Shown: positions 1 through 64,000 of the stretch, in pieces | How positions within the stretch are numbered: the first letter of the stretch is position 1 | Layout of the letters: every line of letters begins with the position of its first letter | Origin: Escherichia phage PECP20 | Reading direction: 5' to 3' (one strand) | Sequence record: OQ873415.1 | DNA: 64,000 nucleotides | Translations under genes and position numbers: made by a program | The notes under the pieces: generated by a model | Told to the model about the DNA's origin: nothing | The model's database searches: none | The model's input: the letters and a program-made list of their open reading frames with translations, nothing else

Positions 1-266
1 TCAAGCATCCCCTTTAAATCGACTAAACAGCAATTGGTAAACGGAAGAGCAGGAGAATAATCAATATCATGCATGTGGATAATTCCACTTTCATGCGCAT
101 TCATAATAAAAGACGGGACCATATTTTTGGCAATGTGCTTAGACACAATACCAGCCATAAGGTCCCGTTGAGTTGGAAAAACACGAGAATCTTTATTAGC
201 ATTCTCGTTCAAAAGATCTTTATTAGTTTTATAAATTAATCCTTCAATTTCTTTTTCAATTTTCAT
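1..266 (-). CDS. nrdD: anaerobic ribonucleoside-triphosphate reductase NrdD, N-terminal fragment; gene runs off the window start
   Basis: Own minus-strand translation from ATG at 264-266: MKIEKEIEGLIYKTNKDLLNENANKDSRVFPTQRDLMAGIV..., matches T4 NrdD N-terminus as recalled; ATGA overlap with gene 49 stop; not in ORF track because no stop lies inside the window. Confidence 0.8.
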   Translation of the reverse strand, partial: MKIEKEIEGLIYKTNKDLLNENANKDSRVFPTQRDLMAGIVSKHIAKNMVPSFIMNAHESGIIHMHDIDYSPALPFTNCCLVDLKGML

Positions 267-736
267 TTTAAACTCTTTCTAAGCTGCTTTTTGAATGAAG
301 CTATTAATTGTGTTTTAGTATCAGATTCATTATATTCAAATCCTCTTTGAAGCATCTCAGTCATCATTTCCTCTTTACCTAGTCTTGAGAACTCTTTAGT
401 TTTGTCTGGAACAAAATTAGGATGGATATTATTATCAGAATAATCTTGTTTCAAATAAGCAAGAAGAGCTTCAAGCCATTCGAGGTAGTCGACATCACGA
501 CCTTTAAGACCAGAACGGTTGAACTTATGCTTCATTTGGCCTTCTGCTGCGTTGCACAGATTACAGAGTAATCCACGAACTCTACCGGCTTTTGGCCCGT
601 TTAACTCGTGGTCGTGGTCAAGATGGTTACCTTGAACATCAGGGTCTAATTCACGGTGGCAAATAGGACACTTACCGTTCTGTGCATCATAAAATTTTTG
701 TTTTTCTTCTTTATATTTTGCGCCTGATAATAACAT
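263..736 (-). CDS. 49: endonuclease VII, Holliday junction resolvase
   Basis: 157 aa ORF nearly identical to T4 gp49 as recalled; Cys pairs CPIC and CNLCN for the zinc site. Confidence 0.93.
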   Translation of the reverse strand: MLLSGAKYKEEKQKFYDAQNGKCPICHRELDPDVQGNHLDHDHELNGPKAGRVRGLLCNLCNAAEGQMKHKFNRSGLKGRDVDYLEWLEALLAYLKQDYSDNNIHPNFVPDKTKEFSRLGKEEMMTEMLQRGFEYNESDTKTQLIASFKKQLRKSLK

Positions 737-775
737 GATAAACCCTTACCTTAAATAGATAAGGGTATTTATAAT

Positions 776-946
776 TTAGTAAATGTTATAAAAGTTACGA
801 TGAGAACGTTTAGCTTTGCGAAGCTGACGTTTAGTAGGACGAACTGTAAATGGTTGTCCAGAGAAAAAATTCGGATCGGTTTTAATAAGCAAATACCAAT
901 CACGCTTGCCATTTTTTAATAAACGGTACAATAATTTAACTTGCAT
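776..946 (-). CDS. small basic hypothetical protein, about 56 aa
   Basis: Own translation MQVKLLYRLLKNGKRDWYLLIKTDPNFFSGQPFTVRPTKRQLRKAKRSHRNFYNIY; below ORF-track size cutoff; fills the gap after gene 49. Confidence 0.3.
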   Translation of the reverse strand: MQVKLLYRLLKNGKRDWYLLIKTDPNFFSGQPFTVRPTKRQLRKAKRSHRNFYNIY

Positions 947-1074
947 AATAATCTCTTCCCATTTCCATATCGATTAATTCATTTATTGAAGGTTCATCAT
1001 AACATGGTTCTTCGTCGTTGTAAACTGTTTCGACGTCTGGCTCGACAGTCTCCCATCGAGCAGAATACCACGGT

Positions 1075-1431
1075 TTAACCCCGGAGTTTATTGAGCTCTT
1101 CATAATCAATCCAGGATTCTAGCCCTGACGGCAGGTCACATTCAATGTTCCACAGAAGCTCTTCAATGGCTTGCAGGCGATTATATTCTTCAACGGTAAT
1201 GGTAACCATTGGTGCAACCGGTTCTGCCTTTTTAACCATCATGTCATTCATCAGGACATACAAGTCATCACGAACGACGGTGTCGTTCCAACCCCATGAT
1301 TTGGCTTCATACGCTAATGATGAAGGGAGCACATTTAAAACTTCAATAATAGATGGAGATTCAGGACCAAGCTCTGATACACAAACTTCGTATGCATCTT
1401 GGAAATCTTTAAGATTTAATGAATATGTCAT
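1075..1431 (-). CDS. hypothetical protein, 118 aa
   Basis: ORF track; co-oriented and tightly packed with neighbours; start preceded by the 19-nt sequence also found before the next gene. Confidence 0.6.
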   Translation of the reverse strand: MTYSLNLKDFQDAYEVCVSELGPESPSIIEVLNVLPSSLAYEAKSWGWNDTVVRDDLYVLMNDMMVKKAEPVAPMVTITVEEYNRLQAIEELLWNIECDLPSGLESWIDYEELNKLRG

Positions 1432-1450
1432 TTAAAATATTCTCGCAGTT
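1429..1450 (-). repeat. 22-nt direct repeat copy 1 (catttaaaatattctcgcagtt on plus strand) at a gene start
   Basis: Identical to 1744-1765. Confidence 0.8.
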
Positions 1451-1746
1451 TATTGTTCTACCCAGGCATAGGAAACTTCGAAATCAGGACCACCGTATTC
1501 CCAGTGATATTCACCAACAGGAATCCAGTCACCGTGCTCGTTTTCTTCATAGTCCTCAGCCTCAAGGCCAACGAATCGCCATTGGACACCGATGATTCGA
1601 TTACCCATCATTACTCTAAATTCACCCCATGGATTATCGATAGCATATTGGATATCGTTCTTAGCACGAGAACACATTTCTTGATATAACAAAGCTTCTA
1701 ATTTACCCTGGTCATAAGAGCCCGGGAAAGTTAAATCAATACTCAT
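1450..1746 (-). CDS. hypothetical protein, 98 aa
   Basis: ORF track; start codon overlaps nrdC stop. Confidence 0.6.
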   Translation of the reverse strand: MSIDLTFPGSYDQGKLEALLYQEMCSRAKNDIQYAIDNPWGEFRVMMGNRIIGVQWRFVGLEAEDYEENEHGDWIPVGEYHWEYGGPDFEVSYAWVEQ

Positions 1747-2006
1747 TTAAAATATTCTCGCAGTTGGTCAAATCCACCAATATGACTTCCATCAGGAGCA
1801 AACACTTGAGGCATAGTCAATCCGACTTGTGATTCACGTCCAAGCTTAACCAGAAGCTCAGCAATTTTCTCATCATCAAAAACACCTTTTTCTGGCATAA
1901 CATTAATGAATTCGAATGGCTGTTTCTTAACAGTCAGCAATCGTTTCGCATTATCACAATAAATGCATTTATGAATAGTAGAGTCATACCCGTACACTTT
2001 AAACAT
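1743..2006 (-). CDS. nrdC: thioredoxin/glutaredoxin NrdC
   Basis: Start corrected to internal ATG (MFKVYGYDSTIHKCIYCDNAKRLL...), 87 aa, near-identical to T4 NrdC as recalled; CIYC redox motif. Confidence 0.9.
   Translation of the reverse strand: MFKVYGYDSTIHKCIYCDNAKRLLTVKKQPFEFINVMPEKGVFDDEKIAELLVKLGRESQVGLTMPQVFAPDGSHIGGFDQLREYFK
1744..1765 (-). repeat. 22-nt direct repeat copy 2, overlapping nrdC 3' end and next gene start
   Basis: Identical to 1429-1450. Confidence 0.8.
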
Positions 2007-2412
2007 TATTTTTCCTTTCATCGATTAAATATGCAATGCCAAATACAATACATGTAATAAAACCTGTGATACAGATAGAAACCAACAACACTGTACCAAA
2101 GAACCAAATCAAGTTATCTTTAGTAGTTTGTTTGATATCCATCTCACGAATTTCTATAGCTATCGTATCACCTTTATTCAGAAGCGTATAAAACGACGGT
2201 GATACACGCCTGTCAAAAACTCGTCCTTGCTCATCTTTATAGACTGCAATAAATTCTAATTTAGAATATTTTCCTGTAGATTGGCCTGAGATTAATTCCA
2301 CTACCTCCACAGGAATTACTTTAGTTTCCATGTAAGTATTCTGGCTGTTCCAAATGAATGGAATAATGGCAAAAACTAAAGCTGCGATAAAACAACGAAG
2401 GCTATATCTCAT
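1999..2412 (-). CDS. hypothetical membrane protein, 137 aa
   Basis: ORF track; hydrophobic N-terminal and C-terminal segments. Confidence 0.6.
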   Translation of the reverse strand: MRYSLRCFIAALVFAIIPFIWNSQNTYMETKVIPVEVVELISGQSTGKYSKLEFIAVYKDEQGRVFDRRVSPSFYTLLNKGDTIAIEIREMDIKQTTKDNLIWFFGTVLLVSICITGFITCIVFGIAYLIDERKNNV

Positions 2413-2717
2413 TATAATGTTCTCTCAAATTTGTGGAAGCATTTACGGCATTTCAATTTCAAGTTATCAGTGGTCCAGTTAACCAGTTGGACTTGGATAG
2501 TTCCACATTCCGGGCATGGATGTTTTGCTGCTGATTTGGCAGCATTTTCACGTCGTTCAACCATTTTCATTATTTCGTTCCATGCTGGAGGAACGAACTC
2601 TTCTTCACCGTGGATTTTATCTCGCTGAACAAATTCAATCTTTGAACTATCGTCAATAAACTTAACCAAGCCATGATTAGTGCTCATATCAATATCCTCT
2701 AAAAGACGTAGTTTCAT
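2412..2717 (-). CDS. hypothetical zinc-ribbon protein, 101 aa
   Basis: ORF track; CPECG...CRKC four-cysteine arrangement near C-terminus. Confidence 0.6.
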   Translation of the reverse strand: MKLRLLEDIDMSTNHGLVKFIDDSSKIEFVQRDKIHGEEEFVPPAWNEIMKMVERRENAAKSAAKHPCPECGTIQVQLVNWTTDNLKLKCRKCFHKFERTL

Positions 2718-3667
2718 TATAACACCTCAATGGCATTTCGTAAACCGTCCGCTTTCGCATTCAGAGTTTTTAACGATTTAGTCTGTTCTTTAATCTGGGC
2801 TTCGACTTCTTTCAGACGAGATTTGAGATATTCACGTTCTTCGCTCAAGTTGTCAACTTTTTCTACTTTAGGTTCTTTAATAGTCTTAAGTTTATACTCG
2901 TTAGGGTTCTTCAGCTTAATTCGGGTGCGAGAACTGTATAACATTGAACCGTTATCTTCGGATTCGTCGAACGTTTCAACAACATCCATAGTCTCTAACA
3001 ATGTAATAAGTTTATAAGACAATGAACGAACGGTTTTATTATGCTTATTAATTTCTTCAGCTTTCATGGTACCGAGATTACGTGAGTAGTAATAAGGAAC
3101 CTGGATATCAATTGATAATGATGCGTTACCATTACCGGTCGGTTTGAATACTGCAGTAACCCAATCTTTAACATGAACTTTATTTGTACGACAATCACCG
3201 CCCGTGAATAATTTACGAGAATGTTTAAAAAGCATATTCACTTGGTTATTGAATTCACAAGCAAATTTATCAGCGAATTTAGTTTCAGGAATGGTAGATA
3301 ACCAATCAGCCAAATGAGTCTTTTTAACATCATTAACAATAGTGAATTCAACCAAATCAGTTTTAGATGTCACAGATTTAATAAAGCTCGGTTTCATAAA
3401 GTTTTTAATGTTATCGCGAGCTACAGTAGAAGATAATAAACGAGAACGTTTGAACCATTGAAGCAGTGTCCCTAATGAATGAGAATACGCATTCTGAGTA
3501 TCTTTACAGATATGATTTTCTTGACCTGTGTATGTACCAAAATCGCGAAGAATACCACTTACTACATCTCGGTGTGGAACATCAAATCCTAGTGCACCAA
3601 CAGCGCGCTGGGCACGAACGTTAGCGATAAGACCGGCAAAGTATTCAATGTAATGTGAACGTGTCAT
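2717..3667 (-). CDS. hypothetical protein with C-terminal coiled coil, 316 aa
   Basis: ORF track; own early promoter at 3693-3726; C-terminal 60-80 aa heptad-like K/E-rich. Confidence 0.7.
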   Translation of the reverse strand: MTRSHYIEYFAGLIANVRAQRAVGALGFDVPHRDVVSGILRDFGTYTGQENHICKDTQNAYSHSLGTLLQWFKRSRLLSSTVARDNIKNFMKPSFIKSVTSKTDLVEFTIVNDVKKTHLADWLSTIPETKFADKFACEFNNQVNMLFKHSRKLFTGGDCRTNKVHVKDWVTAVFKPTGNGNASLSIDIQVPYYYSRNLGTMKAEEINKHNKTVRSLSYKLITLLETMDVVETFDESEDNGSMLYSSRTRIKLKNPNEYKLKTIKEPKVEKVDNLSEEREYLKSRLKEVEAQIKEQTKSLKTLNAKADGLRNAIEVL

Positions 3668-3692
3668 AATATTTTCCTCTCGTTAAGATAGA

Positions 3693-3726
3693 TTTATTAT
3701 ACTCCAACCATCCTTGGTTGTAAACC
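3693..3726 (-). promoter_or_regulatory. early sigma70-type promoter (GTTTAC -35, TATAAT -10) with imperfect palindrome in spacer
   Basis: Minus strand reads GTTTACAACCAAGGATGGTTGGAGTATAAT; near-identical copy at 4713-4746. Confidence 0.6.
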
Positions 3727-3729
3727 GTT

Positions 3730-4689
3730 TTATGATTTTAATGCATTCATTGCATTAAAAAGTTTAGAGTACTGCAACTGGAGATTCGTTACAACACTTT
3801 GAGCATCACGAAGCTTAGCTTGTGCTTTGTCAAGTTCAACGGACAGTTGGTCTGCAGTAGCCTTGATTTGGTTGTAATGATAATCTTCGGCCGGAAGAAG
3901 GTCATTAGAAACATTTAGTTTTACTGCCGACAGTTTGCACACATTTGGCAAACCTTTAAACATACCGGGTTGTGTCGGAGAATATGCGCTTAGAACCTCT
4001 GCATTACCGACTGGTGTTGCTGTGATATTGCCTTCGAACGTTGCATTTTCCTTTTTAAGATTTTGATAGTATTCAGAGTCTTTGTGCCACCATGGCGCAG
4101 GAACCTTTTTACCAATAGATACACGAGCCTGGATAGCGATATGGCCCTTATTCTTGATAGGGTCGATAATATTAAGCTCACGAGAATAAATTGCTTTAAT
4201 CTGGTGGATATTATCACCTAAAACTTCTAACGCTTGGTGGAATACACGAGCAACGTTATCGTTCTTAGGTTTATACGTGAGAGTGAACTCGTTCTCGCTG
4301 ATAACCATGATTTCCAACTTATCGTAAGTATATTTCAAATGTTTCATGTTAATTGCTTGAGGACGAATACGAGAAGCAATGGCCATCAGATTGTTAAGGT
4401 TATTCCGGAACTGCTTAGCGAAATATTGTCCTTCACCGCCAATACAAAAATTACGAAGTTTCTGTTTGGCTAATAAACGGCTGAACTCACCATTTTTAAT
4501 GAACTCTTTAACGGGCGTGTTAGTAACACATTCAAATTGAGTAAACATACGAGAAGTAATCCCATAATACGAACAGACTTCCTCAATCTCTTCAGGAGTT
4601 TTTACAGGCATACGGATAGGATTAGGTCCTGGAGTATATGCGTTCGAGGTAAATTCTTTGATAAGTTCTCTACGTGTAATAAAAGCCAT
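3730..4689 (-). CDS. hypothetical protein with C-terminal coiled coil, 319 aa
   Basis: ORF track; promoter at 4713-4746 nearly identical to the one at 3693-3726. Confidence 0.7.
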   Translation of the reverse strand: MAFITRRELIKEFTSNAYTPGPNPIRMPVKTPEEIEEVCSYYGITSRMFTQFECVTNTPVKEFIKNGEFSRLLAKQKLRNFCIGGEGQYFAKQFRNNLNNLMAIASRIRPQAINMKHLKYTYDKLEIMVISENEFTLTYKPKNDNVARVFHQALEVLGDNIHQIKAIYSRELNIIDPIKNKGHIAIQARVSIGKKVPAPWWHKDSEYYQNLKKENATFEGNITATPVGNAEVLSAYSPTQPGMFKGLPNVCKLSAVKLNVSNDLLPAEDYHYNQIKATADQLSVELDKAQAKLRDAQSVVTNLQLQYSKLFNAMNALKS

Positions 4690-4712
4690 TTTATATTCCT
4701 CATGTTGAAAAA

Positions 4713-4746
4713 TTTATTATACTCCAACCATCCTTGGTTGTACATC
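4713..4746 (-). promoter_or_regulatory. early promoter, duplicate of 3693-3726
   Basis: Plus strand ttattatactccaaccatccttggttgta repeated at both sites. Confidence 0.6.
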
Positions 4747-5740
4747 ATTCCTTAAGAAGTTTTACTACTTGAATAAGATTAGCTCGTTCTGTTTTATTTT
4801 TACCATTTAAGCCTGCTAATCGTGAGATTTCATCGTCAGTCTGTTGAATAGTTACATTAAGTTCGTTAATCAAAGCTTCAAAGTATTTGATTTGCTCAGC
4901 ATGTTTTGATTCAAATTTCTGAACCGGAATAACGTCTTGGTTCAGTTCATCAATAAGGTCTTTAAGAGCATCTTCTTGGTTGATATCGTATTCAACTTCT
5001 TTTATTTCTTCAACGAACTCGTTTTTATATCTAACATCTTTTAGTCCTGGTGCCGGTCCTGAAATCTCTTCTTTAAGAGTACAAACATACCCAATACGGT
5101 ATTGGATACCGTCTCGCTTGATATCAACTTCGTCGATAAATCCGCAATGTTTAAGACCAGAGCCGATTAGGTCAAAATATCCTTGACGTCGTCCTTCAAA
5201 CGTTACACGAACTACTAAGACAGTTTTGCCAGCGACCTTTTGAAGCTCACATTTATAAAAGTTCGTTGAACCTGAATAACGTGGATGAGTTTTAAAGTTC
5301 ATCTGACGATCTAGGCCCATTTGTAAACGTGCTGTTACGGCCATAAAACGTGTTTGGTTCTCGTTAAGATGAGCAACAATCCATTTCAAAGGCATTTTAC
5401 CCTGTTCACGACCGAACAAATCAGTACATCCTAGATTACGCAGGATGTTGTTAGAGTTAATCATCGACAGAACGTTAAGTTTATTCAGCGCGCTGAAGAT
5501 TCCATCAGCCATTGATTTTCCATAACCTTTACACGCTTTAATAAGTGCTCGCGGCAGATTAGTATAGATTTCAGACGGCATATGAAAATCAAATTTACTA
5601 GTCAGTAATTGATGAACTTGGATAGCAATTTGCTCGTAATTAAGTGCTCTGCGATCATTATGGTCTTTAAACCACACTTTAATCTGTGAAGCACATAAAC
5701 CGTTAATTTCATGTTTTACCGCATCAGATGTAATGCTCAT
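4745..5740 (-). CDS. hypothetical protein with C-terminal coiled coil, 331 aa
   Basis: ORF track; same architecture as the two ORFs downstream of it. Confidence 0.7.
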   Translation of the reverse strand: MSITSDAVKHEINGLCASQIKVWFKDHNDRRALNYEQIAIQVHQLLTSKFDFHMPSEIYTNLPRALIKACKGYGKSMADGIFSALNKLNVLSMINSNNILRNLGCTDLFGREQGKMPLKWIVAHLNENQTRFMAVTARLQMGLDRQMNFKTHPRYSGSTNFYKCELQKVAGKTVLVVRVTFEGRRQGYFDLIGSGLKHCGFIDEVDIKRDGIQYRIGYVCTLKEEISGPAPGLKDVRYKNEFVEEIKEVEYDINQEDALKDLIDELNQDVIPVQKFESKHAEQIKYFEALINELNVTIQQTDDEISRLAGLNGKNKTERANLIQVVKLLKE

Positions 5741-5802
5741 AACTATTTCCTCAGATTGAATTGGAACTCAAAACCATTATAACCCGTCCTTGGGTAAAGC
5801 GT

Positions 5803-6330
5803 TTATGCGTGAACCGTCTTTAAACGTTCTTCAAATTTCCGAAGAGTACTAATACGTTCTGCTTTCTGTTTTGTATAGTTTGCAATACGTTCTGAAGTGA
5901 GAGCGTATCGTTCGTTTACTGTTTCTTTCATGAAGTCAGGGATTTCACGAGAAGCTTTAATTTCATCAAACTTGTCGAGTACTGCCTGGTCTTCAGCGAT
6001 TAAATTTTCATACATCTCGATATCTTTCTTGATAAACTCGATATCTTCCTGGGTTACTTTGGATAAACGAGACGCTTTATCCTTTTTGTACTGCTCGTTA
6101 GTTTCACGAGACCAGAATAATGTACGTTTTTTGTTAGTGTTTTTGTAGACTTCCACAATTCCAACTGAATCGATGATAACAATCCAATTCCAGCGAGATT
6201 TGAAAATCTGACCTCCGTCCACGGTAATCTCGTTATCATAAGCAACGTCATTAAAGAACTTGCTTTGTGCTTCAGATTTAAATTTACCGTCGTTATAATT
6301 TACCAGGTTGAAAATATCTTTAGCGTTCAT
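5803..6330 (-). CDS. hypothetical protein, 175 aa
   Basis: ORF track; RBS GGAGG and early-promoter cassette immediately upstream. Confidence 0.7.
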   Translation of the reverse strand: MNAKDIFNLVNYNDGKFKSEAQSKFFNDVAYDNEITVDGGQIFKSRWNWIVIIDSVGIVEVYKNTNKKRTLFWSRETNEQYKKDKASRLSKVTQEDIEFIKKDIEMYENLIAEDQAVLDKFDEIKASREIPDFMKETVNERYALTSERIANYTKQKAERISTLRKFEERLKTVHA

Positions 6331-6344
6331 GTTTTACCTCCAGT

Positions 6345-6387
6345 AGTTGATAGGTCTATAATAACATAACCATAGACCTTGTAAACA
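6345..6387 (-). promoter_or_regulatory. early promoter cassette
   Basis: Minus strand GTTTAC-N17-TATTAT, with inverted repeat GGTCTAT...ATAGACC. Confidence 0.6.
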
Positions 6388-6388
6388 A

Positions 6389-6676
6389 CTAAAAGAAACT
6401 TTTTTCAGTATTTTTTCCACTGAACCAAACAGACTTCGGGATTTTTTGTAATTTTTCAGACTTAAGTTTCTCTTCCTGTTCTTTCTTATATACTCCCTTG
6501 TCGTACTGGAGCATCTCTAGGGCATTCTTTTGCAAACGATCTAAGGTAATTAAGGCTTTAGTTTTTCCTTTCAAGGAAGAGTCCTGGCGAACTTCCTCGC
6601 TATATTGCATCGTAGAACTAACCATACGATGTGCATACAGTTCGACTGCGGCTTTGATTTTTTGCATAAAATCCAT
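6389..6676 (-). CDS. hypothetical protein, 95 aa
   Basis: ORF track only. Confidence 0.5.
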   Translation of the reverse strand: MDFMQKIKAAVELYAHRMVSSTMQYSEEVRQDSSLKGKTKALITLDRLQKNALEMLQYDKGVYKKEQEEKLKSEKLQKIPKSVWFSGKNTEKSFF

Positions 6677-6814
6677 AACATATCCTCTTTGATTTGTACA
6701 TCATTATTTTTAAATATTTCTATGCCCTCAGTAGGTTCCTGGTGTCCTTCTTTGAGGTAAGCCATATGGTTATTAATCTTTGTGGCTTTTGTTACCTCAG
6801 GACTTCCTGTAAGC

Positions 6815-7816
6815 TTATTTCAGTAAAGTTACTTCAGAGATTTCCTCCCAACCATCTTTATCGGTTGAAATAAAATCTGCTACATAAAGAGCCGTACGTA
6901 ATGATACATTGCGAAGACGAGATACATTAGCCTTCATCCAGGACAATGCTTTATACGTTTCAGCATCAGTCAAGCCACGTTTCTGCATCATATCAGTAGA
7001 TAATATTACATCTTCAACTCGAACCATAATCTCTTCATTAGAGTGTACTCCAAGGTCGAGATACACTGAACGAGATACTAAAGCTTGAAGGTGTGGAGCA
7101 AGTTTCGAACCCCGTTCTAACTCTTTATCGATATCAACGTTTGTAATGAAAACGATAGTACCTTCAAACTCAAATTCTTTATCAATACCCTTATCCTCGA
7201 GATAAGATGACGCAGTGCTCCAACAAACTTTGCGTTTATCTCCGGTATCTAATGCTGCTTTAAGAAGGTTCAGGATGTCCATATCTGAGAATACGTCAAC
7301 GTCATCGATTAAGAGAACGCTGTCTTCATCACGGTTGAGCCAAAGTTGTTCGTAAAGGCCAATACCGGAGATTTTACCATTAATGCTTTTGTATTTGATG
7401 AAACCATTATCATTAGCATTATTAAGTGCTTTATCCAGAGAATACGTCTTACCAATACCAGCTGCACCTGAAATAATGAGTGAACGAATTTTGCCATCAA
7501 TAATGCCATTCGTCATCATGTTCATTACTTTAAAGCGTTTGTTGATACGAGTTTTCATATCTTCAGTGCTTTCAACAACTGCAACTGGTGACGTCTCAAC
7601 TCCTTCCATTACGATGTCTGATTTGAAGACCCATACTCCACGTTCAGAACCATCAATCATAACGAAAATTTTACCATCACCTAAGTGGGAACATTCAGGA
7701 TTAAGCTTTGCCGGGAACCATGTCTTTGTGGCAACATAAGAACCAGAGATTTCGTTATTACGATAGATACCTTTTTTGATTTGAACGTTGAACATTTTAT
7801 TCTCCAATTTACTCAT
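6815..7816 (-). CDS. P-loop NTPase (AAA-like ATPase) with about 110-aa N-terminal extension
   Basis: Walker A GAAGIGKT, Walker B VLLIDDVD, downstream FITN sensor-like segment; promoter cassette upstream. Confidence 0.75.
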   Translation of the reverse strand: MSKLENKMFNVQIKKGIYRNNEISGSYVATKTWFPAKLNPECSHLGDGKIFVMIDGSERGVWVFKSDIVMEGVETSPVAVVESTEDMKTRINKRFKVMNMMTNGIIDGKIRSLIISGAAGIGKTYSLDKALNNANDNGFIKYKSINGKISGIGLYEQLWLNRDEDSVLLIDDVDVFSDMDILNLLKAALDTGDKRKVCWSTASSYLEDKGIDKEFEFEGTIVFITNVDIDKELERGSKLAPHLQALVSRSVYLDLGVHSNEEIMVRVEDVILSTDMMQKRGLTDAETYKALSWMKANVSRLRNVSLRTALYVADFISTDKDGWEEISEVTLLK

Positions 7817-7824
7817 TTCGTTTC

Positions 7825-7863
7825 GATAGGTCTATAGTATCATATCCTAAAAGCATGTACACT
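7825..7863 (-). promoter_or_regulatory. early promoter cassette (variant -35)
   Basis: Minus strand GTGTACA...TACTATAGACCTATC. Confidence 0.5.
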
Positions 7864-7892
7864 ACTTTTTAAAAATATTTTGACCCCCTAAA

Positions 7893-7908
7893 GGGACCCG
7901 AAGGTCCC
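7893..7908 (-). terminator. GC hairpin with UUCG tetraloop (GGGACC-UUCG-GGUCCC)
   Basis: Perfect 6-bp stem; related copy at 25849-25870. Confidence 0.45.
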
Positions 7909-7985
7909 CACATTTACTTATCGCACTTAGCAACATAATTAGGCATATCACAGAATACGGAGCGTGTAACTACTCGACCCTTTGA

Positions 7986-8174
7986 CTATGCTTCAGTTGC
8001 TTGTCCGGCAGTGCTATTAATATAGCTCGATTTGATATTCTCAATACCCTGAGAATGTGATGCATTTACCGAACCGTTGGAAGGCCCAGAAGACTGGTTA
8101 CCACCAGCTCCTGTGGTAGCACCAACAGAGAATGCCATCATTACTGCGAATAAACCAATTGCTAATTTTTTCAT
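7986..8174 (-). CDS. small secreted protein, 62 aa, signal peptide plus G/S/N-rich tail
   Basis: N-terminus MKKLAIGLFAVMMAFSVGA looks like a signal peptide; hairpin downstream. Confidence 0.5.
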   Translation of the reverse strand: MKKLAIGLFAVMMAFSVGATTGAGGNQSSGPSNGSVNASHSQGIENIKSSYINSTAGQATEA

Positions 8175-8205
8175 ATTTACCTCAAGTTAAGGGTTATTTA
8201 TCTAC

Positions 8206-9195
8206 TTATTTATAGTAAGAATTATGATTTTCGAGATAGACTTGCTCAAGGAAATCATCCCAGAAACTCATATCTACTTTTTGTTGCATACCATTCTTGG
8301 CAGCTTGTTCTGACGCATGTTCAACTTGGTCAACGATATCTTCTAGGAATTCTTGTACAGTTTTAAACGTATGTTTACCAAGCTTAACATCGAGAATAAA
8401 TGGAGCATCCTGAAGTGGGTAAACCAGGTCGCCGGTTTTGTAAATTTCCAATAATTGAAGTCCACCACGACATGCATGACTCAATGCTTTCCAGTCAATA
8501 CCTTCGTTAGCTTCTGCTTTACGAGCACGTTCACCATAGTTCTCTTCCAGTTTAACCAGGATAGCATTGAACTCTTTATTGGTTAACGTGTCTTGGAATT
8601 TACGGTCTAACAGACTATAGAATGTTTGCTTACCTGTTTTCTCGTTTTCGGTTTCAACCCATGAAGCAAATTCACCTACAGGTAGAACATTCTTCATATG
8701 TGATAAACGAATTACTGCACCATTATCAAAGTATTGTCCCCATTCATTAGAACGTTTAAGGGCTTGACGAAGAACAGCCAGTCGAGAACCCTTGACACCG
8801 TATTTAGAAGCTTGCTTACGGACGTACCCTAAATAAGATTTCATGTTAGTGGTATAGAAACGAGACCTGTTATCTTGAATATACTTCCATACATCAGGCA
8901 AATCAGATTTAACTACTAGACTTGGTGGAGTATGAAGCATATCTAATGCGACGGTTTCACCATCTGCAGCTAGTTTAAAGAAATATTTGAGACTATATAA
9001 CTCATGGTCTACGTCGTCTTTTGTGTTCTTAGAAGATGTGTTATTCGTGTTCTTGCTCATATGTTCTTTAACGTTACCGGTCAAAATATCACGAGCATGA
9101 GGGACATAAATTTCTTTAAAATCGACGTCAGATTCAGGAGTAGACGTTCCATAAAGGTGGCTACCAAAGTAGCTTTTCATAATTGTTTTCATCAT
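8206..9195 (-). CDS. nucleotidyltransferase-fold protein (minimal-NTase signature) with about 200-aa C-terminal extension
   Basis: N-terminal GSHLYGTSTPESDVD fits the G-S-x3-G-x5-S-D-x-D pattern of Pol-beta-type nucleotidyltransferases; 329 aa. Confidence 0.7.
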   Translation of the reverse strand: MMKTIMKSYFGSHLYGTSTPESDVDFKEIYVPHARDILTGNVKEHMSKNTNNTSSKNTKDDVDHELYSLKYFFKLAADGETVALDMLHTPPSLVVKSDLPDVWKYIQDNRSRFYTTNMKSYLGYVRKQASKYGVKGSRLAVLRQALKRSNEWGQYFDNGAVIRLSHMKNVLPVGEFASWVETENEKTGKQTFYSLLDRKFQDTLTNKEFNAILVKLEENYGERARKAEANEGIDWKALSHACRGGLQLLEIYKTGDLVYPLQDAPFILDVKLGKHTFKTVQEFLEDIVDQVEHASEQAAKNGMQQKVDMSFWDDFLEQVYLENHNSYYK

Positions 9196-9665
9196 TTAGC
9201 CTTATATTCAAGAGTAGGACAGACTTTTTCTTTACGAGCTTTAAGGTATTCACCTATTAATGATTTCTTACGTTCAATAGGCTCAAGTCCATTTTTAATT
9301 CGTTCTTGGTTTTGCGCAATGAGCTCAATTTCTTTATAATATTTTCTGTCGTTATATTTGTCTAACAACCAAGACGGACCAATTACCAACCCGGTAGCAA
9401 TAAAAGCCATGACTGCTACAATTAAAATGCCTACACCAATTGAGGCTGGAACTAATGTCCATAGACTGCTAAAAACAAAGAATTTAGTTAAAATTTCCTG
9501 GCCAATGATTGTGACTGCTGCTAAAATCGCAAATCCAATAATTGAAACAGCCAATACCGGGATTAACGTTTTCCAAAAATAAGCACACAACGTTTTCGGA
9601 CGATTCCATGTACTATTGAACGCGGCATAAATTTTAAAGTGCCAAGAGTTTTCATTGATAATCAT
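9192..9665 (-). CDS. hypothetical membrane protein, 157 aa
   Basis: ORF track; two to three hydrophobic helices. Confidence 0.6.
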   Translation of the reverse strand: MIINENSWHFKIYAAFNSTWNRPKTLCAYFWKTLIPVLAVSIIGFAILAAVTIIGQEILTKFFVFSSLWTLVPASIGVGILIVAVMAFIATGLVIGPSWLLDKYNDRKYYKEIELIAQNQERIKNGLEPIERKKSLIGEYLKARKEKVCPTLEYKAK

Positions 9666-9674
9666 AATAATTCC

Positions 9675-10205
9675 TTATTTCAAAGTTGGGATAATAGAAT
9701 CGAGATAAGCTTTAAGAGCAACTGCTTCATCTTTGTCTAATGTAACGATATGTTGACGAAGGTCATCAATTTGACGAATAACTACAACATCGCCATCTTC
9801 ATAAGAAGGATTAACGCCTAGGACCGTTGTATAGTCAGGGCGGTCCTGATTTGTAATAAAAGCATTACGGCATTTAGCCCATTGAAGTTTGGCCTTTTTG
9901 GCTATTTCAGATTCCATTAATTCTTTCACCTTAGTGACGAATGTTTTCCAATTATTGATAGAAAGGCATTCATCTTCTGTTTCGATATTAACCCCACTAT
10001 AAAGACCGTGATAAAAACGAACTTGAAGGTCTTCATCGATGTTAATTACAGATGCATGGCCCGGCGGATTGAGTTTCAAAATCTTGTCCAGTTCCATAGG
10101 AAGAATAGTAACAGAATCATCTTCTTGTGTCAGAACGTAAGCATAACCACGTTTTTCGATACATAAATCACCAAACAACTCGGTTGTTTCAATTACAATT
10201 TTCAT
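9675..10205 (-). CDS. hypothetical protein, about 176 aa
   Basis: ORF track; start moved to ATG (MKIVIE...) because the track start is a TTG. Confidence 0.6.
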   Translation of the reverse strand: MKIVIETTELFGDLCIEKRGYAYVLTQEDDSVTILPMELDKILKLNPPGHASVINIDEDLQVRFYHGLYSGVNIETEDECLSINNWKTFVTKVKELMESEIAKKAKLQWAKCRNAFITNQDRPDYTTVLGVNPSYEDGDVVVIRQIDDLRQHIVTLDKDEAVALKAYLDSIIPTLK

Positions 10206-10206
10206 A

Positions 10207-10386
10207 TTATTCACCAATTAAAGTTTCAACAAAATTCACCAAAGCATTCTGGCACGCATCAACCTGATTTTCATAAAAGTCTCCGTTATCATTTACCGCG
10301 TGATAAGCTACATCATTCAAATCTGAATCGGCTTCACGTAGGTCACGGATAAGGTCCATCAATTTATTAGCTTGTTCACGGGTCAT
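10207..10386 (-). CDS. small acidic hypothetical protein, 59 aa
   Basis: Own translation MTREQANKLMDLIRDLREADSDLNDVAYHAVNDNGDFYENQVDACQNALVNFVETLIGE; below track cutoff. Confidence 0.4.
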   Translation of the reverse strand: MTREQANKLMDLIRDLREADSDLNDVAYHAVNDNGDFYENQVDACQNALVNFVETLIGE

Positions 10387-10509
10387 TTTACCATACTCGT
10401 TTCAATAAGATTCACTATGCCGTTTACCATGTTATAAGTAAACATCGGATAATTGTATTGTACTACAACATAAGCGATAAGCAAAAGTTTCATTTTGTTC
10501 TCCGTTCGT

Positions 10510-10552
10510 TTTGGTAGGACTACTATAACATAGTCCTACCAAGATGTAAACT
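10510..10552 (-). promoter_or_regulatory. early promoter cassette with 9-bp inverted repeat
   Basis: Plus strand ggtaggactactataacatagtcctacc followed by gtaaac. Confidence 0.55.
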
Positions 10553-10754
10553 ACCGATTGTGTTTTAAATGTTGATAAAGTTCTTCAACTTGTTTAGGGT
10601 CCAAAACAATTAGGTCATTTTCTTGACGAAGATAAATCCATCCCTTATCCCCAGGGCCATTTTTACAAAACATCACCACCATATCATCATCTTCAGCGCT
10701 TTCAGGCAAAAGTTCAAGTACACCGTCTTCAGATTTTCCAGTATAATCGTAAAG
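10551..10754 (-). CDS. hypothetical protein, about 67 aa
   Basis: ORF track, start moved to internal ATG with GAGG RBS. Confidence 0.5.
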   Translation of the reverse strand, partial: LYDYTGKSEDGVLELLPESAEDDDMVVMFCKNGPGDKGWIYLRQENDLIVLDPKQVEELYQHLKHNR

Positions 10755-10764
10755 CATAATGTCC

Positions 10765-10943
10765 TCACATAATCTCGTTAACATACATTTGCAATTCGGT
10801 GTGGGCGTCGGCCATCTTTTTCATAGCTCTGTTAATGTCGATGTCTCCATCTTCGCAACCATGAGCATTTTCCCAATCAGATACCGCATTAGCGTACTCT
10901 TCAATCAAAAACATCAACTTAGAAATCTTTTCTTTACGTGTCA
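10765..10943 (-). CDS. hypothetical protein, about 59 aa
   Basis: ORF track ORF truncated to MTRKEKISKL... because the early promoter at 10962-11001 lies inside the longer ORF; RBS GGAG present. Confidence 0.45.
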
Positions 10944-10961
10944 TAACGTTCTCCTCTAGTA

Positions 10962-11001
10962 AGTAAGGACTACTATAACACATCTCAAGGAGAAGTAAAC
11001 T
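10962..11001 (-). promoter_or_regulatory. early promoter cassette
   Basis: Minus strand GTTTAC-TTCTCCTTGAGATGTGT-TATAGT; TTCTCCT complementary to downstream RBS AGGAGAA. Confidence 0.55.
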
Positions 11002-11011
11002 GTTAAATACC

Positions 11012-11043
11012 AAAAAGCCCCAACCATAAGGAAGGGGCTAGTA
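11012..11043 (-). terminator. rho-independent terminator downstream of rI
   Basis: Minus strand AGCCCC...GGGGCU stem followed by UUUUU. Confidence 0.55.
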
Positions 11044-11045
11044 AA

Positions 11046-11348
11046 TTAGATAGATGTAGGCTCTAATTTTATTTTCATGAACTCAGCAAATTGTCTGGCA
11101 GTTTTTATGCCTTGTTCATGACATTCAAATGCATCATCACAGGGGCTATTTTTGTAATGCTTTGCCATATACTTATAGAATTTTTCAGAATTCTCGACAT
11201 TTTGAATTTCAAACAAAGTATATACGTTTTTAATCCCTGATTCCATAAAGTTATCAAAATATGGGTCAATATGTGCAGTACCAACGATAGGAGTTGTTGC
11301 TGCAAAAAACCCCAGCATCGCCATGACAGCTATCGCTCTTAAGGCCAT
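11046..11348 (-). CDS. rI: lysis inhibition regulator rI (periplasmic antiholin)
   Basis: 100 aa with signal-anchor; MALRAIAVMAMLG...DPYFDNFMESGIKNVY...SPCDDAFEC closely matches T4 RI as recalled. Confidence 0.85.
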   Translation of the reverse strand: MALRAIAVMAMLGFFAATTPIVGTAHIDPYFDNFMESGIKNVYTLFEIQNVENSEKFYKYMAKHYKNSPCDDAFECHEQGIKTARQFAEFMKIKLEPTSI

Positions 11349-11360
11349 ATAGGCCTCCTG

Positions 11361-11573
11361 TTAATTTTGGCCAGTATTTATTTTTCGCCTTTGGACGGCC
11401 TTAACATCTGTGAGGTATTTTTCCAGCTTGCGCTTGCGTGTATAATCAGCTTTAGAACCAGTTTGACGGATATCCTCGTTTAAATGAGAAATAGAATGTC
11501 CTAATTCTCTTCGGATTTCATCCAATTGGGTTACAGTAAGATTACGAAGTTGTCTTTCGTTTAATTGCTGCAT
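11361..11573 (-). CDS. hypothetical protein, 70 aa (rI.1 position)
   Basis: ORF track; lies between tk and rI. Confidence 0.55.
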
Positions 11574-11597
11574 ATATACCTCTTGGTTAGATATTAG

Positions 11598-11620
11598 TAT
11601 TTATAACAACCCTGTCAAAT
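11598..11620 (-). promoter_or_regulatory. combined sigma70-like (TTGACA...TAATAT) and late-type (TATAAATA) promoter upstream of rI.1/rI
   Basis: Minus strand TTGACAGGGTTGTTATAAATACTAATAT. Confidence 0.45.
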
Positions 11621-12182
11621 CATTCCAATGCTTCCGGCATAATGACACATATCTATCGGTATCACCAATTTCAATTTGACTGCCATCTGTAATTGGAAGT
11701 CCGTCTTCCGTGACTCTAGCTACCATTGTGGCCTTTTTACCACAATGACAGACACCTTTAAGTTCAACAAGCTTATCGGCAATAGCCATTAATGCTTGAG
11801 AACCTTCAAATAGATTACCTTTAAAATCTGTTCGTAGTCCATATGCCATTACCGGCACATTGTATACGTCAACAATACGACTAAGTTGATACACCTTTTC
11901 AGTAGTTAAGAACTGAGCTTCGTCAACAAATACGCAGTGAATATCCTTTTGTGCTGCAGCCCATTTATAGAATTCAAAGATATCCATGTCTTTTGTAATT
12001 ATATTGGCATCCTGACGAATACCAATACGAGAGACTATTTCACCTTTTGAATCACGAGTATCAATAGCCGGTTTAAGAACTAATACACCCATGCCACGTT
12101 CTTTATAGTTATGTGCGGCAGTAAGTAATGAAGCAGACTTACCAGCGTTCATAGCGGCATAGGTAAAAATTAAACTAGCCAT
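11601..12182 (-). CDS. tk: thymidine kinase
   Basis: 193 aa; P-loop NAGKSASLL, DEAQF Walker B, C-terminal zinc cysteines; matches T4 Tk as recalled. Confidence 0.93.
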   Translation of the reverse strand: MASLIFTYAAMNAGKSASLLTAAHNYKERGMGVLVLKPAIDTRDSKGEIVSRIGIRQDANIITKDMDIFEFYKWAAAQKDIHCVFVDEAQFLTTEKVYQLSRIVDVYNVPVMAYGLRTDFKGNLFEGSQALMAIADKLVELKGVCHCGKKATMVARVTEDGLPITDGSQIEIGDTDRYVSLCRKHWNDLTGLL

Positions 12183-12191
12183 AAGAGTCCC

Positions 12192-12374
12192 TTATAGTGA
12201 ATTCACGTAGTCAATGAGTTCTTGTTCTTTCCTGTCAAATGATTCCATCAATGCTTGATATTCTTCGTCTGTTAAAGGAGCATATTCATCGTACGCATTA
12301 GTGGCTGCTTGCTCATCCAATAGGTCATGGATAAGTTCGAACAGTTTAGTTTTCTCTTCTTTAGTCAATTTCAT
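12192..12374 (-). CDS. hypothetical protein, 60 aa
   Basis: ORF track only. Confidence 0.5.
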   Translation of the reverse strand: MKLTKEEKTKLFELIHDLLDEQAATNAYDEYAPLTDEEYQALMESFDRKEQELIDYVNSL

Positions 12375-12598
12375 TTAGGTTCACCTTCTTTAACGAAATC
12401 TGGGTAAGGGTAAAATCCTGAGTAAAACCCTTCACCTTTATGATTGCTACAACCTTTGTTCGAACAGTAACACCAATAATCAAAATCACAAGCCATTTCG
12501 TCATTGCATAAAGCAAAAACTACAGGCCATTCGCATTTTTCGCATTTAGCACCTGTAAGAATTTTTGTTTGACTCATAACCATTTGACCTGCATGCAA
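12371..12598 (-). CDS. hypothetical Cys-rich protein, 75 aa
   Basis: ORF track; about 9 cysteines including CEKCEW and CYCSNKGC. Confidence 0.5.
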   Translation of the reverse strand: MHAGQMVMSQTKILTGAKCEKCEWPVVFALCNDEMACDFDYWCYCSNKGCSNHKGEGFYSGFYPYPDFVKEGEPK

Positions 12599-12786
12599 TA
12601 TTCTTCGACATGCTTTTTACGACATTTCTTATCAATAAAGGTATATTCCATAAAGCGTCCATGATAACGACGTTCAACATCGTGAGGGGTGTTAATAGGA
12701 CACTTAGTCTGGCGAATTTCTTCCCATTCACGAATAATAACTGCTTTATTCTTTGGGTCATACGGGTGAGGATAATGCACATTCAT
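12574..12786 (-). CDS. hypothetical protein, about 70 aa
   Basis: ORF track, start moved to ATG (MNVHYPHPYD...) overlapping upstream stop. Confidence 0.5.
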   Translation of the reverse strand: MNVHYPHPYDPKNKAVIIREWEEIRQTKCPINTPHDVERRYHGRFMEYTFIDKKCRKKHVEEYCMQVKWL

Positions 12787-13250
12787 AACAATGGTTCCCA
12801 ATCAACAATCACAATTTCTAGTTTAGTGGAATACGTATCTAAAATCTCTTCGATGACATCCCAGTTTCCACCACCAATACCTGCACCAATTCTTGGCATA
12901 TAAATTACAGGCTTTGTTATCTTATTTTTTCCGAATTCATTTAATTCTATTATACAATTCATTAAAGCAGAGTACTCAAAATTAGGTCCCGGCTCAAACT
13001 GTGTATAAAGATTAAAGCAATAAGCTTTATGGGTCTTAAAATATTTTTCATAAACCGAATAAGTCCCGAGTTTAGACTCGTCTCCGAATTCGGTTTGAAG
13101 TTTATCGGCTTCTAAAATTTTTGGATAAGCCTTTGCCAATTGACCTGCTACACCGGCACCCATTGTATGAAAACAATTGCACCCATGAGCAATATTATTA
13201 CCTTTAGAAAACAGGGCGACAATATCGCCCTTGATATAGTTTTTAATCAC
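12783..13250 (-). CDS. macro-domain (ADP-ribose binding/processing) protein
   Basis: 155 aa; GDIVALFSKGNNIAHGCNCF...MGAGVAG is a typical macro-domain N-terminal core. Confidence 0.7.
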   Translation of the reverse strand: MIKNYIKGDIVALFSKGNNIAHGCNCFHTMGAGVAGQLAKAYPKILEADKLQTEFGDESKLGTYSVYEKYFKTHKAYCFNLYTQFEPGPNFEYSALMNCIIELNEFGKNKITKPVIYMPRIGAGIGGGNWDVIEEILDTYSTKLEIVIVDWEPLL

Positions 13251-13590
13251 TTGCTACAAGTCCTCTAGTATAAGAGTCAACTAGACGGTCCACCATAGAA
13301 TTGCATGCTGCCTTATCTTTAGGTTCCGCCACCGAGCATTCTAATATTTGCCATTTTTTATAGTATCTTTTAATTAAGGTAGACGCCTTGAACCTACTAG
13401 ACGCCCCATCTTTTTCTCCGTCTTTATACGCATATAACAATTTTTGTGAAAAATCTACTTTACACTCTTGACTTTTACCACAATAATCAGACGCCGTTCT
13501 GTTTGTATACTCCGTTACATCAGTATATGTAGTATTAGCAAGAGCGTTAAATGAAACCAAGCCAACTATTAAAGCTAACATTTTGGTCAT
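13243..13590 (-). CDS. hypothetical secreted protein, 115 aa
   Basis: Signal-peptide-like N-terminus MTKMLALIVGLVSFNALA; several cysteines. Confidence 0.6.
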   Translation of the reverse strand: MTKMLALIVGLVSFNALANTTYTDVTEYTNRTASDYCGKSQECKVDFSQKLLYAYKDGEKDGASSRFKASTLIKRYYKKWQILECSVAEPKDKAACNSMVDRLVDSYTRGLVASD

Positions 13591-14129
13591 TCTTTTATTT
13601 CCAGTAGTTTATTTGATTTAAGGTAATTAGCCTTTTCTAGGACTTCAGAAGCATATTTACTTCCAGCACTTGTCTTCCACCCCGCATTATATGAGGATAT
13701 AGCTTTTCTTATATCCCCGTTATGTATATTTAACCAATAAGAAAATTCGATATAAGCCCATCTGGCCGAATTAGACCGCTTAGATAGCATTTTCTTAATT
13801 TGGGCATCAGACATATTATAACCAAGCTGGTTAATTCTTGCCCTCATTGTTGGTAGATAGTTTTGGAACATTCCATACGCATGGTGACCTTTCTTATCTT
13901 TAAGATTAATACCGGCAGATGATTCTTGCCATAGTATTGCGGCCATTATGTATCCAAGTCCTTTCTTATGCATATTTTCATGCGTTTTAAATTTTCCGTC
14001 CTTAGAAAACTGTTCCCCAAACTGATAAGCATAATTCAAGTTATCGAGTTGGACATTACTAAAAGTATGCTCGGAGCTATGTGCTGATAACGAAAGAGCA
14101 AATAGACCAGCGAGTAGTGCTTTTCTCAT
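13587..14129 (-). CDS. secreted lytic-transglycosylase-like protein
   Basis: Signal peptide MRKALLAGLFALSLSAHS; ESSAG and AYGMFQ segments resemble the soluble lytic transglycosylase catalytic core. Confidence 0.6.
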   Translation of the reverse strand: MRKALLAGLFALSLSAHSSEHTFSNVQLDNLNYAYQFGEQFSKDGKFKTHENMHKKGLGYIMAAILWQESSAGINLKDKKGHHAYGMFQNYLPTMRARINQLGYNMSDAQIKKMLSKRSNSARWAYIEFSYWLNIHNGDIRKAISSYNAGWKTSAGSKYASEVLEKANYLKSNKLLEIKE

Positions 14130-14137
14130 GTTTACCT

Positions 14138-14596
14138 CTAGATTTTAATCACTGCTTTAGAAGCTTTTCCTGGTAGTCGTTTACTGTTAATAATAGCCAT
14201 TCTACATTGAAGAGTCTTCATTTTGAATGTTGGATTTTCGCGACAGACTGTAAGTCCTAACCAAAGATTTCCATCAGTTATTTCTAAACGGCCTGGGCGA
14301 TATTCGACACCTTCGACAAAATCTTCATCAACATCTGGACGTGCCGGCATTGATAAAAATTCTGCAACTTCTTTAACATGATTTTTTACTTTATGAAATA
14401 ATTCAAAAACGTAATTCTCATCTATTTCTCTCTGGATGGCGCGATCTAAGAGATGTTGAGAATACTTGATATGAAAGCCTGGTAGTCCAAAAGACTTTGC
14501 AGCATCTTTTATACCGGCATTTATTTTGCGGAACTCCGTTTCAAAGATTCGACGGAGTTTATTACGGCGGATAAAAACTTCCGAATTGATAGTCAT
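14138..14596 (-). CDS. regB: site-specific RNA endonuclease RegB
   Basis: 152 aa closely matching T4 RegB as recalled (MTINSEVFIRRNKLRR...RMAIINSKRLPGKASKAVIK). Confidence 0.9.
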   Translation of the reverse strand: MTINSEVFIRRNKLRRIFETEFRKINAGIKDAAKSFGLPGFHIKYSQHLLDRAIQREIDENYVFELFHKVKNHVKEVAEFLSMPARPDVDEDFVEGVEYRPGRLEITDGNLWLGLTVCRENPTFKMKTLQCRMAIINSKRLPGKASKAVIKI

Positions 14597-14611
14597 TTTG
14601 ATTTCTCCTCT

Positions 14612-14655
14612 AGTTGACAGGTCTATAGTAACACAACTAGAGGAGAAGTAAACTA
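14612..14655 (-). promoter_or_regulatory. early promoter cassette upstream of regB with 12-bp inverted repeat spanning the -10 and RBS
   Basis: Plus strand ctcctctagttg (14605-14616) and caactagaggag (14634-14645) are exact reverse complements; gtaaac at 14649-14654. Confidence 0.6.
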
Positions 14656-14952
14656 CTCTTTGAAAGGAATTAACTTTTTAACTGCTTTAGATACTTCGTC
14701 ACGAACCTGATGGAAGTTCTTGAGCTGTTCAAGGCGTTGTTCGTAATACGCAATCTCATCTTCTTCAAGACAATCGTCAGCGTCTTCTTTCAGATATGCC
14801 TTGTACTCATTAAAGAGGGCCCATAGGCGGTTCTCAAAGTCATCAAGGCTTTGAATTTTCTTGTGCTTCGGAACAAGGCCAAAAGGATTGCTTTCAGTTA
14901 TGCGTCTAGATGCTTCATAATGAGTTCCAAAGCCTGATAGGATTTGAGCCAT
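14653..14952 (-). CDS. hypothetical protein, 99 aa
   Basis: ORF track. Confidence 0.6.
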
Positions 14953-15218
14953 TAGTATTTTTCCTCAGGTCGAAATACTGCACGACAGGCCCACATGCTG
15001 GCTTCTTTTAGATGTTGCTTAGCATACTTAAGAGCCTGTACTGCATCCATATCTTCTTTGGTTTGTTGCTCTGTTTCATTTTCTTTCAAGATATATGCTT
15101 CTTCAATCAGAGCATCAAACAACAATCCAAGACGGACTTCTGCATCTTTAATAGCGTTCACTTTACCGATTTTATCGTCGGTATGTGGCTTGTAGCCTTT
15201 AATATCTTCAATCGACAT
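14952..15218 (-). CDS. hypothetical protein, about 88 aa
   Basis: Track ORF trimmed to ATG ([12 protein letters not shown]...) so it no longer overlaps the upstream gene. Confidence 0.55.
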
Positions 15219-15432
15219 AAGGAATTTCCTCATCGGTGGCAAGGTCATATTCGACCAATTGGATAGGCTCATTAATACCATATCCACGTACAGTGATATC
15301 AGTTGCCGGATAGTTTCCAGTAATATCACCCATTCTAAATGCTTCAATGAATGATTGCTCGCCTGAGCAACTAAACCAGGCGGCAAAACATTTTAAAACA
15401 TCTTCAGACCCTTCTATAATCAATTTAGCCAT
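15208..15432 (-). CDS. hypothetical protein, 74 aa
   Basis: ORF track; stop overlaps next start. Confidence 0.55.
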   Translation of the reverse strand: MAKLIIEGSEDVLKCFAAWFSCSGEQSFIEAFRMGDITGNYPATDITVRGYGINEPIQLVEYDLATDEEIPYVD

Positions 15433-15794
15433 TATAGACTCTCAGTAAAGGTACGAGCGATAACGTCACGCTGCTGTTCCGGAGTCAGAGAGTTAAAGCG
15501 AACTGCATAACCGGATACACGGATGGTCAGCTGCGGATATTTTTCCGGATGCTTAACTGCATCTTCCAGAGTTTCACGACGCAGAACATTAACGTTCAGG
15601 TGTTGACCACCTTCAATTTTAACTTTAGGTTGATGTTCAATTTCAATTTCGCGGGCATGTAAACCGTAGAAAATTTCCGGGTCTACAATAGCGTCTTCTT
15701 TAAAAGTCTTAGAGACAATAATCCGGGCTTGAGTACCGTCTTCAAAATAAATAGTGCCTTTGTGTGTGCCTTCAAGAATTTGATATGCTTTCAT
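15432..15794 (-). CDS. autonomous glycyl radical cofactor (GrcA/YfiD-like)
   Basis: 120 aa; C-terminal [29 protein letters not shown] carries the glycyl-radical motif RVSGY and matches E. coli GrcA as recalled; 3' half noticeably more GC-rich. Confidence 0.85.
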
Positions 15795-15800
15795 ATAACC

Positions 15801-16109
15801 TCAATTAGAAAATAAATTTATCCAAGTTTTTTCTTTAATCAAAAATGGGTCGGAATTAAACGCCATTAAACTTTGAGTGATTAATCCCTTAAATGGCCCA
15901 TCAATAAATTCCATTTTGAAATGCGGAATACTAGTCATCAACCGTGCATTAGGAGCAGTACAAAGAACCTGCTGCCCTGCGAACGGACCTTTAGTCAAAC
16001 GGTATCGTTTAGGTTTAAAATGGTAAATCTCGTAATTTTCTACAAGAGCCCTTTTATTGCATACTGGGCTGTTATAACAATACTCAAAAACTTCAATAGT
16101 GGTCATCAT
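15801..16109 (-). CDS. hypothetical protein, 102 aa
   Basis: ORF track. Confidence 0.6.
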   Translation of the reverse strand: MMTTIEVFEYCYNSPVCNKRALVENYEIYHFKPKRYRLTKGPFAGQQVLCTAPNARLMTSIPHFKMEFIDGPFKGLITQSLMAFNSDPFLIKEKTWINLFSN

Positions 16110-16645
16110 TGCATTCCAATCACAAAAAATTGAGGACGAGCATTACCGCCGATGCAATATTTGCTTTTGCAACAGTGTTGGACTGTTTTAATATGTACAT
16201 TGTAAATCTTATCCATATCAGGAGCTTTAATAGGCTCGTCAATTATATACAGAATACGAGAAAGCGTTAATCCACGGAATTTAGAACCTTCATTGCCAAT
16301 AAAACTACGAACAGAATCAGTAAATAAACGGAATCGAATATCGTCGCTAGAATAACGAGAAAATTCTTTTTTAATGTTGCCAGCAGAAATTTTAGAATAA
16401 GCTGAAGTATTAGAAAGAACAATAACTGTTCCACCATCATACAGCCAATTAACAGCAAAATTAGTTACTGCGGTCGATTTACCTGATTGTCGGCCGCCGT
16501 CTAAACGAAGTGTACAGTACTGCTTGAGTACGTCTTCAAACGGTGGGATATAACCGTTCTTACAAATTTCTTCTACTCTAGCATCAGAATGGTGTGTAAA
16601 AGCATTCATCAGGGATAGATAAGGTCCAGTTAAAAATGTTCTCAT
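16106..16645 (-). CDS. hypothetical P-loop protein, 179 aa
   Basis: GGRQSGKST Walker A-like motif. Confidence 0.6.
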   Translation of the reverse strand: MRTFLTGPYLSLMNAFTHHSDARVEEICKNGYIPPFEDVLKQYCTLRLDGGRQSGKSTAVTNFAVNWLYDGGTVIVLSNTSAYSKISAGNIKKEFSRYSSDDIRFRLFTDSVRSFIGNEGSKFRGLTLSRILYIIDEPIKAPDMDKIYNVHIKTVQHCCKSKYCIGGNARPQFFVIGMQ

Positions 16646-16817
16646 TTAGTTTCTCTTAAGGTTGGGGCCATTCCATGGCACATGTTAGGTCCTTCGACTC
16701 GCTATGTAAACCCATTACCGCATTGCGCTCGACCTTATTACAGGTTGGAAAAGGTACATCACTCAGAGGACTCGACGTTCATGAGGAGAGGTTGCGTTTC
16801 CCTTTATTAGGCAAGAA

Positions 16818-17147
16818 TTATACTCTAGGCTTTTGAGCTTGTTTGGTATTGGATTCCCATGTGGCTTTGGTAATTTTGTTAGCGGCATAACCAAAGGCAT
16901 TAGATAGAACACCTTTAGAGTTGAATACATCCAATCCAATAAGTACACCGGCTGTGTTAAATTTAGGAGCAAAGTACGCATTAGTTTTAGAAAGAGCTTT
17001 TTTCAATTCAGGGTCTTGAACCAAGTCATCAAAAACGCCTTTACTATTTACTTTATATGTTACTTTGGGATTTTTACTTTCTTCGATAGCAGCTTTCTGT
17101 TCCGCAGATAATGTAACTTCAGTGATAAACTCTTGATATGTTTTCAT
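16818..17147 (-). CDS. internal-protein-like (capsid-targeted) protein, about 110 aa
   Basis: Start set at MKTYQEFITE, the N-terminal capsid targeting leader typical of T4 internal proteins cleaved by prohead protease. Confidence 0.6.
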   Translation of the reverse strand: MKTYQEFITEVTLSAEQKAAIEESKNPKVTYKVNSKGVFDDLVQDPELKKALSKTNAYFAPKFNTAGVLIGLDVFNSKGVLSNAFGYAANKITKATWESNTKQAQKPRV

Positions 17148-17154
17148 TTTTTCC

Positions 17155-17568
17155 TTAGTAAATTGATTTACCATAGTATTTGTACCAAGTCGGACGTTGA
17201 GCAATTTTTTCATCTAAGCGTGCTTGACTTATCGCAATGGACACTTCGGACGGGACATAATTATTACGAAATTCGGCAGGAATGTCGGAAATATCCTGGA
17301 CTGTCGTGTCCTTGATTTTGAAACCACGTTTCAAACATTCAGCGATTAGCTCGATTTGTCGTAAACGTAAAAATTCAAGTTTGTCGTAAAAGAATGTTAC
17401 GTGACCTGTGCCTAAGATAAATGTTGGAGAGATTTTAAAATCCTTTACACGTTTACCGTTTTGAACATGTTTACGGACTGCACCAAATACGCGTGGTAAT
17501 TCACGATACTCAGCCATAAGATGTTGGTCGGACAGTTCAGAAACAAGTGTTAAATTGATACGAGTCAT
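17155..17568 (-). CDS. denV: endonuclease V, pyrimidine dimer DNA glycosylase
   Basis: Start at [12 protein letters not shown]...; about 138 aa, near-identical to T4 DenV as recalled. Confidence 0.92.
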
Positions 17569-17589
17569 AATTTCCTCCAAGTAGTTGAT

Positions 17590-17626
17590 GAATGTATAGT
17601 ATCAAAACCCTTGGAGGAAGTAAACA
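17590..17626 (-). promoter_or_regulatory. early promoter cassette upstream of denV with 10-bp inverted repeat
   Basis: Plus strand ttcctccaag (17572-17581) and cttggaggaa (17610-17619) flank TATAGT; gtaaac at 17620-17625. Confidence 0.6.
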
Positions 17627-17908
17627 CTATTTTTCTGAAGCGCCTGAAATATATTTTTCAAGACGTTGTTTCATCAGCGAGCCGTTCTTAGCGATTTCTT
17701 CTGGTTTATCGCACATACGCAACAAGGCTTCAAGCTTAGCGATATCGCTGGTACGTTCAAATTTGCGAGTATCTATCTTACTAGCAAGTTCAGAAATACG
17801 TGCTAATAGACTTTCAGCTTCAACCAAAGCTGCACCTAGCTTAGTTGCAAATGTGTCAGTAGCTTCGTTAAGAATAGATTCTGATAAAAATTCACTATAT
17901 GTTTTCAT
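17627..17908 (-). CDS. internal-protein-like (capsid-targeted) protein, about 93 aa
   Basis: Start set at [10 protein letters not shown] leader; lies between denV and e as ipII/ipIII do in T4. Confidence 0.6.
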
Positions 17909-18393
17909 ATATACGCTTTCCAAGTTCCTGTTTTAAATGTTGAGATTACGCGTTTCGCGCGATTAGGTGTCTGACGATACCATTTAGATTGAGCTAGATT
18001 TACTGCCGCTTCATCCCAACGTTTCTGTTTAAGCATACGAAGAGAATTAGTAAAACCGGCGACTCCTGCTACACCCATTTGGAAGACCATATTGACCAAT
18101 GCACACCGACGAACTGCATCTAAAGAATCATATACCGGTTTAAGTTTAGCATTACCCAAGATTCCGCGAACGGCTTTATCGACGTCTTCATTAAATAGCT
18201 TTTCAGCCTCATCAAGGGTAATTGTACCGTTGCATTTACGACCGATCATTCTGTCAAGTTCAGCTTTAGCTACGGCTAAAGACTGGTTCTTTGTTACCAA
18301 GTGGCCTATGCCAATCGTCCAAAAGCCTTCAGTGTCTTTGTATAAAGTCAGTCTAAGACCTTCGTCATTACGAAGCATTTCAAATATATTCAT
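17905..18393 (-). CDS. e: lysozyme (endolysin), T4 e type
   Basis: [32 protein letters not shown]... near-identical to T4 lysozyme as recalled; catalytic E11 and D20 conserved. Confidence 0.95.
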
Positions 18394-18428
18394 AATACCT
18401 CCCACGTTTATAGGAGGTATTTATTACT
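18394..18428 (-). promoter_or_regulatory. RBS-sequestering hairpin with embedded late-promoter-like sequence upstream of lysozyme gene e
   Basis: mRNA sense AUACCUCC-UAUAAACGUG-GGAGGUAU then AUG; arms pair the Shine-Dalgarno; AATAAATA just upstream. Confidence 0.6.
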
Positions 18429-18886
18429 TATAGGATGGTAGTGAGCACCTTATATAATGATTTGCCCATTACATATTCCCATTGAGAAGGTTTAATTAAA
18501 GCGAATGCATCAAATTCAGGAATCTGTCGTCCGTCTGGGAATGTATGATAGGAATTACAAACACTGTTTCTGAATTGCTCGTGCTCTACAGGGATGGTAT
18601 ATAGGAACAGATGAATATTCTTATTATCTGAGTAATGATGTTCACCTAGGTCTTTCAGGAAGACAGGGTCATATTGTGTAAACCCAGTTTCTTCTTCGCA
18701 TTCACGAATAGCGGCTTCAATAGGAGATTCGCCAGGTTCGACATGGTCTTTAGGAATATCCCACCGATGAGCTAAAGAACCTTTAGGACGAGAACCAGTT
18801 ACACGACCCATGAATAACTCTTTATCTTTTGTCATGAAGATAATACCGGCTGATAGTTCTTTCACTTTATTTTTCTTACTCATCAT
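18428..18886 (-). CDS. nudE: Nudix hydrolase NudE
   Basis: 152 aa with Nudix box GHVEPGESPIEAAIRECEEETG. Confidence 0.85.
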   Translation of the reverse strand: MMSKKNKVKELSAGIIFMTKDKELFMGRVTGSRPKGSLAHRWDIPKDHVEPGESPIEAAIRECEEETGFTQYDPVFLKDLGEHHYSDNKNIHLFLYTIPVEHEQFRNSVCNSYHTFPDGRQIPEFDAFALIKPSQWEYVMGKSLYKVLTTIL

Positions 18887-19127
18887 ATCGGTCCCATGAT
18901 TTGGCCATCAATTCGGACATAAATTCTTCAATGCGCGTTTCTTTAGATGGACTTTCACTATTAGAGACCGCAAGTTTGTAATCTGCAATAGGACAGAACA
19001 TATCAAGGTCCATATTAAGATCGTCTTTGATTTTTTCTTCTGACACATCTTTATCATACGTGTACAGATAACTATCGCATGATTCTGATTTAATGTAAAT
19101 TGCTATACTCATCTCAAATTCCTGCAT
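18876..19127 (-). CDS. hypothetical protein, 83 aa
   Basis: ORF track. Confidence 0.5.
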   Translation of the reverse strand: MQEFEMSIAIYIKSESCDSYLYTYDKDVSEEKIKDDLNMDLDMFCPIADYKLAVSNSESPSKETRIEEFMSELMAKSWDRYDE

Positions 19128-19600
19128 TCGGTAATAAAACGTTCAACTTCGTTATTCTTGGCCTTTATCTTGTCTTTACGTTCCTGTAAACTACTTTTAA
19201 CAAGATTAATAATGATGGCGGCGGTACCGCCGCCAATGATGCCACCAACAACACTTACGATACTAGATGCTAATAAGATAGCAATAATATCAACAAAACC
19301 GAAAGAACTCACCTTAGTACTGAAAAACCATACCGACGGTACAAATATAATCCATCCTGTTATCCATTGGCACTTATTGAAAAACTTTTCAAGCTCAGCT
19401 TGAGTTGTTCGTATTACTTCATCGATAGGTTGATATCCATTAATGTATCTGTTCACGATAATACCTGCTGGCTGGTCGATTTTAAATTCTTGGCAAATAC
19501 GTTTCACTAAGTAGGATGGACATCCTGTCCAATCCACTGAATAGTACGAAATACCTTCGTTGCCATCGTCTATATTAGACCAATATGTTTTGTTAATCAT
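19109..19600 (-). CDS. hypothetical membrane protein, 163 aa
   Basis: ORF track; central hydrophobic helices; C-terminal ERFITECR. Confidence 0.55.
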   Translation of the reverse strand: MINKTYWSNIDDGNEGISYYSVDWTGCPSYLVKRICQEFKIDQPAGIIVNRYINGYQPIDEVIRTTQAELEKFFNKCQWITGWIIFVPSVWFFSTKVSSFGFVDIIAILLASSIVSVVGGIIGGGTAAIIINLVKSSLQERKDKIKAKNNEVERFITECRNLR

Positions 19601-20286
19601 TACCAGCCTTCCATAGGGAATTCCAGATAAACTTGAGCATTGACACGAATTTCATTGGTAATCTTTTTAACTCGGTCTGTATTACGAGATACACGTCCGA
19701 ACCAACGCCATCCATTACTAATTGCACGAGAACCAGTGTGCCATGTTTGCCAATCAAACTGAAGAAGAGTACGGTCCGGAGCTTCCCATTTCTCTAGTTC
19801 ACCTTTTTCAATTTTTTCGAGGACTTCTTTGTGCCACTGGCGATAGATAAGTTCGCCATCAGGAATCTGACTGAACTCTGCAGTTCCTGTTGCAAAATGA
19901 GTAGGACACACATCAGCGTTAACAAGACCAAGAATATGTTCAGACAAATAGCGAGGATTGTCATAGTCAGGTTGTCCTGCAGTAATAAAATGTTGACCAA
20001 CCGGAATATCCGGGCGTGGTACGTCATCATGGTGATAACCAGGAATAGCAGGATACCAACCAGGCATCAGCATATGGACTCGTGAATCAAATACTACATC
20101 TGAGTCTTTCCAATCGTCAGGGAGATTTTGGATAAAGCTACGAGTAATTGGACCGCCGTTATCAAAAGCAAAATTCAAATCGCAATTAAAGAACATAGGC
20201 TCGTTTTTAATCTGGTCATTTTTAATCGCATGAGCAAAACCACCTACTGCACGAGCTTGACTATTAAACACTTTAGAACTATTCAT
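19600..20286 (-). CDS. hypothetical protein, 228 aa, His/Asp-rich
   Basis: ORF track; segments GYHHDDVP and CPTHFATG suggest a metal site, unverified. Confidence 0.6.
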   Translation of the reverse strand: MNSSKVFNSQARAVGGFAHAIKNDQIKNEPMFFNCDLNFAFDNGGPITRSFIQNLPDDWKDSDVVFDSRVHMLMPGWYPAIPGYHHDDVPRPDIPVGQHFITAGQPDYDNPRYLSEHILGLVNADVCPTHFATGTAEFSQIPDGELIYRQWHKEVLEKIEKGELEKWEAPDRTLLQFDWQTWHTGSRAISNGWRWFGRVSRNTDRVKKITNEIRVNAQVYLEFPMEGW

Positions 20287-20287
20287 A

Positions 20288-20593
20288 TTATTTTCCTCGA
20301 CATTCTTTAATGAAATTTTCTAGATTGGTAGATTCAATAGCTTTTTTACGAGCTTCTGCGTGTTCTTCTTCAGACAATTTACATTTATAATTGACCCAGA
20401 CGTTATGGTCGAAACTAGTCGTGGCATATAATAACAATGCTCCAACGAATAGCAAAAACGGCGATAAGAATACAAAACCAGGAACACCATCCATACTGTA
20501 AGCCTTTTGTAATACTGCAACAGAAAGAGCTGCGTAAAAAAGTGATACAAATATTGTTAAAAGACCAATTCGGTTGGTTTCGCCTAATTTCAT
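20288..20593 (-). CDS. hypothetical membrane protein, 101 aa
   Basis: ORF track; two hydrophobic helices; C-terminal ENFIKECR. Confidence 0.55.
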   Translation of the reverse strand: MKLGETNRIGLLTIFVSLFYAALSVAVLQKAYSMDGVPGFVFLSPFLLFVGALLLYATTSFDHNVWVNYKCKLSEEEHAEARKKAIESTNLENFIKECRGK

Positions 20594-20614
20594 AATATTC
20601 TCCTCATGTTTTAA

Positions 20615-20652
20615 TAGGACTACTATAACATAGTCCTATCAGTTTGTACACT
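20615..20652 (-). promoter_or_regulatory. early promoter cassette with inverted repeat
   Basis: Plus strand ataggactactataacatagtcctat then gtacac. Confidence 0.55.
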
Positions 20653-20870
20653 TATTTTGACATTTCTTCGATGTCACGACGATACCCATCACGAACTTCA
20701 CGAAGAGCTTCAAGGCCACACATAGGCTCGATACCAGTAATGTGAACTTGATTAATCTGATACTCTACATCTTCTAACTGAGCGAAAACATAACGACGTT
20801 CTGCTGCACAACCAGGTTTAGCTTTACCGAAACGTTTATTCAAAGTAGTCATTTTTATATCTCCATTCAC
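20652..20870 (-). CDS. hypothetical protein, 72 aa
   Basis: ORF track. Confidence 0.5.
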   Translation of the reverse strand: MNGDIKMTTLNKRFGKAKPGCAAERRYVFAQLEDVEYQINQVHITGIEPMCGLEALREVRDGYRRDIEEMSK

Positions 20871-20879
20871 TCATTTGTT

Positions 20880-20921
20880 TTGATAGGTCTATAGTATCAA
20901 CAACTACAGACCTTGTAAACT
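20880..20921 (-). promoter_or_regulatory. early promoter cassette
   Basis: Plus strand tgataggtctatagtatcaacaactacagaccttgtaaac. Confidence 0.55.
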
Positions 20922-20932
20922 GTTTTGTGAAA

Positions 20933-21889
20933 TTATTTGAAAGGTTTTACCATATGAAAGTTTTGTTTGAAACGCTTGACGTAATCGTCGTGTCCTAAGC
21001 TTTGGTACATACTTACTACTTTGTTATAATTTTCCCAAGCGAACTCACGGAACCATCCTGATGTGATTGATGTACAGACCTTTTCAAGGGCCATCATAAA
21101 ACTATCACGTGGATGGATTTCAAAGTTATTAGGAATCTGAGAACGTTCTAACGCTAGTACACATGATTCTTCGTATACGCCGGCCAATTTGACCATTTCT
21201 GGTAATGATTCGAACTTCTCGCGTGAGGTCATGACTTCAGAACCATCTTTCATATAAAATGTATACGCTGGACGGTCTGTTAGTGCAATGGCTTCATGAA
21301 TAGTATCATGGTCATATGTATAGATGTCATCTTTAAAGAACGCACTTTTAGAAGTGTCAAGAACTGGGTGAGCATAATTCAAGGTTTCTTTCTGGCGTTT
21401 CAGCATAATTTCAGTAAGTTCATCGTTCAGTGTAACACCTTTACCACGAAGATACTGAATATGGTTCATAGTCTTTAAAAAGAATGGATTATTTTTCTTG
21501 AAACGATGAGACATCTTAATTGCAAGACATATCTCAGGAGTTGCCCAGTAAAACCCGTTCAAACGGTCTTTAGTCAAATTTTTCTTGGCGTATTTTAAAA
21601 GGTCATAAGAAGACGTGAAATCTTCAGGAGTGAGTTCACCGACTAGTTCGCGAACGTTAGTGATAGCCGGAACGATGTATGCTTCAAAATGAGTTTCGCG
21701 TCCATTATGGAAGCATTTGAAAACTTGGACATCAGGGTTATCTTGGTGAACATATACACCCATCATTTGATTTTTGAATGCATTCCAAGAACCTTGGTCC
21801 GCAATAAAGTCCCAATCACTATTTTTAATAGCGCTAGAATCAATAAGACCGTGATAGTGAAGTGCACGAGAACCAATAACTAACATCAT
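20933..21889 (-). CDS. hypothetical protein, 318 aa, possible degenerate nucleotidyltransferase-like N-terminus
   Basis: ORF track; N-terminal LVIGSRALHYHG...SDWDF loosely resembles an NTase GS...DxD motif. Confidence 0.65.
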   Translation of the reverse strand: MMLVIGSRALHYHGLIDSSAIKNSDWDFIADQGSWNAFKNQMMGVYVHQDNPDVQVFKCFHNGRETHFEAYIVPAITNVRELVGELTPEDFTSSYDLLKYAKKNLTKDRLNGFYWATPEICLAIKMSHRFKKNNPFFLKTMNHIQYLRGKGVTLNDELTEIMLKRQKETLNYAHPVLDTSKSAFFKDDIYTYDHDTIHEAIALTDRPAYTFYMKDGSEVMTSREKFESLPEMVKLAGVYEESCVLALERSQIPNNFEIHPRDSFMMALEKVCTSITSGWFREFAWENYNKVVSMYQSLGHDDYVKRFKQNFHMVKPFK

Positions 21890-21917
21890 AATATTTTCCT
21901 CGGATTAATTCATTAAC

Positions 21918-22169
21918 TTAAATTTCACGACATGCGATATTATATTCATCCCAGAGGTCATCATGTGAAGCCTCTACCAATGGAACGATTGTACCGTTTA
22001 TGTCTTCATTATAAGGGCAAATTGTACAGTGCGCATCTTCGAATCGGATGCCTTTGTGTTCAGATTTTTTATAACGCATATCGAATATCTTTGCAAACTT
22101 TTCACGAGTAATGGTTTTACCAACCACTTTGGTTCCGATACTTTCGTAATAAATCATTGTGGACTCCAT
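21918..22169 (-). CDS. hypothetical protein, 83 aa
   Basis: ORF track; promoter cassette upstream. Confidence 0.55.
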   Translation of the reverse strand: MESTMIYYESIGTKVVGKTITREKFAKIFDMRYKKSEHKGIRFEDAHCTICPYNEDINGTIVPLVEASHDDLWDEYNIACREI

Positions 22170-22175
22170 TTGTTT

Positions 22176-22216
22176 TGATAGGACTACTATAACATAGCCC
22201 TATCTTGTTGTAAACT
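22176..22216 (-). promoter_or_regulatory. early promoter cassette
   Basis: Plus strand gataggactactataacatagccctatcttgttgtaaac. Confidence 0.55.
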
Positions 22217-22219
22217 GTT

Positions 22220-22417
22220 TTAGCAAGAATAACTAGATGATACCCAGCCTTGAACAGTGATACTATTGTGGGATAATGAGATCGCGTCCTGGAGATTCAG
22301 ACCTGCGTTATCTTCAATCCATAATGTAACTTCTTCGCGTTCTTCTGCTGCAATTTGGAACAGGTTTTCCAGAGCAGCTACTGCCGTACGTACAGCACAA
22401 TCTAATTCACGAGACAT
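22220..22417 (-). CDS. small protein, 65 aa, WxSSSxxC C-terminal family
   Basis: Ends GWVSSSYSC; tandem with two paralogs. Confidence 0.55.
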   Translation of the reverse strand: MSRELDCAVRTAVAALENLFQIAAEEREEVTLWIEDNAGLNLQDAISLSHNSITVQGWVSSSYSC

Positions 22418-22426
22418 ATTGTTTCC

Positions 22427-22654
22427 TTAGCAAGACATAGAGGAAGAGAACCAGAAACCTTTGCCTTCCGGAATTCCATAATCGTTACGGATCCAGCCAT
22501 ATTCATCATATTCTGAACTGGTCGCCGGAATATATCGGTTAAGTCCTTCAGCATACACATGAAAATACTCGCCGGTTTTATCAGCTAATTGTTGGCCTTC
22601 ACAGATTAGTGCTCGAATTTGGTCTTCAATTTCTTTAACGGTTTTAGTGGTCAT
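22427..22654 (-). CDS. small protein, 75 aa, WxSSSxxC C-terminal family
   Basis: Ends GFWFSSSMSC. Confidence 0.55.
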   Translation of the reverse strand: MTTKTVKEIEDQIRALICEGQQLADKTGEYFHVYAEGLNRYIPATSSEYDEYGWIRNDYGIPEGKGFWFSSSMSC

Positions 22655-22663
22655 TTTATTTCC

Positions 22664-22957
22664 TTAACATATTTGAGAAGAGGAGATCCATACACCGGAA
22701 GTAACGATACCATTTTCGTCAACTTCACCGCCATAGTTTTCAATTTCATCGCGCATCCAGCGACTACATTCATAACCAACAGGATAGTAAGTACGACCTG
22801 AACCATATTCACCTACATCAAATGAAACACCATACTTATCTGCGATAATAGTAGCTTCATTCTCGATATGGTCTTGAGCACGAAGAAGTTTGCTGATTGC
22901 TTCTTCTGCAGATTTAGCGTCATTGTATTCAGGGATTACGATTTCAATTTTACTCAT
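22664..22957 (-). CDS. small protein, 97 aa, WxSSSxxC C-terminal family
   Basis: Ends GVWISSSQIC. Confidence 0.55.
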   Translation of the reverse strand: MSKIEIVIPEYNDAKSAEEAISKLLRAQDHIENEATIIADKYGVSFDVGEYGSGRTYYPVGYECSRWMRDEIENYGGEVDENGIVTSGVWISSSQIC

Positions 22958-23313
22958 TTTCTACATTCCTTAATAAAGTTTTCGATTGTTTCATTTTCAC
23001 GTTTAGCTAGGAGTTCATTATAACTAATCATTTGAGAAGCGTAAACCTTTTTATTTTTCTTGTTGTGGTTTATAAAATCGTAGTAAAAATAGACTACAGT
23101 ACAAAATGATGCGATGGATGCAAAGGCTTGGGTATACCGTAAGTCCTGCCATTGGTCTGTGAATCCACCAGTGTTCCCTATAAATCCTAACACAACGCCG
23201 TCAATAAGAAATCCAACTAATCCAAAGGCAAATCCCATGCCAATACTCATAATAAAAATTAGAATGTTCTCACCAAGAGAAGGCCATACGGTTAAGAGTT
23301 GAGGCTTTTGCAT
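22954..23313 (-). CDS. hypothetical membrane protein, 119 aa
   Basis: ORF track; hydrophobic helices; C-terminal ENFIKECRK. Confidence 0.55.
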   Translation of the reverse strand: MQKPQLLTVWPSLGENILIFIMSIGMGFAFGLVGFLIDGVVLGFIGNTGGFTDQWQDLRYTQAFASIASFCTVVYFYYDFINHNKKNKKVYASQMISYNELLAKRENETIENFIKECRK

Positions 23314-23687
23314 CTTATTTCCTTAACGAATTCCATAGCTTCTTCATATTCATACTTTTTAACAGCTTCATCATACTGAGCTTGGGCTTTTGCGCACTGA
23401 ACTTTCCATTCTCTTAATCGGGCTCTGTGATGACGGCCTTGGTGCCAATATCCTACCCAATTAATAGGCATTAATAAAAACGGTACAATAAGTGGTGCGA
23501 CGAACATTAATGAAAATGCTGCATCAGACGATATAACTTCACTAGAATCTAAAACAGCTCCTATAATCATAAAGATTAAAAATGCTAAAGCTAAAATAGG
23601 ACCAAATAATACTTCATACGGGATTAATTTACGTTTGTATTCGTAGGCCCAGGGCTTACTTGGCATGTATAGGGTTGGCTTTGACAT
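23292..23687 (-). CDS. hypothetical membrane protein, about 131 aa
   Basis: Track ORF trimmed to ATG (MSKPTLYM...); hydrophobic helices. Confidence 0.55.
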   Translation of the reverse strand: MSKPTLYMPSKPWAYEYKRKLIPYEVLFGPILALAFLIFMIIGAVLDSSEVISSDAAFSLMFVAPLIVPFLLMPINWVGYWHQGRHHRARLREWKVQCAKAQAQYDEAVKKYEYEEAMEFVKEIRCKSLNS

Positions 23688-24279
23688 ATTCTCTACATTC
23701 CATAATAAATTGCTCAAGGATTAAATTGTTAGTGAAATTAGGACTAACAACCATAGTTTCATAAAGCGCATCAATAGCACTTAAAGCATCAACTCTTTTA
23801 AGCAAAGGCTTGCCTTCATACATAGTTTCAGAATCGATGATTAACGTAAAGTAATATTTTTTATTATCGACTAGAACTTCTGTATCGATATAAAACATAT
23901 TAGACCTCAGAAGCTTATCTCTAAAACCATAATAATCTTCAGAGCGTTCGCTGATATATTCCCATTCAGTGTTTAAACAACAAACAGACCACGTAGGAGC
24001 AACGAAATCAGTGAATCTAATATCATGGTCTGCAACTAGTTTAGCAATAGCTCCGATATCATGAATCATAATACCTGGGGCTAATAAAGATTTTCTGCTA
24101 TGGCTAGCCGTTTTCTCGGTGGTCTCATAAGAAGACGACCAGTACCATTTACGTCCGGTTGCAACATATCGTAATGAATCAACTAAAGACGTAGGTGGAT
24201 TTACCTTATCTCGGAACTCTTCGAACATTGAGTCAATATCATTATTTTGGTTTCGCATGTTAGCTCCTTTATTATCCAA
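23656..24279 (-). CDS. hypothetical protein, 207 aa
   Basis: ORF track; C-terminal EQFIMECRE. Confidence 0.6.
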   Translation of the reverse strand: MDNKGANMRNQNNDIDSMFEEFRDKVNPPTSLVDSLRYVATGRKWYWSSSYETTEKTASHSRKSLLAPGIMIHDIGAIAKLVADHDIRFTDFVAPTWSVCCLNTEWEYISERSEDYYGFRDKLLRSNMFYIDTEVLVDNKKYYFTLIIDSETMYEGKPLLKRVDALSAIDALYETMVVSPNFTNNLILEQFIMECREYVKANPIHAK

Positions 24280-24305
24280 AAGGAGGACCGGAGTCCTCCG
24301 TATTA
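24276..24305 (-). terminator. hairpin GGAGGAC-UCCG-GUCCUCC followed by U-rich tract
   Basis: Perfect 7-bp stem between two genes. Confidence 0.5.
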
Positions 24306-24307
24306 TT

Positions 24308-24901
24308 TTATTTCAAAGAGTTAATATATTCTTGTACATCAGCAGAAGTGGTTTCGACACCAGCTGGAGTGCCATTGAACGTTTCAACACGAGTCAGAGT
24401 GTCTTCGATATCAACCTTAGTCAGTGCAGCGATTTCAATTACATCGTCAGCGGTAGAGATACCAAGGGCATTGGCTGCTCGAGTTTCACGAATGTATTCG
24501 AGTTTGATTGCCAGGTTCTGACGAGCATCGTCAAGTTCAACCACCTTACGAGCAATTTCAATTCGCATAGCGGCATACCCGTCAGCTTTTGTATTAAGTT
24601 GTTCGGCAGTTCGACGATACAGAAGACCAAGCTTAGCATGCATGGTAACATCTTGTCCTTCAGCCAGGAGTTTACGAATTTCACGTTCCTTAGAAGCGGC
24701 TTGCTTGTTCTTTTCATTAACAAGTTCGCGAATACGTTTTTCTTCATTAATAGATTTAACAGAAGCCGTTTTTAGTTCTTTGATTTGGGTAATCAACTTA
24801 TCTGCAGCTGCGTTATACTGTTCTTCGACAGTCAGATTTTTAGCCATGGCAGTACCCAGTTTAGTGCGAATGAATTCAACAAGTTTCTTCAGAGTGTTCA
24901 T
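24308..24901 (-). CDS. coiled-coil protein, 197 aa, possibly PspA/IM30-like
   Basis: Long heptad-rich helical sequence; resemblance to PspA is by eye only. Confidence 0.6.
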
Positions 24902-24972
24902 ATTATTACCTTTTCAATTAGTGGGTTTATTATCCATGAGAGCATTATACTCTGCTCTCAAGAGTTTGTAAA

Positions 24973-25200
24973 TTATTTTTTAATCAAATTGACATAAAAC
25001 TTGGCGTCTTCGGGGTGCATGCCTTCGCAGTATTCTTCAACCATGAACTTCTTAACAGCTTCATAAGGACCACTCAGATTAAGCTCGGTTGTCCAGAACT
25101 TGGAATCTTGTACTGAATCGATACGAACTTCAGGGTGACGGTTGCGAATAACTTCTTCTGTGTATTCATAATCAACGACATCAATACTAACTTTAGCCAT
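24973..25200 (-). CDS. hypothetical protein, 75 aa
   Basis: ORF track; RBS and promoter cassette upstream. Confidence 0.5.
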   Translation of the reverse strand: MAKVSIDVVDYEYTEEVIRNRHPEVRIDSVQDSKFWTTELNLSGPYEAVKKFMVEEYCEGMHPEDAKFYVNLIKK

Positions 25201-25219
25201 TTTGTTTCTCCTCTTGATT

Positions 25220-25260
25220 TGATAGGTCTATAGTAACACCATCCTTGGCGTTTGTACATC
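25220..25260 (-). promoter_or_regulatory. early promoter cassette
   Basis: Plus strand gataggtctatagtaacaccatccttggcgtttgtacat. Confidence 0.5.
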
Positions 25261-25762
25261 ATTTATTTTTAATTTTACAAATTTTTCCAGCTTCGATACA
25301 CGCGGCATAGATGATGCTCTGGGCAATTTTATTGCTAGTAGACCTTGCAATCACACTAAGAACAATTTCTTTTTCTTCACCACCCCATCCCCAGCTATTT
25401 TGTCCATAGGTACCTTTAACTACGGCCGAAACTTCAACAGAACGTCCACCATCAGAAGTTTTAACATCTACAACCCAATCGCCATCTTTCTCTTCAACTC
25501 GTGGTTTATCCCAAGAAATACTAATATATGATTCACTGCCGATAGAAGTTGCCGGGTTTTTCTCTATCGTAAGCCCTTCACTTTCCAGCCATTCAATAGT
25601 ATTTGCACATAAATCCGAAGAACACCTCATCGGAAAGCGGCAAGATTTTTCACCTTTAGAGGCGGCTTCATACGTCTTTTCTAAAATACGCTTTTGCACG
25701 TTTTTAAAAATAGTTTCAGCAGATTCTTCAGATTTTTTATTCAGTTCAGTATAAAGACTCAT
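25259..25762 (-). CDS. hypothetical protein, 167 aa
   Basis: ORF track; promoter cassette upstream. Confidence 0.6.
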   Translation of the reverse strand: MSLYTELNKKSEESAETIFKNVQKRILEKTYEAASKGEKSCRFPMRCSSDLCANTIEWLESEGLTIEKNPATSIGSESYISISWDKPRVEEKDGDWVVDVKTSDGGRSVEVSAVVKGTYGQNSWGWGGEEKEIVLSVIARSTSNKIAQSIIYAACIEAGKICKIKNK

Positions 25763-25784
25763 AACATTTTCCTTTGTGGTTGAT

Positions 25785-25821
25785 ATGTCTTATAGTATCA
25801 TGTCCTTAGAAGAAGTAAACA
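25785..25821 (-). promoter_or_regulatory. early promoter cassette
   Basis: Plus strand tcttatagtatcatgtccttagaagaagtaaac. Confidence 0.5.
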
Positions 25822-25848
25822 ACTTTTTCAGTAAGTTGTAGACCCCCT

Positions 25849-25870
25849 AATGGGGACCGAAGTCCCCATT
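25849..25870 (-). terminator. hairpin AAUGGGGAC-UUCG-GUCCCCAUU
   Basis: Perfect 9-bp stem with UUCG loop downstream of IP-like gene. Confidence 0.5.
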
Positions 25871-25872
25871 CT

Positions 25873-26499
25873 TTACTTACGAGTTTTTGCATACTGAGCA
25901 GCGTCAGCAGCCAAACGACCTGCTTGTCGAAGTTTTTCTTTAATCTCATCATGAAGTGGTTGAGTATACTTCAAACCTTCGATAGTCAAATAAAGACGAT
26001 AAAGGTCTGGGGTATCAAGGTTGTTGATATGTTGGCCATTACGAAGACTATTGAATTCACGAACGAGTGAAGATGTATCAGATTCAATATCACGAACAAG
26101 CGAAGATAGTTGTTTATATTTTTTTTCCAGGCTAGAAGTATCAAACTTAAGAGCAGGAGCTTTAGGAGTTGCTTTTACTTCCGGCTTAGGCTCAGGTTTT
26201 GCTACTGCTTTAGGGGTCGCAGGTTTAGGAGTGGTAGGAGCAGGTTTTACTTTAGGCGAACCAGATTTAGCAGAAACACCACCACTAACAATATCTTTGA
26301 ATGCTTTAGAAGCTCTGTAATATTCTTTTTGGCTGGAAGTGTCGATACCGTACATGGCTTGAACGTTTTTGAAAAACTCTGTACTAGTTTTTGTACCAGA
26401 AATAGCATCGTAAGCAGCTTGCCATTTCTCTTTTGTCATACGTACACCGGCTTCGGTGATTACTTCCGTTTCGGCTAAAAATTCATTAAAAGTATACAT
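25873..26499 (-). CDS. internal-protein-like capsid-targeted protein, 208 aa, with Pro/Lys/Ala-rich linker
   Basis: N-terminal MYTFNEFLAETE resembles the T4 capsid targeting leader; central KPAPTTPKPATPKAVAKPEPKPEVKATPKAP low-complexity tract. Confidence 0.6.
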   Translation of the reverse strand: MYTFNEFLAETEVITEAGVRMTKEKWQAAYDAISGTKTSTEFFKNVQAMYGIDTSSQKEYYRASKAFKDIVSGGVSAKSGSPKVKPAPTTPKPATPKAVAKPEPKPEVKATPKAPALKFDTSSLEKKYKQLSSLVRDIESDTSSLVREFNSLRNGQHINNLDTPDLYRLYLTIEGLKYTQPLHDEIKEKLRQAGRLAADAAQYAKTRK

Positions 26500-26542
26500 T
26501 GATGGTCCTTAGAAAGTAGGTTTATTGTTTACTATATTTATA

Positions 26543-26575
26543 CAAAAAAGCCCCAACCTTTCGGAAGGGGCTATA
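26543..26575 (-). terminator. rho-independent terminator downstream of the tRNA-like RNA
   Basis: Minus strand AGCCCC-UUCCGAAAGGUU-GGGGCU then UUUUUU; same stem as the 11012-11043 terminator. Confidence 0.55.
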
Positions 26576-26611
26576 TACCTTGTCGGGGTTTCCACCTACT
26601 AGGTAAGTGTT

Positions 26612-26772
26612 TGTACGAAACGCCGGGATTCGAACCCGGTTATTAAGCAGTTGACGCTACTCAATATTTTTAAAAGGCCATATCTCTACCATATCCGAAC
26701 GTCCCGTCAAAAACGCTACTCGGCTTACGGCAAAGATATTTCCTCGAATCGATAATTCTGTGCGCCGTTTCT
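26612..26772 (-). ncRNA. tRNA-like stable RNA, about 158 nt, with canonical T-arm and acceptor-like stem
   Basis: Minus-strand T-arm CCGGG-TTCGAAT-CCCGG (plus coords 26623-26639); 3' CGTTTCG can pair with GAAACG near 26766-26772; no standard anticodon or D arm found by eye; terminator hairpin follows. Confidence 0.35.
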
Positions 26773-26874
26773 GCTGTGATGTAAGGGGATATTAACGAAT
26801 CATAAAGATTTATTAAGACCAGTCCCTACTCAGGGAACATCAGTCCGACGACTTGCCGGTAGCGACCCGGCTTC

Positions 26875-27219
26875 TTATTTTGGCATATCATCAATTTGCT
26901 CTCGACGCCGACGCCATAGATTAATCGCTTCATAGGCACATTCTGCGTTTGGTATATGACGGCAATAATATAATGATTCGCGTTTCTGGAACCGATGTTG
27001 TAATGGAATTTCGTTTAAAAGGTCTTTACGGTCAAAGTATTCAAAACTAGTTAACCCAGAACGGTTTTTAAGAAACTTCCAATGTCCGAATTCATTTTGA
27101 ACATAGATGTAATCGGCATGCTGATACAGCGAATTAATCAATCGATGAGAAATAACTGTATCATATTCGTTAAAATAAAACGTTAAATCATGAACTACCA
27201 GATAAATATTGCCTTTCAT
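26875..27219 (-). CDS. hypothetical protein, about 114 aa, between tRNA genes
   Basis: Track ORF trimmed to ATG (MKGNIYLVVHDL...) because the longer ORF would overlap tRNA-Arg; GAGG RBS. Confidence 0.5.
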   Translation of the reverse strand: MKGNIYLVVHDLTFYFNEYDTVISHRLINSLYQHADYIYVQNEFGHWKFLKNRSGLTSFEYFDRKDLLNEIPLQHRFQKRESLYYCRHIPNAECAYEAINLWRRRREQIDDMPK

Positions 27220-27237
27220 ATTTTCCTCACTTAAAGT

Positions 27238-27314
27238 TGGTCGAGACAGAAGGATTCTAACCTTCAACCTACGGATTAGAAGTCCGTTGCTCCATACAAT
27301 TGAGCTATGCCTCG
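27238..27314 (-). tRNA. tRNA-Arg (anticodon UCU)
   Basis: Hand-folded cloverleaf: acceptor CGAGGCA/TGTCTCG, D-stem GCTC/GAGC, anticodon stem ACGGA/TCCGT with loop CTTCTAA, T-arm GAAGG-TTAGAAT-CCTTC, encoded CCA. Confidence 0.75.
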
Positions 27315-27320
27315 AATATA

Positions 27321-27394
27321 TGGCCCAGACCAGATTCGAACTGGTAACCTTTCCCTTATGAGGGGACTGCTGCTAACCATTGAGCTACAGGGCC
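27321..27394 (-). tRNA. tRNA with CAU anticodon (Ile or Met type)
   Basis: Hand-folded: acceptor GGCCCTG/CTGGGCC (one mismatch), anticodon loop CTCATAA, T-arm ACCAG-TTCGAAT-CTGGT, CCA encoded; D-arm irregular. Confidence 0.55.
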
Positions 27395-27454
27395 TAAATA
27401 ACTTTCTATTATGAAAGGCACTTTAGAGCACCTTTGGTAATAGAGAGTATGAAT

Positions 27455-27482
27455 TAATAATAACACATAATTCTTAAAGCAA
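27455..27482 (-). promoter_or_regulatory. possible MotA-dependent middle promoter upstream of the tRNA cluster
   Basis: Minus strand TTTGCTTTA (MotA-box-like) then 12 nt then TATTAT. Confidence 0.4.
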
Positions 27483-27989
27483 ATCAATCATTTTAACGGT
27501 TGGCAAAACGATTTCTTCTTCAATATAAGCAAATTCGACACGTTCAACTACACGCAAGAAATCGTAATCATAGTATTCAGAAGCATAGCCAAGAATATCA
27601 ATAAGTCCTTGAGATATCTCATCGCCTTTCACAAAGAACAGGTCGAATACGCGGGCTTCGTCTTCTTCAGATTTATCACCAAGGTCTACTTCGATGCCAA
27701 AGACCTTTTTAATAAATTCCGGTTGGAGTTGGTCTGAGAACAGTCCTTCAACCAGATATTCGTAGATAATAAGCGAGCAACGACCGAATGGTGTATTACC
27801 GCAATAACGTTCGGCTTTGGTGCTAGAATGACGGCTCTTAAATTTCTTCAAGAGATATTTAAACTGTTGGAGCTCATGCTCTTCCACTTCAAACAATGTT
27901 TTGGTTTTATAGTTGTCACCATCACTTTCATAGGTAGTGACATCAATTACGTAGCCCTTAGGAATTGTACTGCCTAATCGAATATTCAT
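27474..27989 (-). CDS. hypothetical protein, 171 aa
   Basis: ORF track. Confidence 0.6.
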   Translation of the reverse strand: MNIRLGSTIPKGYVIDVTTYESDGDNYKTKTLFEVEEHELQQFKYLLKKFKSRHSSTKAERYCGNTPFGRCSLIIYEYLVEGLFSDQLQPEFIKKVFGIEVDLGDKSEEDEARVFDLFFVKGDEISQGLIDILGYASEYYDYDFLRVVERVEFAYIEEEIVLPTVKMIDLL

Positions 27990-27993
27990 TTAA

Positions 27994-28284
27994 TCACCGT
28001 ACCATATTAATGTAATTATATTCAATGCAACGTAATTTCAAAGGATTCTTGAAAATATCATATTCAAGAGGGCCTTTTTCTGTTTCAATAAAGAAATCAA
28101 AGTTAACTGTGTTAAATTTATCATCTTCACAGAGTAATTTAACCTGTGAAGACGAACGGTCAATGTAAACCTTTTCAACTTCAAAATATGTTAAAATGCC
28201 ATAATCATCGATCAATGCTTTAGCTGCACGTTGATCGCTTTCGTATCCATTCTCGACAGATTTTACTTTAGCATAAAGAATCAT
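27994..28284 (-). CDS. hypothetical protein, 96 aa
   Basis: ORF track. Confidence 0.55.
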   Translation of the reverse strand: MILYAKVKSVENGYESDQRAAKALIDDYGILTYFEVEKVYIDRSSSQVKLLCEDDKFNTVNFDFFIETEKGPLEYDIFKNPLKLRCIEYNYINMVR

Positions 28285-28643
28285 GAGTGTTCCACCACTT
28301 CAAAAGTATGTGCATTTACAATCTGGTACCAGTCAAAATTTTCTTCAGCATTTTTGTAGATTTCACGAAGAGCTTCAGCAGTTTTTCCTGTAGCAACAAG
28401 ATCGTCAATACCGCCAAGAGGATAACAGTCGTAACCAGCAAACAGAAGGAAATTAATAGTTTCTGTAGGTTCTGGATGCAGTGTACCATTGTCATCGACT
28501 ACTTCAAAGAACATATAACCAGGCGATTTAGATTTAATCCAAGCCCATGCTTGAGCTGCTGAATCAAATGGTCTGCGTATCAAACGACAATCAGGGTCTT
28601 TAGAAGGATTTGCTTCAAAATCTGCATATACATGATATTTCAT
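28281..28643 (-). CDS. hypothetical protein, 120 aa
   Basis: ORF track. Confidence 0.55.
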   Translation of the reverse strand: MKYHVYADFEANPSKDPDCRLIRRPFDSAAQAWAWIKSKSPGYMFFEVVDDNGTLHPEPTETINFLLFAGYDCYPLGGIDDLVATGKTAEALREIYKNAEENFDWYQIVNAHTFEVVEHS

Positions 28644-28850
28644 TTACTCACCTTTTGCAATTTTATCCATAACGATAGCGATTAAGCCGATTAGAAATGC
28701 TACTACCAATGAGATAGAGTTTTCAGTTGTTGTCAGTAGTCCACAAATGAATCCTACAAACATCGAAAAGCTAAAAGCCATTGAAGCAATTACTACAGCA
28801 ACATTACGAATCAGTTCAGCGCGTTTCATTTTATTTCTCCATTTACTCAT
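28644..28850 (-). CDS. small membrane protein, 68 aa
   Basis: ORF track; two hydrophobic helices. Confidence 0.5.
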   Translation of the reverse strand: MSKWRNKMKRAELIRNVAVVIASMAFSFSMFVGFICGLLTTTENSISLVVAFLIGLIAIVMDKIAKGE

Positions 28851-28856
28851 TTTGTT

Positions 28857-28898
28857 TTGATAGGACTATTATAACATAGTCCTATCGGCATGTAAACT
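28857..28898 (-). promoter_or_regulatory. early promoter cassette with inverted repeat
   Basis: Plus strand gataggactattataacatagtcctatc then gtaaac. Confidence 0.55.
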
Positions 28899-28900
28899 AC

Positions 28901-29188
28901 TTACAGAAGAGTTTTTGCAATAATTTTAAGCTGAGCTACAGAAATGTGCTTAGCTTTAAACAGTGCAGTCTCTTCAGCCGGAGAGATAACAATAGTAGCG
29001 CCATCTTTCTTAGCAGACCATCCGTCCCCTAAGTAAACAGTACCTTTTACTTCTTCACCGTCAACCAGACTAATCATTGGTTTACCCTCACGTCCTTTAT
29101 TTGTTTTAATAACTTCAGAAGTAAGGGATGCTTCGGTCAGAGTAGAAACGTTAGCAACAGGTGATATAAATTCTTTATAGGTTTTCAT
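28901..29188 (-). CDS. ipI: internal protein I-like capsid-targeted protein, 95 aa
   Basis: MKTYKEFIS... leader; located just upstream of 57B as ipI is in T4; body diverged. Confidence 0.6.
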   Translation of the reverse strand: MKTYKEFISPVANVSTLTEASLTSEVIKTNKGREGKPMISLVDGEEVKGTVYLGDGWSAKKDGATIVISPAEETALFKAKHISVAQLKIIAKTLL

Positions 29189-29211
29189 TTTATTTCCTTG
29201 GGGCTGTTTAT

Positions 29212-29254
29212 TTGATAGGATGATAGTAACACACCATCATCTTTATGTAAACTG
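29212..29254 (-). promoter_or_regulatory. early promoter cassette upstream of ipI-like gene
   Basis: Plus strand gataggatgatagtaacacaccatcatctttatgtaaac. Confidence 0.55.
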
Positions 29255-29265
29255 TTTTGTGAAAA

Positions 29266-29951
<686 letters not shown>

Positions 29952-29955
29952 TTTA

Positions 29956-30690
29956 TTACCTTAAGATTTTTTCAATTTTAGAATAAAGCTCTTCTAACGA
30001 GCCGTCGTTTGTAATAACTAAGTCGCCTTCTTCAATAGGCAACCCAGCTTCTGTAATATGTTTATCAGTGGATTCCGTACCAGAGCGAACCACATGAATA
30101 ACTGTAGCACCCATCGCTCTAGCGGTTTCCATTTCATGGACTTGGCGTGTATCGGTCACAACGTAGTAATCGAAATCACTTCCAATATAATCCATATAGT
30201 TTAATGCAAAAAGCTTAACCCAATACATACGGTCAAATAAATTAACGACAACATCCGTACCGAGGGCTTGCATAAGACGGCGGATCGACCATGTGTCGTT
30301 GATATTATTTATAGCTTCACGCAGGGCTTCATATGGTTTAATATCTAGATATGAATATCCACCTTCTAACGATGATAATACTTTAACATTATTAATTGGT
30401 AAATATTGACTTTGTAAATAAATTAGCGCTTCTTCCAATAATTCAATAACATCCAACTTATTGAGATTTAATGGTGTTTCACGGTCGTATCCAATGCCTT
30501 CAAAGTATTCGTATTTCAACTCTGTGAATACATCAGGATTTTCAGCATGTCTACGTCCCCAGGCTATTGCTAGAGCGTCTTTAATTGGATATGCTAATTG
30601 GTATTTTACGGATTTAAAGTTTGAATTGATGTAATCAGCAGTAGTGTCTTTACCACTACGTTTGATGCCACTTAAAAAGATTAGCTCCAT
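29956..30690 (-). CDS. 1: deoxynucleoside monophosphate kinase
   Basis: 244 aa; MELIFLSGIKRSGKDTTADYI P-loop start, as T4 gp1. Confidence 0.9.
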   Translation of the reverse strand: MELIFLSGIKRSGKDTTADYINSNFKSVKYQLAYPIKDALAIAWGRRHAENPDVFTELKYEYFEGIGYDRETPLNLNKLDVIELLEEALIYLQSQYLPINNVKVLSSLEGGYSYLDIKPYEALREAINNINDTWSIRRLMQALGTDVVVNLFDRMYWVKLFALNYMDYIGSDFDYYVVTDTRQVHEMETARAMGATVIHVVRSGTESTDKHITEAGLPIEEGDLVITNDGSLEELYSKIEKILR

Positions 30691-30743
30691 AGGTTTTCCT
30701 CATATAATTTATAAGTGATTATAACATACGGAGCTAGAAGCGA

Positions 30744-31334
30744 TTAACGCAAGGAAGGGTGTCTAGAAATGGATTTAGATTCGGCTGCTTGACGAGGCTG
30801 TTGAGATACAATGACTTCGCCGTCTTTTTCTATCGTCATATACGCGTAGTGAATAGTTGCTACGCACGTAACGGCAGGATCAGAATCTTCAGTGTAACTA
30901 AATTCAATTTCGCTCAAATCGGAAATCCATGGTTTATAGAAATTTGCCGTCAAAACGACTTCAGTCTTATTGTTGTTTAAAATGTGCAAAGTAACAAACT
31001 CAGGACCATCGGCATGGGCTGTATTATGACCGGTTATATAGTTATTAGTGCTGAGCATCCATTTATACATGTTCATCCAGGACGTCATGTCTTCATCAAC
31101 TATAAATCGTACAATAAAAGGGTCATATTCAAATGTAGTGCCTGCGCGCATTGCACGTCCTAACCCCATTGTGCCTGTCACAGTTTCAACAACAGGAATT
31201 CTCACACCTGGCAATGGTGCCGTTTGGGCATTGAGCACAAAACCTGAAGTTCGTGTACTATCTGGGATATCCACAACAAAGTTTGTTATATTTGTTTGGT
31301 TAAAAATCTGTCTCGTTGGACGAGTCATAAGCAC
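30744..31334 (-). CDS. 3: tail completion / sheath stabiliser protein gp3
   Basis: Called by position between genes 1 and 2 as in T4; exact start uncertain (track ORF 196 aa). Confidence 0.6.
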   Translation of the reverse strand: MLMTRPTRQIFNQTNITNFVVDIPDSTRTSGFVLNAQTAPLPGVRIPVVETVTGTMGLGRAMRAGTTFEYDPFIVRFIVDEDMTSWMNMYKWMLSTNNYITGHNTAHADGPEFVTLHILNNNKTEVVLTANFYKPWISDLSEIEFSYTEDSDPAVTCVATIHYAYMTIEKDGEVIVSQQPRQAAESKSISRHPSLR

Positions 31335-31430
31335 CTCAAAAACGCTTTAATAAAAATACAGTATAATGGTTTTAGGTCTCTTCCATTAATCCGGTTCAAC
31401 AGAATATCAGAAGAACGGAAGAGAATAGAA

Positions 31431-32252
31431 TTAAGATTTCCAAACAGTATTCGCAGAGAAACGTTTTCCTTTTGACATAAATTGCTGAGTAGGTAACATG
31501 ATTATGTTAGCCCAGTCTTTAGGAGCGATTTCTGTTATTGTTCCTCTAATGTGGCCTGGCAGGTATGCTTTAATCATTTTGTCAGCACCTTGAAATCCTT
31601 TCACCTTGCTCCAGTCTATCTTCAACTTTGTGTTATTAGTAATAGTAGTTGTGCTAGCATATTGCTTCAGCAATTCTTCAAGAAACTGTTGACGTGCTTT
31701 AGGTGGGATATAGTGCAAGTTTAACCCGTACATCAAATTATGTTTACCTAATCCTAAATAAATAATCAAAGGATATCGGTCCCAGTATGGCAGAGTATCT
31801 TTATGTTTAGCATCATACACGTAAGTATAAATTTTGCCTGGCGTAGGCTTGACTACTTTATGACCTTTTACACTTTTCTTAATTGTTTCAACAAACCACT
31901 TAGATGATTTGTTGTTTACTGCTGCGCCTTCATTTCTAATCTTTTCTCGTATTGAACTGCGAAACGAGTTTATCATCAGAAGTTGACGTTCTTGCTTATT
32001 GAGTTTATTTTTAGGTTTAGATTCAAGCGTTTCAATTTTCTGTGCAGTCTTAATAGATGATGCATATCTAGACATTGCAGATGTAAACGACGAGTATTTT
32101 ATTCCTTTTGATTCTGCAAATGCTTTTGCAGTGATTCCTTTCTCTTTAGCTTTCTTGTATTCTAATCCTATCTCAATCCATTTTCTTTCATTCATAGACT
32201 GAGCAATCTTAGGGGCTTGTACGCCTTCAGATATAATTTGGAATATACTCAT
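31431..32252 (-). CDS. 2: DNA end protector protein gp2
   Basis: 273 aa basic protein at the T4 gene 2 position. Confidence 0.8.
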
Positions 32253-32254
32253 AA

Positions 32255-32704
32255 TTACCCCTTGTATCCGAGTTTCCTAAGTCCGTCTTCGGTTAGAACT
32301 CGAAATTTTATATTTCTCTTTTCTGCGACAGCAGAAGCAGCTTTCCATTTGTCGCAGTTCACAGACCAGGTGTATATTTCATTCATATAACGTTTCTTTG
32401 CTGCGGTCGTAAGATTTGCAGGCTTAATAGGTGGTTGAGTTTCTTTCTTTGGTTTTATTTCTACAAAGAACTCTTGACCTGATGCATCTTTCATCCATAT
32501 GTCCATATAGTATCGACGTTTCTTACCTTCAGCATTACAAAAATATGGAATTACGGCTGTTTCACTACCCCATGCAATAATTTCCGGATTTTTATCCAAC
32601 CATTCGAAAAAGAATTTTTCCCAGTTTGAACGATACGTTATTTTGGTATGGTCTCCACGGTATTTTTTTAAATTTTTTGGGACCCATTTACCAGAGTAGG
32701 CCAT
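32255..32704 (-). CDS. 4: head completion protein gp4
   Basis: 149 aa; divergent to gene 53 as in T4. Confidence 0.85.
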
Positions 32705-32715
32705 GTTGTCCTCCT

Positions 32716-32723
32716 TATAAATA
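32716..32723 (+). promoter_or_regulatory. late promoter TATAAATA upstream of gene 53
   Basis: Exact TATAAATA about 40 nt upstream of start. Confidence 0.6.
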
Positions 32724-32765
32724 GTATTATTATTTATACCAATTTAATATTGGAAGGAGACTATT

Positions 32766-33341
32766 TTGTTATTTACATTCTTCGACCCAATAGGATATAG
32801 TGCTAAAACAGTTGATAAGAATGCACCTACTATTCCTATGACAGACATATTTCGTAACTATAAAGAGTACTTTAAACGTGTTGCTGCCAATTATAGATTA
32901 CGTTCTTATTACATTAAAGGCTCTCCACGTCCTGAAGAACTAGCAAACATAATTTATGGCAACCCTCAATTATACTGGGTCCTTTTGATGTGTAATGATA
33001 ACTATGATCCGTATTATGGTTGGATTACATCTCAGGAAGCAGCGTATCAAGCGTCTATTCAGAAATATGCAAATGCTGGCGGAGACCAAATTCTTTACCA
33101 TATTAACGAGAACCGTGAGAAATTTTACAATTTAGTTTCATATCCAGACGAGCCTTTAGTGTGGTACGATAAAGGTGATGAAGCTCGTAAGTATCCGCAA
33201 TATAAAGGACCTTTAGCTGCAGTAGATACTTATGAAGCGGCAATATTAGATAATGAAAAACTTCGTAAAATAAAAATTGTTGCAAAAGAAGATATAAACT
33301 CGTTTATTACTGATTTGATTCGTGAGATGGAGATTGCATAA
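32766..33341 (+). CDS. 53: baseplate wedge protein gp53
   Basis: 191 aa MLFTFFDPIGYSAKTV... matches T4 gp53 as recalled; apparent TTG start after GGAGG RBS. Confidence 0.85.
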   Translation: MLFTFFDPIGYSAKTVDKNAPTIPMTDIFRNYKEYFKRVAANYRLRSYYIKGSPRPEELANIIYGNPQLYWVLLMCNDNYDPYYGWITSQEAAYQASIQKYANAGGDQILYHINENREKFYNLVSYPDEPLVWYDKGDEARKYPQYKGPLAAVDTYEAAILDNEKLRKIKIVAKEDINSFITDLIREMEIA

Positions 33342-35074
33342 TGGAAATGATTAGCAGTAGCCTTAATTGGTTCGTGGGTGTTGTTGAGGACAGAATGGAC
33401 CCATTAAAACAAGGGCGAGTTCGAGTTCGAGTCGTTGGTCTTCATCCAGCACAGAGAGCACAAGGTGATGTACAAGGTATTCCTACAGAAAAACTTCCGT
33501 GGATGACTGTTATTCAACCTATTACGTCTGCATCAATTTCAGGTATTGGTGGTTCTGTTACAGGTCCTGTTGAAGGAACTCGAGTATACGGTCATTTCTT
33601 AGACAAATGGAAAACAAACGGGATTGTACTTGGTACATACGGCGGAATCGTACGTGAAAAGCCTAATAGACTTGAAGGTTTTTCAGACCCGACTGGCCAA
33701 TATCCGCGACGTTTAGGTAATGATACGAACGTATTAAACCAAGGTGGTGAAGCTGGTTATTATTCAAACTCTAACGTAATTCAAGATAACAACTTGGATT
33801 ATGGTATAAACCCAGATGATACAGATTTGGCAAATATTCCAGAAGATGATGACCCTAATTTTACAATAACAGAAATGTTACGTCGTGACGAAGGACTTCG
33901 TGATAAAGTGTATTGGGACCATCTAGGGTATCCTACAGTAGGTATTGGACACCTTATCGTAATGGAAAAGACCCGAGATATGTCTCGAATTAATAAATTG
34001 TTATCTGATCAAGTAGGGCGTGAAGTAACAGGAAATCCAGGGACTATTACATTAGAAGAAGCAACAGCGTTATTTGAGAAAGACCTTGCTAAGATGCAGA
34101 AAGATATTCGTTCTAATTCTAAAGTAGGTCCTGTTTATGCCAAAATGAATAGGTCTCGCCAAATGGCATTAGAAAACATGTGCTTCCAAATGGGTGTTGG
34201 CGGTGTAGCAAAATTCAATACTATGCTTAAAGCAATGGCCACAGGTGATTGGAAAACTGCATACAAATCTGGGCGTGATTCGTTATGGTTCCAACAGACT
34301 AAAGGACGTGCTTCACGCGTAACAACAATTATTTTAACTGGTAACATGGAATCATACGGTGTTCCTGTTAAAACACCACCTTCGCCTGGTGTTGGTGCCG
34401 ATTTAGTTACTAGAAATACAGATCCAGAAGACCCGGCTGGTCCTCCTGTTCCATTAGATTCGCGTATCCTTTTTAAAGAACCTGAATCAAGTTATCGCGG
34501 TGAATACCCGTATGTTCATGCTATGGAAACAGAAAGCGGTCATATCCAAGAATTTGATGACACTCCAGGTAACGAACGTTATCGCTTAGTTCATCCAACA
34601 GGGTCATATGAGGAAGTTTCTCCATCCGGGCGTCGTACTCGTAAAACTGTAGAAGACCTTTTTGACATCACTAATGGTGATGGGAATTTCCTGGTTTCTG
34701 GTGATAAACTTGTTAACGTTGGTGCTAATGAAATATATTATAACATGGCAGACCGCCTCCATCAAATAGATGGCAACGACACAATCTTTATTCGTGGCAA
34801 CCAAGTTAAAACTGTTGAAGGCGATGGAACTCTTTACGTTAAGGGCAATATCAAAATAGTCGTTGACGGGAATGCAGATATTCTTGTTAAAGGCGATGCT
34901 AAAACTCAAGTTGAAGGGAATCATGACTATACTGTCAATGGTAATGTTAAATGGACTGTCAATGGTAATGTTGATATGACTGTTGCTGGTGATTGGTCGG
35001 AGACAATGACTACAATGAGCTCAATAGCTTCAGGACAATATACTGTTGACGGATCTCGTATTGATATTGGGTAA
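33341..35074 (+). CDS. 5: baseplate central hub and tail lysozyme gp5
   Basis: 577 aa; OB-fold N-terminus, lysozyme domain DEGLRDKVYWDHLGYPTVGIGHL, C-terminal VxGxxxxxx beta-helix repeats. Confidence 0.95.
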   Translation: MEMISSSLNWFVGVVEDRMDPLKQGRVRVRVVGLHPAQRAQGDVQGIPTEKLPWMTVIQPITSASISGIGGSVTGPVEGTRVYGHFLDKWKTNGIVLGTYGGIVREKPNRLEGFSDPTGQYPRRLGNDTNVLNQGGEAGYYSNSNVIQDNNLDYGINPDDTDLANIPEDDDPNFTITEMLRRDEGLRDKVYWDHLGYPTVGIGHLIVMEKTRDMSRINKLLSDQVGREVTGNPGTITLEEATALFEKDLAKMQKDIRSNSKVGPVYAKMNRSRQMALENMCFQMGVGGVAKFNTMLKAMATGDWKTAYKSGRDSLWFQQTKGRASRVTTIILTGNMESYGVPVKTPPSPGVGADLVTRNTDPEDPAGPPVPLDSRILFKEPESSYRGEYPYVHAMETESGHIQEFDDTPGNERYRLVHPTGSYEEVSPSGRRTRKTVEDLFDITNGDGNFLVSGDKLVNVGANEIYYNMADRLHQIDGNDTIFIRGNQVKTVEGDGTLYVKGNIKIVVDGNADILVKGDAKTQVEGNHDYTVNGNVKWTVNGNVDMTVAGDWSETMTTMSSIASGQYTVDGSRIDIG

Positions 35075-35077
35075 TAT

Positions 35078-35593
35078 ATGGCACAAATACTTCCTTTAAA
35101 TACCGACTTAGGAGAAGACATGGAAGGGGCGTCTATTGACGTCCTTTTTACTCCGCAGCTAGAAACGTCCGAAACTTTAGTGTCAATAAATATAACAGAT
35201 TATGAACCGACACAAGGCATTACGGTAGATGGTAATCGTTTATATGGAACATATGAAAGTGTGTTTAGCTTTTCTTCGGATGCATTGAAATATCGATTAA
35301 ATGATGATTTTAAAACTGCATCTTCATGGGATGATTTACCGAAAGATGAATCCGCACAGTTATATTTGTGGAGAGCTCCTCAGAATCTTCGTAAAGTGTT
35401 TAGTTATACGGTTGAAATGATTTATAACTACCAAGAAGAAAGTTCATCAGGCGGCTCAAGAAGTGACTCTAGTACAGAACCTCCGCCAGCTCCGGTACAA
35501 AAAACTCTTACTAAGGTTTATACAAAAACTATAGTAGGAAATTGGAGCAAATGGGCCCAACAATTACGAAACTATGTTTATGCGAGGTCATAA
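35078..35593 (+). CDS. 5.1: gp5.1 hypothetical protein
   Basis: 171 aa at the T4 5.1 position. Confidence 0.7.
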
Positions 35594-35595
35594 AA

Positions 35596-35889
35596 ATGTC
35601 TGGATTAAGTTACGACCAGTGCGTTACAACAGGTCATGAAGCATGGCCTCCTACAGTAATTAATGCTTCTCAATCTAAAGTATTCACAGGCGGTATTCCT
35701 GTTCTTGTAGCAGGAGACCAAATAACACCTCATACAGAAATTAAAAAACCGTACGAGACTCATGGTGGTGTTACTGAACCTCGTACATCTAAAGTATATG
35801 TCACCGGTAAAAAGGCCGTTCAAATGGCTGACCCAATTTCATGCGGGGACACTGTTTCTCAGGCCTCGTCAAAAGTCTTTATAAAATAG
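35596..35889 (+). CDS. 5.4: gp5.4 PAAR-repeat spike tip protein
   Basis: Start at ATG 35596 ([20 protein letters not shown]...), 97 aa. Confidence 0.85.
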
Positions 35890-35897
35890 GAATTAAA

Positions 35898-37868
35898 ATG
35901 GCAAACACTCCTGTAAATTATCAGTTAGTCAGAACGGCGAATGCTATTCCCGAAATTTTTATCGGGGGCACATTTGCCGAAATTAAAACAAATATAATCG
36001 AATGGCTCAATGGACAGAACGAATTTCTTGATTATGATTTTGAAGGTTCGCGTTTAAACGTATTGTGCGACCTTTTAGCATATAATACTCTTTATATCCA
36101 ACAGTTCAGTAATAGTGCGGTGTATGAAAGCTTTATGCGCACTGCAAACTTGCGTAGCTCTGTTGTACAAGCGGCTCAAGATAACGGATACCTGCCTTCA
36201 TCTAAATCGGCAGCACAAACAGAAATTATGCTCACATGTACGGATGCATTAAATAGAAACTATATCACTATTCCACGTGGTACTCGTTTCCTGGCGTATG
36301 CTAAAGGTACTTCTGTAAATCCATATAACTTTGTTTCCACAGAAGACGTCATTGTAGTTAAAGACAAAAATAATCAATATTTCCCACGTCTTAGGTTAGC
36401 TCAGGGACGTATTGTTCGTACTGAATTAACATTTGATAAATTAAAACCTATCATTATTCGTGATAAGAACATTGACCGTAATTTGGTTAAATTGTATGTT
36501 GACGGAGCAGAATGGATTAACTGGACTCGCAAATCGATGGTTCATGCTGGTTCTACTTCAACCATTTATTATATGCGAGAAACTGTTGACGGGAACACTG
36601 AATTTTATTTTGGTGAAGGTGAAATCTCTATTAACACGTCAGAAGGTGCTTTAACATCTAACTACATTGGCGGCCTTAAACCTGTCCAGGGTTCTAAAAT
36701 CGTAATTGAATATATTTCTACTAATGGTGCTGAAGCAAATGGTGCAGTAGGATTCTCTTATGCTGATACATTAGCTAATATCACAGTTATTGGAATTAAT
36801 GAAAACCCAAGTAATAACCCTGACTTCGTTGGTGCGGATGGCGGTGGCGACCCTGAAGATATTGAACGTATCCGTGAATTAGGTACAATTAAACGCGAAA
36901 CTCAACAACGATGTGTGACTGCGACCGATTACGACACATTCGTCTCTGAACGATTTGGTTCTATTATTCAAGCGGTTCAGACATTTACGGATTCATCTAA
37001 GCCTGGGTACGCATTTATTGCTGCTAAACCTAAGTCTGGGCTATATTTGACTTCCGTCCAACGAGACGATATTAAAAATTATCTTAATGAGTATAACTTA
37101 GGGACGATAACTCCTGTTGTTATTTCTCCTGATTATTTGTTTATTAAAATGAATATTCGCGTTACGTATGCATTGAACAAATTACAAGAATCTGAACAAT
37201 GGTTAGAAGGCCAAATTATTAATAAAATCGACCGGTATTATATTGAAGACGTGGAAATTTTTAACTCGTCATTCGCAAAATCTAAAATGCTAACGTATGT
37301 CGATGACGCAGATATTTCTATCATTGGTTCGTCTGCGACTATTCAAATGGTTCGCGAGGTACAGAACTTCTACAAAACACCTGAAACAGGTATTAAATAC
37401 AATAACCAGATTAAAGATAGAACATTAGAATCTAACGTGTTTTCATTTGATAGTTTACGCGTTGACCCTGAAACGGAAGATACTATTAAATATGACGTTC
37501 GCATTGTAGGTTCAGATAGAAATGACCGTGGCATTGGACAAGTTATTATTGGCCCGTTTGCAGATGGTGACGTTATAGAAAATGCTTATATTCAACCATA
37601 TACTGGTGACGATTTTAATAAACTTCATGTTACGGACGGAAGAAACAAATATTACTCTATAGGTGAAGTAAATTATCCGGCTGATTCAATTTATTGGAAT
37701 ATAGCTAAAATTGATTTAACTTCCGATAGATTTGAAGTTCAAACTATTGAACTCTATTCAGACCCAGCTGATGATGTTATCTTTACTAAAGACGGGTCAT
37801 TAATTGTATTTGAAAATGACTTACGTCCACAATATTTAACCATAGATTTGGAGCCTATTTCACAATGA
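35898..37868 (+). CDS. 6: baseplate wedge protein gp6
   Basis: Start at ATG 35898 (MANTPVNYQLV...); about 656 aa. Confidence 0.9.
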   Translation: MANTPVNYQLVRTANAIPEIFIGGTFAEIKTNIIEWLNGQNEFLDYDFEGSRLNVLCDLLAYNTLYIQQFSNSAVYESFMRTANLRSSVVQAAQDNGYLPSSKSAAQTEIMLTCTDALNRNYITIPRGTRFLAYAKGTSVNPYNFVSTEDVIVVKDKNNQYFPRLRLAQGRIVRTELTFDKLKPIIIRDKNIDRNLVKLYVDGAEWINWTRKSMVHAGSTSTIYYMRETVDGNTEFYFGEGEISINTSEGALTSNYIGGLKPVQGSKIVIEYISTNGAEANGAVGFSYADTLANITVIGINENPSNNPDFVGADGGGDPEDIERIRELGTIKRETQQRCVTATDYDTFVSERFGSIIQAVQTFTDSSKPGYAFIAAKPKSGLYLTSVQRDDIKNYLNEYNLGTITPVVISPDYLFIKMNIRVTYALNKLQESEQWLEGQIINKIDRYYIEDVEIFNSSFAKSKMLTYVDDADISIIGSSATIQMVREVQNFYKTPETGIKYNNQIKDRTLESNVFSFDSLRVDPETEDTIKYDVRIVGSDRNDRGIGQVIIGPFADGDVIENAYIQPYTGDDFNKLHVTDGRNKYYSIGEVNYPADSIYWNIAKIDLTSDRFEVQTIELYSDPADDVIFTKDGSLIVFENDLRPQYLTIDLEPISQ

Positions 37869-40800
37869 CAGTAAAAGCGCCAGCAGTCACGAGTCTCAGA
37901 TTATCTAAATTGTCCGCAAACCAAGTTCAAATTCGCTGGGATGAGGTTGGCGCTAATTTCTACTATTTTGTGGAAATAGCTGAGACCAAAACAGCTAACG
38001 GGGAAGAAATTCCCCGTAATAGCTATAGATGGACTAATTTAGGATATACCGCTGATAACAATTTCTTTGAGTCTGGTTTAAATTCATTAACAACATATAT
38101 GATGCGTGTGGCTACAGCAGCGGAGGGATTTGAGCAGTCTGATTGGAGATACACTGAAGAGTTTGAAACATTTGAAATAAACGCTTACACATTCCAACAT
38201 ATGATTGAAATGCAATTAGCTAACGAGTTTATTTCTGAAAAATTTACAAAAAATAATACAAACTACGTTGATTTTAATAATGACACGATCATGGCAGCAC
38301 TGATGAGCGAGTCGTTCCAATTTAGTCCTGCATACACCGATGTGTCGTCGATTAGAAATTTTATAATTGGTGAAAATCAGTATCATGAAATCCAGGGGCA
38401 TATCCAGGATGTATGTAAAGATATAAATCGAGTATATCTAATGGAATCTGAAGGAATTCTTTACCTTTTTGAAAGATTCCAACCTATTGTAAAAGTATCT
38501 AATGATAAAGGCCAAACATGGAAAGCGGTTAAATTGCTTAATGACCGTGTAGGATATCCACTTTCACGAACCGTATATTACCAATCAGAATATACGACGT
38601 ATTTGCTCGGCTATGATAAGATTTTTTACGGGCGTAAATCATCGGATATTCGTTGGTCTGCTGATGATGTTCGTTTCAGTTCACAAGACGTAACATTTGC
38701 TAAAATCGGGGACCAATTAAATTTAGGTTTTGATGTAGAGATTTTCGGTACATACGCGTCATTACCAGGAAACGTATCACGTATTGCAGAAGCTATTACT
38801 TGTAATGATGACTATGTTTATATTGCGGCCAGAGATAAAGTTCGCTTCGTTAAAACCAGTAACGCTCCTATTGATTCAGATCCATTATCTCCGACCTATT
38901 CCGAACGGTTGTTTGAACCTGAGACGTTTACAATAACAGGCAACCCTAAAGCAGTTTGTTATAAAATGGATTCTGTTGGTGGAAGAATATTCGCTCTTAT
39001 TATTGGTGAAGTTGAAAACGTTAATGACGACCCAAGAACAAAGCCTATTTTGGATTCCGTTGATAAAGGTGTATACGTTTTAGACCATGACGCTGGAACA
39101 TTTAAAAGGATATTTGGTAATACCGAAGAAGAACGCCGTCGTATAGAACCGGCTTTCACCAATATGTCTACTGATGGTGTTGAGCTTTATATCTCTTCTA
39201 GTAATTTTAAATTTTTAGAATCTGATATTGTTGACGACCCAGAAACGCAATCTAAGTACGGACTTTTTGGAGCAGTTAAGTATGAATATCCTAGAGAATG
39301 GCTCGCAGATAAACATTACCATATGATGATTTTCGCATCAAACGAAGAAAGTAATTGGGAAACTTTTTCACCAACTCCTATGCAGTATTATGCAGAACCT
39401 TTCTTTAGTTATTCTAGAAAATCAGGCACACGTTCTTGGATTAATAACTCTGATAGAGCGGTAGTGATTTATTCTGATTTGCTTTACACAAAGGTAGTGG
39501 AAAGCTACCCTAGCACTTCACCTGATCGTAAAGTTCACGAATACTGGAATGATGGCGATTGTAAGATTGTTATGCCGAATATAGAATTCACTGGATTTAA
39601 AAAATACGCATCTGGTATGTTGTTTTATAAATCATCAGGTGAAATAATTTCATATTATGATTTTAGTTATCGTGTTAGAGATAACGTTTCTATAATTTGG
39701 AAGCCCACTAACGTATTTTTGACCGCCTCATTACAAAACCAAGAAAAAGAAACTTCTTGGGTTCCTGTTGAAGAGACAGGTCTAGCTGACCCGGATTTAC
39801 GCCCATTACTCACTACAATGATGCCAGAGTCTTATCTGTTGGATAGTACAAACTTTGAAGCATTTTGTGAAGCGTATATTCAATATCTTTCTGATGGATA
39901 CGGGACTCATTATAATAACTTATTGAATTTGATTAAAAATAAATACCCACGAGAAGAACACGCATGGGAATATCTTTGGTCTGAAATTTATAAACGGAAC
40001 ATTTATTTGAATGCTGAGAAACGTGATTTAGTTTCTAGGTTCTTTGAGTCCAGAAGTTATGATTTTTATTCTACTAAAGGAACTGAAGCGTCGTATAAGT
40101 TTTTGTTTAAAGTTCTTTATAACGAAGACGTTGAAGTGGAAATTGAGTCATCTGCTGGAACAGAGTACGATATCATAATTCAATCTGATTCTATAAGTGA
40201 AGATTTGGTTGGACAAACTATATACACCGCTACAGGTAGATGTAATGTTACATATTTAGAAAGAAGCTATTCTAAAGGTAAATTACAATGGACTGTGACT
40301 ATTCATAACCTTTTAGGTAGGCTTTTAGTCGGTCAAGAAGTAAAAGCCGAAAGACTAGCAGATTTTGAAGGTGAAATAGTTCGCGGTATTAAAGGTAAAG
40401 AACTTGCCCAAAACACTATCGATTATTTTAATCGTGGTAGAGCTTATTACGTCATGAAAATAAAGTCAAATCTTCCATCCTCTCGTTGGAAATCTGACGT
40501 ACTACGTTTTGTACATCCGGTAGGATTTGGATTTATTGCAATAACCTTATTAACAATGTTTATTAATACAGGATTAACGCTTAAACATGTTGAAACTATT
40601 ATTAATAAATATAAAAATTATAAGTGGGATTCCGGACTGCCTACGGAATATGCAGACCGCGTCGCTCGTTTAGACCCTCAAGGTAATGTAGAATTCAATC
40701 CTGTTACAGGTGAAGTAATTTATGATGCTGGTCCTTATGCCGGTATCGAATACCCTTTACCTGCAAATTATAATGAAGAAAATGATAACTCTATTTTCCA

Positions 40801-40963
40801 AGGACAATTACCGTCCGAACGACGCAAGCCAATGAGCCCATTATTTGATGCATCAGGTACAACGTTCTCTAGATTTAGAGAGCTTGTTAATGAAAGATTG
40901 TTAGATAACGTGGGAAATCCTAGAGACCCGATTAATCCACCACAGGTTAAATTAGATGAATGA
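37865..40963 (+). CDS. 7: baseplate wedge protein gp7
   Basis: 1032 aa, same length as T4 gp7; synteny. Confidence 0.9.
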   Translation: MTVKAPAVTSLRLSKLSANQVQIRWDEVGANFYYFVEIAETKTANGEEIPRNSYRWTNLGYTADNNFFESGLNSLTTYMMRVATAAEGFEQSDWRYTEEFETFEINAYTFQHMIEMQLANEFISEKFTKNNTNYVDFNNDTIMAALMSESFQFSPAYTDVSSIRNFIIGENQYHEIQGHIQDVCKDINRVYLMESEGILYLFERFQPIVKVSNDKGQTWKAVKLLNDRVGYPLSRTVYYQSEYTTYLLGYDKIFYGRKSSDIRWSADDVRFSSQDVTFAKIGDQLNLGFDVEIFGTYASLPGNVSRIAEAITCNDDYVYIAARDKVRFVKTSNAPIDSDPLSPTYSERLFEPETFTITGNPKAVCYKMDSVGGRIFALIIGEVENVNDDPRTKPILDSVDKGVYVLDHDAGTFKRIFGNTEEERRRIEPAFTNMSTDGVELYISSSNFKFLESDIVDDPETQSKYGLFGAVKYEYPREWLADKHYHMMIFASNEESNWETFSPTPMQYYAEPFFSYSRKSGTRSWINNSDRAVVIYSDLLYTKVVESYPSTSPDRKVHEYWNDGDCKIVMPNIEFTGFKKYASGMLFYKSSGEIISYYDFSYRVRDNVSIIWKPTNVFLTASLQNQEKETSWVPVEETGLADPDLRPLLTTMMPESYLLDSTNFEAFCEAYIQYLSDGYGTHYNNLLNLIKNKYPREEHAWEYLWSEIYKRNIYLNAEKRDLVSRFFESRSYDFYSTKGTEASYKFLFKVLYNEDVEVEIESSAGTEYDIIIQSDSISEDLVGQTIYTATGRCNVTYLERSYSKGKLQWTVTIHNLLGRLLVGQEVKAERLADFEGEIVRGIKGKELAQNTIDYFNRGRAYYVMKIKSNLPSSRWKSDVLRFVHPVGFGFIAITLLTMFINTGLTLKHVETIINKYKNYKWDSGLPTEYADRVARLDPQGNVEFNPVTGEVIYDAGPYAGIEYPLPANYNEENDNSIFQGQLPSERRKPMSPLFDASGTTFSRFRELVNERLLDNVGNPRDPINPPQVKLDE

Positions 40964-41960
40964 TTCAAGTGTTGTCTATCGTGCGATAGTTACTTCAAAA
41001 TTTAGAACTGAAAAAATGTTGAATTTTTACAATTCAATAGGTGATGGCGATAATAAAAACACCATCTTTATAACGTTTGGTCGGTCTGAACCATGGGCTG
41101 CTAATGAAAATGAGGTGGGCTTCGCCCCACCGTATCCAACAGACTCGGTTTTAGGTGTAACAGATATGTGGACTAACATGATGGGTTTAGTTAAAGTTAT
41201 CCCATCTATGTTAGACTCGGTTATTCCTAGACGTGACTGGGGAGATATTCGTTATCCGGACCCTTATACATTCAAAATAAATGATATAGTCGTATGTAAT
41301 ACAGCCCCATATAATGCCACTGAAGTCGGAGCTGGATGGTTAGTATACCGTTGCGTAGATGTTCCTGATGTTGGGATGTGTTCTATTGAGTCTCTCGACA
41401 ACAAAGAAGAATGTCTTAAATTAGGCGGTAAATGGACTCCATCTGTTAGGTCTTTAACCCCTCCTGAAGGCCGTGGAGACGCTGAAGGGATTATCGAAGT
41501 TGGTGATGGATATATATGGGAGTATCTTTATGAGATTCCACCCGATGTGTCTATAAACCGATGTACTAATGAATATATAGTCGTTCCATGGCCGGAAGAA
41601 GTTAAAGAAGACCCTGCTCGGTGGGGATATGAAAACAATCTAACCTGGCAACAAGATGATTTTGGCCTTGTGTATAGAGTTAAAGCAAACATAATTCGTT
41701 TTAAAGCCTATTTAGACTCAGTTTATTTCCCTAATGCAGCACTGCCTGGTAATAAAGGATTTAGACAAATTTCTATTATCACAAACCCCTTGGAAGCTAA
41801 ACTCCGTCCTAATGACCCTAATATAAAAGCTGAAAAGGATTATTATGACCCCAGAGATTTACAGCGTCATTCGGGTGAAATGATTTATATGGAAAACCGT
41901 CCACCTATTATTATGGCAATGGACCAAACCGAAGAGATCAATATTTTGTTTATGTTCTAA
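40956..41960 (+). CDS. 8: baseplate wedge protein gp8
   Basis: 334 aa; synteny. Confidence 0.9.
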   Translation: MNDSSVVYRAIVTSKFRTEKMLNFYNSIGDGDNKNTIFITFGRSEPWAANENEVGFAPPYPTDSVLGVTDMWTNMMGLVKVIPSMLDSVIPRRDWGDIRYPDPYTFKINDIVVCNTAPYNATEVGAGWLVYRCVDVPDVGMCSIESLDNKEECLKLGGKWTPSVRSLTPPEGRGDAEGIIEVGDGYIWEYLYEIPPDVSINRCTNEYIVVPWPEEVKEDPARWGYENNLTWQQDDFGLVYRVKANIIRFKAYLDSVYFPNAALPGNKGFRQISIITNPLEAKLRPNDPNIKAEKDYYDPRDLQRHSGEMIYMENRPPIIMAMDQTEEINILFMF

Positions 41961-41964
41961 TTTA

Positions 41965-41988
41965 GGGAGACTTCGGTCTCCCTTTCGT
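41965..41988 (+). terminator. hairpin GGGAGAC-UUCG-GUCUCCC after gene 8
   Basis: Perfect 7-bp stem then UUUCGUG; identical stem recurs at 61315-61332. Confidence 0.55.
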
Positions 41989-41989
41989 G

Positions 41990-41997
41990 TATAAATA
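41990..41997 (+). promoter_or_regulatory. late promoter TATAAATA upstream of gene 9
   Basis: Exact TATAAATA after gene 8 terminator hairpin. Confidence 0.65.
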
Positions 41998-42022
41998 GTA
42001 TAAACTATTAAGGATTAGCCAC

Positions 42023-42886
42023 ATGTATATTCAAACTCCAAAACAATTGATTGACGTTGGCGAAATTGGTAACGCTTCTACAGGCGATATCCTTTTTGAC
42101 GGCGGTGTTAAAATAAACAATGATATAAATGCTATTTACAATGCGTTTGGCGACCAACGAAAAATGGCAACTGCTAATGGGACAGGACCAAATGGACAAA
42201 TAATCCATGCTACTGGATACTACCAAAAAGGAGGTCCTACTGATTATTTCACCCCTGTTCCAGTAGGAAGTAGACACGACATAGATGCTTCCACCGGTGG
42301 TGTTATTGTTACTGTTGCTAGAGGTGAACTCGGTGATTCCGTGGAATTTATAAATTCAAACGGGTCAATTTCGGTAAACAACCCATTAAGTATCCAAGCA
42401 TTAGATTCTATTAAAGGTGTTGCAGGTAATTTAGTTATAACCACACCTTATACTAAAGTTACTCTTCGTTGTATTTCTTCTGGTACAGGCGGCTCAATAT
42501 GGGATTATTCTACAGAAAGTATGTTTAGTCATACCGAAATTCCTGTAGACGGGACATGGAATATTATTTCAGACTATGTCAATATTCCTCTATTTTATAA
42601 AACTGAATATAATGCTGCTAAACTTTTGGTTACATGCCAATCTGCCAACGGCAGAAAAATTAAATCATGCGAAATAAATATTCTAATAGATACAATTAAT
42701 TCAAGAGTTATTTCAACCGAATACGCAGTGATGCGCGTTGGTAATGATAACGAAGAAGATGAAATTGCGAATATTAGTTTTTCGATAATTAACAATTTTG
42801 CCACTATGACAGTTTCTTCACATATAAATGGTCTTCGAGTGGCAGCTAAAGTTATTTCAACTCAGAAAATTAGGGTCGCTCAATAA
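42023..42886 (+). CDS. 9: baseplate wedge / long tail fiber connector gp9
   Basis: 287 aa; late promoter upstream; synteny. Confidence 0.9.
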   Translation: MYIQTPKQLIDVGEIGNASTGDILFDGGVKINNDINAIYNAFGDQRKMATANGTGPNGQIIHATGYYQKGGPTDYFTPVPVGSRHDIDASTGGVIVTVARGELGDSVEFINSNGSISVNNPLSIQALDSIKGVAGNLVITTPYTKVTLRCISSGTGGSIWDYSTESMFSHTEIPVDGTWNIISDYVNIPLFYKTEYNAAKLLVTCQSANGRKIKSCEINILIDTINSRVISTEYAVMRVGNDNEEDEIANISFSIINNFATMTVSSHINGLRVAAKVISTQKIRVAQ

Positions 42887-44700
42887 TGAAACAAAATATT
42901 AAAATTGGGAACGTCGTTGATGACGGACAAGGCGATTACCTTCGTCGTGGTGGTGCAAAAATTAATGAAAACTTTGATGAGTTGTATTATGAATTAGGCG
43001 ATGGCGAAGTTCCATATTCCGCTGGTGCCTGGAAAACATACCATTCTTCAGATGGACTTAATTTAGCTGCTGAATGGGGTAAATCATACGCAATTGATAC
43101 TTCAACAGGGCGTGTTTCTATAAATTTACCTAAAGGAACAGTGGAAGATTATAATAAAGTAATTAGAGCCCGTGATGTATTCGCCACGTGGAATATTAAC
43201 CCTGTAACATTAATTGCTGCCAGCGGTGATACTATTAAAGGTTCTTCCAGCCCAGTAGAAATCAATGTGCAGTTTTCAGACTTAGAATTAGTTTACTGTT
43301 CTCCTGGGCGCTGGGAATACGTTAAAAATAAACAAATAGACAAAATTACTAGTTCTGATATTAGTAGTGTAGCTCGTAAAGAATTTTTAGTCGAAGTTCA
43401 AGGTCAAACTGATTTTCTTGATGTATTTGGGTCTGTTTCTTATAATGTGAATAATATCCGTGTAAAACATCGTGGTAACGAATTATACTACGGTGATGCG
43501 TTCAGTGACAATAGCGACTTTGGTTCTCCAGGAGCTAATCCTGGAGAAATCGTTGCATTAGATGGTAAAAACATCCGTTTAAGACAACCATGTAATATTG
43601 GCGACACCGTACAAATTGAAACCTTTTTGGATGGGATTACACAATTACGCAGTTCTTATTCTCGCCGCCAAATACGTATTTTAGATTCGAAATTAACAAC
43701 CCGTCCTTCCTTAGAAGGAAGTGTATATGTCGCTGATTTGTCAACTTTGAAATCTATTCCTTTTTCCGCATTTGGAGTTAATCCTTCAGAACCGGTCAAT
43801 ACCAATTCTTTAGAAGTTCGTTTTAACGGTATTCTTCAAGAATTAGCTGGTACTGTTGGTTTACCTATGTTCAGGTGCGAAGGTGCTGATGCAGAAACTT
43901 CTACCGAGTGTTCAGCTTTAGGTGGGACTTGGGTTACATCTAATACCGATTATTCTATTGAATATGATGATAATGATGCAACTATTGCACGTGCTTTAGT
44001 CTTTGACCGTAAGTTTGAAGACCAAGACATTATTGATATTACATGGTTTAATAACGATTTAGGCACTTTATTAAGTATCGATGACATTTTAGATACAACT
44101 GATGAAAGGTATGTCGCACAAGGCGCAACCGTAAATGTGACAGGCGATGTGGCTTTGACCGATTTCAATAATATCGGATGGCCTAATGTAGAACCTGTTC
44201 CGACATATAGCAGGGAATTCTCGTCTATTGCAAATATTTTTAACACCATTTACCCTGTCGGTACTATTTACGAAAATGCAGTGAACCCTAATAACCCAGC
44301 CACATATTTAGGATTTGGCTCTTGGAAATTATGGGGACAAGGAAAAGTATTAGTTGGATGGAACGACGATATTAGCGATCCTAATTTTGCATTAAATAAT
44401 AACGACCTTGATTCTAGCGGGAATCCTACACATACCGCCGGTGGAACAGTCGGAACAACGTCTAACACACTAACTAATTCTGATTTACCTCCTACTCAAA
44501 CTGACGAGAAAGTTCTTATTTCCGATGAGAACGGTACAATTATTATTGGTGGTTGTCAATACGACCCTGATGCGGAAGGTCCTATATACACCAAATACCG
44601 TGAAGGCCACGCCACAACGAATAGTACACACGTACCGCCTCAAGCTGTAAATAATATTCAACCGTCAATTACCGTATACCGTTGGGTAAGGATTGCATAA
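42886..44700 (+). CDS. 10: baseplate wedge / short tail fiber attachment gp10
   Basis: 604 aa; synteny. Confidence 0.9.
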
Positions 44701-45359
44701 TGACCATACTTAATACTAAAGCGGGAGTAATATCCCGCGAAGCAGATTTTTTAGGATTTAGAAAAAATCCTACTCAAATTGATATTTTAAACAACCAAGG
44801 CGTAGGTTCTGTAACTATTTCTCAATTGGCAAAAGGATTCTACGATGATAACGTGGAATCTGCAATAAACGATGTTCATAATATTGCTAGAGCAGATGTA
44901 GGAACAGTTACAATTAACACCTCAGGTGTATCTCCTGAAGGAACTTCACAGGTAGATTATTGGTCATTTAGTGGAAGTGTAACTGACCCTAGTTTGCCCG
45001 ATGGAAGCCCTGTTATTGTAAAAGTTTACGGGCTTCCTGTTAACGCTACTGTAGGTATGACAGCCGACGAATTTGTTGTACAATTACGTACTACTCTCCG
45101 GAATGCGATTTCCGACCAATTGGCTATTGCAGAGTATAAAGATGACCCTACTGTTGGGACTAAATTACAAATAACATATTTAGATAACCAAAGACACATA
45201 CTCCCAACGTATTCCGCTTATGGTATCACGGTTTCTCAAGAAATAGTGTCTCAGGCTAAGTCCGGATACGGCACTTGGAATTTACTAGGTGCGCAAACCA
45301 TTACTCTTGACAACCATACTTCACCTACAACCTTTTATTATTTTGTGAGAAGCGCATGA
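44700..45359 (+). CDS. 11: baseplate wedge / short tail fiber connector gp11
   Basis: Start at ATG 44700 ([20 protein letters not shown]...), 219 aa, close to T4 gp11 as recalled. Confidence 0.9.
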
Positions 45360-46906
45360 GTAACAATACATATCAACACGTTTCGAATGAATCGGTATAT
45401 GTTGAATTTGACCCTGCAGGGTCAAATTTTGATAGTTCAATAACCAATGTCCAGGCAGCCTTAGCCTCAATTAGCGCATATGGTGTTAAAGGTGTTCCGG
45501 ACGCAAGCGAAGCAGAAAAAGGTGTAATTCAATTAGCGACAGAACAAGAAGTTCTTGATGGATTTAATAGTACTAAAGCCGTTACACCCGCCACATTAAA
45601 TGCAAGACTTCAGTATCCGAACGCGTCAGAAACACAATACGGTGTAACTAAATATGCAACACAAGAGGAAGCCATTGCCGGCACTTTAGACACTGTTTCT
45701 ATTACTCCACTTAAATTAAACCAAACTATTGATAACACGTTCTCTACTCGTTATTCCACCGAAACAACTAATGGTGTTATTAAAATTGCAACTCAAACCG
45801 CTGCACTTGCCGGGTCTGATGATACCACGGCAATGACACCGCTTAAAACTCAGCAATTAGCAATAAAATTAATTTCTCAAATAGCTCCTAATAACGACCC
45901 GGCTTCAGAATCTATTACCGGTGTTGTGCGTTTAGCTACGGTGGCTCAAACACGTCAAGGAACTCTTCGCGAAGGATATGCAATTTCCCCATACACCTTT
46001 ATGAATTCTGTTGCAACACAAGAATATAAAGGTGTTATACGTCTAGGAACACAAGCGGAAATTAATAGTAATTTAGGAGATGTTGCTGTAACAGGTGAAA
46101 CGCTAAATGGTAGAGGAGCTACCGGTTCTATGCGTGGAGTCGTAAAATTAACGACGCAGGCCGGTGTTGCACCCGAAGGCGATAACTCTGGAGCATTAGC
46201 ATGGAACGCGGATGTAATTAATACACGCGGTGGGCAAACTATTAATGGTTCTTTAAATTTAGCCCATCTCACAGCAAATGGAATTTGGTCACGTGGCGGA
46301 ATGTGGAAAAACGGTGACCAGCCGGTTGCAACAGAGCGATATGCATCTGAACGTGTTCCTGTTGGAACAATTCAAATGTTCGCAGGTGATAGCGCTCCTC
46401 CAGGTTGGGTTTTATGTCATGGCGGGACCGTTTCTGGGAACCAATTTCCGGACTATCGAAATGTGGTTGGAACGAGATTTGGTGGTGATTGGAATAATCC
46501 TGGAATTCCAGACATGCGCGGTCTTTTTGTTAGAGGAGCTGGTACAGGCAGCCATATTTTAAATAATCGCGGTCAAGACGGCTATGGAAAGGATAGATTA
46601 GGTGTAGGATGTGACGGTATGCATGTTGGTGGTGTCCAAGCACAGCAAATGTCATATCATAAACACGCTGGTGGATGGGGCGAATATCAACGTCATGAGG
46701 CACCATTCGGAGCATCCGTATATCAAGGTTATTTGGGTACTAGAAAATACGCTGATTGGGATAACGCATCATATTTCACAAATGACGGCTTCGAATTAGG
46801 TGGTCACCGCGACGCAACAGGCACTCTTAACCGTGAAGGACTTATCGGATATGAGACTCGTCCATGGAATATATCTTTAAATTATATTATTAAAGTCCAT
46901 TACTAA
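45356..46906 (+). CDS. 12: short tail fiber protein gp12
   Basis: 516 aa; repeated tail-fiber type N-terminal segments; synteny. Confidence 0.9.
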
Positions 46907-46915
46907 GGGTAAAAA

Positions 46916-48358
46916 ATGATCGAATTAAAAAGTCTACCATACGTTGATGGCCCTCCTGATGAGGGTCAAAAACGTTTAAACTGGATTAAAAATTCAGAAG
47001 AAATAACTGGCGCTGATACGTTATACGGTTCTGAAGGAGTAATGAACCGTCCAATAACAGAAGTTCAACGAAATGTAGAAACAATTAACGATAACGTTAA
47101 GACTATCGCAGAATCTTTAGATACCGCTAATGCTGATATTGTCACAATTAAAAGTATCTTGGATGTTTCTGGTGACGTAGATGCTTTAGCACAAATTGGA
47201 CATAACACTGATGATATTGAAGTATTAAAACACACTGTAAATTCACACGGTGTTGATATTTTAAACACTGAAGAAAAACTAGATGATACTATTGCTAATA
47301 TCGGAGTAGTTAATCCAGAAACAGATTCAGTGTATCGTACGGTGCGTAACGACCTTCTTTGGATTAAAACCGAATTAGGGCAATATACTGGACAAGATAT
47401 TAATGGTGTTCCGACCGAAGGTAATGAAAGCACCGGGATGAAACGACGTATTATTACTAACAGCTCAGTGTTGGTTGACCAAGGCGTTCGTTTAACCGAG
47501 TTAGAAAATAAATTTGCCGATTCTGATGTTGGGGCTCTGACAACCGAAGTTGAAAACCTCCGTCAAGAAATAGGTCCTAGACCATCGTTAACAGTACCGG
47601 TTTACACTCGTTTATCCGGTATTGATTCATCCATTTCTATCCAAACCAGAGATATTGCGGCATTAAAAGATTTTGTTGGATATCCTAATTCAACCGCTAT
47701 TAAAACTCAAGACGAGGCCAATCGTCTTTCTATATCAACAATAAATTCAGACATTAACTCGCCTGGTGGTATTAAACCACGTTTGACAACGTTAGAAACT
47801 ACTATAGGCTCTCCAGATTTACCAACTACTCTTCAGGGTAAGATCAAATTAAATACCGATTCCATTTCAGGTATTAACACAGTTTTAGGTGTTGATTCTT
47901 CTAGTGGTTTACGTTTTAATGTAGCATGGCTTAATCAGGTGGTTGGAGTTGATTCAAACGGTGGACAACCTGAACCGGTTGGTTCACTTTTATATAGGAC
48001 TCGTATTCTTGAAACCGGTGTTACCGACCTAGGCAATAACATTCAAAACGTTCAAACTGAATTGGGAACTAATTCGTCTGGTATTAAAGGACAAGTAACT
48101 AGTTTAAATAAACTTATAAGCGGCACTAACCCAAACGGTCAAACCATAGAAGAACGTGGTATATTGCCAACAGTTAAAAACCACGACACGACAATTACGG
48201 ATTTAACTACGCGTGTTACCACTTTAGAAACAGACCTTGCTGCAGCAGAAGCAGAAATTCAAGCCCTTAAAGAGGCTGGATATATCGAAGATGCTCCTTC
48301 AGACGGTAAATTCTATGTTCGTAAAGATGGTGCTTGGGTTGAACTTCCTACAGCTTAA
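46916..48358 (+). CDS. wac: fibritin (whisker) Wac
   Basis: 480 aa; long coiled-coil segments and C-terminal foldon-like GYIEDAPSDGKFYVRKDGAWVELPTA. Confidence 0.9.
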   Translation: MIELKSLPYVDGPPDEGQKRLNWIKNSEEITGADTLYGSEGVMNRPITEVQRNVETINDNVKTIAESLDTANADIVTIKSILDVSGDVDALAQIGHNTDDIEVLKHTVNSHGVDILNTEEKLDDTIANIGVVNPETDSVYRTVRNDLLWIKTELGQYTGQDINGVPTEGNESTGMKRRIITNSSVLVDQGVRLTELENKFADSDVGALTTEVENLRQEIGPRPSLTVPVYTRLSGIDSSISIQTRDIAALKDFVGYPNSTAIKTQDEANRLSISTINSDINSPGGIKPRLTTLETTIGSPDLPTTLQGKIKLNTDSISGINTVLGVDSSSGLRFNVAWLNQVVGVDSNGGQPEPVGSLLYRTRILETGVTDLGNNIQNVQTELGTNSSGIKGQVTSLNKLISGTNPNGQTIEERGILPTVKNHDTTITDLTTRVTTLETDLAAAEAEIQALKEAGYIEDAPSDGKFYVRKDGAWVELPTA

Positions 48359-48364
48359 TGAAAA

Positions 48365-48378
48365 GGGCCTTCGGGCCC
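48365..48378 (+). terminator. hairpin GGGCC-UUCG-GGCCC after wac
   Basis: 5-bp stem, no clear U-run. Confidence 0.4.
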
Positions 48379-48390
48379 TAAAGGATTTAT

Positions 48391-49317
48391 ATGTCAGGTT
48401 ATAATGCACAAAACCCTAAAGAATTAAAGGATGTAATATTACGTCGTTTAGGCGCTCCTATTGTAAATGTTGAATTAACTGCAGACCAAATTTATGATTG
48501 TATTTCACGGGCGTTAGAACTTTATGGCGAATATCATTTTGATGGATTGAATAAAGGTTTCCACGTATTTTTTGTTGACGACGAAGAAAAATATCGTCAT
48601 GGCGTATTTGATATGCGTGGTTCTAATGTATTTGCTGTAACAAGAATTATAAGAACAAACGTTGGCTCTATTACTTCAATGGACGGTAATGCAACTTATC
48701 CTTGGTTCACTGATTTCCTTTTAGGAATGGCCGGTGTTTCTGGTGGTATGGGTAGTAATTGTGGTAAATTCTACGGTCCGAACGCTTTTGGTGCCGACCT
48801 CGGGTATTATTCTCAATTAGTATCTTATATGGGTATGCTTCAAGATATGATTGCTCCTCTTCCGGATTTTTGGTTTAACTCTGCAAACGAGCAATTAAAA
48901 GTAATGGGTAATTTTAGACAGAAAGATGTCATTATCGTTGAATCGTATGTTCGCTCTTATATCGAGACCCATAAGATGGTAGGAAATACAGTAGGGTACG
49001 GACAGGTCGGTCCTCGTGATTCATGGTCTCTTTCTGAACGTTATGACAACCCAGACCATAATTTGGACGGACGACGAGTCGGTGAAGATCCTGCAACCAA
49101 ACAAGGCGCATATAACAACCGCTGGGTTAAAGATTATGCGACTGCATTAGCTAAAGAGCTTAATGGACAAATTCTTGCTAAACATCAAGGTATGATGTTA
49201 CCTGGTGGTGTCACTGTTGATGGTGTTCGATTAATTGAAGAAGCTCGTTTAGAGAAAGAAGCTTTACGAGAAGAGTTATATTTACTAGACCCTCCTGCAG
49301 GTATTTTGGTAGGTTAA
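48391..49317 (+). CDS. 13: neck protein gp13
   Basis: 308 aa; synteny. Confidence 0.9.
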
Positions 49318-49318
49318 T

Positions 49319-50083
49319 ATGGCGACTTATGATAAAAATCTTTTCGCCAAACTAGAAAATCGTGGCGGGTATTCTCAGACAAATGAGACCGAAATCCTCA
49401 ATCCATTTGTCAATTTTAATAACTATGAGAATAGTCAGACATTAGCTGATGTTCTAGTGGCAGAAAGCATACAAATGCGCGGTATTGAATGTTTTTATGT
49501 TCCACGTGAATATGTTGCTGTGGATCTTATCTTTGGTGAGGACCTTAAAAATAAATTTACTAAAGCATGGAAATTTGCTGCGTATCTGAACTCTTTTGAA
49601 GGTTATGAAGGAGCGAAATCGTTCTTCAGCAACTTCGGAATGCAAGTTCAAGATGAAGTTACATTATCTATTAACCCGGGTCTTTTCAAACACCAGGTCA
49701 ACAATCAGGAGCCTAAGGAAGGTGATTTAATATACTTCCCAATGGACAACAGTTTGTTTGAGATTAACTGGGTTGAACCATATGACCCGTTCTATCAAGT
49801 AGGTAAAAATGCGATTCGTAAAATTACTGCAGGCAAGTTTATTTACTCTGGCGAAGAAATCAATCCGGTGCTTCAGAAAAATGAAGGTATCAATATACCT
49901 GAATTTAGTGACTTGGAACTTAACCCTGTTAGAAATCTTGACGGTATCCATGACATTAATATCGATGAATATTCTGAAGTTGAGCAAATCAATTCAGAGG
50001 CAAGTGAATACGTTGAACCATATGTAGTAGTTAACAACCGTGGTAGACAAAATTCACCATTTGACGATGGGTTTATGAATTAA
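49319..50083 (+). CDS. 14: neck protein gp14
   Basis: 254 aa; synteny. Confidence 0.9.
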
Positions 50084-50132
50084 TAAATAGATAAGATAAA
50101 GCAAACACCGGTCGAAAGGCCGGTTAGGAGAA

Positions 50133-50957
50133 ATGATGTTTGGTTATTTTTACAACTCGTCGTTCAGGCGATATATCACAATGATGGGCGATTTGTTTTC
50201 AAATATCCAAGTTAACCGTCAATTGACTACAGGCAATAAATTAATTAGAGTTCCTATTACGTATGCATCTAAAGAGCACTTTATGATGAAACTTAATAAA
50301 TGGACCTCTATAAACTCACAAGAAGATGTGGCTAAAGTCGAAACTATTCTACCACGTATAAATCTCCAAATGGTAGATTTCGTTTATAACCCGACTTTTA
50401 AAACGAATATATTGAATAACTCTCTTTTGAGTAAATCGACTAAGGATATTGTAGACCAATACAACCCATCACCAATTAAAATGATTTTTGAACTGAGCAT
50501 CTTTACTCGTTACGAAGATGATATGTTCCAAATCGTTGAGCAAATTATTCCATATTTTCAGCCGCATTTTAATACGACTATGATTGAGCAATATGGGCAG
50601 GATATTCCATTTGAAAGGGATATTAAAGTCGTATGGATGGCGGCAGCAATGGATGAACAAATAGACGGTGATAATTTATCCCGTCGACGTTTAGAGTGGT
50701 CATTAACATTTGAAGTAAATGGATGGATGTATCCTCCGGTAGGCGCAGCTGAAGGCCTTATTAAAACGACTTATCTTGATTTTCATGCTAATGAACGAGA
50801 CCTTCAAACAGCCGCCAGCGTTTTTGAATCAGTTGATACAGAAATTAAACCGAGAGACGTTGAAGCACAAGATTGGAATGGTGAAGTTGAACAAACTTAT
50901 ACTCATGATATTCCAATCCCGACTCCACCAACCCCTCCTGGTCCTAGAAAACAATAA
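50133..50957 (+). CDS. 15: tail sheath stabiliser / tail terminator gp15
   Basis: 274 aa; synteny. Confidence 0.9.
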   Translation: MMFGYFYNSSFRRYITMMGDLFSNIQVNRQLTTGNKLIRVPITYASKEHFMMKLNKWTSINSQEDVAKVETILPRINLQMVDFVYNPTFKTNILNNSLLSKSTKDIVDQYNPSPIKMIFELSIFTRYEDDMFQIVEQIIPYFQPHFNTTMIEQYGQDIPFERDIKVVWMAAAMDEQIDGDNLSRRRLEWSLTFEVNGWMYPPVGAAEGLIKTTYLDFHANERDLQTAASVFESVDTEIKPRDVEAQDWNGEVEQTYTHDIPIPTPPTPPGPRKQ

Positions 50958-50966
50958 GAGGTAAAT

Positions 50967-53283
<2,317 letters not shown>

Positions 53284-53310
53284 AAATAAAGCAAATTAAG
53301 AGGAATTAAA

Positions 53311-55293
53311 ATGTCACTTCTCTCTCCGGGCGTTGAGCTCAAAGAAACTACCGTACAGAGTACTGTAGTTAATAACTCCACTGGTACTGCTGCTCTGGCT
53401 GGAAAATTCCAATGGGGCCCTGCATTCCAGATTAAACAAATCACCGATGAAGTTGCATTGGTTGATATGTTTGGTACTCCTAATACGGATACAGCAGATT
53501 ATTTCATGTCTGCTATGAACTTCCTTCAATACGGTAATGACCTTCGTGTTGTACGCGCAGTTGATCGTGATACTGCTAAGAACTCATCTCCTGTAGCAGG
53601 CAATATCGAATTCACAATCTCAGCTGCAGGTAGTAACTATGCGGTTGGTGATAAAATTATCGTTAAGTATTTGTCCGAAACTGTTGAAGCAGATGGTTAT
53701 GTCACTTCAGTTGATGTCGATGGTAAAATCCTTAACATTTATATCCCAACCGGTAAAATTATTGCTCGTGCAAAAGAAATTAATGAATATCCGGCATTAG
53801 GTTCTAACTGGACCGCCGAAGTTGCCGGTTCTTCTTCTGGACTCTCTGGCGTTATTACAATTGGTTCTATCGTAACCGATTCAGGTATTCTGTTGACTGA
53901 AGTTGAAACTTCAGAAGAAGCTATTACTTCTCTAACTTTCCAAGAATCTATTAAAAAATATGGTGTCCCAGGCGTAGTTGCTCTTTATCCTGGTGAACTT
54001 GGCGACCGGCTCGAAATTGAAATCGTATCTAAAGCAGACTATGACAAAGGTGCTTCAGCCCAGTTAAAAATTTATCCTGATGGTGGTACTCGCGCATCTA
54101 CTGCTAAAGCAATCTTTGGGTATGGCCCACAAACTGATGACCAATATGCGATTATCGTTCGTCGTAACGATGCTGTAGTCCAGAGTGTAGTTCTTTCTAC
54201 TAAACGCGGTGAACGCGATATTTATGGTAGTAATATCTTTATTGATGATTTCTTTGCTAAAGGCGCAAGCAATTATATTTTCGCTACTGCACAAGGTTGG
54301 CCAAAAGGTTTCTCTGGTGTAATCAAACTGAGTGGTGGCTTATCATCTAATGAAACGGTTGACGCTGGTGATTTAATGGAAGCTTGGGATTTGTTTGCGG
54401 ACCGCGAATCTGTTAATGCGCAGTTGTTTATTGCCGGTTCTTGTGCAGGTGAATCTTTAGAAGTTGCTTCTACAGTTCAGAAACATGTTGTAGCAATTGG
54501 TGATTCTCGTCAAGATTGCTTGGTTCTTTGCTCACCACCACGTGCAACTATAGTCGGTATTCCTGTTAATCGTGCAGTTGATAATCTGGTTGATTGGCGT
54601 ACTGCATCAGGATCTTACACTGATAATAACTTTAATGTAAGTTCTACTTATGCTGCTATTGACGGTAACTATAAATATCAATACGACAAATATAACGATG
54701 TGAATCGTTGGGTTCCGTTAGCTGCTGATATTGCCGGTCTTTGTGCTCGCACAGACAATATTTCTCAGCCTTGGATGTCTCCGGCCGGTTATAACCGTGG
54801 ACAAATTCTTAACGTTATTAAGCTTGCAATTGAAACTCGTCAACCACAACGTGATCGTTTGTATCAGGAAGCTATTAACCCTGTTACTGGTACCGGTGGT
54901 GACGGATATGTTCTGTACGGCGATAAAACTGCCACTTCCGTTCCTTCACCATTTGACCGTATTAACGTTCGTCGTTTGTTCAATATGGTTAAAACGAACA
55001 TTGGTTCAGCATCTAAATATCGCCTGTTTGAATTGAACAACGCATTTACCCGTTCTTCTTTCCGTACAGAGACTTCTCAATATCTACAGGGTATTAAAGC
55101 TCTCGGTGGTGTATATAACTTTAAAGTTGTTTGTGATACTACCAATAACACCCCAGCAGTTATCGACCGTAATGAATTTGTAGCTACTTTCTACTTACAA
55201 CCTGCCCGCTCGATAAATTATATTACGTTGAACTTTGTAGCAACAGCAACTGGTGCCGATTTCGACGAACTGATTGGTGCTGTAGGTGGTTAA
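53311..55293 (+). CDS. 18: tail sheath protein gp18
   Basis: 660 aa; late promoter TATAAATA upstream. Confidence 0.95.
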   Translation: MSLLSPGVELKETTVQSTVVNNSTGTAALAGKFQWGPAFQIKQITDEVALVDMFGTPNTDTADYFMSAMNFLQYGNDLRVVRAVDRDTAKNSSPVAGNIEFTISAAGSNYAVGDKIIVKYLSETVEADGYVTSVDVDGKILNIYIPTGKIIARAKEINEYPALGSNWTAEVAGSSSGLSGVITIGSIVTDSGILLTEVETSEEAITSLTFQESIKKYGVPGVVALYPGELGDRLEIEIVSKADYDKGASAQLKIYPDGGTRASTAKAIFGYGPQTDDQYAIIVRRNDAVVQSVVLSTKRGERDIYGSNIFIDDFFAKGASNYIFATAQGWPKGFSGVIKLSGGLSSNETVDAGDLMEAWDLFADRESVNAQLFIAGSCAGESLEVASTVQKHVVAIGDSRQDCLVLCSPPRATIVGIPVNRAVDNLVDWRTASGSYTDNNFNVSSTYAAIDGNYKYQYDKYNDVNRWVPLAADIAGLCARTDNISQPWMSPAGYNRGQILNVIKLAIETRQPQRDRLYQEAINPVTGTGGDGYVLYGDKTATSVPSPFDRINVRRLFNMVKTNIGSASKYRLFELNNAFTRSSFRTETSQYLQGIKALGGVYNFKVVCDTTNNTPAVIDRNEFVATFYLQPARSINYITLNFVATATGADFDELIGAVGG

Positions 55294-55325
55294 TAAGACG
55301 CCTGATGGGCTATTTCGGTAGCCCA

Positions 55326-55333
55326 TATAAATA
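55326..55333 (+). promoter_or_regulatory. late promoter TATAAATA upstream of gene 19
   Basis: Exact TATAAATA. Confidence 0.65.
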
Positions 55334-55405
55334 TACTATATCGTTTAAAAATTAATTCTATGGGCATCTGGTTAATCCTAAGCCCATATTACTACAGAGG
55401 CTAAT

Positions 55406-55897
55406 ATGTTTGTAGATGATGTAACTCGCGCCTTCGAATCTGGTGATTTCGCTCGCCCTAACCTGTTCGAAGTAGAAATCTCTTATCTTGGGCAAAACTT
55501 TAGCTTCCAGTGTCGTGCTACGGCTCTTCCTGCTGCAATTGTTGAAAAGGTTCCTGTTTCTTATATGAACCGTAAAATTAACGTGGCCGGTGATCGTACA
55601 TTCGATGATTGGACTATTACAGTAATGAACGACGATGCTCATAGTATTCGTCAGAAATTTGTTGATTGGCAAGGTATTGCAGCAGGCCAAGGTAATGAAA
55701 TTACCGGTGGTAAACCTGCTGAATATAAAAAGACTGCTATCGTTCGTCAATTTGCTCGTGATGCTAAAACGGTCACTAAAGAAGTTGAAATTGTTGGCTT
55801 GTGGCCTACTAACGTTGGTGAAGTATCTCTTGACTGGGATTCGAATAACGAGATTGAAACGTTCGAAGTAACTCTTGCTCTTGATTGGTGGGAATAA
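55406..55897 (+). CDS. 19: tail tube protein gp19
   Basis: 163 aa; late promoter upstream. Confidence 0.95.
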   Translation: MFVDDVTRAFESGDFARPNLFEVEISYLGQNFSFQCRATALPAAIVEKVPVSYMNRKINVAGDRTFDDWTITVMNDDAHSIRQKFVDWQGIAAGQGNEITGGKPAEYKKTAIVRQFARDAKTVTKEVEIVGLWPTNVGEVSLDWDSNNEIETFEVTLALDWWE

Positions 55898-55945
55898 TCT
55901 GGTTGGGGAGAAATCCCCAGCTTCCCGTGATGACGGAGAAGTCCA

Positions 55946-55953
55946 TATAAATA
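55946..55953 (+). promoter_or_regulatory. late promoter TATAAATA upstream of gene 20
   Basis: Exact TATAAATA. Confidence 0.65.
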
Positions 55954-55981
55954 TAACTATAATTCCCATTCGGAGAATACA

Positions 55982-57553
55982 ATGAAATTTAATATCTTAA
56001 GTTTGTTTGCTCCATGGGCAAAAATGGACGAACGTGATTACAAAGACCAAGAAAAAGAAAATTTAGAATCGATCACCACACCAAAATTGGACGACGGTGC
56101 GAAAGAATACGAAGTATCTGAAAATGAAGCACAGCAAACATATAATGCTATGTTTCAGAGAATGTTCGGTAGTCAAGAACCAGGGCTCAAATCAACCCGT
56201 GAATTAATCGATACGTATCGAAATTTGATGACGAACTATGAAGTGGATAATGCAGTCTCCGAAATAGTTTCCGATGCTATCGTATATGAAGATGATACAG
56301 AAGTCGTTTCTATAAATTTAGACAACACAAAATTTAGTCCAAATATCAAATCAATGATGTTGGATGAATTTAACGAAGTGTTAAATCATTTATCTTTCCA
56401 ACGTAAAGGTTCAGATCATTTTAGACGTTGGTATGTGGATTCTCGAATTTTCTTCCATAAAATTATTGACCCTAAACGCCCTAAAGAAGGTATTAAAGAG
56501 CTTCGTCGTTTAGACCCACGTCAAGTTCAATATGTCCGTGAAGTTATTACAACCACTGAAGCCGGTGTTAAAATAGTCAAGGGTTATAAAGAATATTTCA
56601 TTTATGACACATCACACGAATCTTATGCTTGTGATGGTCGCATATATGAAGCTGGCACAAAAATAAAAATCCCTAAAGCCGCGATTGTTTATGCCCATTC
56701 TGGTTTAGTTGATTGCTGTGGTAAAAATATCATTGGTTATTTGCATCGGGCTATTAAGCCGGCGAACCAATTAAAACTTCTTGAAGATGCTGTTGTAATT
56801 TATCGTATTACTCGTGCTCCCGATCGTCGTGTATGGTACGTTGATACAGGTAATATGCCTTCAAGAAAAGCAGCAGAACATATGCAACATGTTATGAATA
56901 CGATGAAAAACCGTATTGCATATGATGCTACTACAGGCAAGATTAAAAACCAGCAGCATATTATGTCGATGACCGAAGATTATTGGTTACAACGACGTGA
57001 TGGTAAAGCAGTAACAGAAGTTGATACATTACCGGGTGCAGATAATACCGGAAATATGGAAGATGTACGTTGGTTCCGTAATGCGCTTTATATGGCTTTA
57101 CGTATTCCTATTACCCGTATTCCAAGCGACCAAGGTGGTATACAGTTTGATGCTGGTACTTCTATTACACGAGATGAATTGACATTTGGTAAATTTATTC
57201 GTGAGCTGCAACATAAATTTGAAGAGATATTCCTAGACCCGCTTAAAACTAATTTAATTCTTAAAGGAATTATTACAGAAGATGAGTGGAATGATGAAAT
57301 AAATAATATTAAGATAAAATTTCATCGGGATAGTTATTTCTCGGAATTAAAGGATGCTGAGATTCTGGAGCGTCGCATTAATATGCTTCAGATGGCCGAA
57401 CCATTTATTGGTAAATATATTTCTCACAGAACAGCTATGAAAGATATTCTTCAGATGTCTGACGAGGAAATTGAACAAGAGGCTAAGCAAATTGAAGAAG
57501 AGTCGAAAGAGGCTCGTTTCCAAGACCCCGACCAAGAACAAGAGGATTTTTAA
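55982..57553 (+). CDS. 20: portal vertex protein gp20
   Basis: 523 aa; late promoter upstream. Confidence 0.95.
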
Positions 57554-57792
57554 TGGACGATTTAATTCAAGCTATTAAATCAAACGACCTCGTTGCTACT
57601 CGAAAGTTTTTTGAAAGTGCAATGGCAGAAAAAACGGTTCGTTTGATTGAAGCACGCAAAGCAGAAATCGCTTCTCAATTTTTGATTGAAGGCGAAGAAC
57701 CTGAAGAAGAAGAAAAGAAAGCTAAAGCTTCGGAAGACGACGCTGATGAAGGCGATGACGACGAAGACGAAGATGATGAGGACGATGAATAA
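57553..57792 (+). CDS. 67: prohead core protein gp67
   Basis: 79 aa with acidic E/D-rich C-terminus. Confidence 0.85.
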
Positions 57793-58217
57793 TGTATCTT
57801 ATCCCTGAATCTTATGAATTGGTACTCGAAAATGTCGAAGCACTTATTCCTGAAGCACAGGGCCGAATCGATGCATTGTCTTCTGCTCTCGATATTGACG
57901 ATATAAATACTATTATCGAGAACATGCTTGAAACTGAAACGGATTTAGCTGTTGCAATGGCTTCCATTATTAATGAAGAGCAGTTAAATGAGTTTATCGT
58001 TAAACATGTTTCTTCTCGTGGTGAAGTCACCCGCACTAAAGACCGTAAAACTCGTGAACGTAACGCGTTCCAAACAACCGGTCTTTCTAAAGCAAAACGT
58101 AGACAAATCGCTCGTAAGGTCGTTAAAGCTAAAAAAGCTAACCCTTCAGGCCAAGTTAAAGGCATGCGTAAGCGTAAAAAAGCTCTTAAACGTCGTAAAG
58201 CATTAGGATTAAGCTAA
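57792..58217 (+). CDS. 68: prohead core protein gp68
   Basis: 141 aa; basic C-terminus. Confidence 0.85.
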
Positions 58218-58858
58218 TGAATAAACCCGAGTTACTTATTGAAACTTGGGGTCAACCCGGTGAGATTATTGATGGCGTTCCAATGTTGGAATCTCATGAT
58301 GGAAAAGATTCCGGCTTAAAACCAGGGCTTTATATAGAAGGTATTTTTCTTCAGGCAGAGGTTGTTAACCGAAATAAACGTTTATATCCTAAACGTGTTT
58401 TGGAAAAAGCCGTAAGCGACTATATTAAAGAACAAGTCGCAACCAAACAAGCCCTTGGAGAATTAAATCATCCACCTCGTGCAAATGTTGACCCTATGCA
58501 AGCCGCTATCATTATTGAAGATATGTGGTGGAAAGGAAACGATGTATATGGACGTGCTAGAATTATTGAAGGTGACCATGGTCCCGGCGATAAATTAGCT
58601 GCTAATATACGAGCTGGTTGGATTCCAGGTGTTTCCTCTCGTGGTCTTGGTTCTTTAACCGACACCAATAAAGGGTACCATATCGTGAACGAAGGATTTA
58701 AATTAACCGTCGGTGTAGATGCCGTATGGGGTCCTTCTGCTCCAGATGCTTGGGTTACTCCTAAACAAATATCAGAATCAGAAAATTCGGTGGAAATCAC
58801 CAAAAACAGTGCTGATGAAGCATTTAAAGCTCTCGCAGAGAGTTTAAAAGCATTATAA
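58217..58858 (+). CDS. 21: prohead core protease gp21
   Basis: 213 aa; synteny. Confidence 0.9.
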   Translation: MNKPELLIETWGQPGEIIDGVPMLESHDGKDSGLKPGLYIEGIFLQAEVVNRNKRLYPKRVLEKAVSDYIKEQVATKQALGELNHPPRANVDPMQAAIIIEDMWWKGNDVYGRARIIEGDHGPGDKLAANIRAGWIPGVSSRGLGSLTDTNKGYHIVNEGFKLTVGVDAVWGPSAPDAWVTPKQISESENSVEITKNSADEAFKALAESLKAL

Positions 58859-58861
58859 ATA
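58854..58861 (+). promoter_or_regulatory. late promoter TATAAATA upstream of gene 22
   Basis: Exact TATAAATA. Confidence 0.65.
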
Positions 58862-58891
58862 ATAATGTAATCTAAACCACAGGACACTAAA

Positions 58892-59704
58892 ATGATCAAA
58901 GAACAACTTTTGAAAGAAGCTCAGAATATCGAGACTTCAGTTGCTCTTAATAGTGTTTTCGAATCAGTAGAACTGTCTCCGGACGTTAAAGCTAATTTCA
59001 GCACTGTATTCGAAGCCACCGTTAAGCAGGAAGCAGTCAAACTAGCTGAATCTCATATCAAAGCTATCGCCGAAAAAGCCGAAGAAGAAGTTGAAAAGGC
59101 TAAAGAAGATGCTGAAGAGAAAGCTGATAAAAAATTGGCTGAACAAGCTTCTAAATTCCTGGACCATCTTGCAAAAGAATGGCTCGCAGAAAACCAAATC
59201 GCAGTTGATAAAGGCATTAAAGCTGATTTGTTCGAATCCATGCTTGGTGGTCTGAAAGAACTGTTTGTTGAACATAACGTTGTTGTTCCAGAAGAATCTG
59301 TAGATGTTGTAGCAGAAATGGAAGAAGAGCTGGCCGAACATAAAGAAGAAACCGCTCGTTTGTTCGAAGAAGTTACCAAACGTGATGCATATATCAATTA
59401 CGTTCAGCGTGAAACCGCTATTAATGAAAGCGTAAAAGACCTGACTGAATCTCAGAAAGAAAAAGTTATTGGCCTGGTTGAAGGTATGGATTATTCTGAC
59501 GCATTTGGTACTAAGTTAACTGCTATTGTAGAAATGGTTAAAGGTTCTACTAAAGAAGAAGCCGCTATTACCGAAAGTATAAATACAGTTGACAATGACG
59601 CTGCCGGTCTTAATTTTGTTGCCGAAGCAGTTGACACTACCACAACTCAGGTAGAACAGAATTCTAATGTAAGTTTATATGCGAAAGTCGCATCTCGTTT
59701 CTAA
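58892..59704 (+). CDS. 22: prohead core scaffold protein gp22
   Basis: 270 aa acidic helical protein; late promoter upstream. Confidence 0.9.
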   Translation: MIKEQLLKEAQNIETSVALNSVFESVELSPDVKANFSTVFEATVKQEAVKLAESHIKAIAEKAEEEVEKAKEDAEEKADKKLAEQASKFLDHLAKEWLAENQIAVDKGIKADLFESMLGGLKELFVEHNVVVPEESVDVVAEMEEELAEHKEETARLFEEVTKRDAYINYVQRETAINESVKDLTESQKEKVIGLVEGMDYSDAFGTKLTAIVEMVKGSTKEEAAITESINTVDNDAAGLNFVAEAVDTTTTQVEQNSNVSLYAKVASRF

Positions 59705-59721
59705 TTTAAAGGTTAACACAA

Positions 59722-61290
59722 ATGACTACTATCAAAACTAAAGCTCAGCTCGTAGACAAATGGAAAGAACTGCTGGAAGGTGAAGGCCTGCCGGAAATCG
59801 CTAATAGCAAGCAGGCTATTATCGCTAAAATCTTCGAAAACCAGGAAAAAGATTTCGAAGTATCCCCTGAATATAAAGACGAGAAAATCGCTCAGGCATT
59901 TGGTTCTTTCTTGACCGAAGCTGAAATTGGTGGTGACCATGGTTATAATGCTCAGAACATCGCAGCAGGTCAAACCTCTGGTGCAGTAACCCAAATTGGG
60001 CCGGCCGTTATGGGTATGGTTCGTCGTGCTATTCCTAATCTGATCGCTTTTGATATTTGTGGTGTTCAGCCTATGAACAGCCCGACCGGTCAGGTATTTG
60101 CTCTCCGTGCAGTATATGGTAAAGACCCTATCGCTGCTGGCGCTAAAGAAGCTTTCCATCCGATGTATGCCCCAGACGCGATGTTCTCTGGTCAGGGTGC
60201 TGCTAAGAAATTCCCAGCTCTGGCTGCTGACACTACTACTGTTGTAGGTGATATCTATACTCACTTCTTCCAAGAAACTGGTACTGTATATCTGCAAGCT
60301 TCTGCTGTCGTAACACTTGATTCTGGTGCAACTGATGCAGCTAAATTAGATGCAGAAGTTAAGAAACAAATGGAAGCTGGTGCACTGGTAGAAATCGCTG
60401 AAGGTATGGCTACTTCTATCGCTGAACTCCAGGAAGGTTTCAACGGTTCTACCGATAACCCATGGAATGAAATGGGCTTCCGTATCGATAAACAAGTTAT
60501 CGAAGCTAAATCTCGCCAGCTGAAAGCTGCTTACTCTATCGAATTAGCACAAGACCTCCGTGCAGTACACGGTATGGATGCTGATGCTGAACTGAGCGGT
60601 ATTCTGGCTACAGAAATTATGCTAGAAATCAACCGTGAAGTTGTTGATTGGATTAACTACTCAGCACAGGTCGGTAAATCTGGTATGACCCTGACTCCTG
60701 GTTCTAAAGCTGGTGTATTTGACTTCCAGGACCCGATTGATATCCGTGGTGCTCGTTGGGCCGGTGAAAGCTTTAAATCTCTGTTGTTCCAGATTGATAA
60801 AGAAGCAGTTGAAATTGCTCGTCAAACCGGTCGTGGTGAAGGTAACTTCATTATCGCTTCCCGTAACGTAGTTAACGTACTGGCTTCAGTTGATACTGGT
60901 ATTTCTTACGCTGCACAGGGTCTGGCTTCCGGTTTTAATACCGACACTACTAAGTCTGTATTTGCCGGTGTACTTGGTGGTAAATACCGCGTATACATCG
61001 ACCAGTATGCTAAACAGGATTACTTCACCGTTGGTTACAAAGGCGCTAACGAAATGGATGCAGGTATCTACTATGCTCCTTACGTTGCACTTACCCCACT
61101 GCGTGGTTCCGATCCTAAGAACTTCCAGCCGGTAATGGGCTTTAAAACTCGTTACGGTATCGGTGTTAACCCGTTTGCTGAAAGTTCCCTGCAGGCTCCA
61201 GGTGCTCGCATCCAGTCCGGTATGCCGTCTATCCTGAACAGCCTTGGTAAGAACGCTTACTTCCGCCGTGTATATGTAAAAGGCATCTAA
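59722..61290 (+). CDS. 23: major capsid protein gp23
   Basis: 522 aa, very close to T4 gp23 as recalled (MTTIKTKAQLVDKWKELLEGEGLPEIANSKQAIIAKIFENQ...). Confidence 0.97.
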   Translation: MTTIKTKAQLVDKWKELLEGEGLPEIANSKQAIIAKIFENQEKDFEVSPEYKDEKIAQAFGSFLTEAEIGGDHGYNAQNIAAGQTSGAVTQIGPAVMGMVRRAIPNLIAFDICGVQPMNSPTGQVFALRAVYGKDPIAAGAKEAFHPMYAPDAMFSGQGAAKKFPALAADTTTVVGDIYTHFFQETGTVYLQASAVVTLDSGATDAAKLDAEVKKQMEAGALVEIAEGMATSIAELQEGFNGSTDNPWNEMGFRIDKQVIEAKSRQLKAAYSIELAQDLRAVHGMDADAELSGILATEIMLEINREVVDWINYSAQVGKSGMTLTPGSKAGVFDFQDPIDIRGARWAGESFKSLLFQIDKEAVEIARQTGRGEGNFIIASRNVVNVLASVDTGISYAAQGLASGFNTDTTKSVFAGVLGGKYRVYIDQYAKQDYFTVGYKGANEMDAGIYYAPYVALTPLRGSDPKNFQPVMGFKTRYGIGVNPFAESSLQAPGARIQSGMPSILNSLGKNAYFRRVYVKGI

Positions 61291-61314
61291 TCTTAATTGA
61301 TTAAATCTTATTTT

Positions 61315-61344
61315 GGGAGACTTCGGTCTCCCATTTTTGGTTTT
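61315..61344 (+). terminator. rho-independent terminator after gene 23
   Basis: GGGAGAC-UUCG-GUCUCCC then AUUUUUGGUUUU. Confidence 0.65.
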
Positions 61345-61612
61345 ATTTCTGTGCAATTTCGATGTAAGTTTTCAAAATATTTTGCCAATTAGGCATACCT
61401 TCTTGGACATATGCTGGAGAACCATCTTTGTTTTTGAATGATGCAAGTTTATCAGTGGCCCAATAGCCTTTAGCTCGAGCTTCAGAATCAACTTTCATCC
61501 ATACTTTGTTGAAGGCATTACCATTAACTTTTGCACCGTATTTTTCTACTAACTTAACTGCTTCAGCTTCCAGAACTTTTAAAGTATCTCGTAAGAAACG
61601 TGCTTTAGTCAT
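61343..61612 (-). CDS. hypothetical protein, 89 aa, opposite strand between genes 23 and 24
   Basis: ORF track; GAGGAG RBS; early-promoter cassette upstream on minus strand. Confidence 0.6.
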   Translation of the reverse strand: MTKARFLRDTLKVLEAEAVKLVEKYGAKVNGNAFNKVWMKVDSEARAKGYWATDKLASFKNKDGSPAYVQEGMPNWQNILKTYIEIAQK

Positions 61613-61631
61613 TTTGTTTACTCCTCTGTAG

Positions 61632-61673
61632 TTGATAAGTCTATAGTATCACATACCAAATACGTTGTAAACA
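61632..61673 (-). promoter_or_regulatory. early promoter cassette driving the antisense ORF between genes 23 and 24
   Basis: Plus strand gttgataagtctatagtatcacataccaaatacgttgtaaac. Confidence 0.55.
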
Positions 61674-61678
61674 ATCTT

Positions 61679-61686
61679 TATAAATA
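61679..61686 (+). promoter_or_regulatory. late promoter TATAAATA upstream of gene 24
   Basis: Exact TATAAATA about 25 nt before start. Confidence 0.65.
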
Positions 61687-61713
61687 ATCTATATCACATA
61701 AGGAAAAAATGCA

Positions 61714-62997
61714 ATGAGTAAAATCCAAAAATTATTGCGTGAATCTACAACGTCTACTAGCAACTCAATCGGTCGCCCAAATCTCGTTGCTTTGACTCGC
61801 GCTACGACTAAATTAATATATTCTGACATTGTAGCAACACAAAGAACTAATCAACCTGTTGCTGCTTTTTATGGTATTAAATATCTTAACCCAGACAACG
61901 AATTAACGTTTAAAACTGGTGCTACTTATGCAGGTGAAGCTGGATATGTAGACCGAGAAAAAATTACCGAGCTCACAGAAGAATCAAAAGTCACACTAAA
62001 TAAAGGCGATTTTTTCAAATATAATAATATCGTCTATAAAGTGCTAGAAGATACACCATTTGCAGATATTCAAGAAAGTGATCTAGAATTAGCTCTTCAG
62101 ATTGCAGTTGTTCATTTAAAGGTACGGTTATTTTCAGATGCAGCGGTGACAAGCAAATTTGAAAGCTCCGGTAGCGAAATTTCCGATGCAAGATTCCAAA
62201 TTAATAAATGGCAAACTTCAGTCAAATCTCGTAAACTTAAAACCGGTCTCACGGTTGAATTAGCGCAAGATTTGGAAGCGAATGGATTTGATGCCCCTAA
62301 CTTCTTAGAAGATTTGCTTGCTACTGAAATGGCTGATGAAATTAATAAAGATATTCTTCAGTCTTTAATTACGGTATCGAAACGTTATAAAGTTACTGGA
62401 ATTACTGACACCGGATTTATTGACTTGAGCTATGCATCCGCTCCAGAAGCAGGTCGTTCGTTATATCGAATGGTGTGTGAAATGGTATCACACATTCAAA
62501 AAGAGTCAACTTATACTGCGACGTTTTGTGTAGCTTCAGCTCGTGCAGCTGCTATTCTTGCTGCTTCAGGTTGGTTAAAACATAAACCAGAAGATGATAA
62601 GTATCTTTCACAAAATGCTTACGGGTTCTTAGCTAATGGTTTACCGCTTTATTGCGATACTAACAGTCCATTAGATTATGTGATCGTTGGCGTAGTAGAA
62701 AATATCGGTGAAAAAGAAATTGTTGGATCAATTTTCTATGCCCCGTATACAGAAGGTCTCGACTTAGATGACCCTGAACATGTTGGTGCATTTAAAGTTG
62801 TAGTTGATCCAGAAAGCTTGCAACCGTCTATTGGTTTATTGGTTAGATACGCTTTATCAGCAAATCCTTACACAGTAGCAAAAGACGAAAAAGAAGCGAG
62901 AATAATTGATGGCGGGGACATGGATAAAATGGCAGGACGTTCAGACTTGTCTGTTTTACTTGGTGTTAAATTGCCTAAAATTATTATAGATGAATGA
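61714..62997 (+). CDS. 24: capsid vertex protein gp24
   Basis: 427 aa; gp23-like fold segments; late promoter TATAAATA upstream. Confidence 0.93.
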   Translation: MSKIQKLLRESTTSTSNSIGRPNLVALTRATTKLIYSDIVATQRTNQPVAAFYGIKYLNPDNELTFKTGATYAGEAGYVDREKITELTEESKVTLNKGDFFKYNNIVYKVLEDTPFADIQESDLELALQIAVVHLKVRLFSDAAVTSKFESSGSEISDARFQINKWQTSVKSRKLKTGLTVELAQDLEANGFDAPNFLEDLLATEMADEINKDILQSLITVSKRYKVTGITDTGFIDLSYASAPEAGRSLYRMVCEMVSHIQKESTYTATFCVASARAAAILAASGWLKHKPEDDKYLSQNAYGFLANGLPLYCDTNSPLDYVIVGVVENIGEKEIVGSIFYAPYTEGLDLDDPEHVGAFKVVVDPESLQPSIGLLVRYALSANPYTVAKDEKEARIIDGGDMDKMAGRSDLSVLLGVKLPKIIIDE

Positions 62998-63029
62998 AAA
63001 AAGGGGACCTTTACGGTCCCCTTTTTTCA
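62996..63029. terminator. bidirectional rho-independent terminator between gene 24 and rnlB
   Basis: AAAAAAGGGGACC-UUUAC-GGUCCCCUUUUUU; A-run and U-run flank a 7-bp stem. Confidence 0.7.
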
Positions 63030-64000
63030 TTATGATACTAATTCAATCCATGCAGGACGCAGAACATCTTGCACCATTCGGACTAATTCTTTCTTAACAA
63101 GATTCGGATTATCAGATGATGTTAATACAATGCCTTCACGAGAAGTTTCTTCCAGAATATCTTGAACAGTCAATCCCATCACTTTGCCAAAATCTTTCGG
63201 AGTTACTGTCCCAATCTTAGAAATCACATTGTTAACACGATTTAATGTAACATAACAAGCTAGAACATCAAGCAAGTTTTTGTCAATTTCGGTTAATGGA
63301 ACCTGAGTTTTAATAGGCTTATCAGACTTTTTCTTTTCACTGAATTTAGAGTTCTTGCACTTAATCGCTACACGAGTACCGTTTGGCAGCCATTTAGGGA
63401 AACAAGGCTTCAGAACATAACCTTCTGCGGTATTATCACCAATAACATTAGCATCAAATACGCAATTATTTGCTTCTACAAGGTCTTCCGATGCCGTAGC
63501 GTTATAAGCGGCTAAGACGGAATCAAGGTCGTTTTGAATCGTGATAAGAGCATCAAATGTTCCACGTCCAAGCATTGGTGCCATTTTAAAACCAAACGTA
63601 TTACAGAAATCTTGCATTTCGTAATCACTCATGTAATAAGTATCACCGCTTTCCGTGTTTATGATGATATCGAATACATAGAAATCTTTTTCACCGTAGT
63701 CAACACCTTTCTGAATTCCACCACCAGCGAATTCACCAAAGACTTGATATGTCACCGGCACTGAAGTTGAAATACTGTCCATGACTTCTTGAACACCTTT
63801 AATAGCCTTATCATACTTCTTGAGTACGATTTCATAACCATAAAAATCTTCTGCTGGAAGAATAGGGCCTGTGCGCTTGGCGCATGTGACGTTGTCACGT
63901 TCAATTATTAACGAGAAGTTGGTCCCATGGATTTTCTCACGTGCTACCCAAACACCAGTAGTCAAACCATTAGTGTAGAGTTTTTCAATAAACTTAGAGT
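63030..64000 (-). CDS. rnlB: RNA ligase 2, C-terminal part; gene start lies beyond the window end
   Basis: Translation continues in frame to the window edge (...[35 protein letters not shown]...), matching T4 Rnl2 as recalled, including the KIHG ligase motif. Confidence 0.85.

Follow-up and report, generated by a model that had tools for sequence, protein, structure and literature searches.

Orthologs of the T4 RNAs rnaD and rnaC at the distal end of a Mosigvirus tRNA operon

Between a short open reading frame and a transcription terminator, next to the tRNA genes of a T-even phage, lies a non-coding stretch of ~340 nt in which no credible ORF is found, and the question is what this stretch encodes. 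It was singled out within a window of 64,000 nucleotides (the whole stretch of DNA that was analysed) by a sequence-only reading, which saw in it a T arm lacking a normal D or anticodon arm and offered two readings: that it is a tRNA-like RNA, stable and akin to T4 rnaC and rnaD, or that it is a degenerate tRNA. The best explanation for the whole, and one that we hold with high confidence, is that the distal end of the tRNA operon encodes orthologs of rnaD and rnaC, which would be processed in a tRNA-like manner.

Layout of the locus and identity of the non-coding segment

The source phage belongs to the genus Mosigvirus, whose members are RB69-like T-even phages, and is ~98% identical to those already sequenced; the 951-nt locus shows 94-98% identity to many Mosigvirus (RB69-like) phages. 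All features of the locus lie on the minus strand, lower coordinates being downstream, in the order tRNA(CAU), tRNA-Arg(UCU), a 114-residue ORF, rnaD, rnaC and terminator. This order agrees with that in T4, RB5, ATK47 and RB69, apart from the ORF insertion, which is absent in T4. Exactly two tRNAs are found in the 64-kb window by both ARAGORN and the Rfam tRNA model RF00005, and they are the same two that had been folded by hand from the sequence: tRNA-Arg(UCU) at 27238-27314 (67.6 bits with the Rfam model) and the CAU-anticodon tRNA at 27321-27394 (57 bits), an ortholog of T4 tRNA-Ile with 72 of 74 nucleotides identical. The remark that the tRNA set is reduced was correct, yet such a set is ordinary, as RB69 likewise has two tRNAs, both in its own record and in Table 1 of PMC1524935. 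Since CAU tRNAs in T4-like phages are taken to be tRNA-Ile with a lysidine modification (PMC1524935), the name "tRNA-Met" is a mere anticodon label; judged by its sequence, the CAU tRNA of the window is presumably lysidine-modified and reads AUA, and is not a tRNA-Met.

The 114-residue ORF (26875-27218) is a homolog of RB69ORF150c that is annotated in both RB69 and ATK47, and it matches phrog_3355, a family of unknown function, with E = 2.6e-50. A Pfam search with this ORF gave no match, and Pfam and PHROGs searches with the neighbouring ORFs yielded unknown function only. Some 62 nt 5' of the first tRNA, a pattern scan identified a MotA-box (T4 middle-type) promoter-like site, TGCTTTA-N12-TATTAT (27457-27481), a pattern that occurs 8 times in the window, where 1.9 matches would be expected; from its sequence this site is probably the start of the transcription unit. 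In T4 a middle promoter lies just 5' of the tRNA cluster, and transcription of the cluster terminates past the species I gene (PMC2330249). At the other end of the locus, a predicted 3' trailer hairpin and intrinsic terminator occupy 26543-26613. The terminator that had been read 3' of the T-arm segment is indeed present, as a minus-strand hairpin and U-run at 26572-26543 (stem 26572-26549, U-run 26548-26543), and the record of phage G53 annotates a terminator at the same place.

Between the ORF and this terminator, the whole 341-nt stretch folds far better than its shuffles (z = -6.0). The 346-nt non-coding stretch used as a query has matches in 806 phage records, T4 among them at ~88%. In the T4 record AF158101 the homologous DNA, directly 3' of tRNA-Arg, is annotated as rnaD ("small, stable RNA; species 2 RNA") and rnaC ("species 1 RNA"). 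The RB5 record annotates both rnaC and rnaD, and that of Mosigvirus ATK47 annotates rnaC, at the homologous place; RB69 has the identical gene order, and its record leaves the rnaD/rnaC gap blank. The alignment with the two T4 RNAs runs from end to end. The rnaC ortholog, a 139-nt tRNA-like RNA at 26614-26752, is identical to T4 rnaC (species 1 RNA) at 136 of 139 positions without gaps, and the rnaD ortholog (T4 species 2 RNA), ~120 nt at 26759-26878, is ~84% identical to T4 rnaD (T4 nt 1-118 against window 26878-26760), the two being separated by a spacer of 6 nt. A covariance model built from 25 rnaC homologs scores 159.5 bits at 26614-26752, its sole match in the window. By sequence, 26614-26878 is this phage's rnaD plus rnaC, both already known RNA genes, and the first of the two original proposals, a stable RNA of the T4 rnaC/rnaD type, is borne out by the alignment, by the operon position and by the RB5 and ATK47 annotation.

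No curated Rfam family reaches its gathering score over rnaC or rnaD, the two tRNAs being the only features to reach threshold in the window, and in a permissive Rfam search of 26400-27500 the matches falling on rnaC and the trailer (NsiR1, isrK and tRNA-Sec, spanning 26542-26707) were all at chance level. No tmRNA was reported by ARAGORN and no Rfam tmRNA family matched. The check that had been suggested for a standard tRNA at the segment, by ARAGORN and the Rfam covariance model, found none: RF00005 is silent on 26614-26752 even at E<=10, as is ARAGORN, in agreement with the absence of a normal D or anticodon arm. As the T-loop motif by itself is no rarer than chance (12 matches against 8.5 expected), the case for rnaC rests on homology and covariation and not on the motif.

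In many records the homologous stretch carries "hypothetical protein" CDSs, as in G53, Clarke_MM3, Ursula, NM4.3, RB51 and VR7, which would make it a region encoding small proteins. We regard this reading as hardly credible. The longest ORFs in this part of the window have 21-37 residues, all with TTG or GTG starts and scattered on both strands, and none of the small ORFs over rnaC and rnaD is conserved in the alignment. The variation is instead of the compensatory base-pair kind, which protein selection would not produce, and both rnaC and rnaD have been detected as RNAs in T4 infection, with RNAC validated by Northern blot (PMC9697503).

Fold and loop complementarity of rnaC

The fold of rnaC was derived from 25 distinct copies with RNAalifold and pair counts, and later from 35 distinct copies from at least seven phage genera (Tequatrovirus, Mosigvirus, Kanagawavirus, Moonvirus, Karamvirus, Gelderlandvirus and Marfavirus, together with unclassified phages), which were gathered by BLAST, by pattern scans of viral and metagenome contigs and with the covariance model made here. 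Over the 25 copies RNAalifold gives a four-way junction as the consensus fold, in which 25 of 41 pairs are compensatory. In pair counts on the same copies 98% of cells are paired and 26 of the 41 pairs are changed on both sides, compared with 12.1 +/- 2.0 in column shuffles, none of 500 of which reaches 26, and with at most 7 in slid controls in which the partners were moved by 1-3 columns. Support persists in the 35 copies, with 26-27 both-sided pairs and 97.5-98% of cells paired over both sets, the 35-copy alignment being fitted to the model and so leaning towards nested helices. The rnaC sequence of the window fits the family consensus fold, and its fold has z = -4.7.

The ends of the RNA form a 7-bp acceptor stem, 26745-26751 (nt 2-8) with 26622-26616 (nt 131-137), which has an invariant tandem U.U in its middle. 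At the pair of nt 4 with nt 135, 17 sequences have A-U and 18 have G-C, and the remaining four Watson-Crick pairs are invariant. This covariation backs the pairing of 26751-26745 with 26622-26616, and the RNA has a length of 139 nt (26752-26614). The acceptor pairing drawn in the sequence-only reading, with partners about 158 nt apart, has to be replaced by it; that pairing (AAACG at ~26770 with CGTTT) would recruit the 3' end of the adjoining rnaD.

In the place of the D arm there is a long arm of ~70 nt (nt 9-78, 26675-26744) with the apical loop UUUGACGG. Four of its five helices show compensatory changes in nearly every pair, and the basal 3-bp junction stem is invariant. A conserved A-rich linker of ~8 nt leads from the long arm to a 10-bp hairpin (nt 87-112, 26641-26666), which stands in the place of the anticodon arm and has a 6-nt loop, 5'-CGUCAA-3' (26656-26651). 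Nine of the ten pairs in this hairpin are changed on both sides, and the 7-nt loop of an anticodon arm is absent. After a single spacer nucleotide comes the T arm (nt 114-130, 26623-26639), with a 5-bp stem and the loop UUCGAAU; it has the perfect form CCGGG-TTCGAAT-CCCGG that had first drawn attention, and its middle pair is G-C or U-A across sequences. The T arm is followed by the 3' strand of the acceptor, 26622-26616, and then by U and A. The encoded 3' end is U-ACA rather than CCA, so that full tRNA-like 3' maturation of rnaC is not assured; Marfavirus copies encode U-CCA.

The second of the original proposals, a degenerate (or otherwise unusual) tRNA at the T arm, would amount to a class-II-like tRNA of 94 nt lying nested within the 3' two-thirds of rnaC (~26707-26615), and we consider it highly improbable. 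Homologous stretches are annotated as a 94-nt tRNA-Lys in phage 55 and as a 95-nt tRNA-Met in PG7, and an alternative 7-bp acceptor, ACGGGAC/GUUUCGU, can be drawn; ARAGORN and RF00005, however, call no tRNA there. A weak Rfam tRNA-Sec match covers 26615-26707, but its 15.2 bits lie far under the gathering score of 47. The helices specific to the nested fold have 0, 1 and 0 pairs changed on both sides, and a pair of its acceptor is broken in 10 of 25 sequences; the 3' column of that pair shows perfect covariation with nt 4 of rnaC. The nested cloverleaf was rejected for want of covariation of its own and because its acceptor column covaries with nt 4 of the full-length RNA. In the sequence, GUUC-GGAUAUGGUA-GAGA can be read as resembling a relic D arm, and descent of rnaC from a tRNA is therefore possible; this element is missing in Gelderlandvirus, Marfavirus and Kosakonia-type copies, and no parent tRNA is identifiable. 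Compared with 54 phage tRNAs, the acceptor and T-arm halves of rnaC show generic T-arm similarity only.

The full-length fold leaves two loops, on the long arm and on the 10-bp hairpin, that are complementary to each other. The apical-loop hexamer 5'-UUGACG-3' (nt 43-48, 26705-26710) is matched by its proposed partner CGUCAA (nt 97-102, 26656-26651) in 35 of 35 copies, all 210 cells being paired. The nucleotides left unpaired in rnaC offer no other Watson-Crick run of 4 or more, and the chance of a full 6-bp match between loops of this size is ~7e-4. Both loops are invariant in every lineage except Marfavirus, even where the underlying stems have been rewritten. In the Klebsiella Marfavirus clade they read UUGGCG and CGCCAA, a compensatory change from A-U to G-C. 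On the basis of this one evolutionary event together with the invariance, we somewhat favour a kissing interaction between the two replacement loops. We found no such contact described in the literature searched, a body of work to which the original 1970s papers do not belong, and the kissing contact itself appears to be undescribed.

The geometry of a kissing contact demands that the long arm fold back on itself. Alternatively, each loop may be conserved for binding something else, or the two may pair between molecules.

rnaD and the distribution of the two RNAs

For rnaD the fold was obtained from 18 distinct copies, with RNAalifold and pair counts. The RNA has a 5' hairpin at 26871-26855, of 5 bp with the 7-nt loop GUCGCUA and a closing pair that 10 sequences form as A-U and 7 as G-C. 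The long, irregular helix that comes next, closed by GUCGUCG/CGGCG-CA, has its apical part replaced in some lineages, and the encoded 3' end is ...GCGCACA. Of all cells in the 18-copy set 96% are paired, and changes on both sides occur in 7 pairs, against at most 3 in slid controls. rnaD is a rod-like hairpin with a small 5' hairpin ahead of it. Two GC-rich hairpins had been noted in this part of the segment. One, GCCGG...CCGGC (26855-26871), is real and conserved and is the 5' hairpin of rnaD; the other, GTCCC...GGGAC, is not conserved, as it needs a window-specific G at 26826, which in the consensus fold turns an A-U pair into G.U.

rnaD starts at the stop codon of the 114-residue ORF, whereas in T4 it starts 1 nt past a tRNA. 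Because an ORF and not a tRNA precedes rnaD here, its 5' end cannot arise as it does in T4, and, as part of an mRNA, rnaD might stay the 3' UTR of the upstream ORF. This is also the point at which a rival reading has to be weighed, namely that in this phage rnaD is no separate stable RNA and is instead a structured 3' UTR of the ORF mRNA, or processing debris kept by descent, with only rnaC being released. Its start at the ORF stop codon would suit such a reading, as would the differences in upstream context among phages and the distribution of rnaD, which is restricted to Tequatrovirus, Mosigvirus, Dhakavirus and relatives and has its middle part wholly replaced in some lineages. Against this, those genera share near-invariant 5' and 3' blocks, and compensatory changes have preserved the fold. 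rnaD is also kept where rnaC has been lost, in JS98-type phages, which argues for a function of its own, and a convergent adaptive rnaD SNP is reported from an evolution experiment with a T4-like phage on E. coli ECOR34, in which every line acquired it (PMC12685909). We therefore judge the 3' UTR or debris reading to be distinctly unlikely.

rnaC is the more widely spread of the two RNAs. BLAST from divergent copies reached phages of Klebsiella, Edwardsiella, Citrobacter, Kosakonia and Proteus, and found no rnaC outside T4-like phages of enterobacteria. Pattern scans, two of viral contigs and one of metagenome contigs, gave a few close rnaC variants and otherwise chance matches only, and a blastn search of 5,426 complete E. 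coli genomes with rnaC gave no match. In Moon, PG7, Melville, KaAlpha and Ursula rnaC is embedded in a tRNA array, with a few nucleotides between it and the tRNAs on its flanks, and in Kosakonia 305 and NM4.3 no tRNA is annotated within 300 bp on either side. JS98/VR20-type phages have kept rnaD and the trailer and have lost rnaC; rnaC and rnaD can therefore exist independently.

A pairing between the rnaD loop and rnaC, CGCUAC/GUAGCG, was considered and dropped, as it is not conserved where testable and the two RNAs occur independently.

It is quite unlikely, in our judgement, that rnaC and rnaD act in cis alone, as elements of processing or stability (entry sites for RNase P or RNase E, and a 3' cap) that aid maturation of the upstream tRNAs, with no role in trans. 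For this reading, the two are always found within or at the end of tRNA arrays, adjoining tRNAs or the terminator, and in the T4 literature they figure as products of the tRNA precursor alongside the tRNAs (PMC2330249). The invariant loops and U.U tandem, and covariation that spans the 139 nt in seven genera or more, nevertheless far exceed the constraint on a spacer or entry site, the Kosakonia 305 and NM4.3 copies have no tRNA annotated within 300 bp, and the T4 RNAs accumulate as stable species (PMC9697503).

Proposed processing, possible role and comparison with known systems

We infer co-transcription, processing and stability of the two RNAs from T4 and from their structure. Transcription would start 5' of the CAU tRNA, probably at the MotA-type middle promoter (27481-27457), and the transcript would cross tRNA-Ile(CAU), tRNA-Arg(UCU), the 114-residue ORF, rnaD and rnaC before ending at 26572-26543. 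Within it, rnaC carries a tRNA minihelix in which an acceptor of 7 bp stacks on the 5-bp T arm and its canonical T loop. The acceptor/T-arm minihelix is the element recognised by RNase P and by the tRNA 3'-end enzymes (PMC11143913). For this reason, and by analogy, rnaC is most likely excised from the precursor by tRNA-processing enzymes and stabilised like the neighbouring tRNAs. In T4, rnaC is a stable RNA of ~140 nt cut from the tRNA precursor (PMC2330249; PMC9697503).

What rnaC might do after release is a matter for more cautious suggestions. It cannot decode, because an anticodon is absent, and kissing of the two replacement loops would lock it into a compact shape. The role that we would put first, though it is rather doubtful, is that of a tRNA mimic: without decoding, rnaC would bind, and thereby titrate or recruit, a protein recognising the acceptor/T-arm structure. 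The more specific suggestion, that T-even-type phages of enterobacteria keep a kissing-locked mimic for binding a host tRNA-recognising factor (which could be a defence nuclease that targets tRNAs, or an enzyme that processes or modifies them), we consider unlikely. Were it true, the role would be host-specific and invisible on laboratory strains. T4 mutants deleted for the tRNA region can grow on laboratory hosts, so that any role of rnaC or rnaD must be conditional. The convergent rnaD SNP is a hint, and the only phenotype-linked one, of a host-linked role.

The function of rnaC and rnaD is stated to be unknown in a 2010 review (PMC3014915) and again in 2022 (PMC9697503) and 2025 (PMC12685909), some 50 years after the two RNAs were sequenced. 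The value of the present analysis as a discovery is small, the two RNAs being long known. The genes were reportedly described for T4 in the 1970s. For annotation there is some value, as the RB69 record leaves a 430-bp gap blank and other records place false tRNAs or small "hypothetical proteins" there. The comparative fold also offers targets for mutation, namely the A-rich linker, the acceptor stem together with the invariant U.U tandem, and the pair of complementary loops, invariant but for one compensatory change.

The tRNA-like domain of tmRNA, the bacterial Y-RNA-like YrlA and phage RNAs processed by RNase P, such as the C4 precursor of P1 and P7, each carry an acceptor/T-arm-like module that lets tRNA enzymes process or bind a non-decoding RNA. 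The likeness of rnaC to these RNAs is one of principle, with no sequence relationship. rnaC differs from tmRNA in having no tag reading frame. The only YrlA match, at 14.5 bits, is at chance level and falls on the true tRNAs and not on rnaC; the termini of YrlA form the Ro-binding stem, whereas those of rnaC form the acceptor stem. References on C4 and tmRNA are given in PMC11143913.

With a canonical tRNA (RF00005) rnaC shares the 7-bp acceptor on a 5-bp T stem, the loop UUCGAAU, an unpaired discriminator-like U and the setting in a tRNA array. It differs in having neither a D arm nor an anticodon arm of 5 bp with a 7-nt loop, in its length of 139 nt, in the tandem U.U of the acceptor stem and in being found neither by ARAGORN nor by RF00005, whose gathering score is 29 bits.

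The rnaD of this phage resembles T4 rnaD (AF158101 71053-71171; species 2 RNA) in its ~84% identity over ~120 nt, with a near-identical 5' hairpin and closing helix, and in lying directly 5' of rnaC with the 6-nt spacer. It differs in that the 114-residue ORF precedes it, as also in RB69 and ATK47, where T4 has tRNA-Arg, an insertion that bears on RNA processing and not on homology. The 3' end is ...GCGCACA here and ...GCGCACC(A) in T4, and the apical part has diverged. Relative to T4 rnaC (AF158101 70908-71046; species 1 or band 1 RNA), the rnaC described here has three substitutions and is followed by a 3' trailer 9 nt shorter. It is like T4 rnaC in its length of 139 nt, in 136 of 139 bases and in predicted fold, and it holds the same position, as the last gene of the tRNA operon ahead of the terminator.

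Complementary loops and acceptor stem of rnaC

Within rnaC, the tRNA-like ortholog of T4 species 1 RNA, two loops carry the hexamers UUGACG and CGUCAA (window 26705-26710 and 26651-26656, minus strand), which are fully complementary and both invariant. The loops of the Klebsiella Marfavirus rnaC read UUGGCG and CGCCAA, a compensatory change. These observations suggest that the two loops form a kissing-loop contact, of which no description was found in the literature searched. rnaC also contains two copies of a 9-nt direct repeat, GAGUAGCGU (nt 32-40 and 91-99; window 26713-26721 and 26654-26662, minus strand), and each leads into one of the complementary loops. The repeat is restricted to the T4-, Mosigvirus- and Kanagawavirus-type copies of rnaC, and may be due to chance (probability about 0.04) or be the trace of an internal duplication.

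The acceptor stem is interrupted midway by a tandem U.U mismatch (window 26747-26748 with 26619-26620, minus strand) that is invariant in 35 of 35 distinct copies, and the adjoining pair covaries. From this pattern the mismatch looks like a recognition feature and not decay. The Marfavirus rnaC ends in ...CGUUCCG-U-CCA, with the CCA encoded in the genome (homologous loci L040, 1330-1345 in its own coordinates, L041, L048 and L057); T4-type copies, that of the window among them, have U-ACA at the equivalent site.

Annotation of the two RNAs and loss of rnaC

In public records, rnaC and rnaD (the ortholog of T4 species 2 RNA) are mis-annotated or missed, as at the homologous loci L001 (1614-1707), L008 (1551-1645), L002 (1671-1799), L041 (1107-1353) and L063 (706-1134). 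At the position of rnaC the phage 55 record has a 94-nt tRNA-Lys and that of PG7 a 95-nt tRNA-Met; small hypothetical-protein CDSs are annotated over these RNAs in G53, Clarke_MM3, Ursula and NM4.3, and RB69's own record has no annotation for them. Curated Rfam families matched neither RNA.

Dhakavirus-type phages (JS98, L010 1503-1700; also L043, L044 and L045) retain rnaD, the trailer and the terminator and have lost rnaC, so that rnaD leads directly into the trailer; an rnaC covariance model found no match at these four loci. On the plus strand, the rnaD 5' hairpin (window 26855-26871) together with the TTCTTATTTT that comes after it scores as an intrinsic terminator, and this site could stop antisense transcription into the tRNA operon.

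Neighbouring tRNAs, promoter-like site and inserted ORF

The CAU-anticodon tRNA (window 27321-27394, minus strand) is identical to T4 tRNA-Ile at 72 of 74 positions. Despite the tRNA-Met label that its anticodon attracts, it is most likely a lysidine-modified AUA reader, and the phage thus keeps decoders for AGA and AUA, both rare codons in E. coli. About 62 nt upstream of this first tRNA, and overlapping the upstream ORF's stop codon, lies a site resembling a MotA-box middle promoter (TGCTTTA-N12-TATTAT; window 27457-27481, minus strand); across the window this pattern has 8 matches, where 1.9 would be expected.

A 114-aa ORF of unknown function (window 26875-27218, minus strand; RB69ORF150c homolog, phrog_3355) has its stop codon adjoining the conserved start of rnaD. 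Whereas only 1 nt separates tRNA-Arg from rnaD in T4, in the window phage this ORF is inserted between them.

What the first reader, a model, noticed from the sequence alone, without database searches (positions are those of the whole stretch)
61343..61612. Early-promoter-driven ORF on the opposite strand inside the late capsid module
An 89-aa ORF sits between genes 23 and 24 on the minus strand with its own GAGGAG RBS and an early promoter cassette (61632-61673) that overlaps the gene 24 late promoter region. T4 carries a different gene (segD, as I recall) at this junction. A small early gene embedded here is a typical site for mobile or accessory insertions.
Basis: partly seen in the sequence, partly recalled or inferred. 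Interest (0 to 1): 0.35.

Follow-up and report, generated by a model that had tools for sequence, protein, structure and literature searches.

The report
Small early accessory gene between capsid genes
A real, conserved but uncharacterised 89-residue early phage gene (the RB69ORF188c family) sits with its own early promoter in a swappable slot between capsid genes 23 and 24, the slot where T4 carries the homing endonuclease segD; it is already annotated as hypothetical and is ordinary in kind.

Summary
An 89-aa ORF (61343-61612, minus strand) lies between gene 23 and gene 24 of a Mosigvirus (RB69-like) genome. It has a GAGGAG RBS and a T4-type early promoter (GTTTACA, 17 nt, TACTAT), placed back-to-back with the gene 24 late promoter TATAAATA.

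It is a real gene. Non-saturated pairs give dN/dS of 0.04-0.18. It matches PHROG 6003 over its full length and is annotated "similar to RB69ORF188c".

It is not a recent, lineage-private insertion. Homologues at 30-37% identity occupy the same slot in Dhakavirus and Gaprivervirus. More distant ones occur as stem-loop-flanked units in Vequintavirinae-like and Klebsiella JD001-like phages.

The slot itself is plastic:
- It is empty in most Tequatrovirus genomes and in Karamvirus, Marfavirus and a Klebsiella T4-like phage. There it spans 87-96 nt and has no early promoter.
- It holds promoter+ORF in this window.
- It holds promoter+ORF+segD in LF82-1 and JM10.
- It holds promoter+segD in T4 and in a Winklervirus.

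LF82-1 is about 98% identical to the window in genes 23 and 24. Its ORF has been replaced by a Dhakavirus-type allele plus segD, with breakpoints at the RBS and at the terminator hairpin.

Function is unknown. There is no Pfam, NCBIfam, PDB or Foldseek relative, although the two AF2 models are confident. The protein is basic (pI about 9.6). It most likely acts as a dispensable host-takeover or counter-defence factor.

The parts
59722..61290 (+). Gene 23 (major capsid protein). This is the left flank of the slot.
   Evidence: 522-aa ORF. Annotated as major head protein in PhAPEC2.
61314..61333 (+). G+C-rich hairpin GGGAGAC-TTCG-GTCTCCC followed by a T-run. It is the gene 23 terminator and the 3' boundary of the ORF cassette. 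On the ORF strand it is followed by AAAATAAG, so it makes a poor terminator in that direction.
   Evidence: Terminator scan. The same hairpin is present in LF82-1, WG01 and Vettismorki and coincides with the right-hand recombination breakpoint.
61343..61612 (-). 89-aa ORF (stop codon included), RB69ORF188c / PHROG 6003 family. The product is a basic, soluble alpha/beta protein of unknown function.
   Evidence: dN/dS of 0.04-0.18 and pI 9.6. AF2 pLDDT 88.9.
61621..61626 (-). Shine-Dalgarno GAGGAG, 8 nt upstream of the ATG. It is also the left-hand breakpoint of the allele swap seen in LF82-1.
   Evidence: Sequence. Junction comparison.
61643..61672 (-). T4-type early (sigma-70) promoter: GTTTACA (-35), 17-nt spacer, TG-extended TACTAT (-10). 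The inferred transcription start is near 61636.
   Evidence: It matches the published T-even consensus TTTACW-N17-TAYWAT (PMC4122927) and GTTTAC at -36 to -31 (PMC1524935). A positionally equivalent promoter lies upstream of T4 segD.
61679..61686 (+). Late promoter TATAAATA of gene 24. It is divergent from the early promoter and lies in its UP-element zone. The inferred late start is near 61692.
   Evidence: Consensus from PMC1524935. It is conserved in both empty and occupied junctions.
61714..62997 (+). Gene 24 (capsid vertex protein). This is the right flank of the slot.

Best explanation
What it is. The ORF is a genuine, non-essential early accessory gene of the RB69ORF188c / PHROG 6003 family. 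It is carried as a compact unit of early promoter, RBS and ORF, followed by the gene 23 terminator hairpin. This unit lies between the gene 24 late promoter and that hairpin.

How it is expressed (inferred). In the first minutes of infection, host sigma-70 RNA polymerase starts at about 61636 and transcribes the 270-nt gene away from gene 24. Later the neighbouring TATAAATA box drives gene 24 in the opposite direction.

What the product is. It is an 89-aa, basic (pI about 9.6), cytoplasmic protein with helix-helix-beta-hairpin-helix topology. It has an invariant polar cluster: K3, N30-G31-N32, N35 and Q70.

What it most likely does (inferred, no direct evidence). It most likely acts stoichiometrically, binding a host macromolecule as a host-takeover or counter-defence factor.

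How the slot evolves. The slot is a recombination cassette site. The conserved promoter/RBS and the hairpin serve as portable homology, so the cargo can be the ORF, the ORF plus segD, or segD alone.

Confidence by step:
- Real protein-coding gene: about 0.95.
- Early transcription from this promoter: about 0.8.
- Exchangeable cassette slot: about 0.85.
- Host-takeover or anti-defence binding function: about 0.35.
For: Coding and conservation:
- Full-length PHROG 6003 match, E = 2e-45.
- 239 phage records carry a homologue.
- Syntenic homologues occur in Dhakavirus, Gaprivervirus and metagenomic T4-like contigs.
- dN/dS is 0.04-0.18 and the basic pI is conserved.

Promoter:
- Searches identify it.
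- T4 segD has a TTTACA-17-TATTAT promoter at the equivalent position.
- In T4, segD RNA is classed as early and the protein is detected by mass spectrometry (PMC9697503 supplements).

Insertion status:
- Four empty junctions of 87-96 nt lack any early promoter.
- Most Tequatrovirus records span 860 nt where the window spans 1200 nt.

Cassette exchange:
- LF82-1 is 98.3% and 97.4% identical to the window in genes 23 and 24.
- Its ORF is replaced by a Dhakavirus-type allele (88% nt identity to WG01) plus segD.
- The breakpoints are at GAGGAG and at the hairpin.

Autonomy:
- In a Klebsiella JD001-like contig the homologue has its own terminator, TTGACG-17-TATACT promoter, RBS and downstream hairpin.
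- In Vequintavirinae-like phages it is bracketed by hairpins.

Dispensability:
- It is frameshifted or truncated in phages mogra and 310Ecol104PP.
- It is absent from genera with an empty slot.

It is not flagged as a virion protein in the PhAPEC2 annotation.
Against: - No experiment or homology bears on the biochemical function. Pfam, NCBIfam, PDB sequence search and Foldseek all gave nothing.
- No transcript map exists for a Mosigvirus. Early timing is inferred from promoter class and from T4 segD.
- The hairpin lacks a U-tract on the ORF strand, so where the transcript ends is uncertain.
- The T4 and window promoters could resemble each other only because all T-even early promoters share a long consensus.
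Confidence: 0.7

Rival explanations
1. The ORF is functionally tied to the SegD homing endonuclease. It would be the resident 'exon' of a SegD homing site, or a partner or regulator of SegD. It would then be maintained and spread mainly by co-conversion with segD rather than for a host-directed function.
For: - In LF82-1, JM10, 04086 and about 38 records in all, a SegD-like gene starts 3 nt after the ORF stop codon with no Shine-Dalgarno of its own. This suggests translational coupling.
- ORF plus segD were transferred together into a Mosigvirus backbone.
- T4 and Vettismorki carry segD behind the same kind of promoter at the same place.
Against: - About 200 of 239 ORF-bearing genomes have no segD in the slot.
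- Homologues in Vequintavirinae-like phages have no adjacent endonuclease. In the JD001-like contig the nearest endonuclease-like gene is about 2.3 kb away.
- T4 and Vettismorki SegD exist without the ORF.
- Strong purifying selection acts on the ORF in lineages without segD.
Confidence: 0.15
2. The meaningful product is RNA, not protein. The early promoter would exist to make an antisense ('anti-late') transcript running through the weak hairpin into gene 23, or to occlude the gene 24 late promoter early in infection. The ORF would be incidental.
For: - The hairpin has its T-run on the gene 23 strand only, so read-through into antisense gene 23 is plausible.
- The promoter lies 6 bp from the late promoter box.
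- The promoter is retained whatever the cargo is.
Against: - dN/dS of 0.04-0.18, conserved length of 83-93 aa, a conserved strong RBS and invariant residues across three phage lineages all show selection on the protein.
- No Rfam family reaches threshold.
- Genomes with an empty slot manage without any such promoter.
Confidence: 0.05
3. This is the first reader's reading: a recent mobile or accessory insertion peculiar to this phage.
For: The slot is empty in most T4-like genera, and segD occupies it in T4.
Against: - The same family occupies the same slot in three genera at only 30-37% identity, so the divergence in place is deep.
- GC is 35.6% and GC3 is 0.24, the same as neighbouring gene 24 (GC3 0.24), so the gene is compositionally ameliorated.
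- 120 near-identical Mosigvirus records carry it.
Confidence: 0.05

Closest known systems
RB69ORF188c (NP_861878.1) / PHROG 6003, annotated 'hypothetical protein' in Mosigvirus genomes
   Same: Full-length match (PHROG E = 2e-45, positions 1-89 of the protein against 1-90 of a 90-position profile). Same position and strand between genes 23 and 24. The PhAPEC2 annotation names RB69ORF188c explicitly.
   Different: Nothing substantive. The window copy is 99-100% identical to many deposited copies. The family has no assigned function.
PeSL (promoter-early stem-loop) cassettes of T4-type phages (Arbiol et al. 2010, PMC2839356; Comeau et al. 2014, PMC4122927)
   Same: - The promoter fits the published T4/PST PeSL consensus TTTACW-N17-TAYWAT.
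- It has an AT-rich upstream region, an SD and a start codon.
- The cargo is a small ORF of unknown function.
- The exchange breakpoints fall in the regulatory elements.
   Different: - In a canonical PeSL the stem-loop lies immediately upstream of the promoter, and PeSLs cluster in hyperplastic early regions.
- Here the promoter is preceded by a late promoter.
- The only stem-loop is downstream of the ORF and doubles as the gene 23 terminator.
- The unit sits inside the conserved structural module, where the authors say PeSLs are infrequent.
T4 segD locus (free-standing GIY-YIG homing endonuclease between genes 23 and 24)
   Same: Same slot, same strand, the same kind of promoter at the same distance from the TATAAATA box, and the same terminator hairpin downstream. 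In some phages segD directly follows this ORF.
   Different: The ORF product has no GIY-YIG domain or any other nuclease domain and shows no similarity to SegD. T4 lacks any homologue of the ORF.
Phage 'morons' (autonomous promoter-ORF-terminator units inserted between genes of a late operon)
   Same: It has its own promoter and a downstream hairpin. It is absent from the same junction in related genomes. It is dispensable and occurs in unrelated phage lineages.
   Different: Classical morons are described in temperate phages, are expressed from the prophage, and often differ in base composition. Here the phage is virulent, expression is inferred to be early-lytic, and the composition is native.

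Membership tests
RB69ORF188c / PHROG 6003 | Full-length profile match | tested here: met
   E = 2.1e-45, residues 1-89 against profile positions 1-90 of 90.
RB69ORF188c / PHROG 6003 | Syntenic position between genes 23 and 24 on the opposite strand | tested here: met
   PhAPEC2, VR20, WG01, 04086 and metagenomic contigs.
T4-type early promoter | GTTTAC(W) at -35, 17-nt spacer, TAYWAT at -10, A-rich region at -40 to -44 | tested here: met
   GTTTACA-17-TACTAT with AAA at -41 to -43. Consensus from PMC1524935 and PMC4122927.
T4-type early promoter | Mapped early 5' end or early RNA kinetics | not testable with these tools
   There is indirect support only. T4 segD, behind the equivalent promoter, gives early-class RNA.
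PeSL element | Stem-loop immediately upstream of the early promoter | tested here: not met
   Upstream of the -35 lies TATTTATAAAGATT, which is the late promoter. There is no hairpin there. The hairpin is downstream of the ORF.
PeSL element | Association with indels or replacements whose breakpoints lie in the regulatory motifs | tested here: met
   The LF82-1 swap has breakpoints at the RBS and at the hairpin.
GIY-YIG homing endonuclease (Seg family) | GIY-YIG catalytic domain plus a DNA-binding domain, about 200-250 aa | tested here: not met
   89 aa with no Pfam or NCBIfam hit.
Moron | Own promoter, plus absence from the same site in related genomes | tested here: met
Moron | Own downstream factor-independent terminator | tested here: inconclusive
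   A hairpin is present, but its T-run is on the gene 23 strand only. The VR20 homologue does have a T-run on the ORF strand.
Moron | Atypical base composition | tested here: not met
   GC is 35.6% against 38.2% for the window. GC3 is 0.244 against 0.238 for gene 24.
Winged-helix DNA-binding fold (a lead from the first Foldseek run) | Significant structural superposition on winged-helix domains | tested here: not met
   The best hits had E about 0.5, TM 0.25 and rmsd 9-11 A. They did not recur with a second model of pLDDT 93.
Pfam DUF4859 | Score above the gathering threshold (22.6 bits) | tested here: not met
   17.9 bits, and only 1 of 12 family members hit it.

The most novel reading that the evidence does not exclude
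The family would be a previously unrecognised host-takeover or counter-defence effector with a fold unlike any solved structure. It would spread as a self-contained promoter-ORF-hairpin unit among three unrelated groups of enterobacterial phages: T-even Mosig/Dhaka/Gaprivervirus, Vequintavirinae-like phages, and Klebsiella JD001-like phages. In T-evens it would serve as the beneficial cargo that SegD-type endonucleases hitch onto and co-convert. That could help explain why T4 SegD, stranded without the ORF, is reported not to home (my recollection of Sokolov et al. 2018; the paper could not be read here).
Probability: 0.25. Interest if true: 0.5.

Novelty: new member of a known kind. Interest (0 to 1): 0.25.

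Why it matters
This is of modest importance. The gene itself is already catalogued as a hypothetical protein. Three points may be useful:

1. The 23/24 junction is a defined cassette slot. Its four states (empty, ORF, ORF+segD, segD) all use the same early promoter position and terminator hairpin. That makes it a natural system for studying how accessory genes and homing endonucleases enter the conserved capsid module.

2. T4 segD, which a 2010 review said lacked a promoter, has a good early-type promoter homologous in position to this one. This agrees with later omics data.

3. A recent screen of early proteins in a Mosigvirus chose candidates by T4 homology. It therefore could not include this ORF, so the ORF remains an untested early gene with a confident predicted fold of unknown type.

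Tried and rejected
- **Domain and sequence searches.** Pfam, NCBIfam and PDB sequence searches gave nothing above threshold.
- **DUF4859.** The weak hit (17.9 bits) was seen in 1 of 12 members and is rejected as chance.
- **Exhaustive HMM search.** The search of 1.84 billion representatives gave nine proteins at E <= 0.001. Six are genuine small homologues. P0022 and P0024 are long repetitive Ig-like-domain proteins (Big_2; Filamin) whose scores add up over repeats, so they are spurious. P0020 is a chimeric ENA protein containing a fragment of the Dhakavirus-type allele.
- **Foldseek.** Two confident models (pLDDT 88.9 and 93.2) gave no PDB hit with E < 0.1. The winged-helix-like top hits of the first run did not recur and are dropped. 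BFVD returned only a family member.
- **Rfam.** The scan of 61200-61800 found nothing near gathering scores.
- **Middle promoter.** No MotA box (TGCTT) lies upstream of the ORF (read).
- **Literature.** 'ORF188c' occurs in one paper, and only for other phages' ORFs. The AV110 early-protein screen did not include this gene. Sokolov et al. 2018 on SegD is not held, so the SegD cleavage site could not be placed relative to the ORF.

Full report
**Identity of the window and check of the observation**

The 601 bases around the finding are 99-99.7% identical to many Mosigvirus (RB69-like T-even) genomes, such as vB_EcoM_NBG1 and PhAPEC2.

The mechanical ORF list gives these genes:
- gp23 at 59722-61290 (+)
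- an 89-aa ATG ORF at 61343-61612 (-)
- gp24 at 61714-62997 (+)
- RNA ligase 2 at 63030-63965 (-)

GAGGAG lies at 61621-61626 on the minus strand, 8 nt before the ATG.

The consensus scan finds a single promoter-like site in 61200-61800. It is TTTACA, 17 nt, TACTAT with an upstream TG, on the minus strand at 61671-61643. The same scan finds a terminator hairpin at 61314-61333 on the plus strand.

The phage-specific pattern GTTTAC-N17-19-TAYWNT occurs 16 times in the window, against 0.8 expected by chance. Fourteen matches are on the minus strand, thirteen of them between 2.7 and 29.3 kb. The site at 61643-61672 is the only minus-strand match in the late-gene half.

TATAAATA lies at 61679-61686 on the plus strand. 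From the published positions of these boxes, I infer divergent starts near 61636 (early) and 61692 (late), about 56 bp apart.

All descriptive elements of the finding are therefore confirmed. One nuance applies. The late box lies in the UP-element zone of the early promoter rather than overlapping its hexamers.

**Is it a gene?**

The product matches PHROG 6003 (unknown function) end to end, E = 2e-45. The PhAPEC2 record annotates the same ORF as "similar to RB69ORF188c (NP_861878.1)".

tblastn finds it in 239 phage records. Of these, 120 are at 80% identity or more and 119 are below 60%.

The divergent copies (30-37% identity) sit in exactly the same place, between genes 23 and 24 on the opposite strand. 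This holds in Gaprivervirus VR20, Dhakavirus WG01 and 04086, and metagenomic T4-like contigs.

Nei-Gojobori estimates for pairs that are not saturated give dN/dS of 0.04-0.18. All but one of the twelve members analysed have pI 9.3-9.8 (P0021: 8.0). The protein is clearly under purifying selection.

**What is known about the protein**

No Pfam or NCBIfam model reaches threshold, and no PDB sequence is related.

An exhaustive HMM search of 1.84 billion representatives returned nine proteins at E <= 0.001.
- Six are genuine small homologues.
- Two are long repetitive Ig-like-domain proteins (Big_2; Filamin) and are spurious.
- One is a chimeric ENA protein.

Two AF2 models gave the same topology of long helix, helix, beta-hairpin, helix:
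- the window protein, pLDDT 88.9
- a Klebsiella-phage member, pLDDT 93.2

Foldseek found no PDB match better than E = 0.5. In BFVD it found only a family member.

Across 21 sequences from three subfamilies the invariant residues are M1, K3, F6, N-G-N, N(+3) and Q70 in window numbering. The biochemical function therefore cannot be assigned by homology.

**The slot**

The window was compared with other T4-like genomes across the 23/24 junction. I then read six occupied and four empty junctions. Four states emerged.

1. **Empty.** Seen in RB27, with the same 860-nt span in most sampled Tequatrovirus records, and in Karamvirus myPSH1140, Marfa and Klebsiella phage Roth04. The junction is 87-96 nt. 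It consists of the gene 24 RBS, TATTTATA (the late box read on the other strand), about 10-20 nt, and then the terminator hairpin. There is no early promoter.
2. **Early promoter plus small ORF.** Seen in the window, other Mosigvirus genomes, Dhakavirus and Gaprivervirus.
3. **Early promoter plus small ORF plus a SegD-like GIY-YIG gene.** The SegD-like gene starts 3 nt after the ORF stop codon. Seen in LF82-1, JM10 and 04086. About 38 records carry this SegD type.
4. **Early promoter plus segD alone.** Seen in T4, PST and the Winklervirus Vettismorki.

In every occupied state the -35 element begins a few bases after TATTTATA(AAG), and the cargo ends just before the hairpin.

T4 has TTTACA-17-TATTAT with TG, a 10 of 12 match, directly upstream of segD. 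A 2010 review stated that no segD-specific promoter could be found and that transcript levels were probably very low (PMC2988022). A 2022 dual-omics study instead classes segD RNA as early and detects the protein (PMC9697503 supplements). This is the best available indirect evidence that the equivalent promoter in the window fires early.

**Cassette exchange**

LF82-1 is 98.3% (gene 23) and 97.4% (gene 24) identical to the window, up to the RBS on one side and the hairpin on the other.

The window ORF has no nucleotide match in LF82-1. In its place is an 88-aa allele that is 88% nt identical to Dhakavirus WG01, followed by segD. The whole insert is 84% identical to Dhakavirus 04086.

The left junction is within or next to GAGGAG, and the right junction is in the GGGAGACCGAAGTCTCCC hairpin shared by both lineages.

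Conversely, P0006, a window-type allele at 62% identity, sits in a phage with the tandem gene 24 duplication typical of Dhakavirus and Gaprivervirus.

Alleles have therefore moved between backbones. The conserved regulatory elements are the plausible crossover points, which is the logic proposed for PeSL elements (PMC4122927). Co-conversion during SegD-initiated repair is an alternative route that I could not test.

**Distribution beyond T-evens**

More distant homologues occur in two other phage groups.
- **About 141-kb Vequintavirinae-like phages (ABPH49 and metagenomic contigs).** The gene lies inside long arrays of small unannotated ORFs and is bracketed by G+C-rich hairpins.
- **A roughly 46-50-kb contig related to Klebsiella JD001-like phages.** The gene follows the primase. 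It has its own upstream terminator, a TTGACG-17-TATACT promoter, an RBS and a downstream hairpin.

The gene thus behaves as a self-contained expression unit in three unrelated phage lineages of enterobacteria.

It is dispensable. It is frameshifted in phage mogra and truncated in 310Ecol104PP, and it is absent from genera with an empty slot.

Its base composition matches its neighbours. GC is 35.6%, and GC3 is 0.244 against 0.238 for gene 24. This argues against recent acquisition in this lineage.

**Interpretation**

- **Shown:** a real, conserved, basic small protein gene; a phage-typical early promoter and RBS; an insertion relative to the empty junction; alternative cargoes; and at least one clean replacement.
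- **Inferred:** early transcription by host sigma-70 polymerase; termination or partial read-through at the shared hairpin; and exchange by recombination in the regulatory elements.
- **Guessed:** the protein is a non-essential host-takeover or counter-defence factor that works by binding a host macromolecule. This rests on its size, charge, early timing, dispensability and moron-like spread, and I put it at about 0.35.

Rivals are a functional link to SegD (0.15), an RNA-level role of the promoter (0.05) and a recent private insertion (0.05).

**Comparison with known things and verdict**

The gene is a member of the RB69ORF188c / PHROG 6003 family, and both membership tests were met.

The cassette works like a PeSL-bounded module or a moron, but it fails one defining feature of each:
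- There is no stem-loop upstream of the promoter.
- There is no atypical base composition, and the terminator on the ORF strand is doubtful.

It is not a homing endonuclease.

Interest is modest at 0.25.

Noticed in passing
L009 2454-2482 (T4 NC_000866 about 107253-107281, minus strand): T4 segD has a sigma-70/early-type promoter (TTTACA-17-TATTAT, TG-extended, 10 of 12 match) directly upstream. A 2010 review stated that no segD-specific promoter could be found. 2022 omics data class segD RNA as early.
   Followed up: partly
L002 330-2894; L003 336-2899; L021 337-2901; L016 2338-4897: Dhakavirus, Gaprivervirus and related metagenomic phages carry two tandem copies of gene 24 (capsid vertex protein). 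The window and T4 have one copy.
   Followed up: no
L011 1596-1688 (Erwinia phage Vettismorki): The annotated 30-aa 'hypothetical protein' upstream of the SegD-like gene overlaps the early promoter and late promoter boxes. It is probably a spurious gene call.
   Followed up: partly
window 32716-32723 (+) and 32731-32738 (-): Two TATAAATA late-promoter boxes lie on opposite strands only 7 bp apart.
   Followed up: no
window 2716-29252, minus strand: Thirteen matches to the T-even early promoter pattern, all on the minus strand, mark the early region of this genome.
   Followed up: no
GenBank MG010123.1 (H204): A 32-kb record named 'Staphylococcus phage SAJK-IND' carries T4-like genes 23 and 24 at 86% identity to the window. 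It is probably mislabelled or a contaminant.
   Followed up: no
P0006, P0020: JGI names the 90-aa homologue P0006 'NADPH-dependent curcumin reductase CurA', an obvious mis-annotation. P0020 (160 aa, ENA) is a chimera with a fragment matching the Dhakavirus-type allele fused to unrelated sequence.
   Followed up: partly
L014 2776-3681: In the Klebsiella JD001-like contig, a 301-aa protein with T5orf172, MUG113, DUF723 and CapR hits (a GIY-YIG-like, homing-endonuclease-like protein) lies just upstream of the primase gene that precedes the ORF homologue.
   Followed up: no
MH533020.1 (L007): The record named Acinetobacter phage ABPH49 is classified in Vequintavirinae, and its ORF homologue is 97% identical to one on a metagenomic contig. 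I did not check its host assignment.
   Followed up: no
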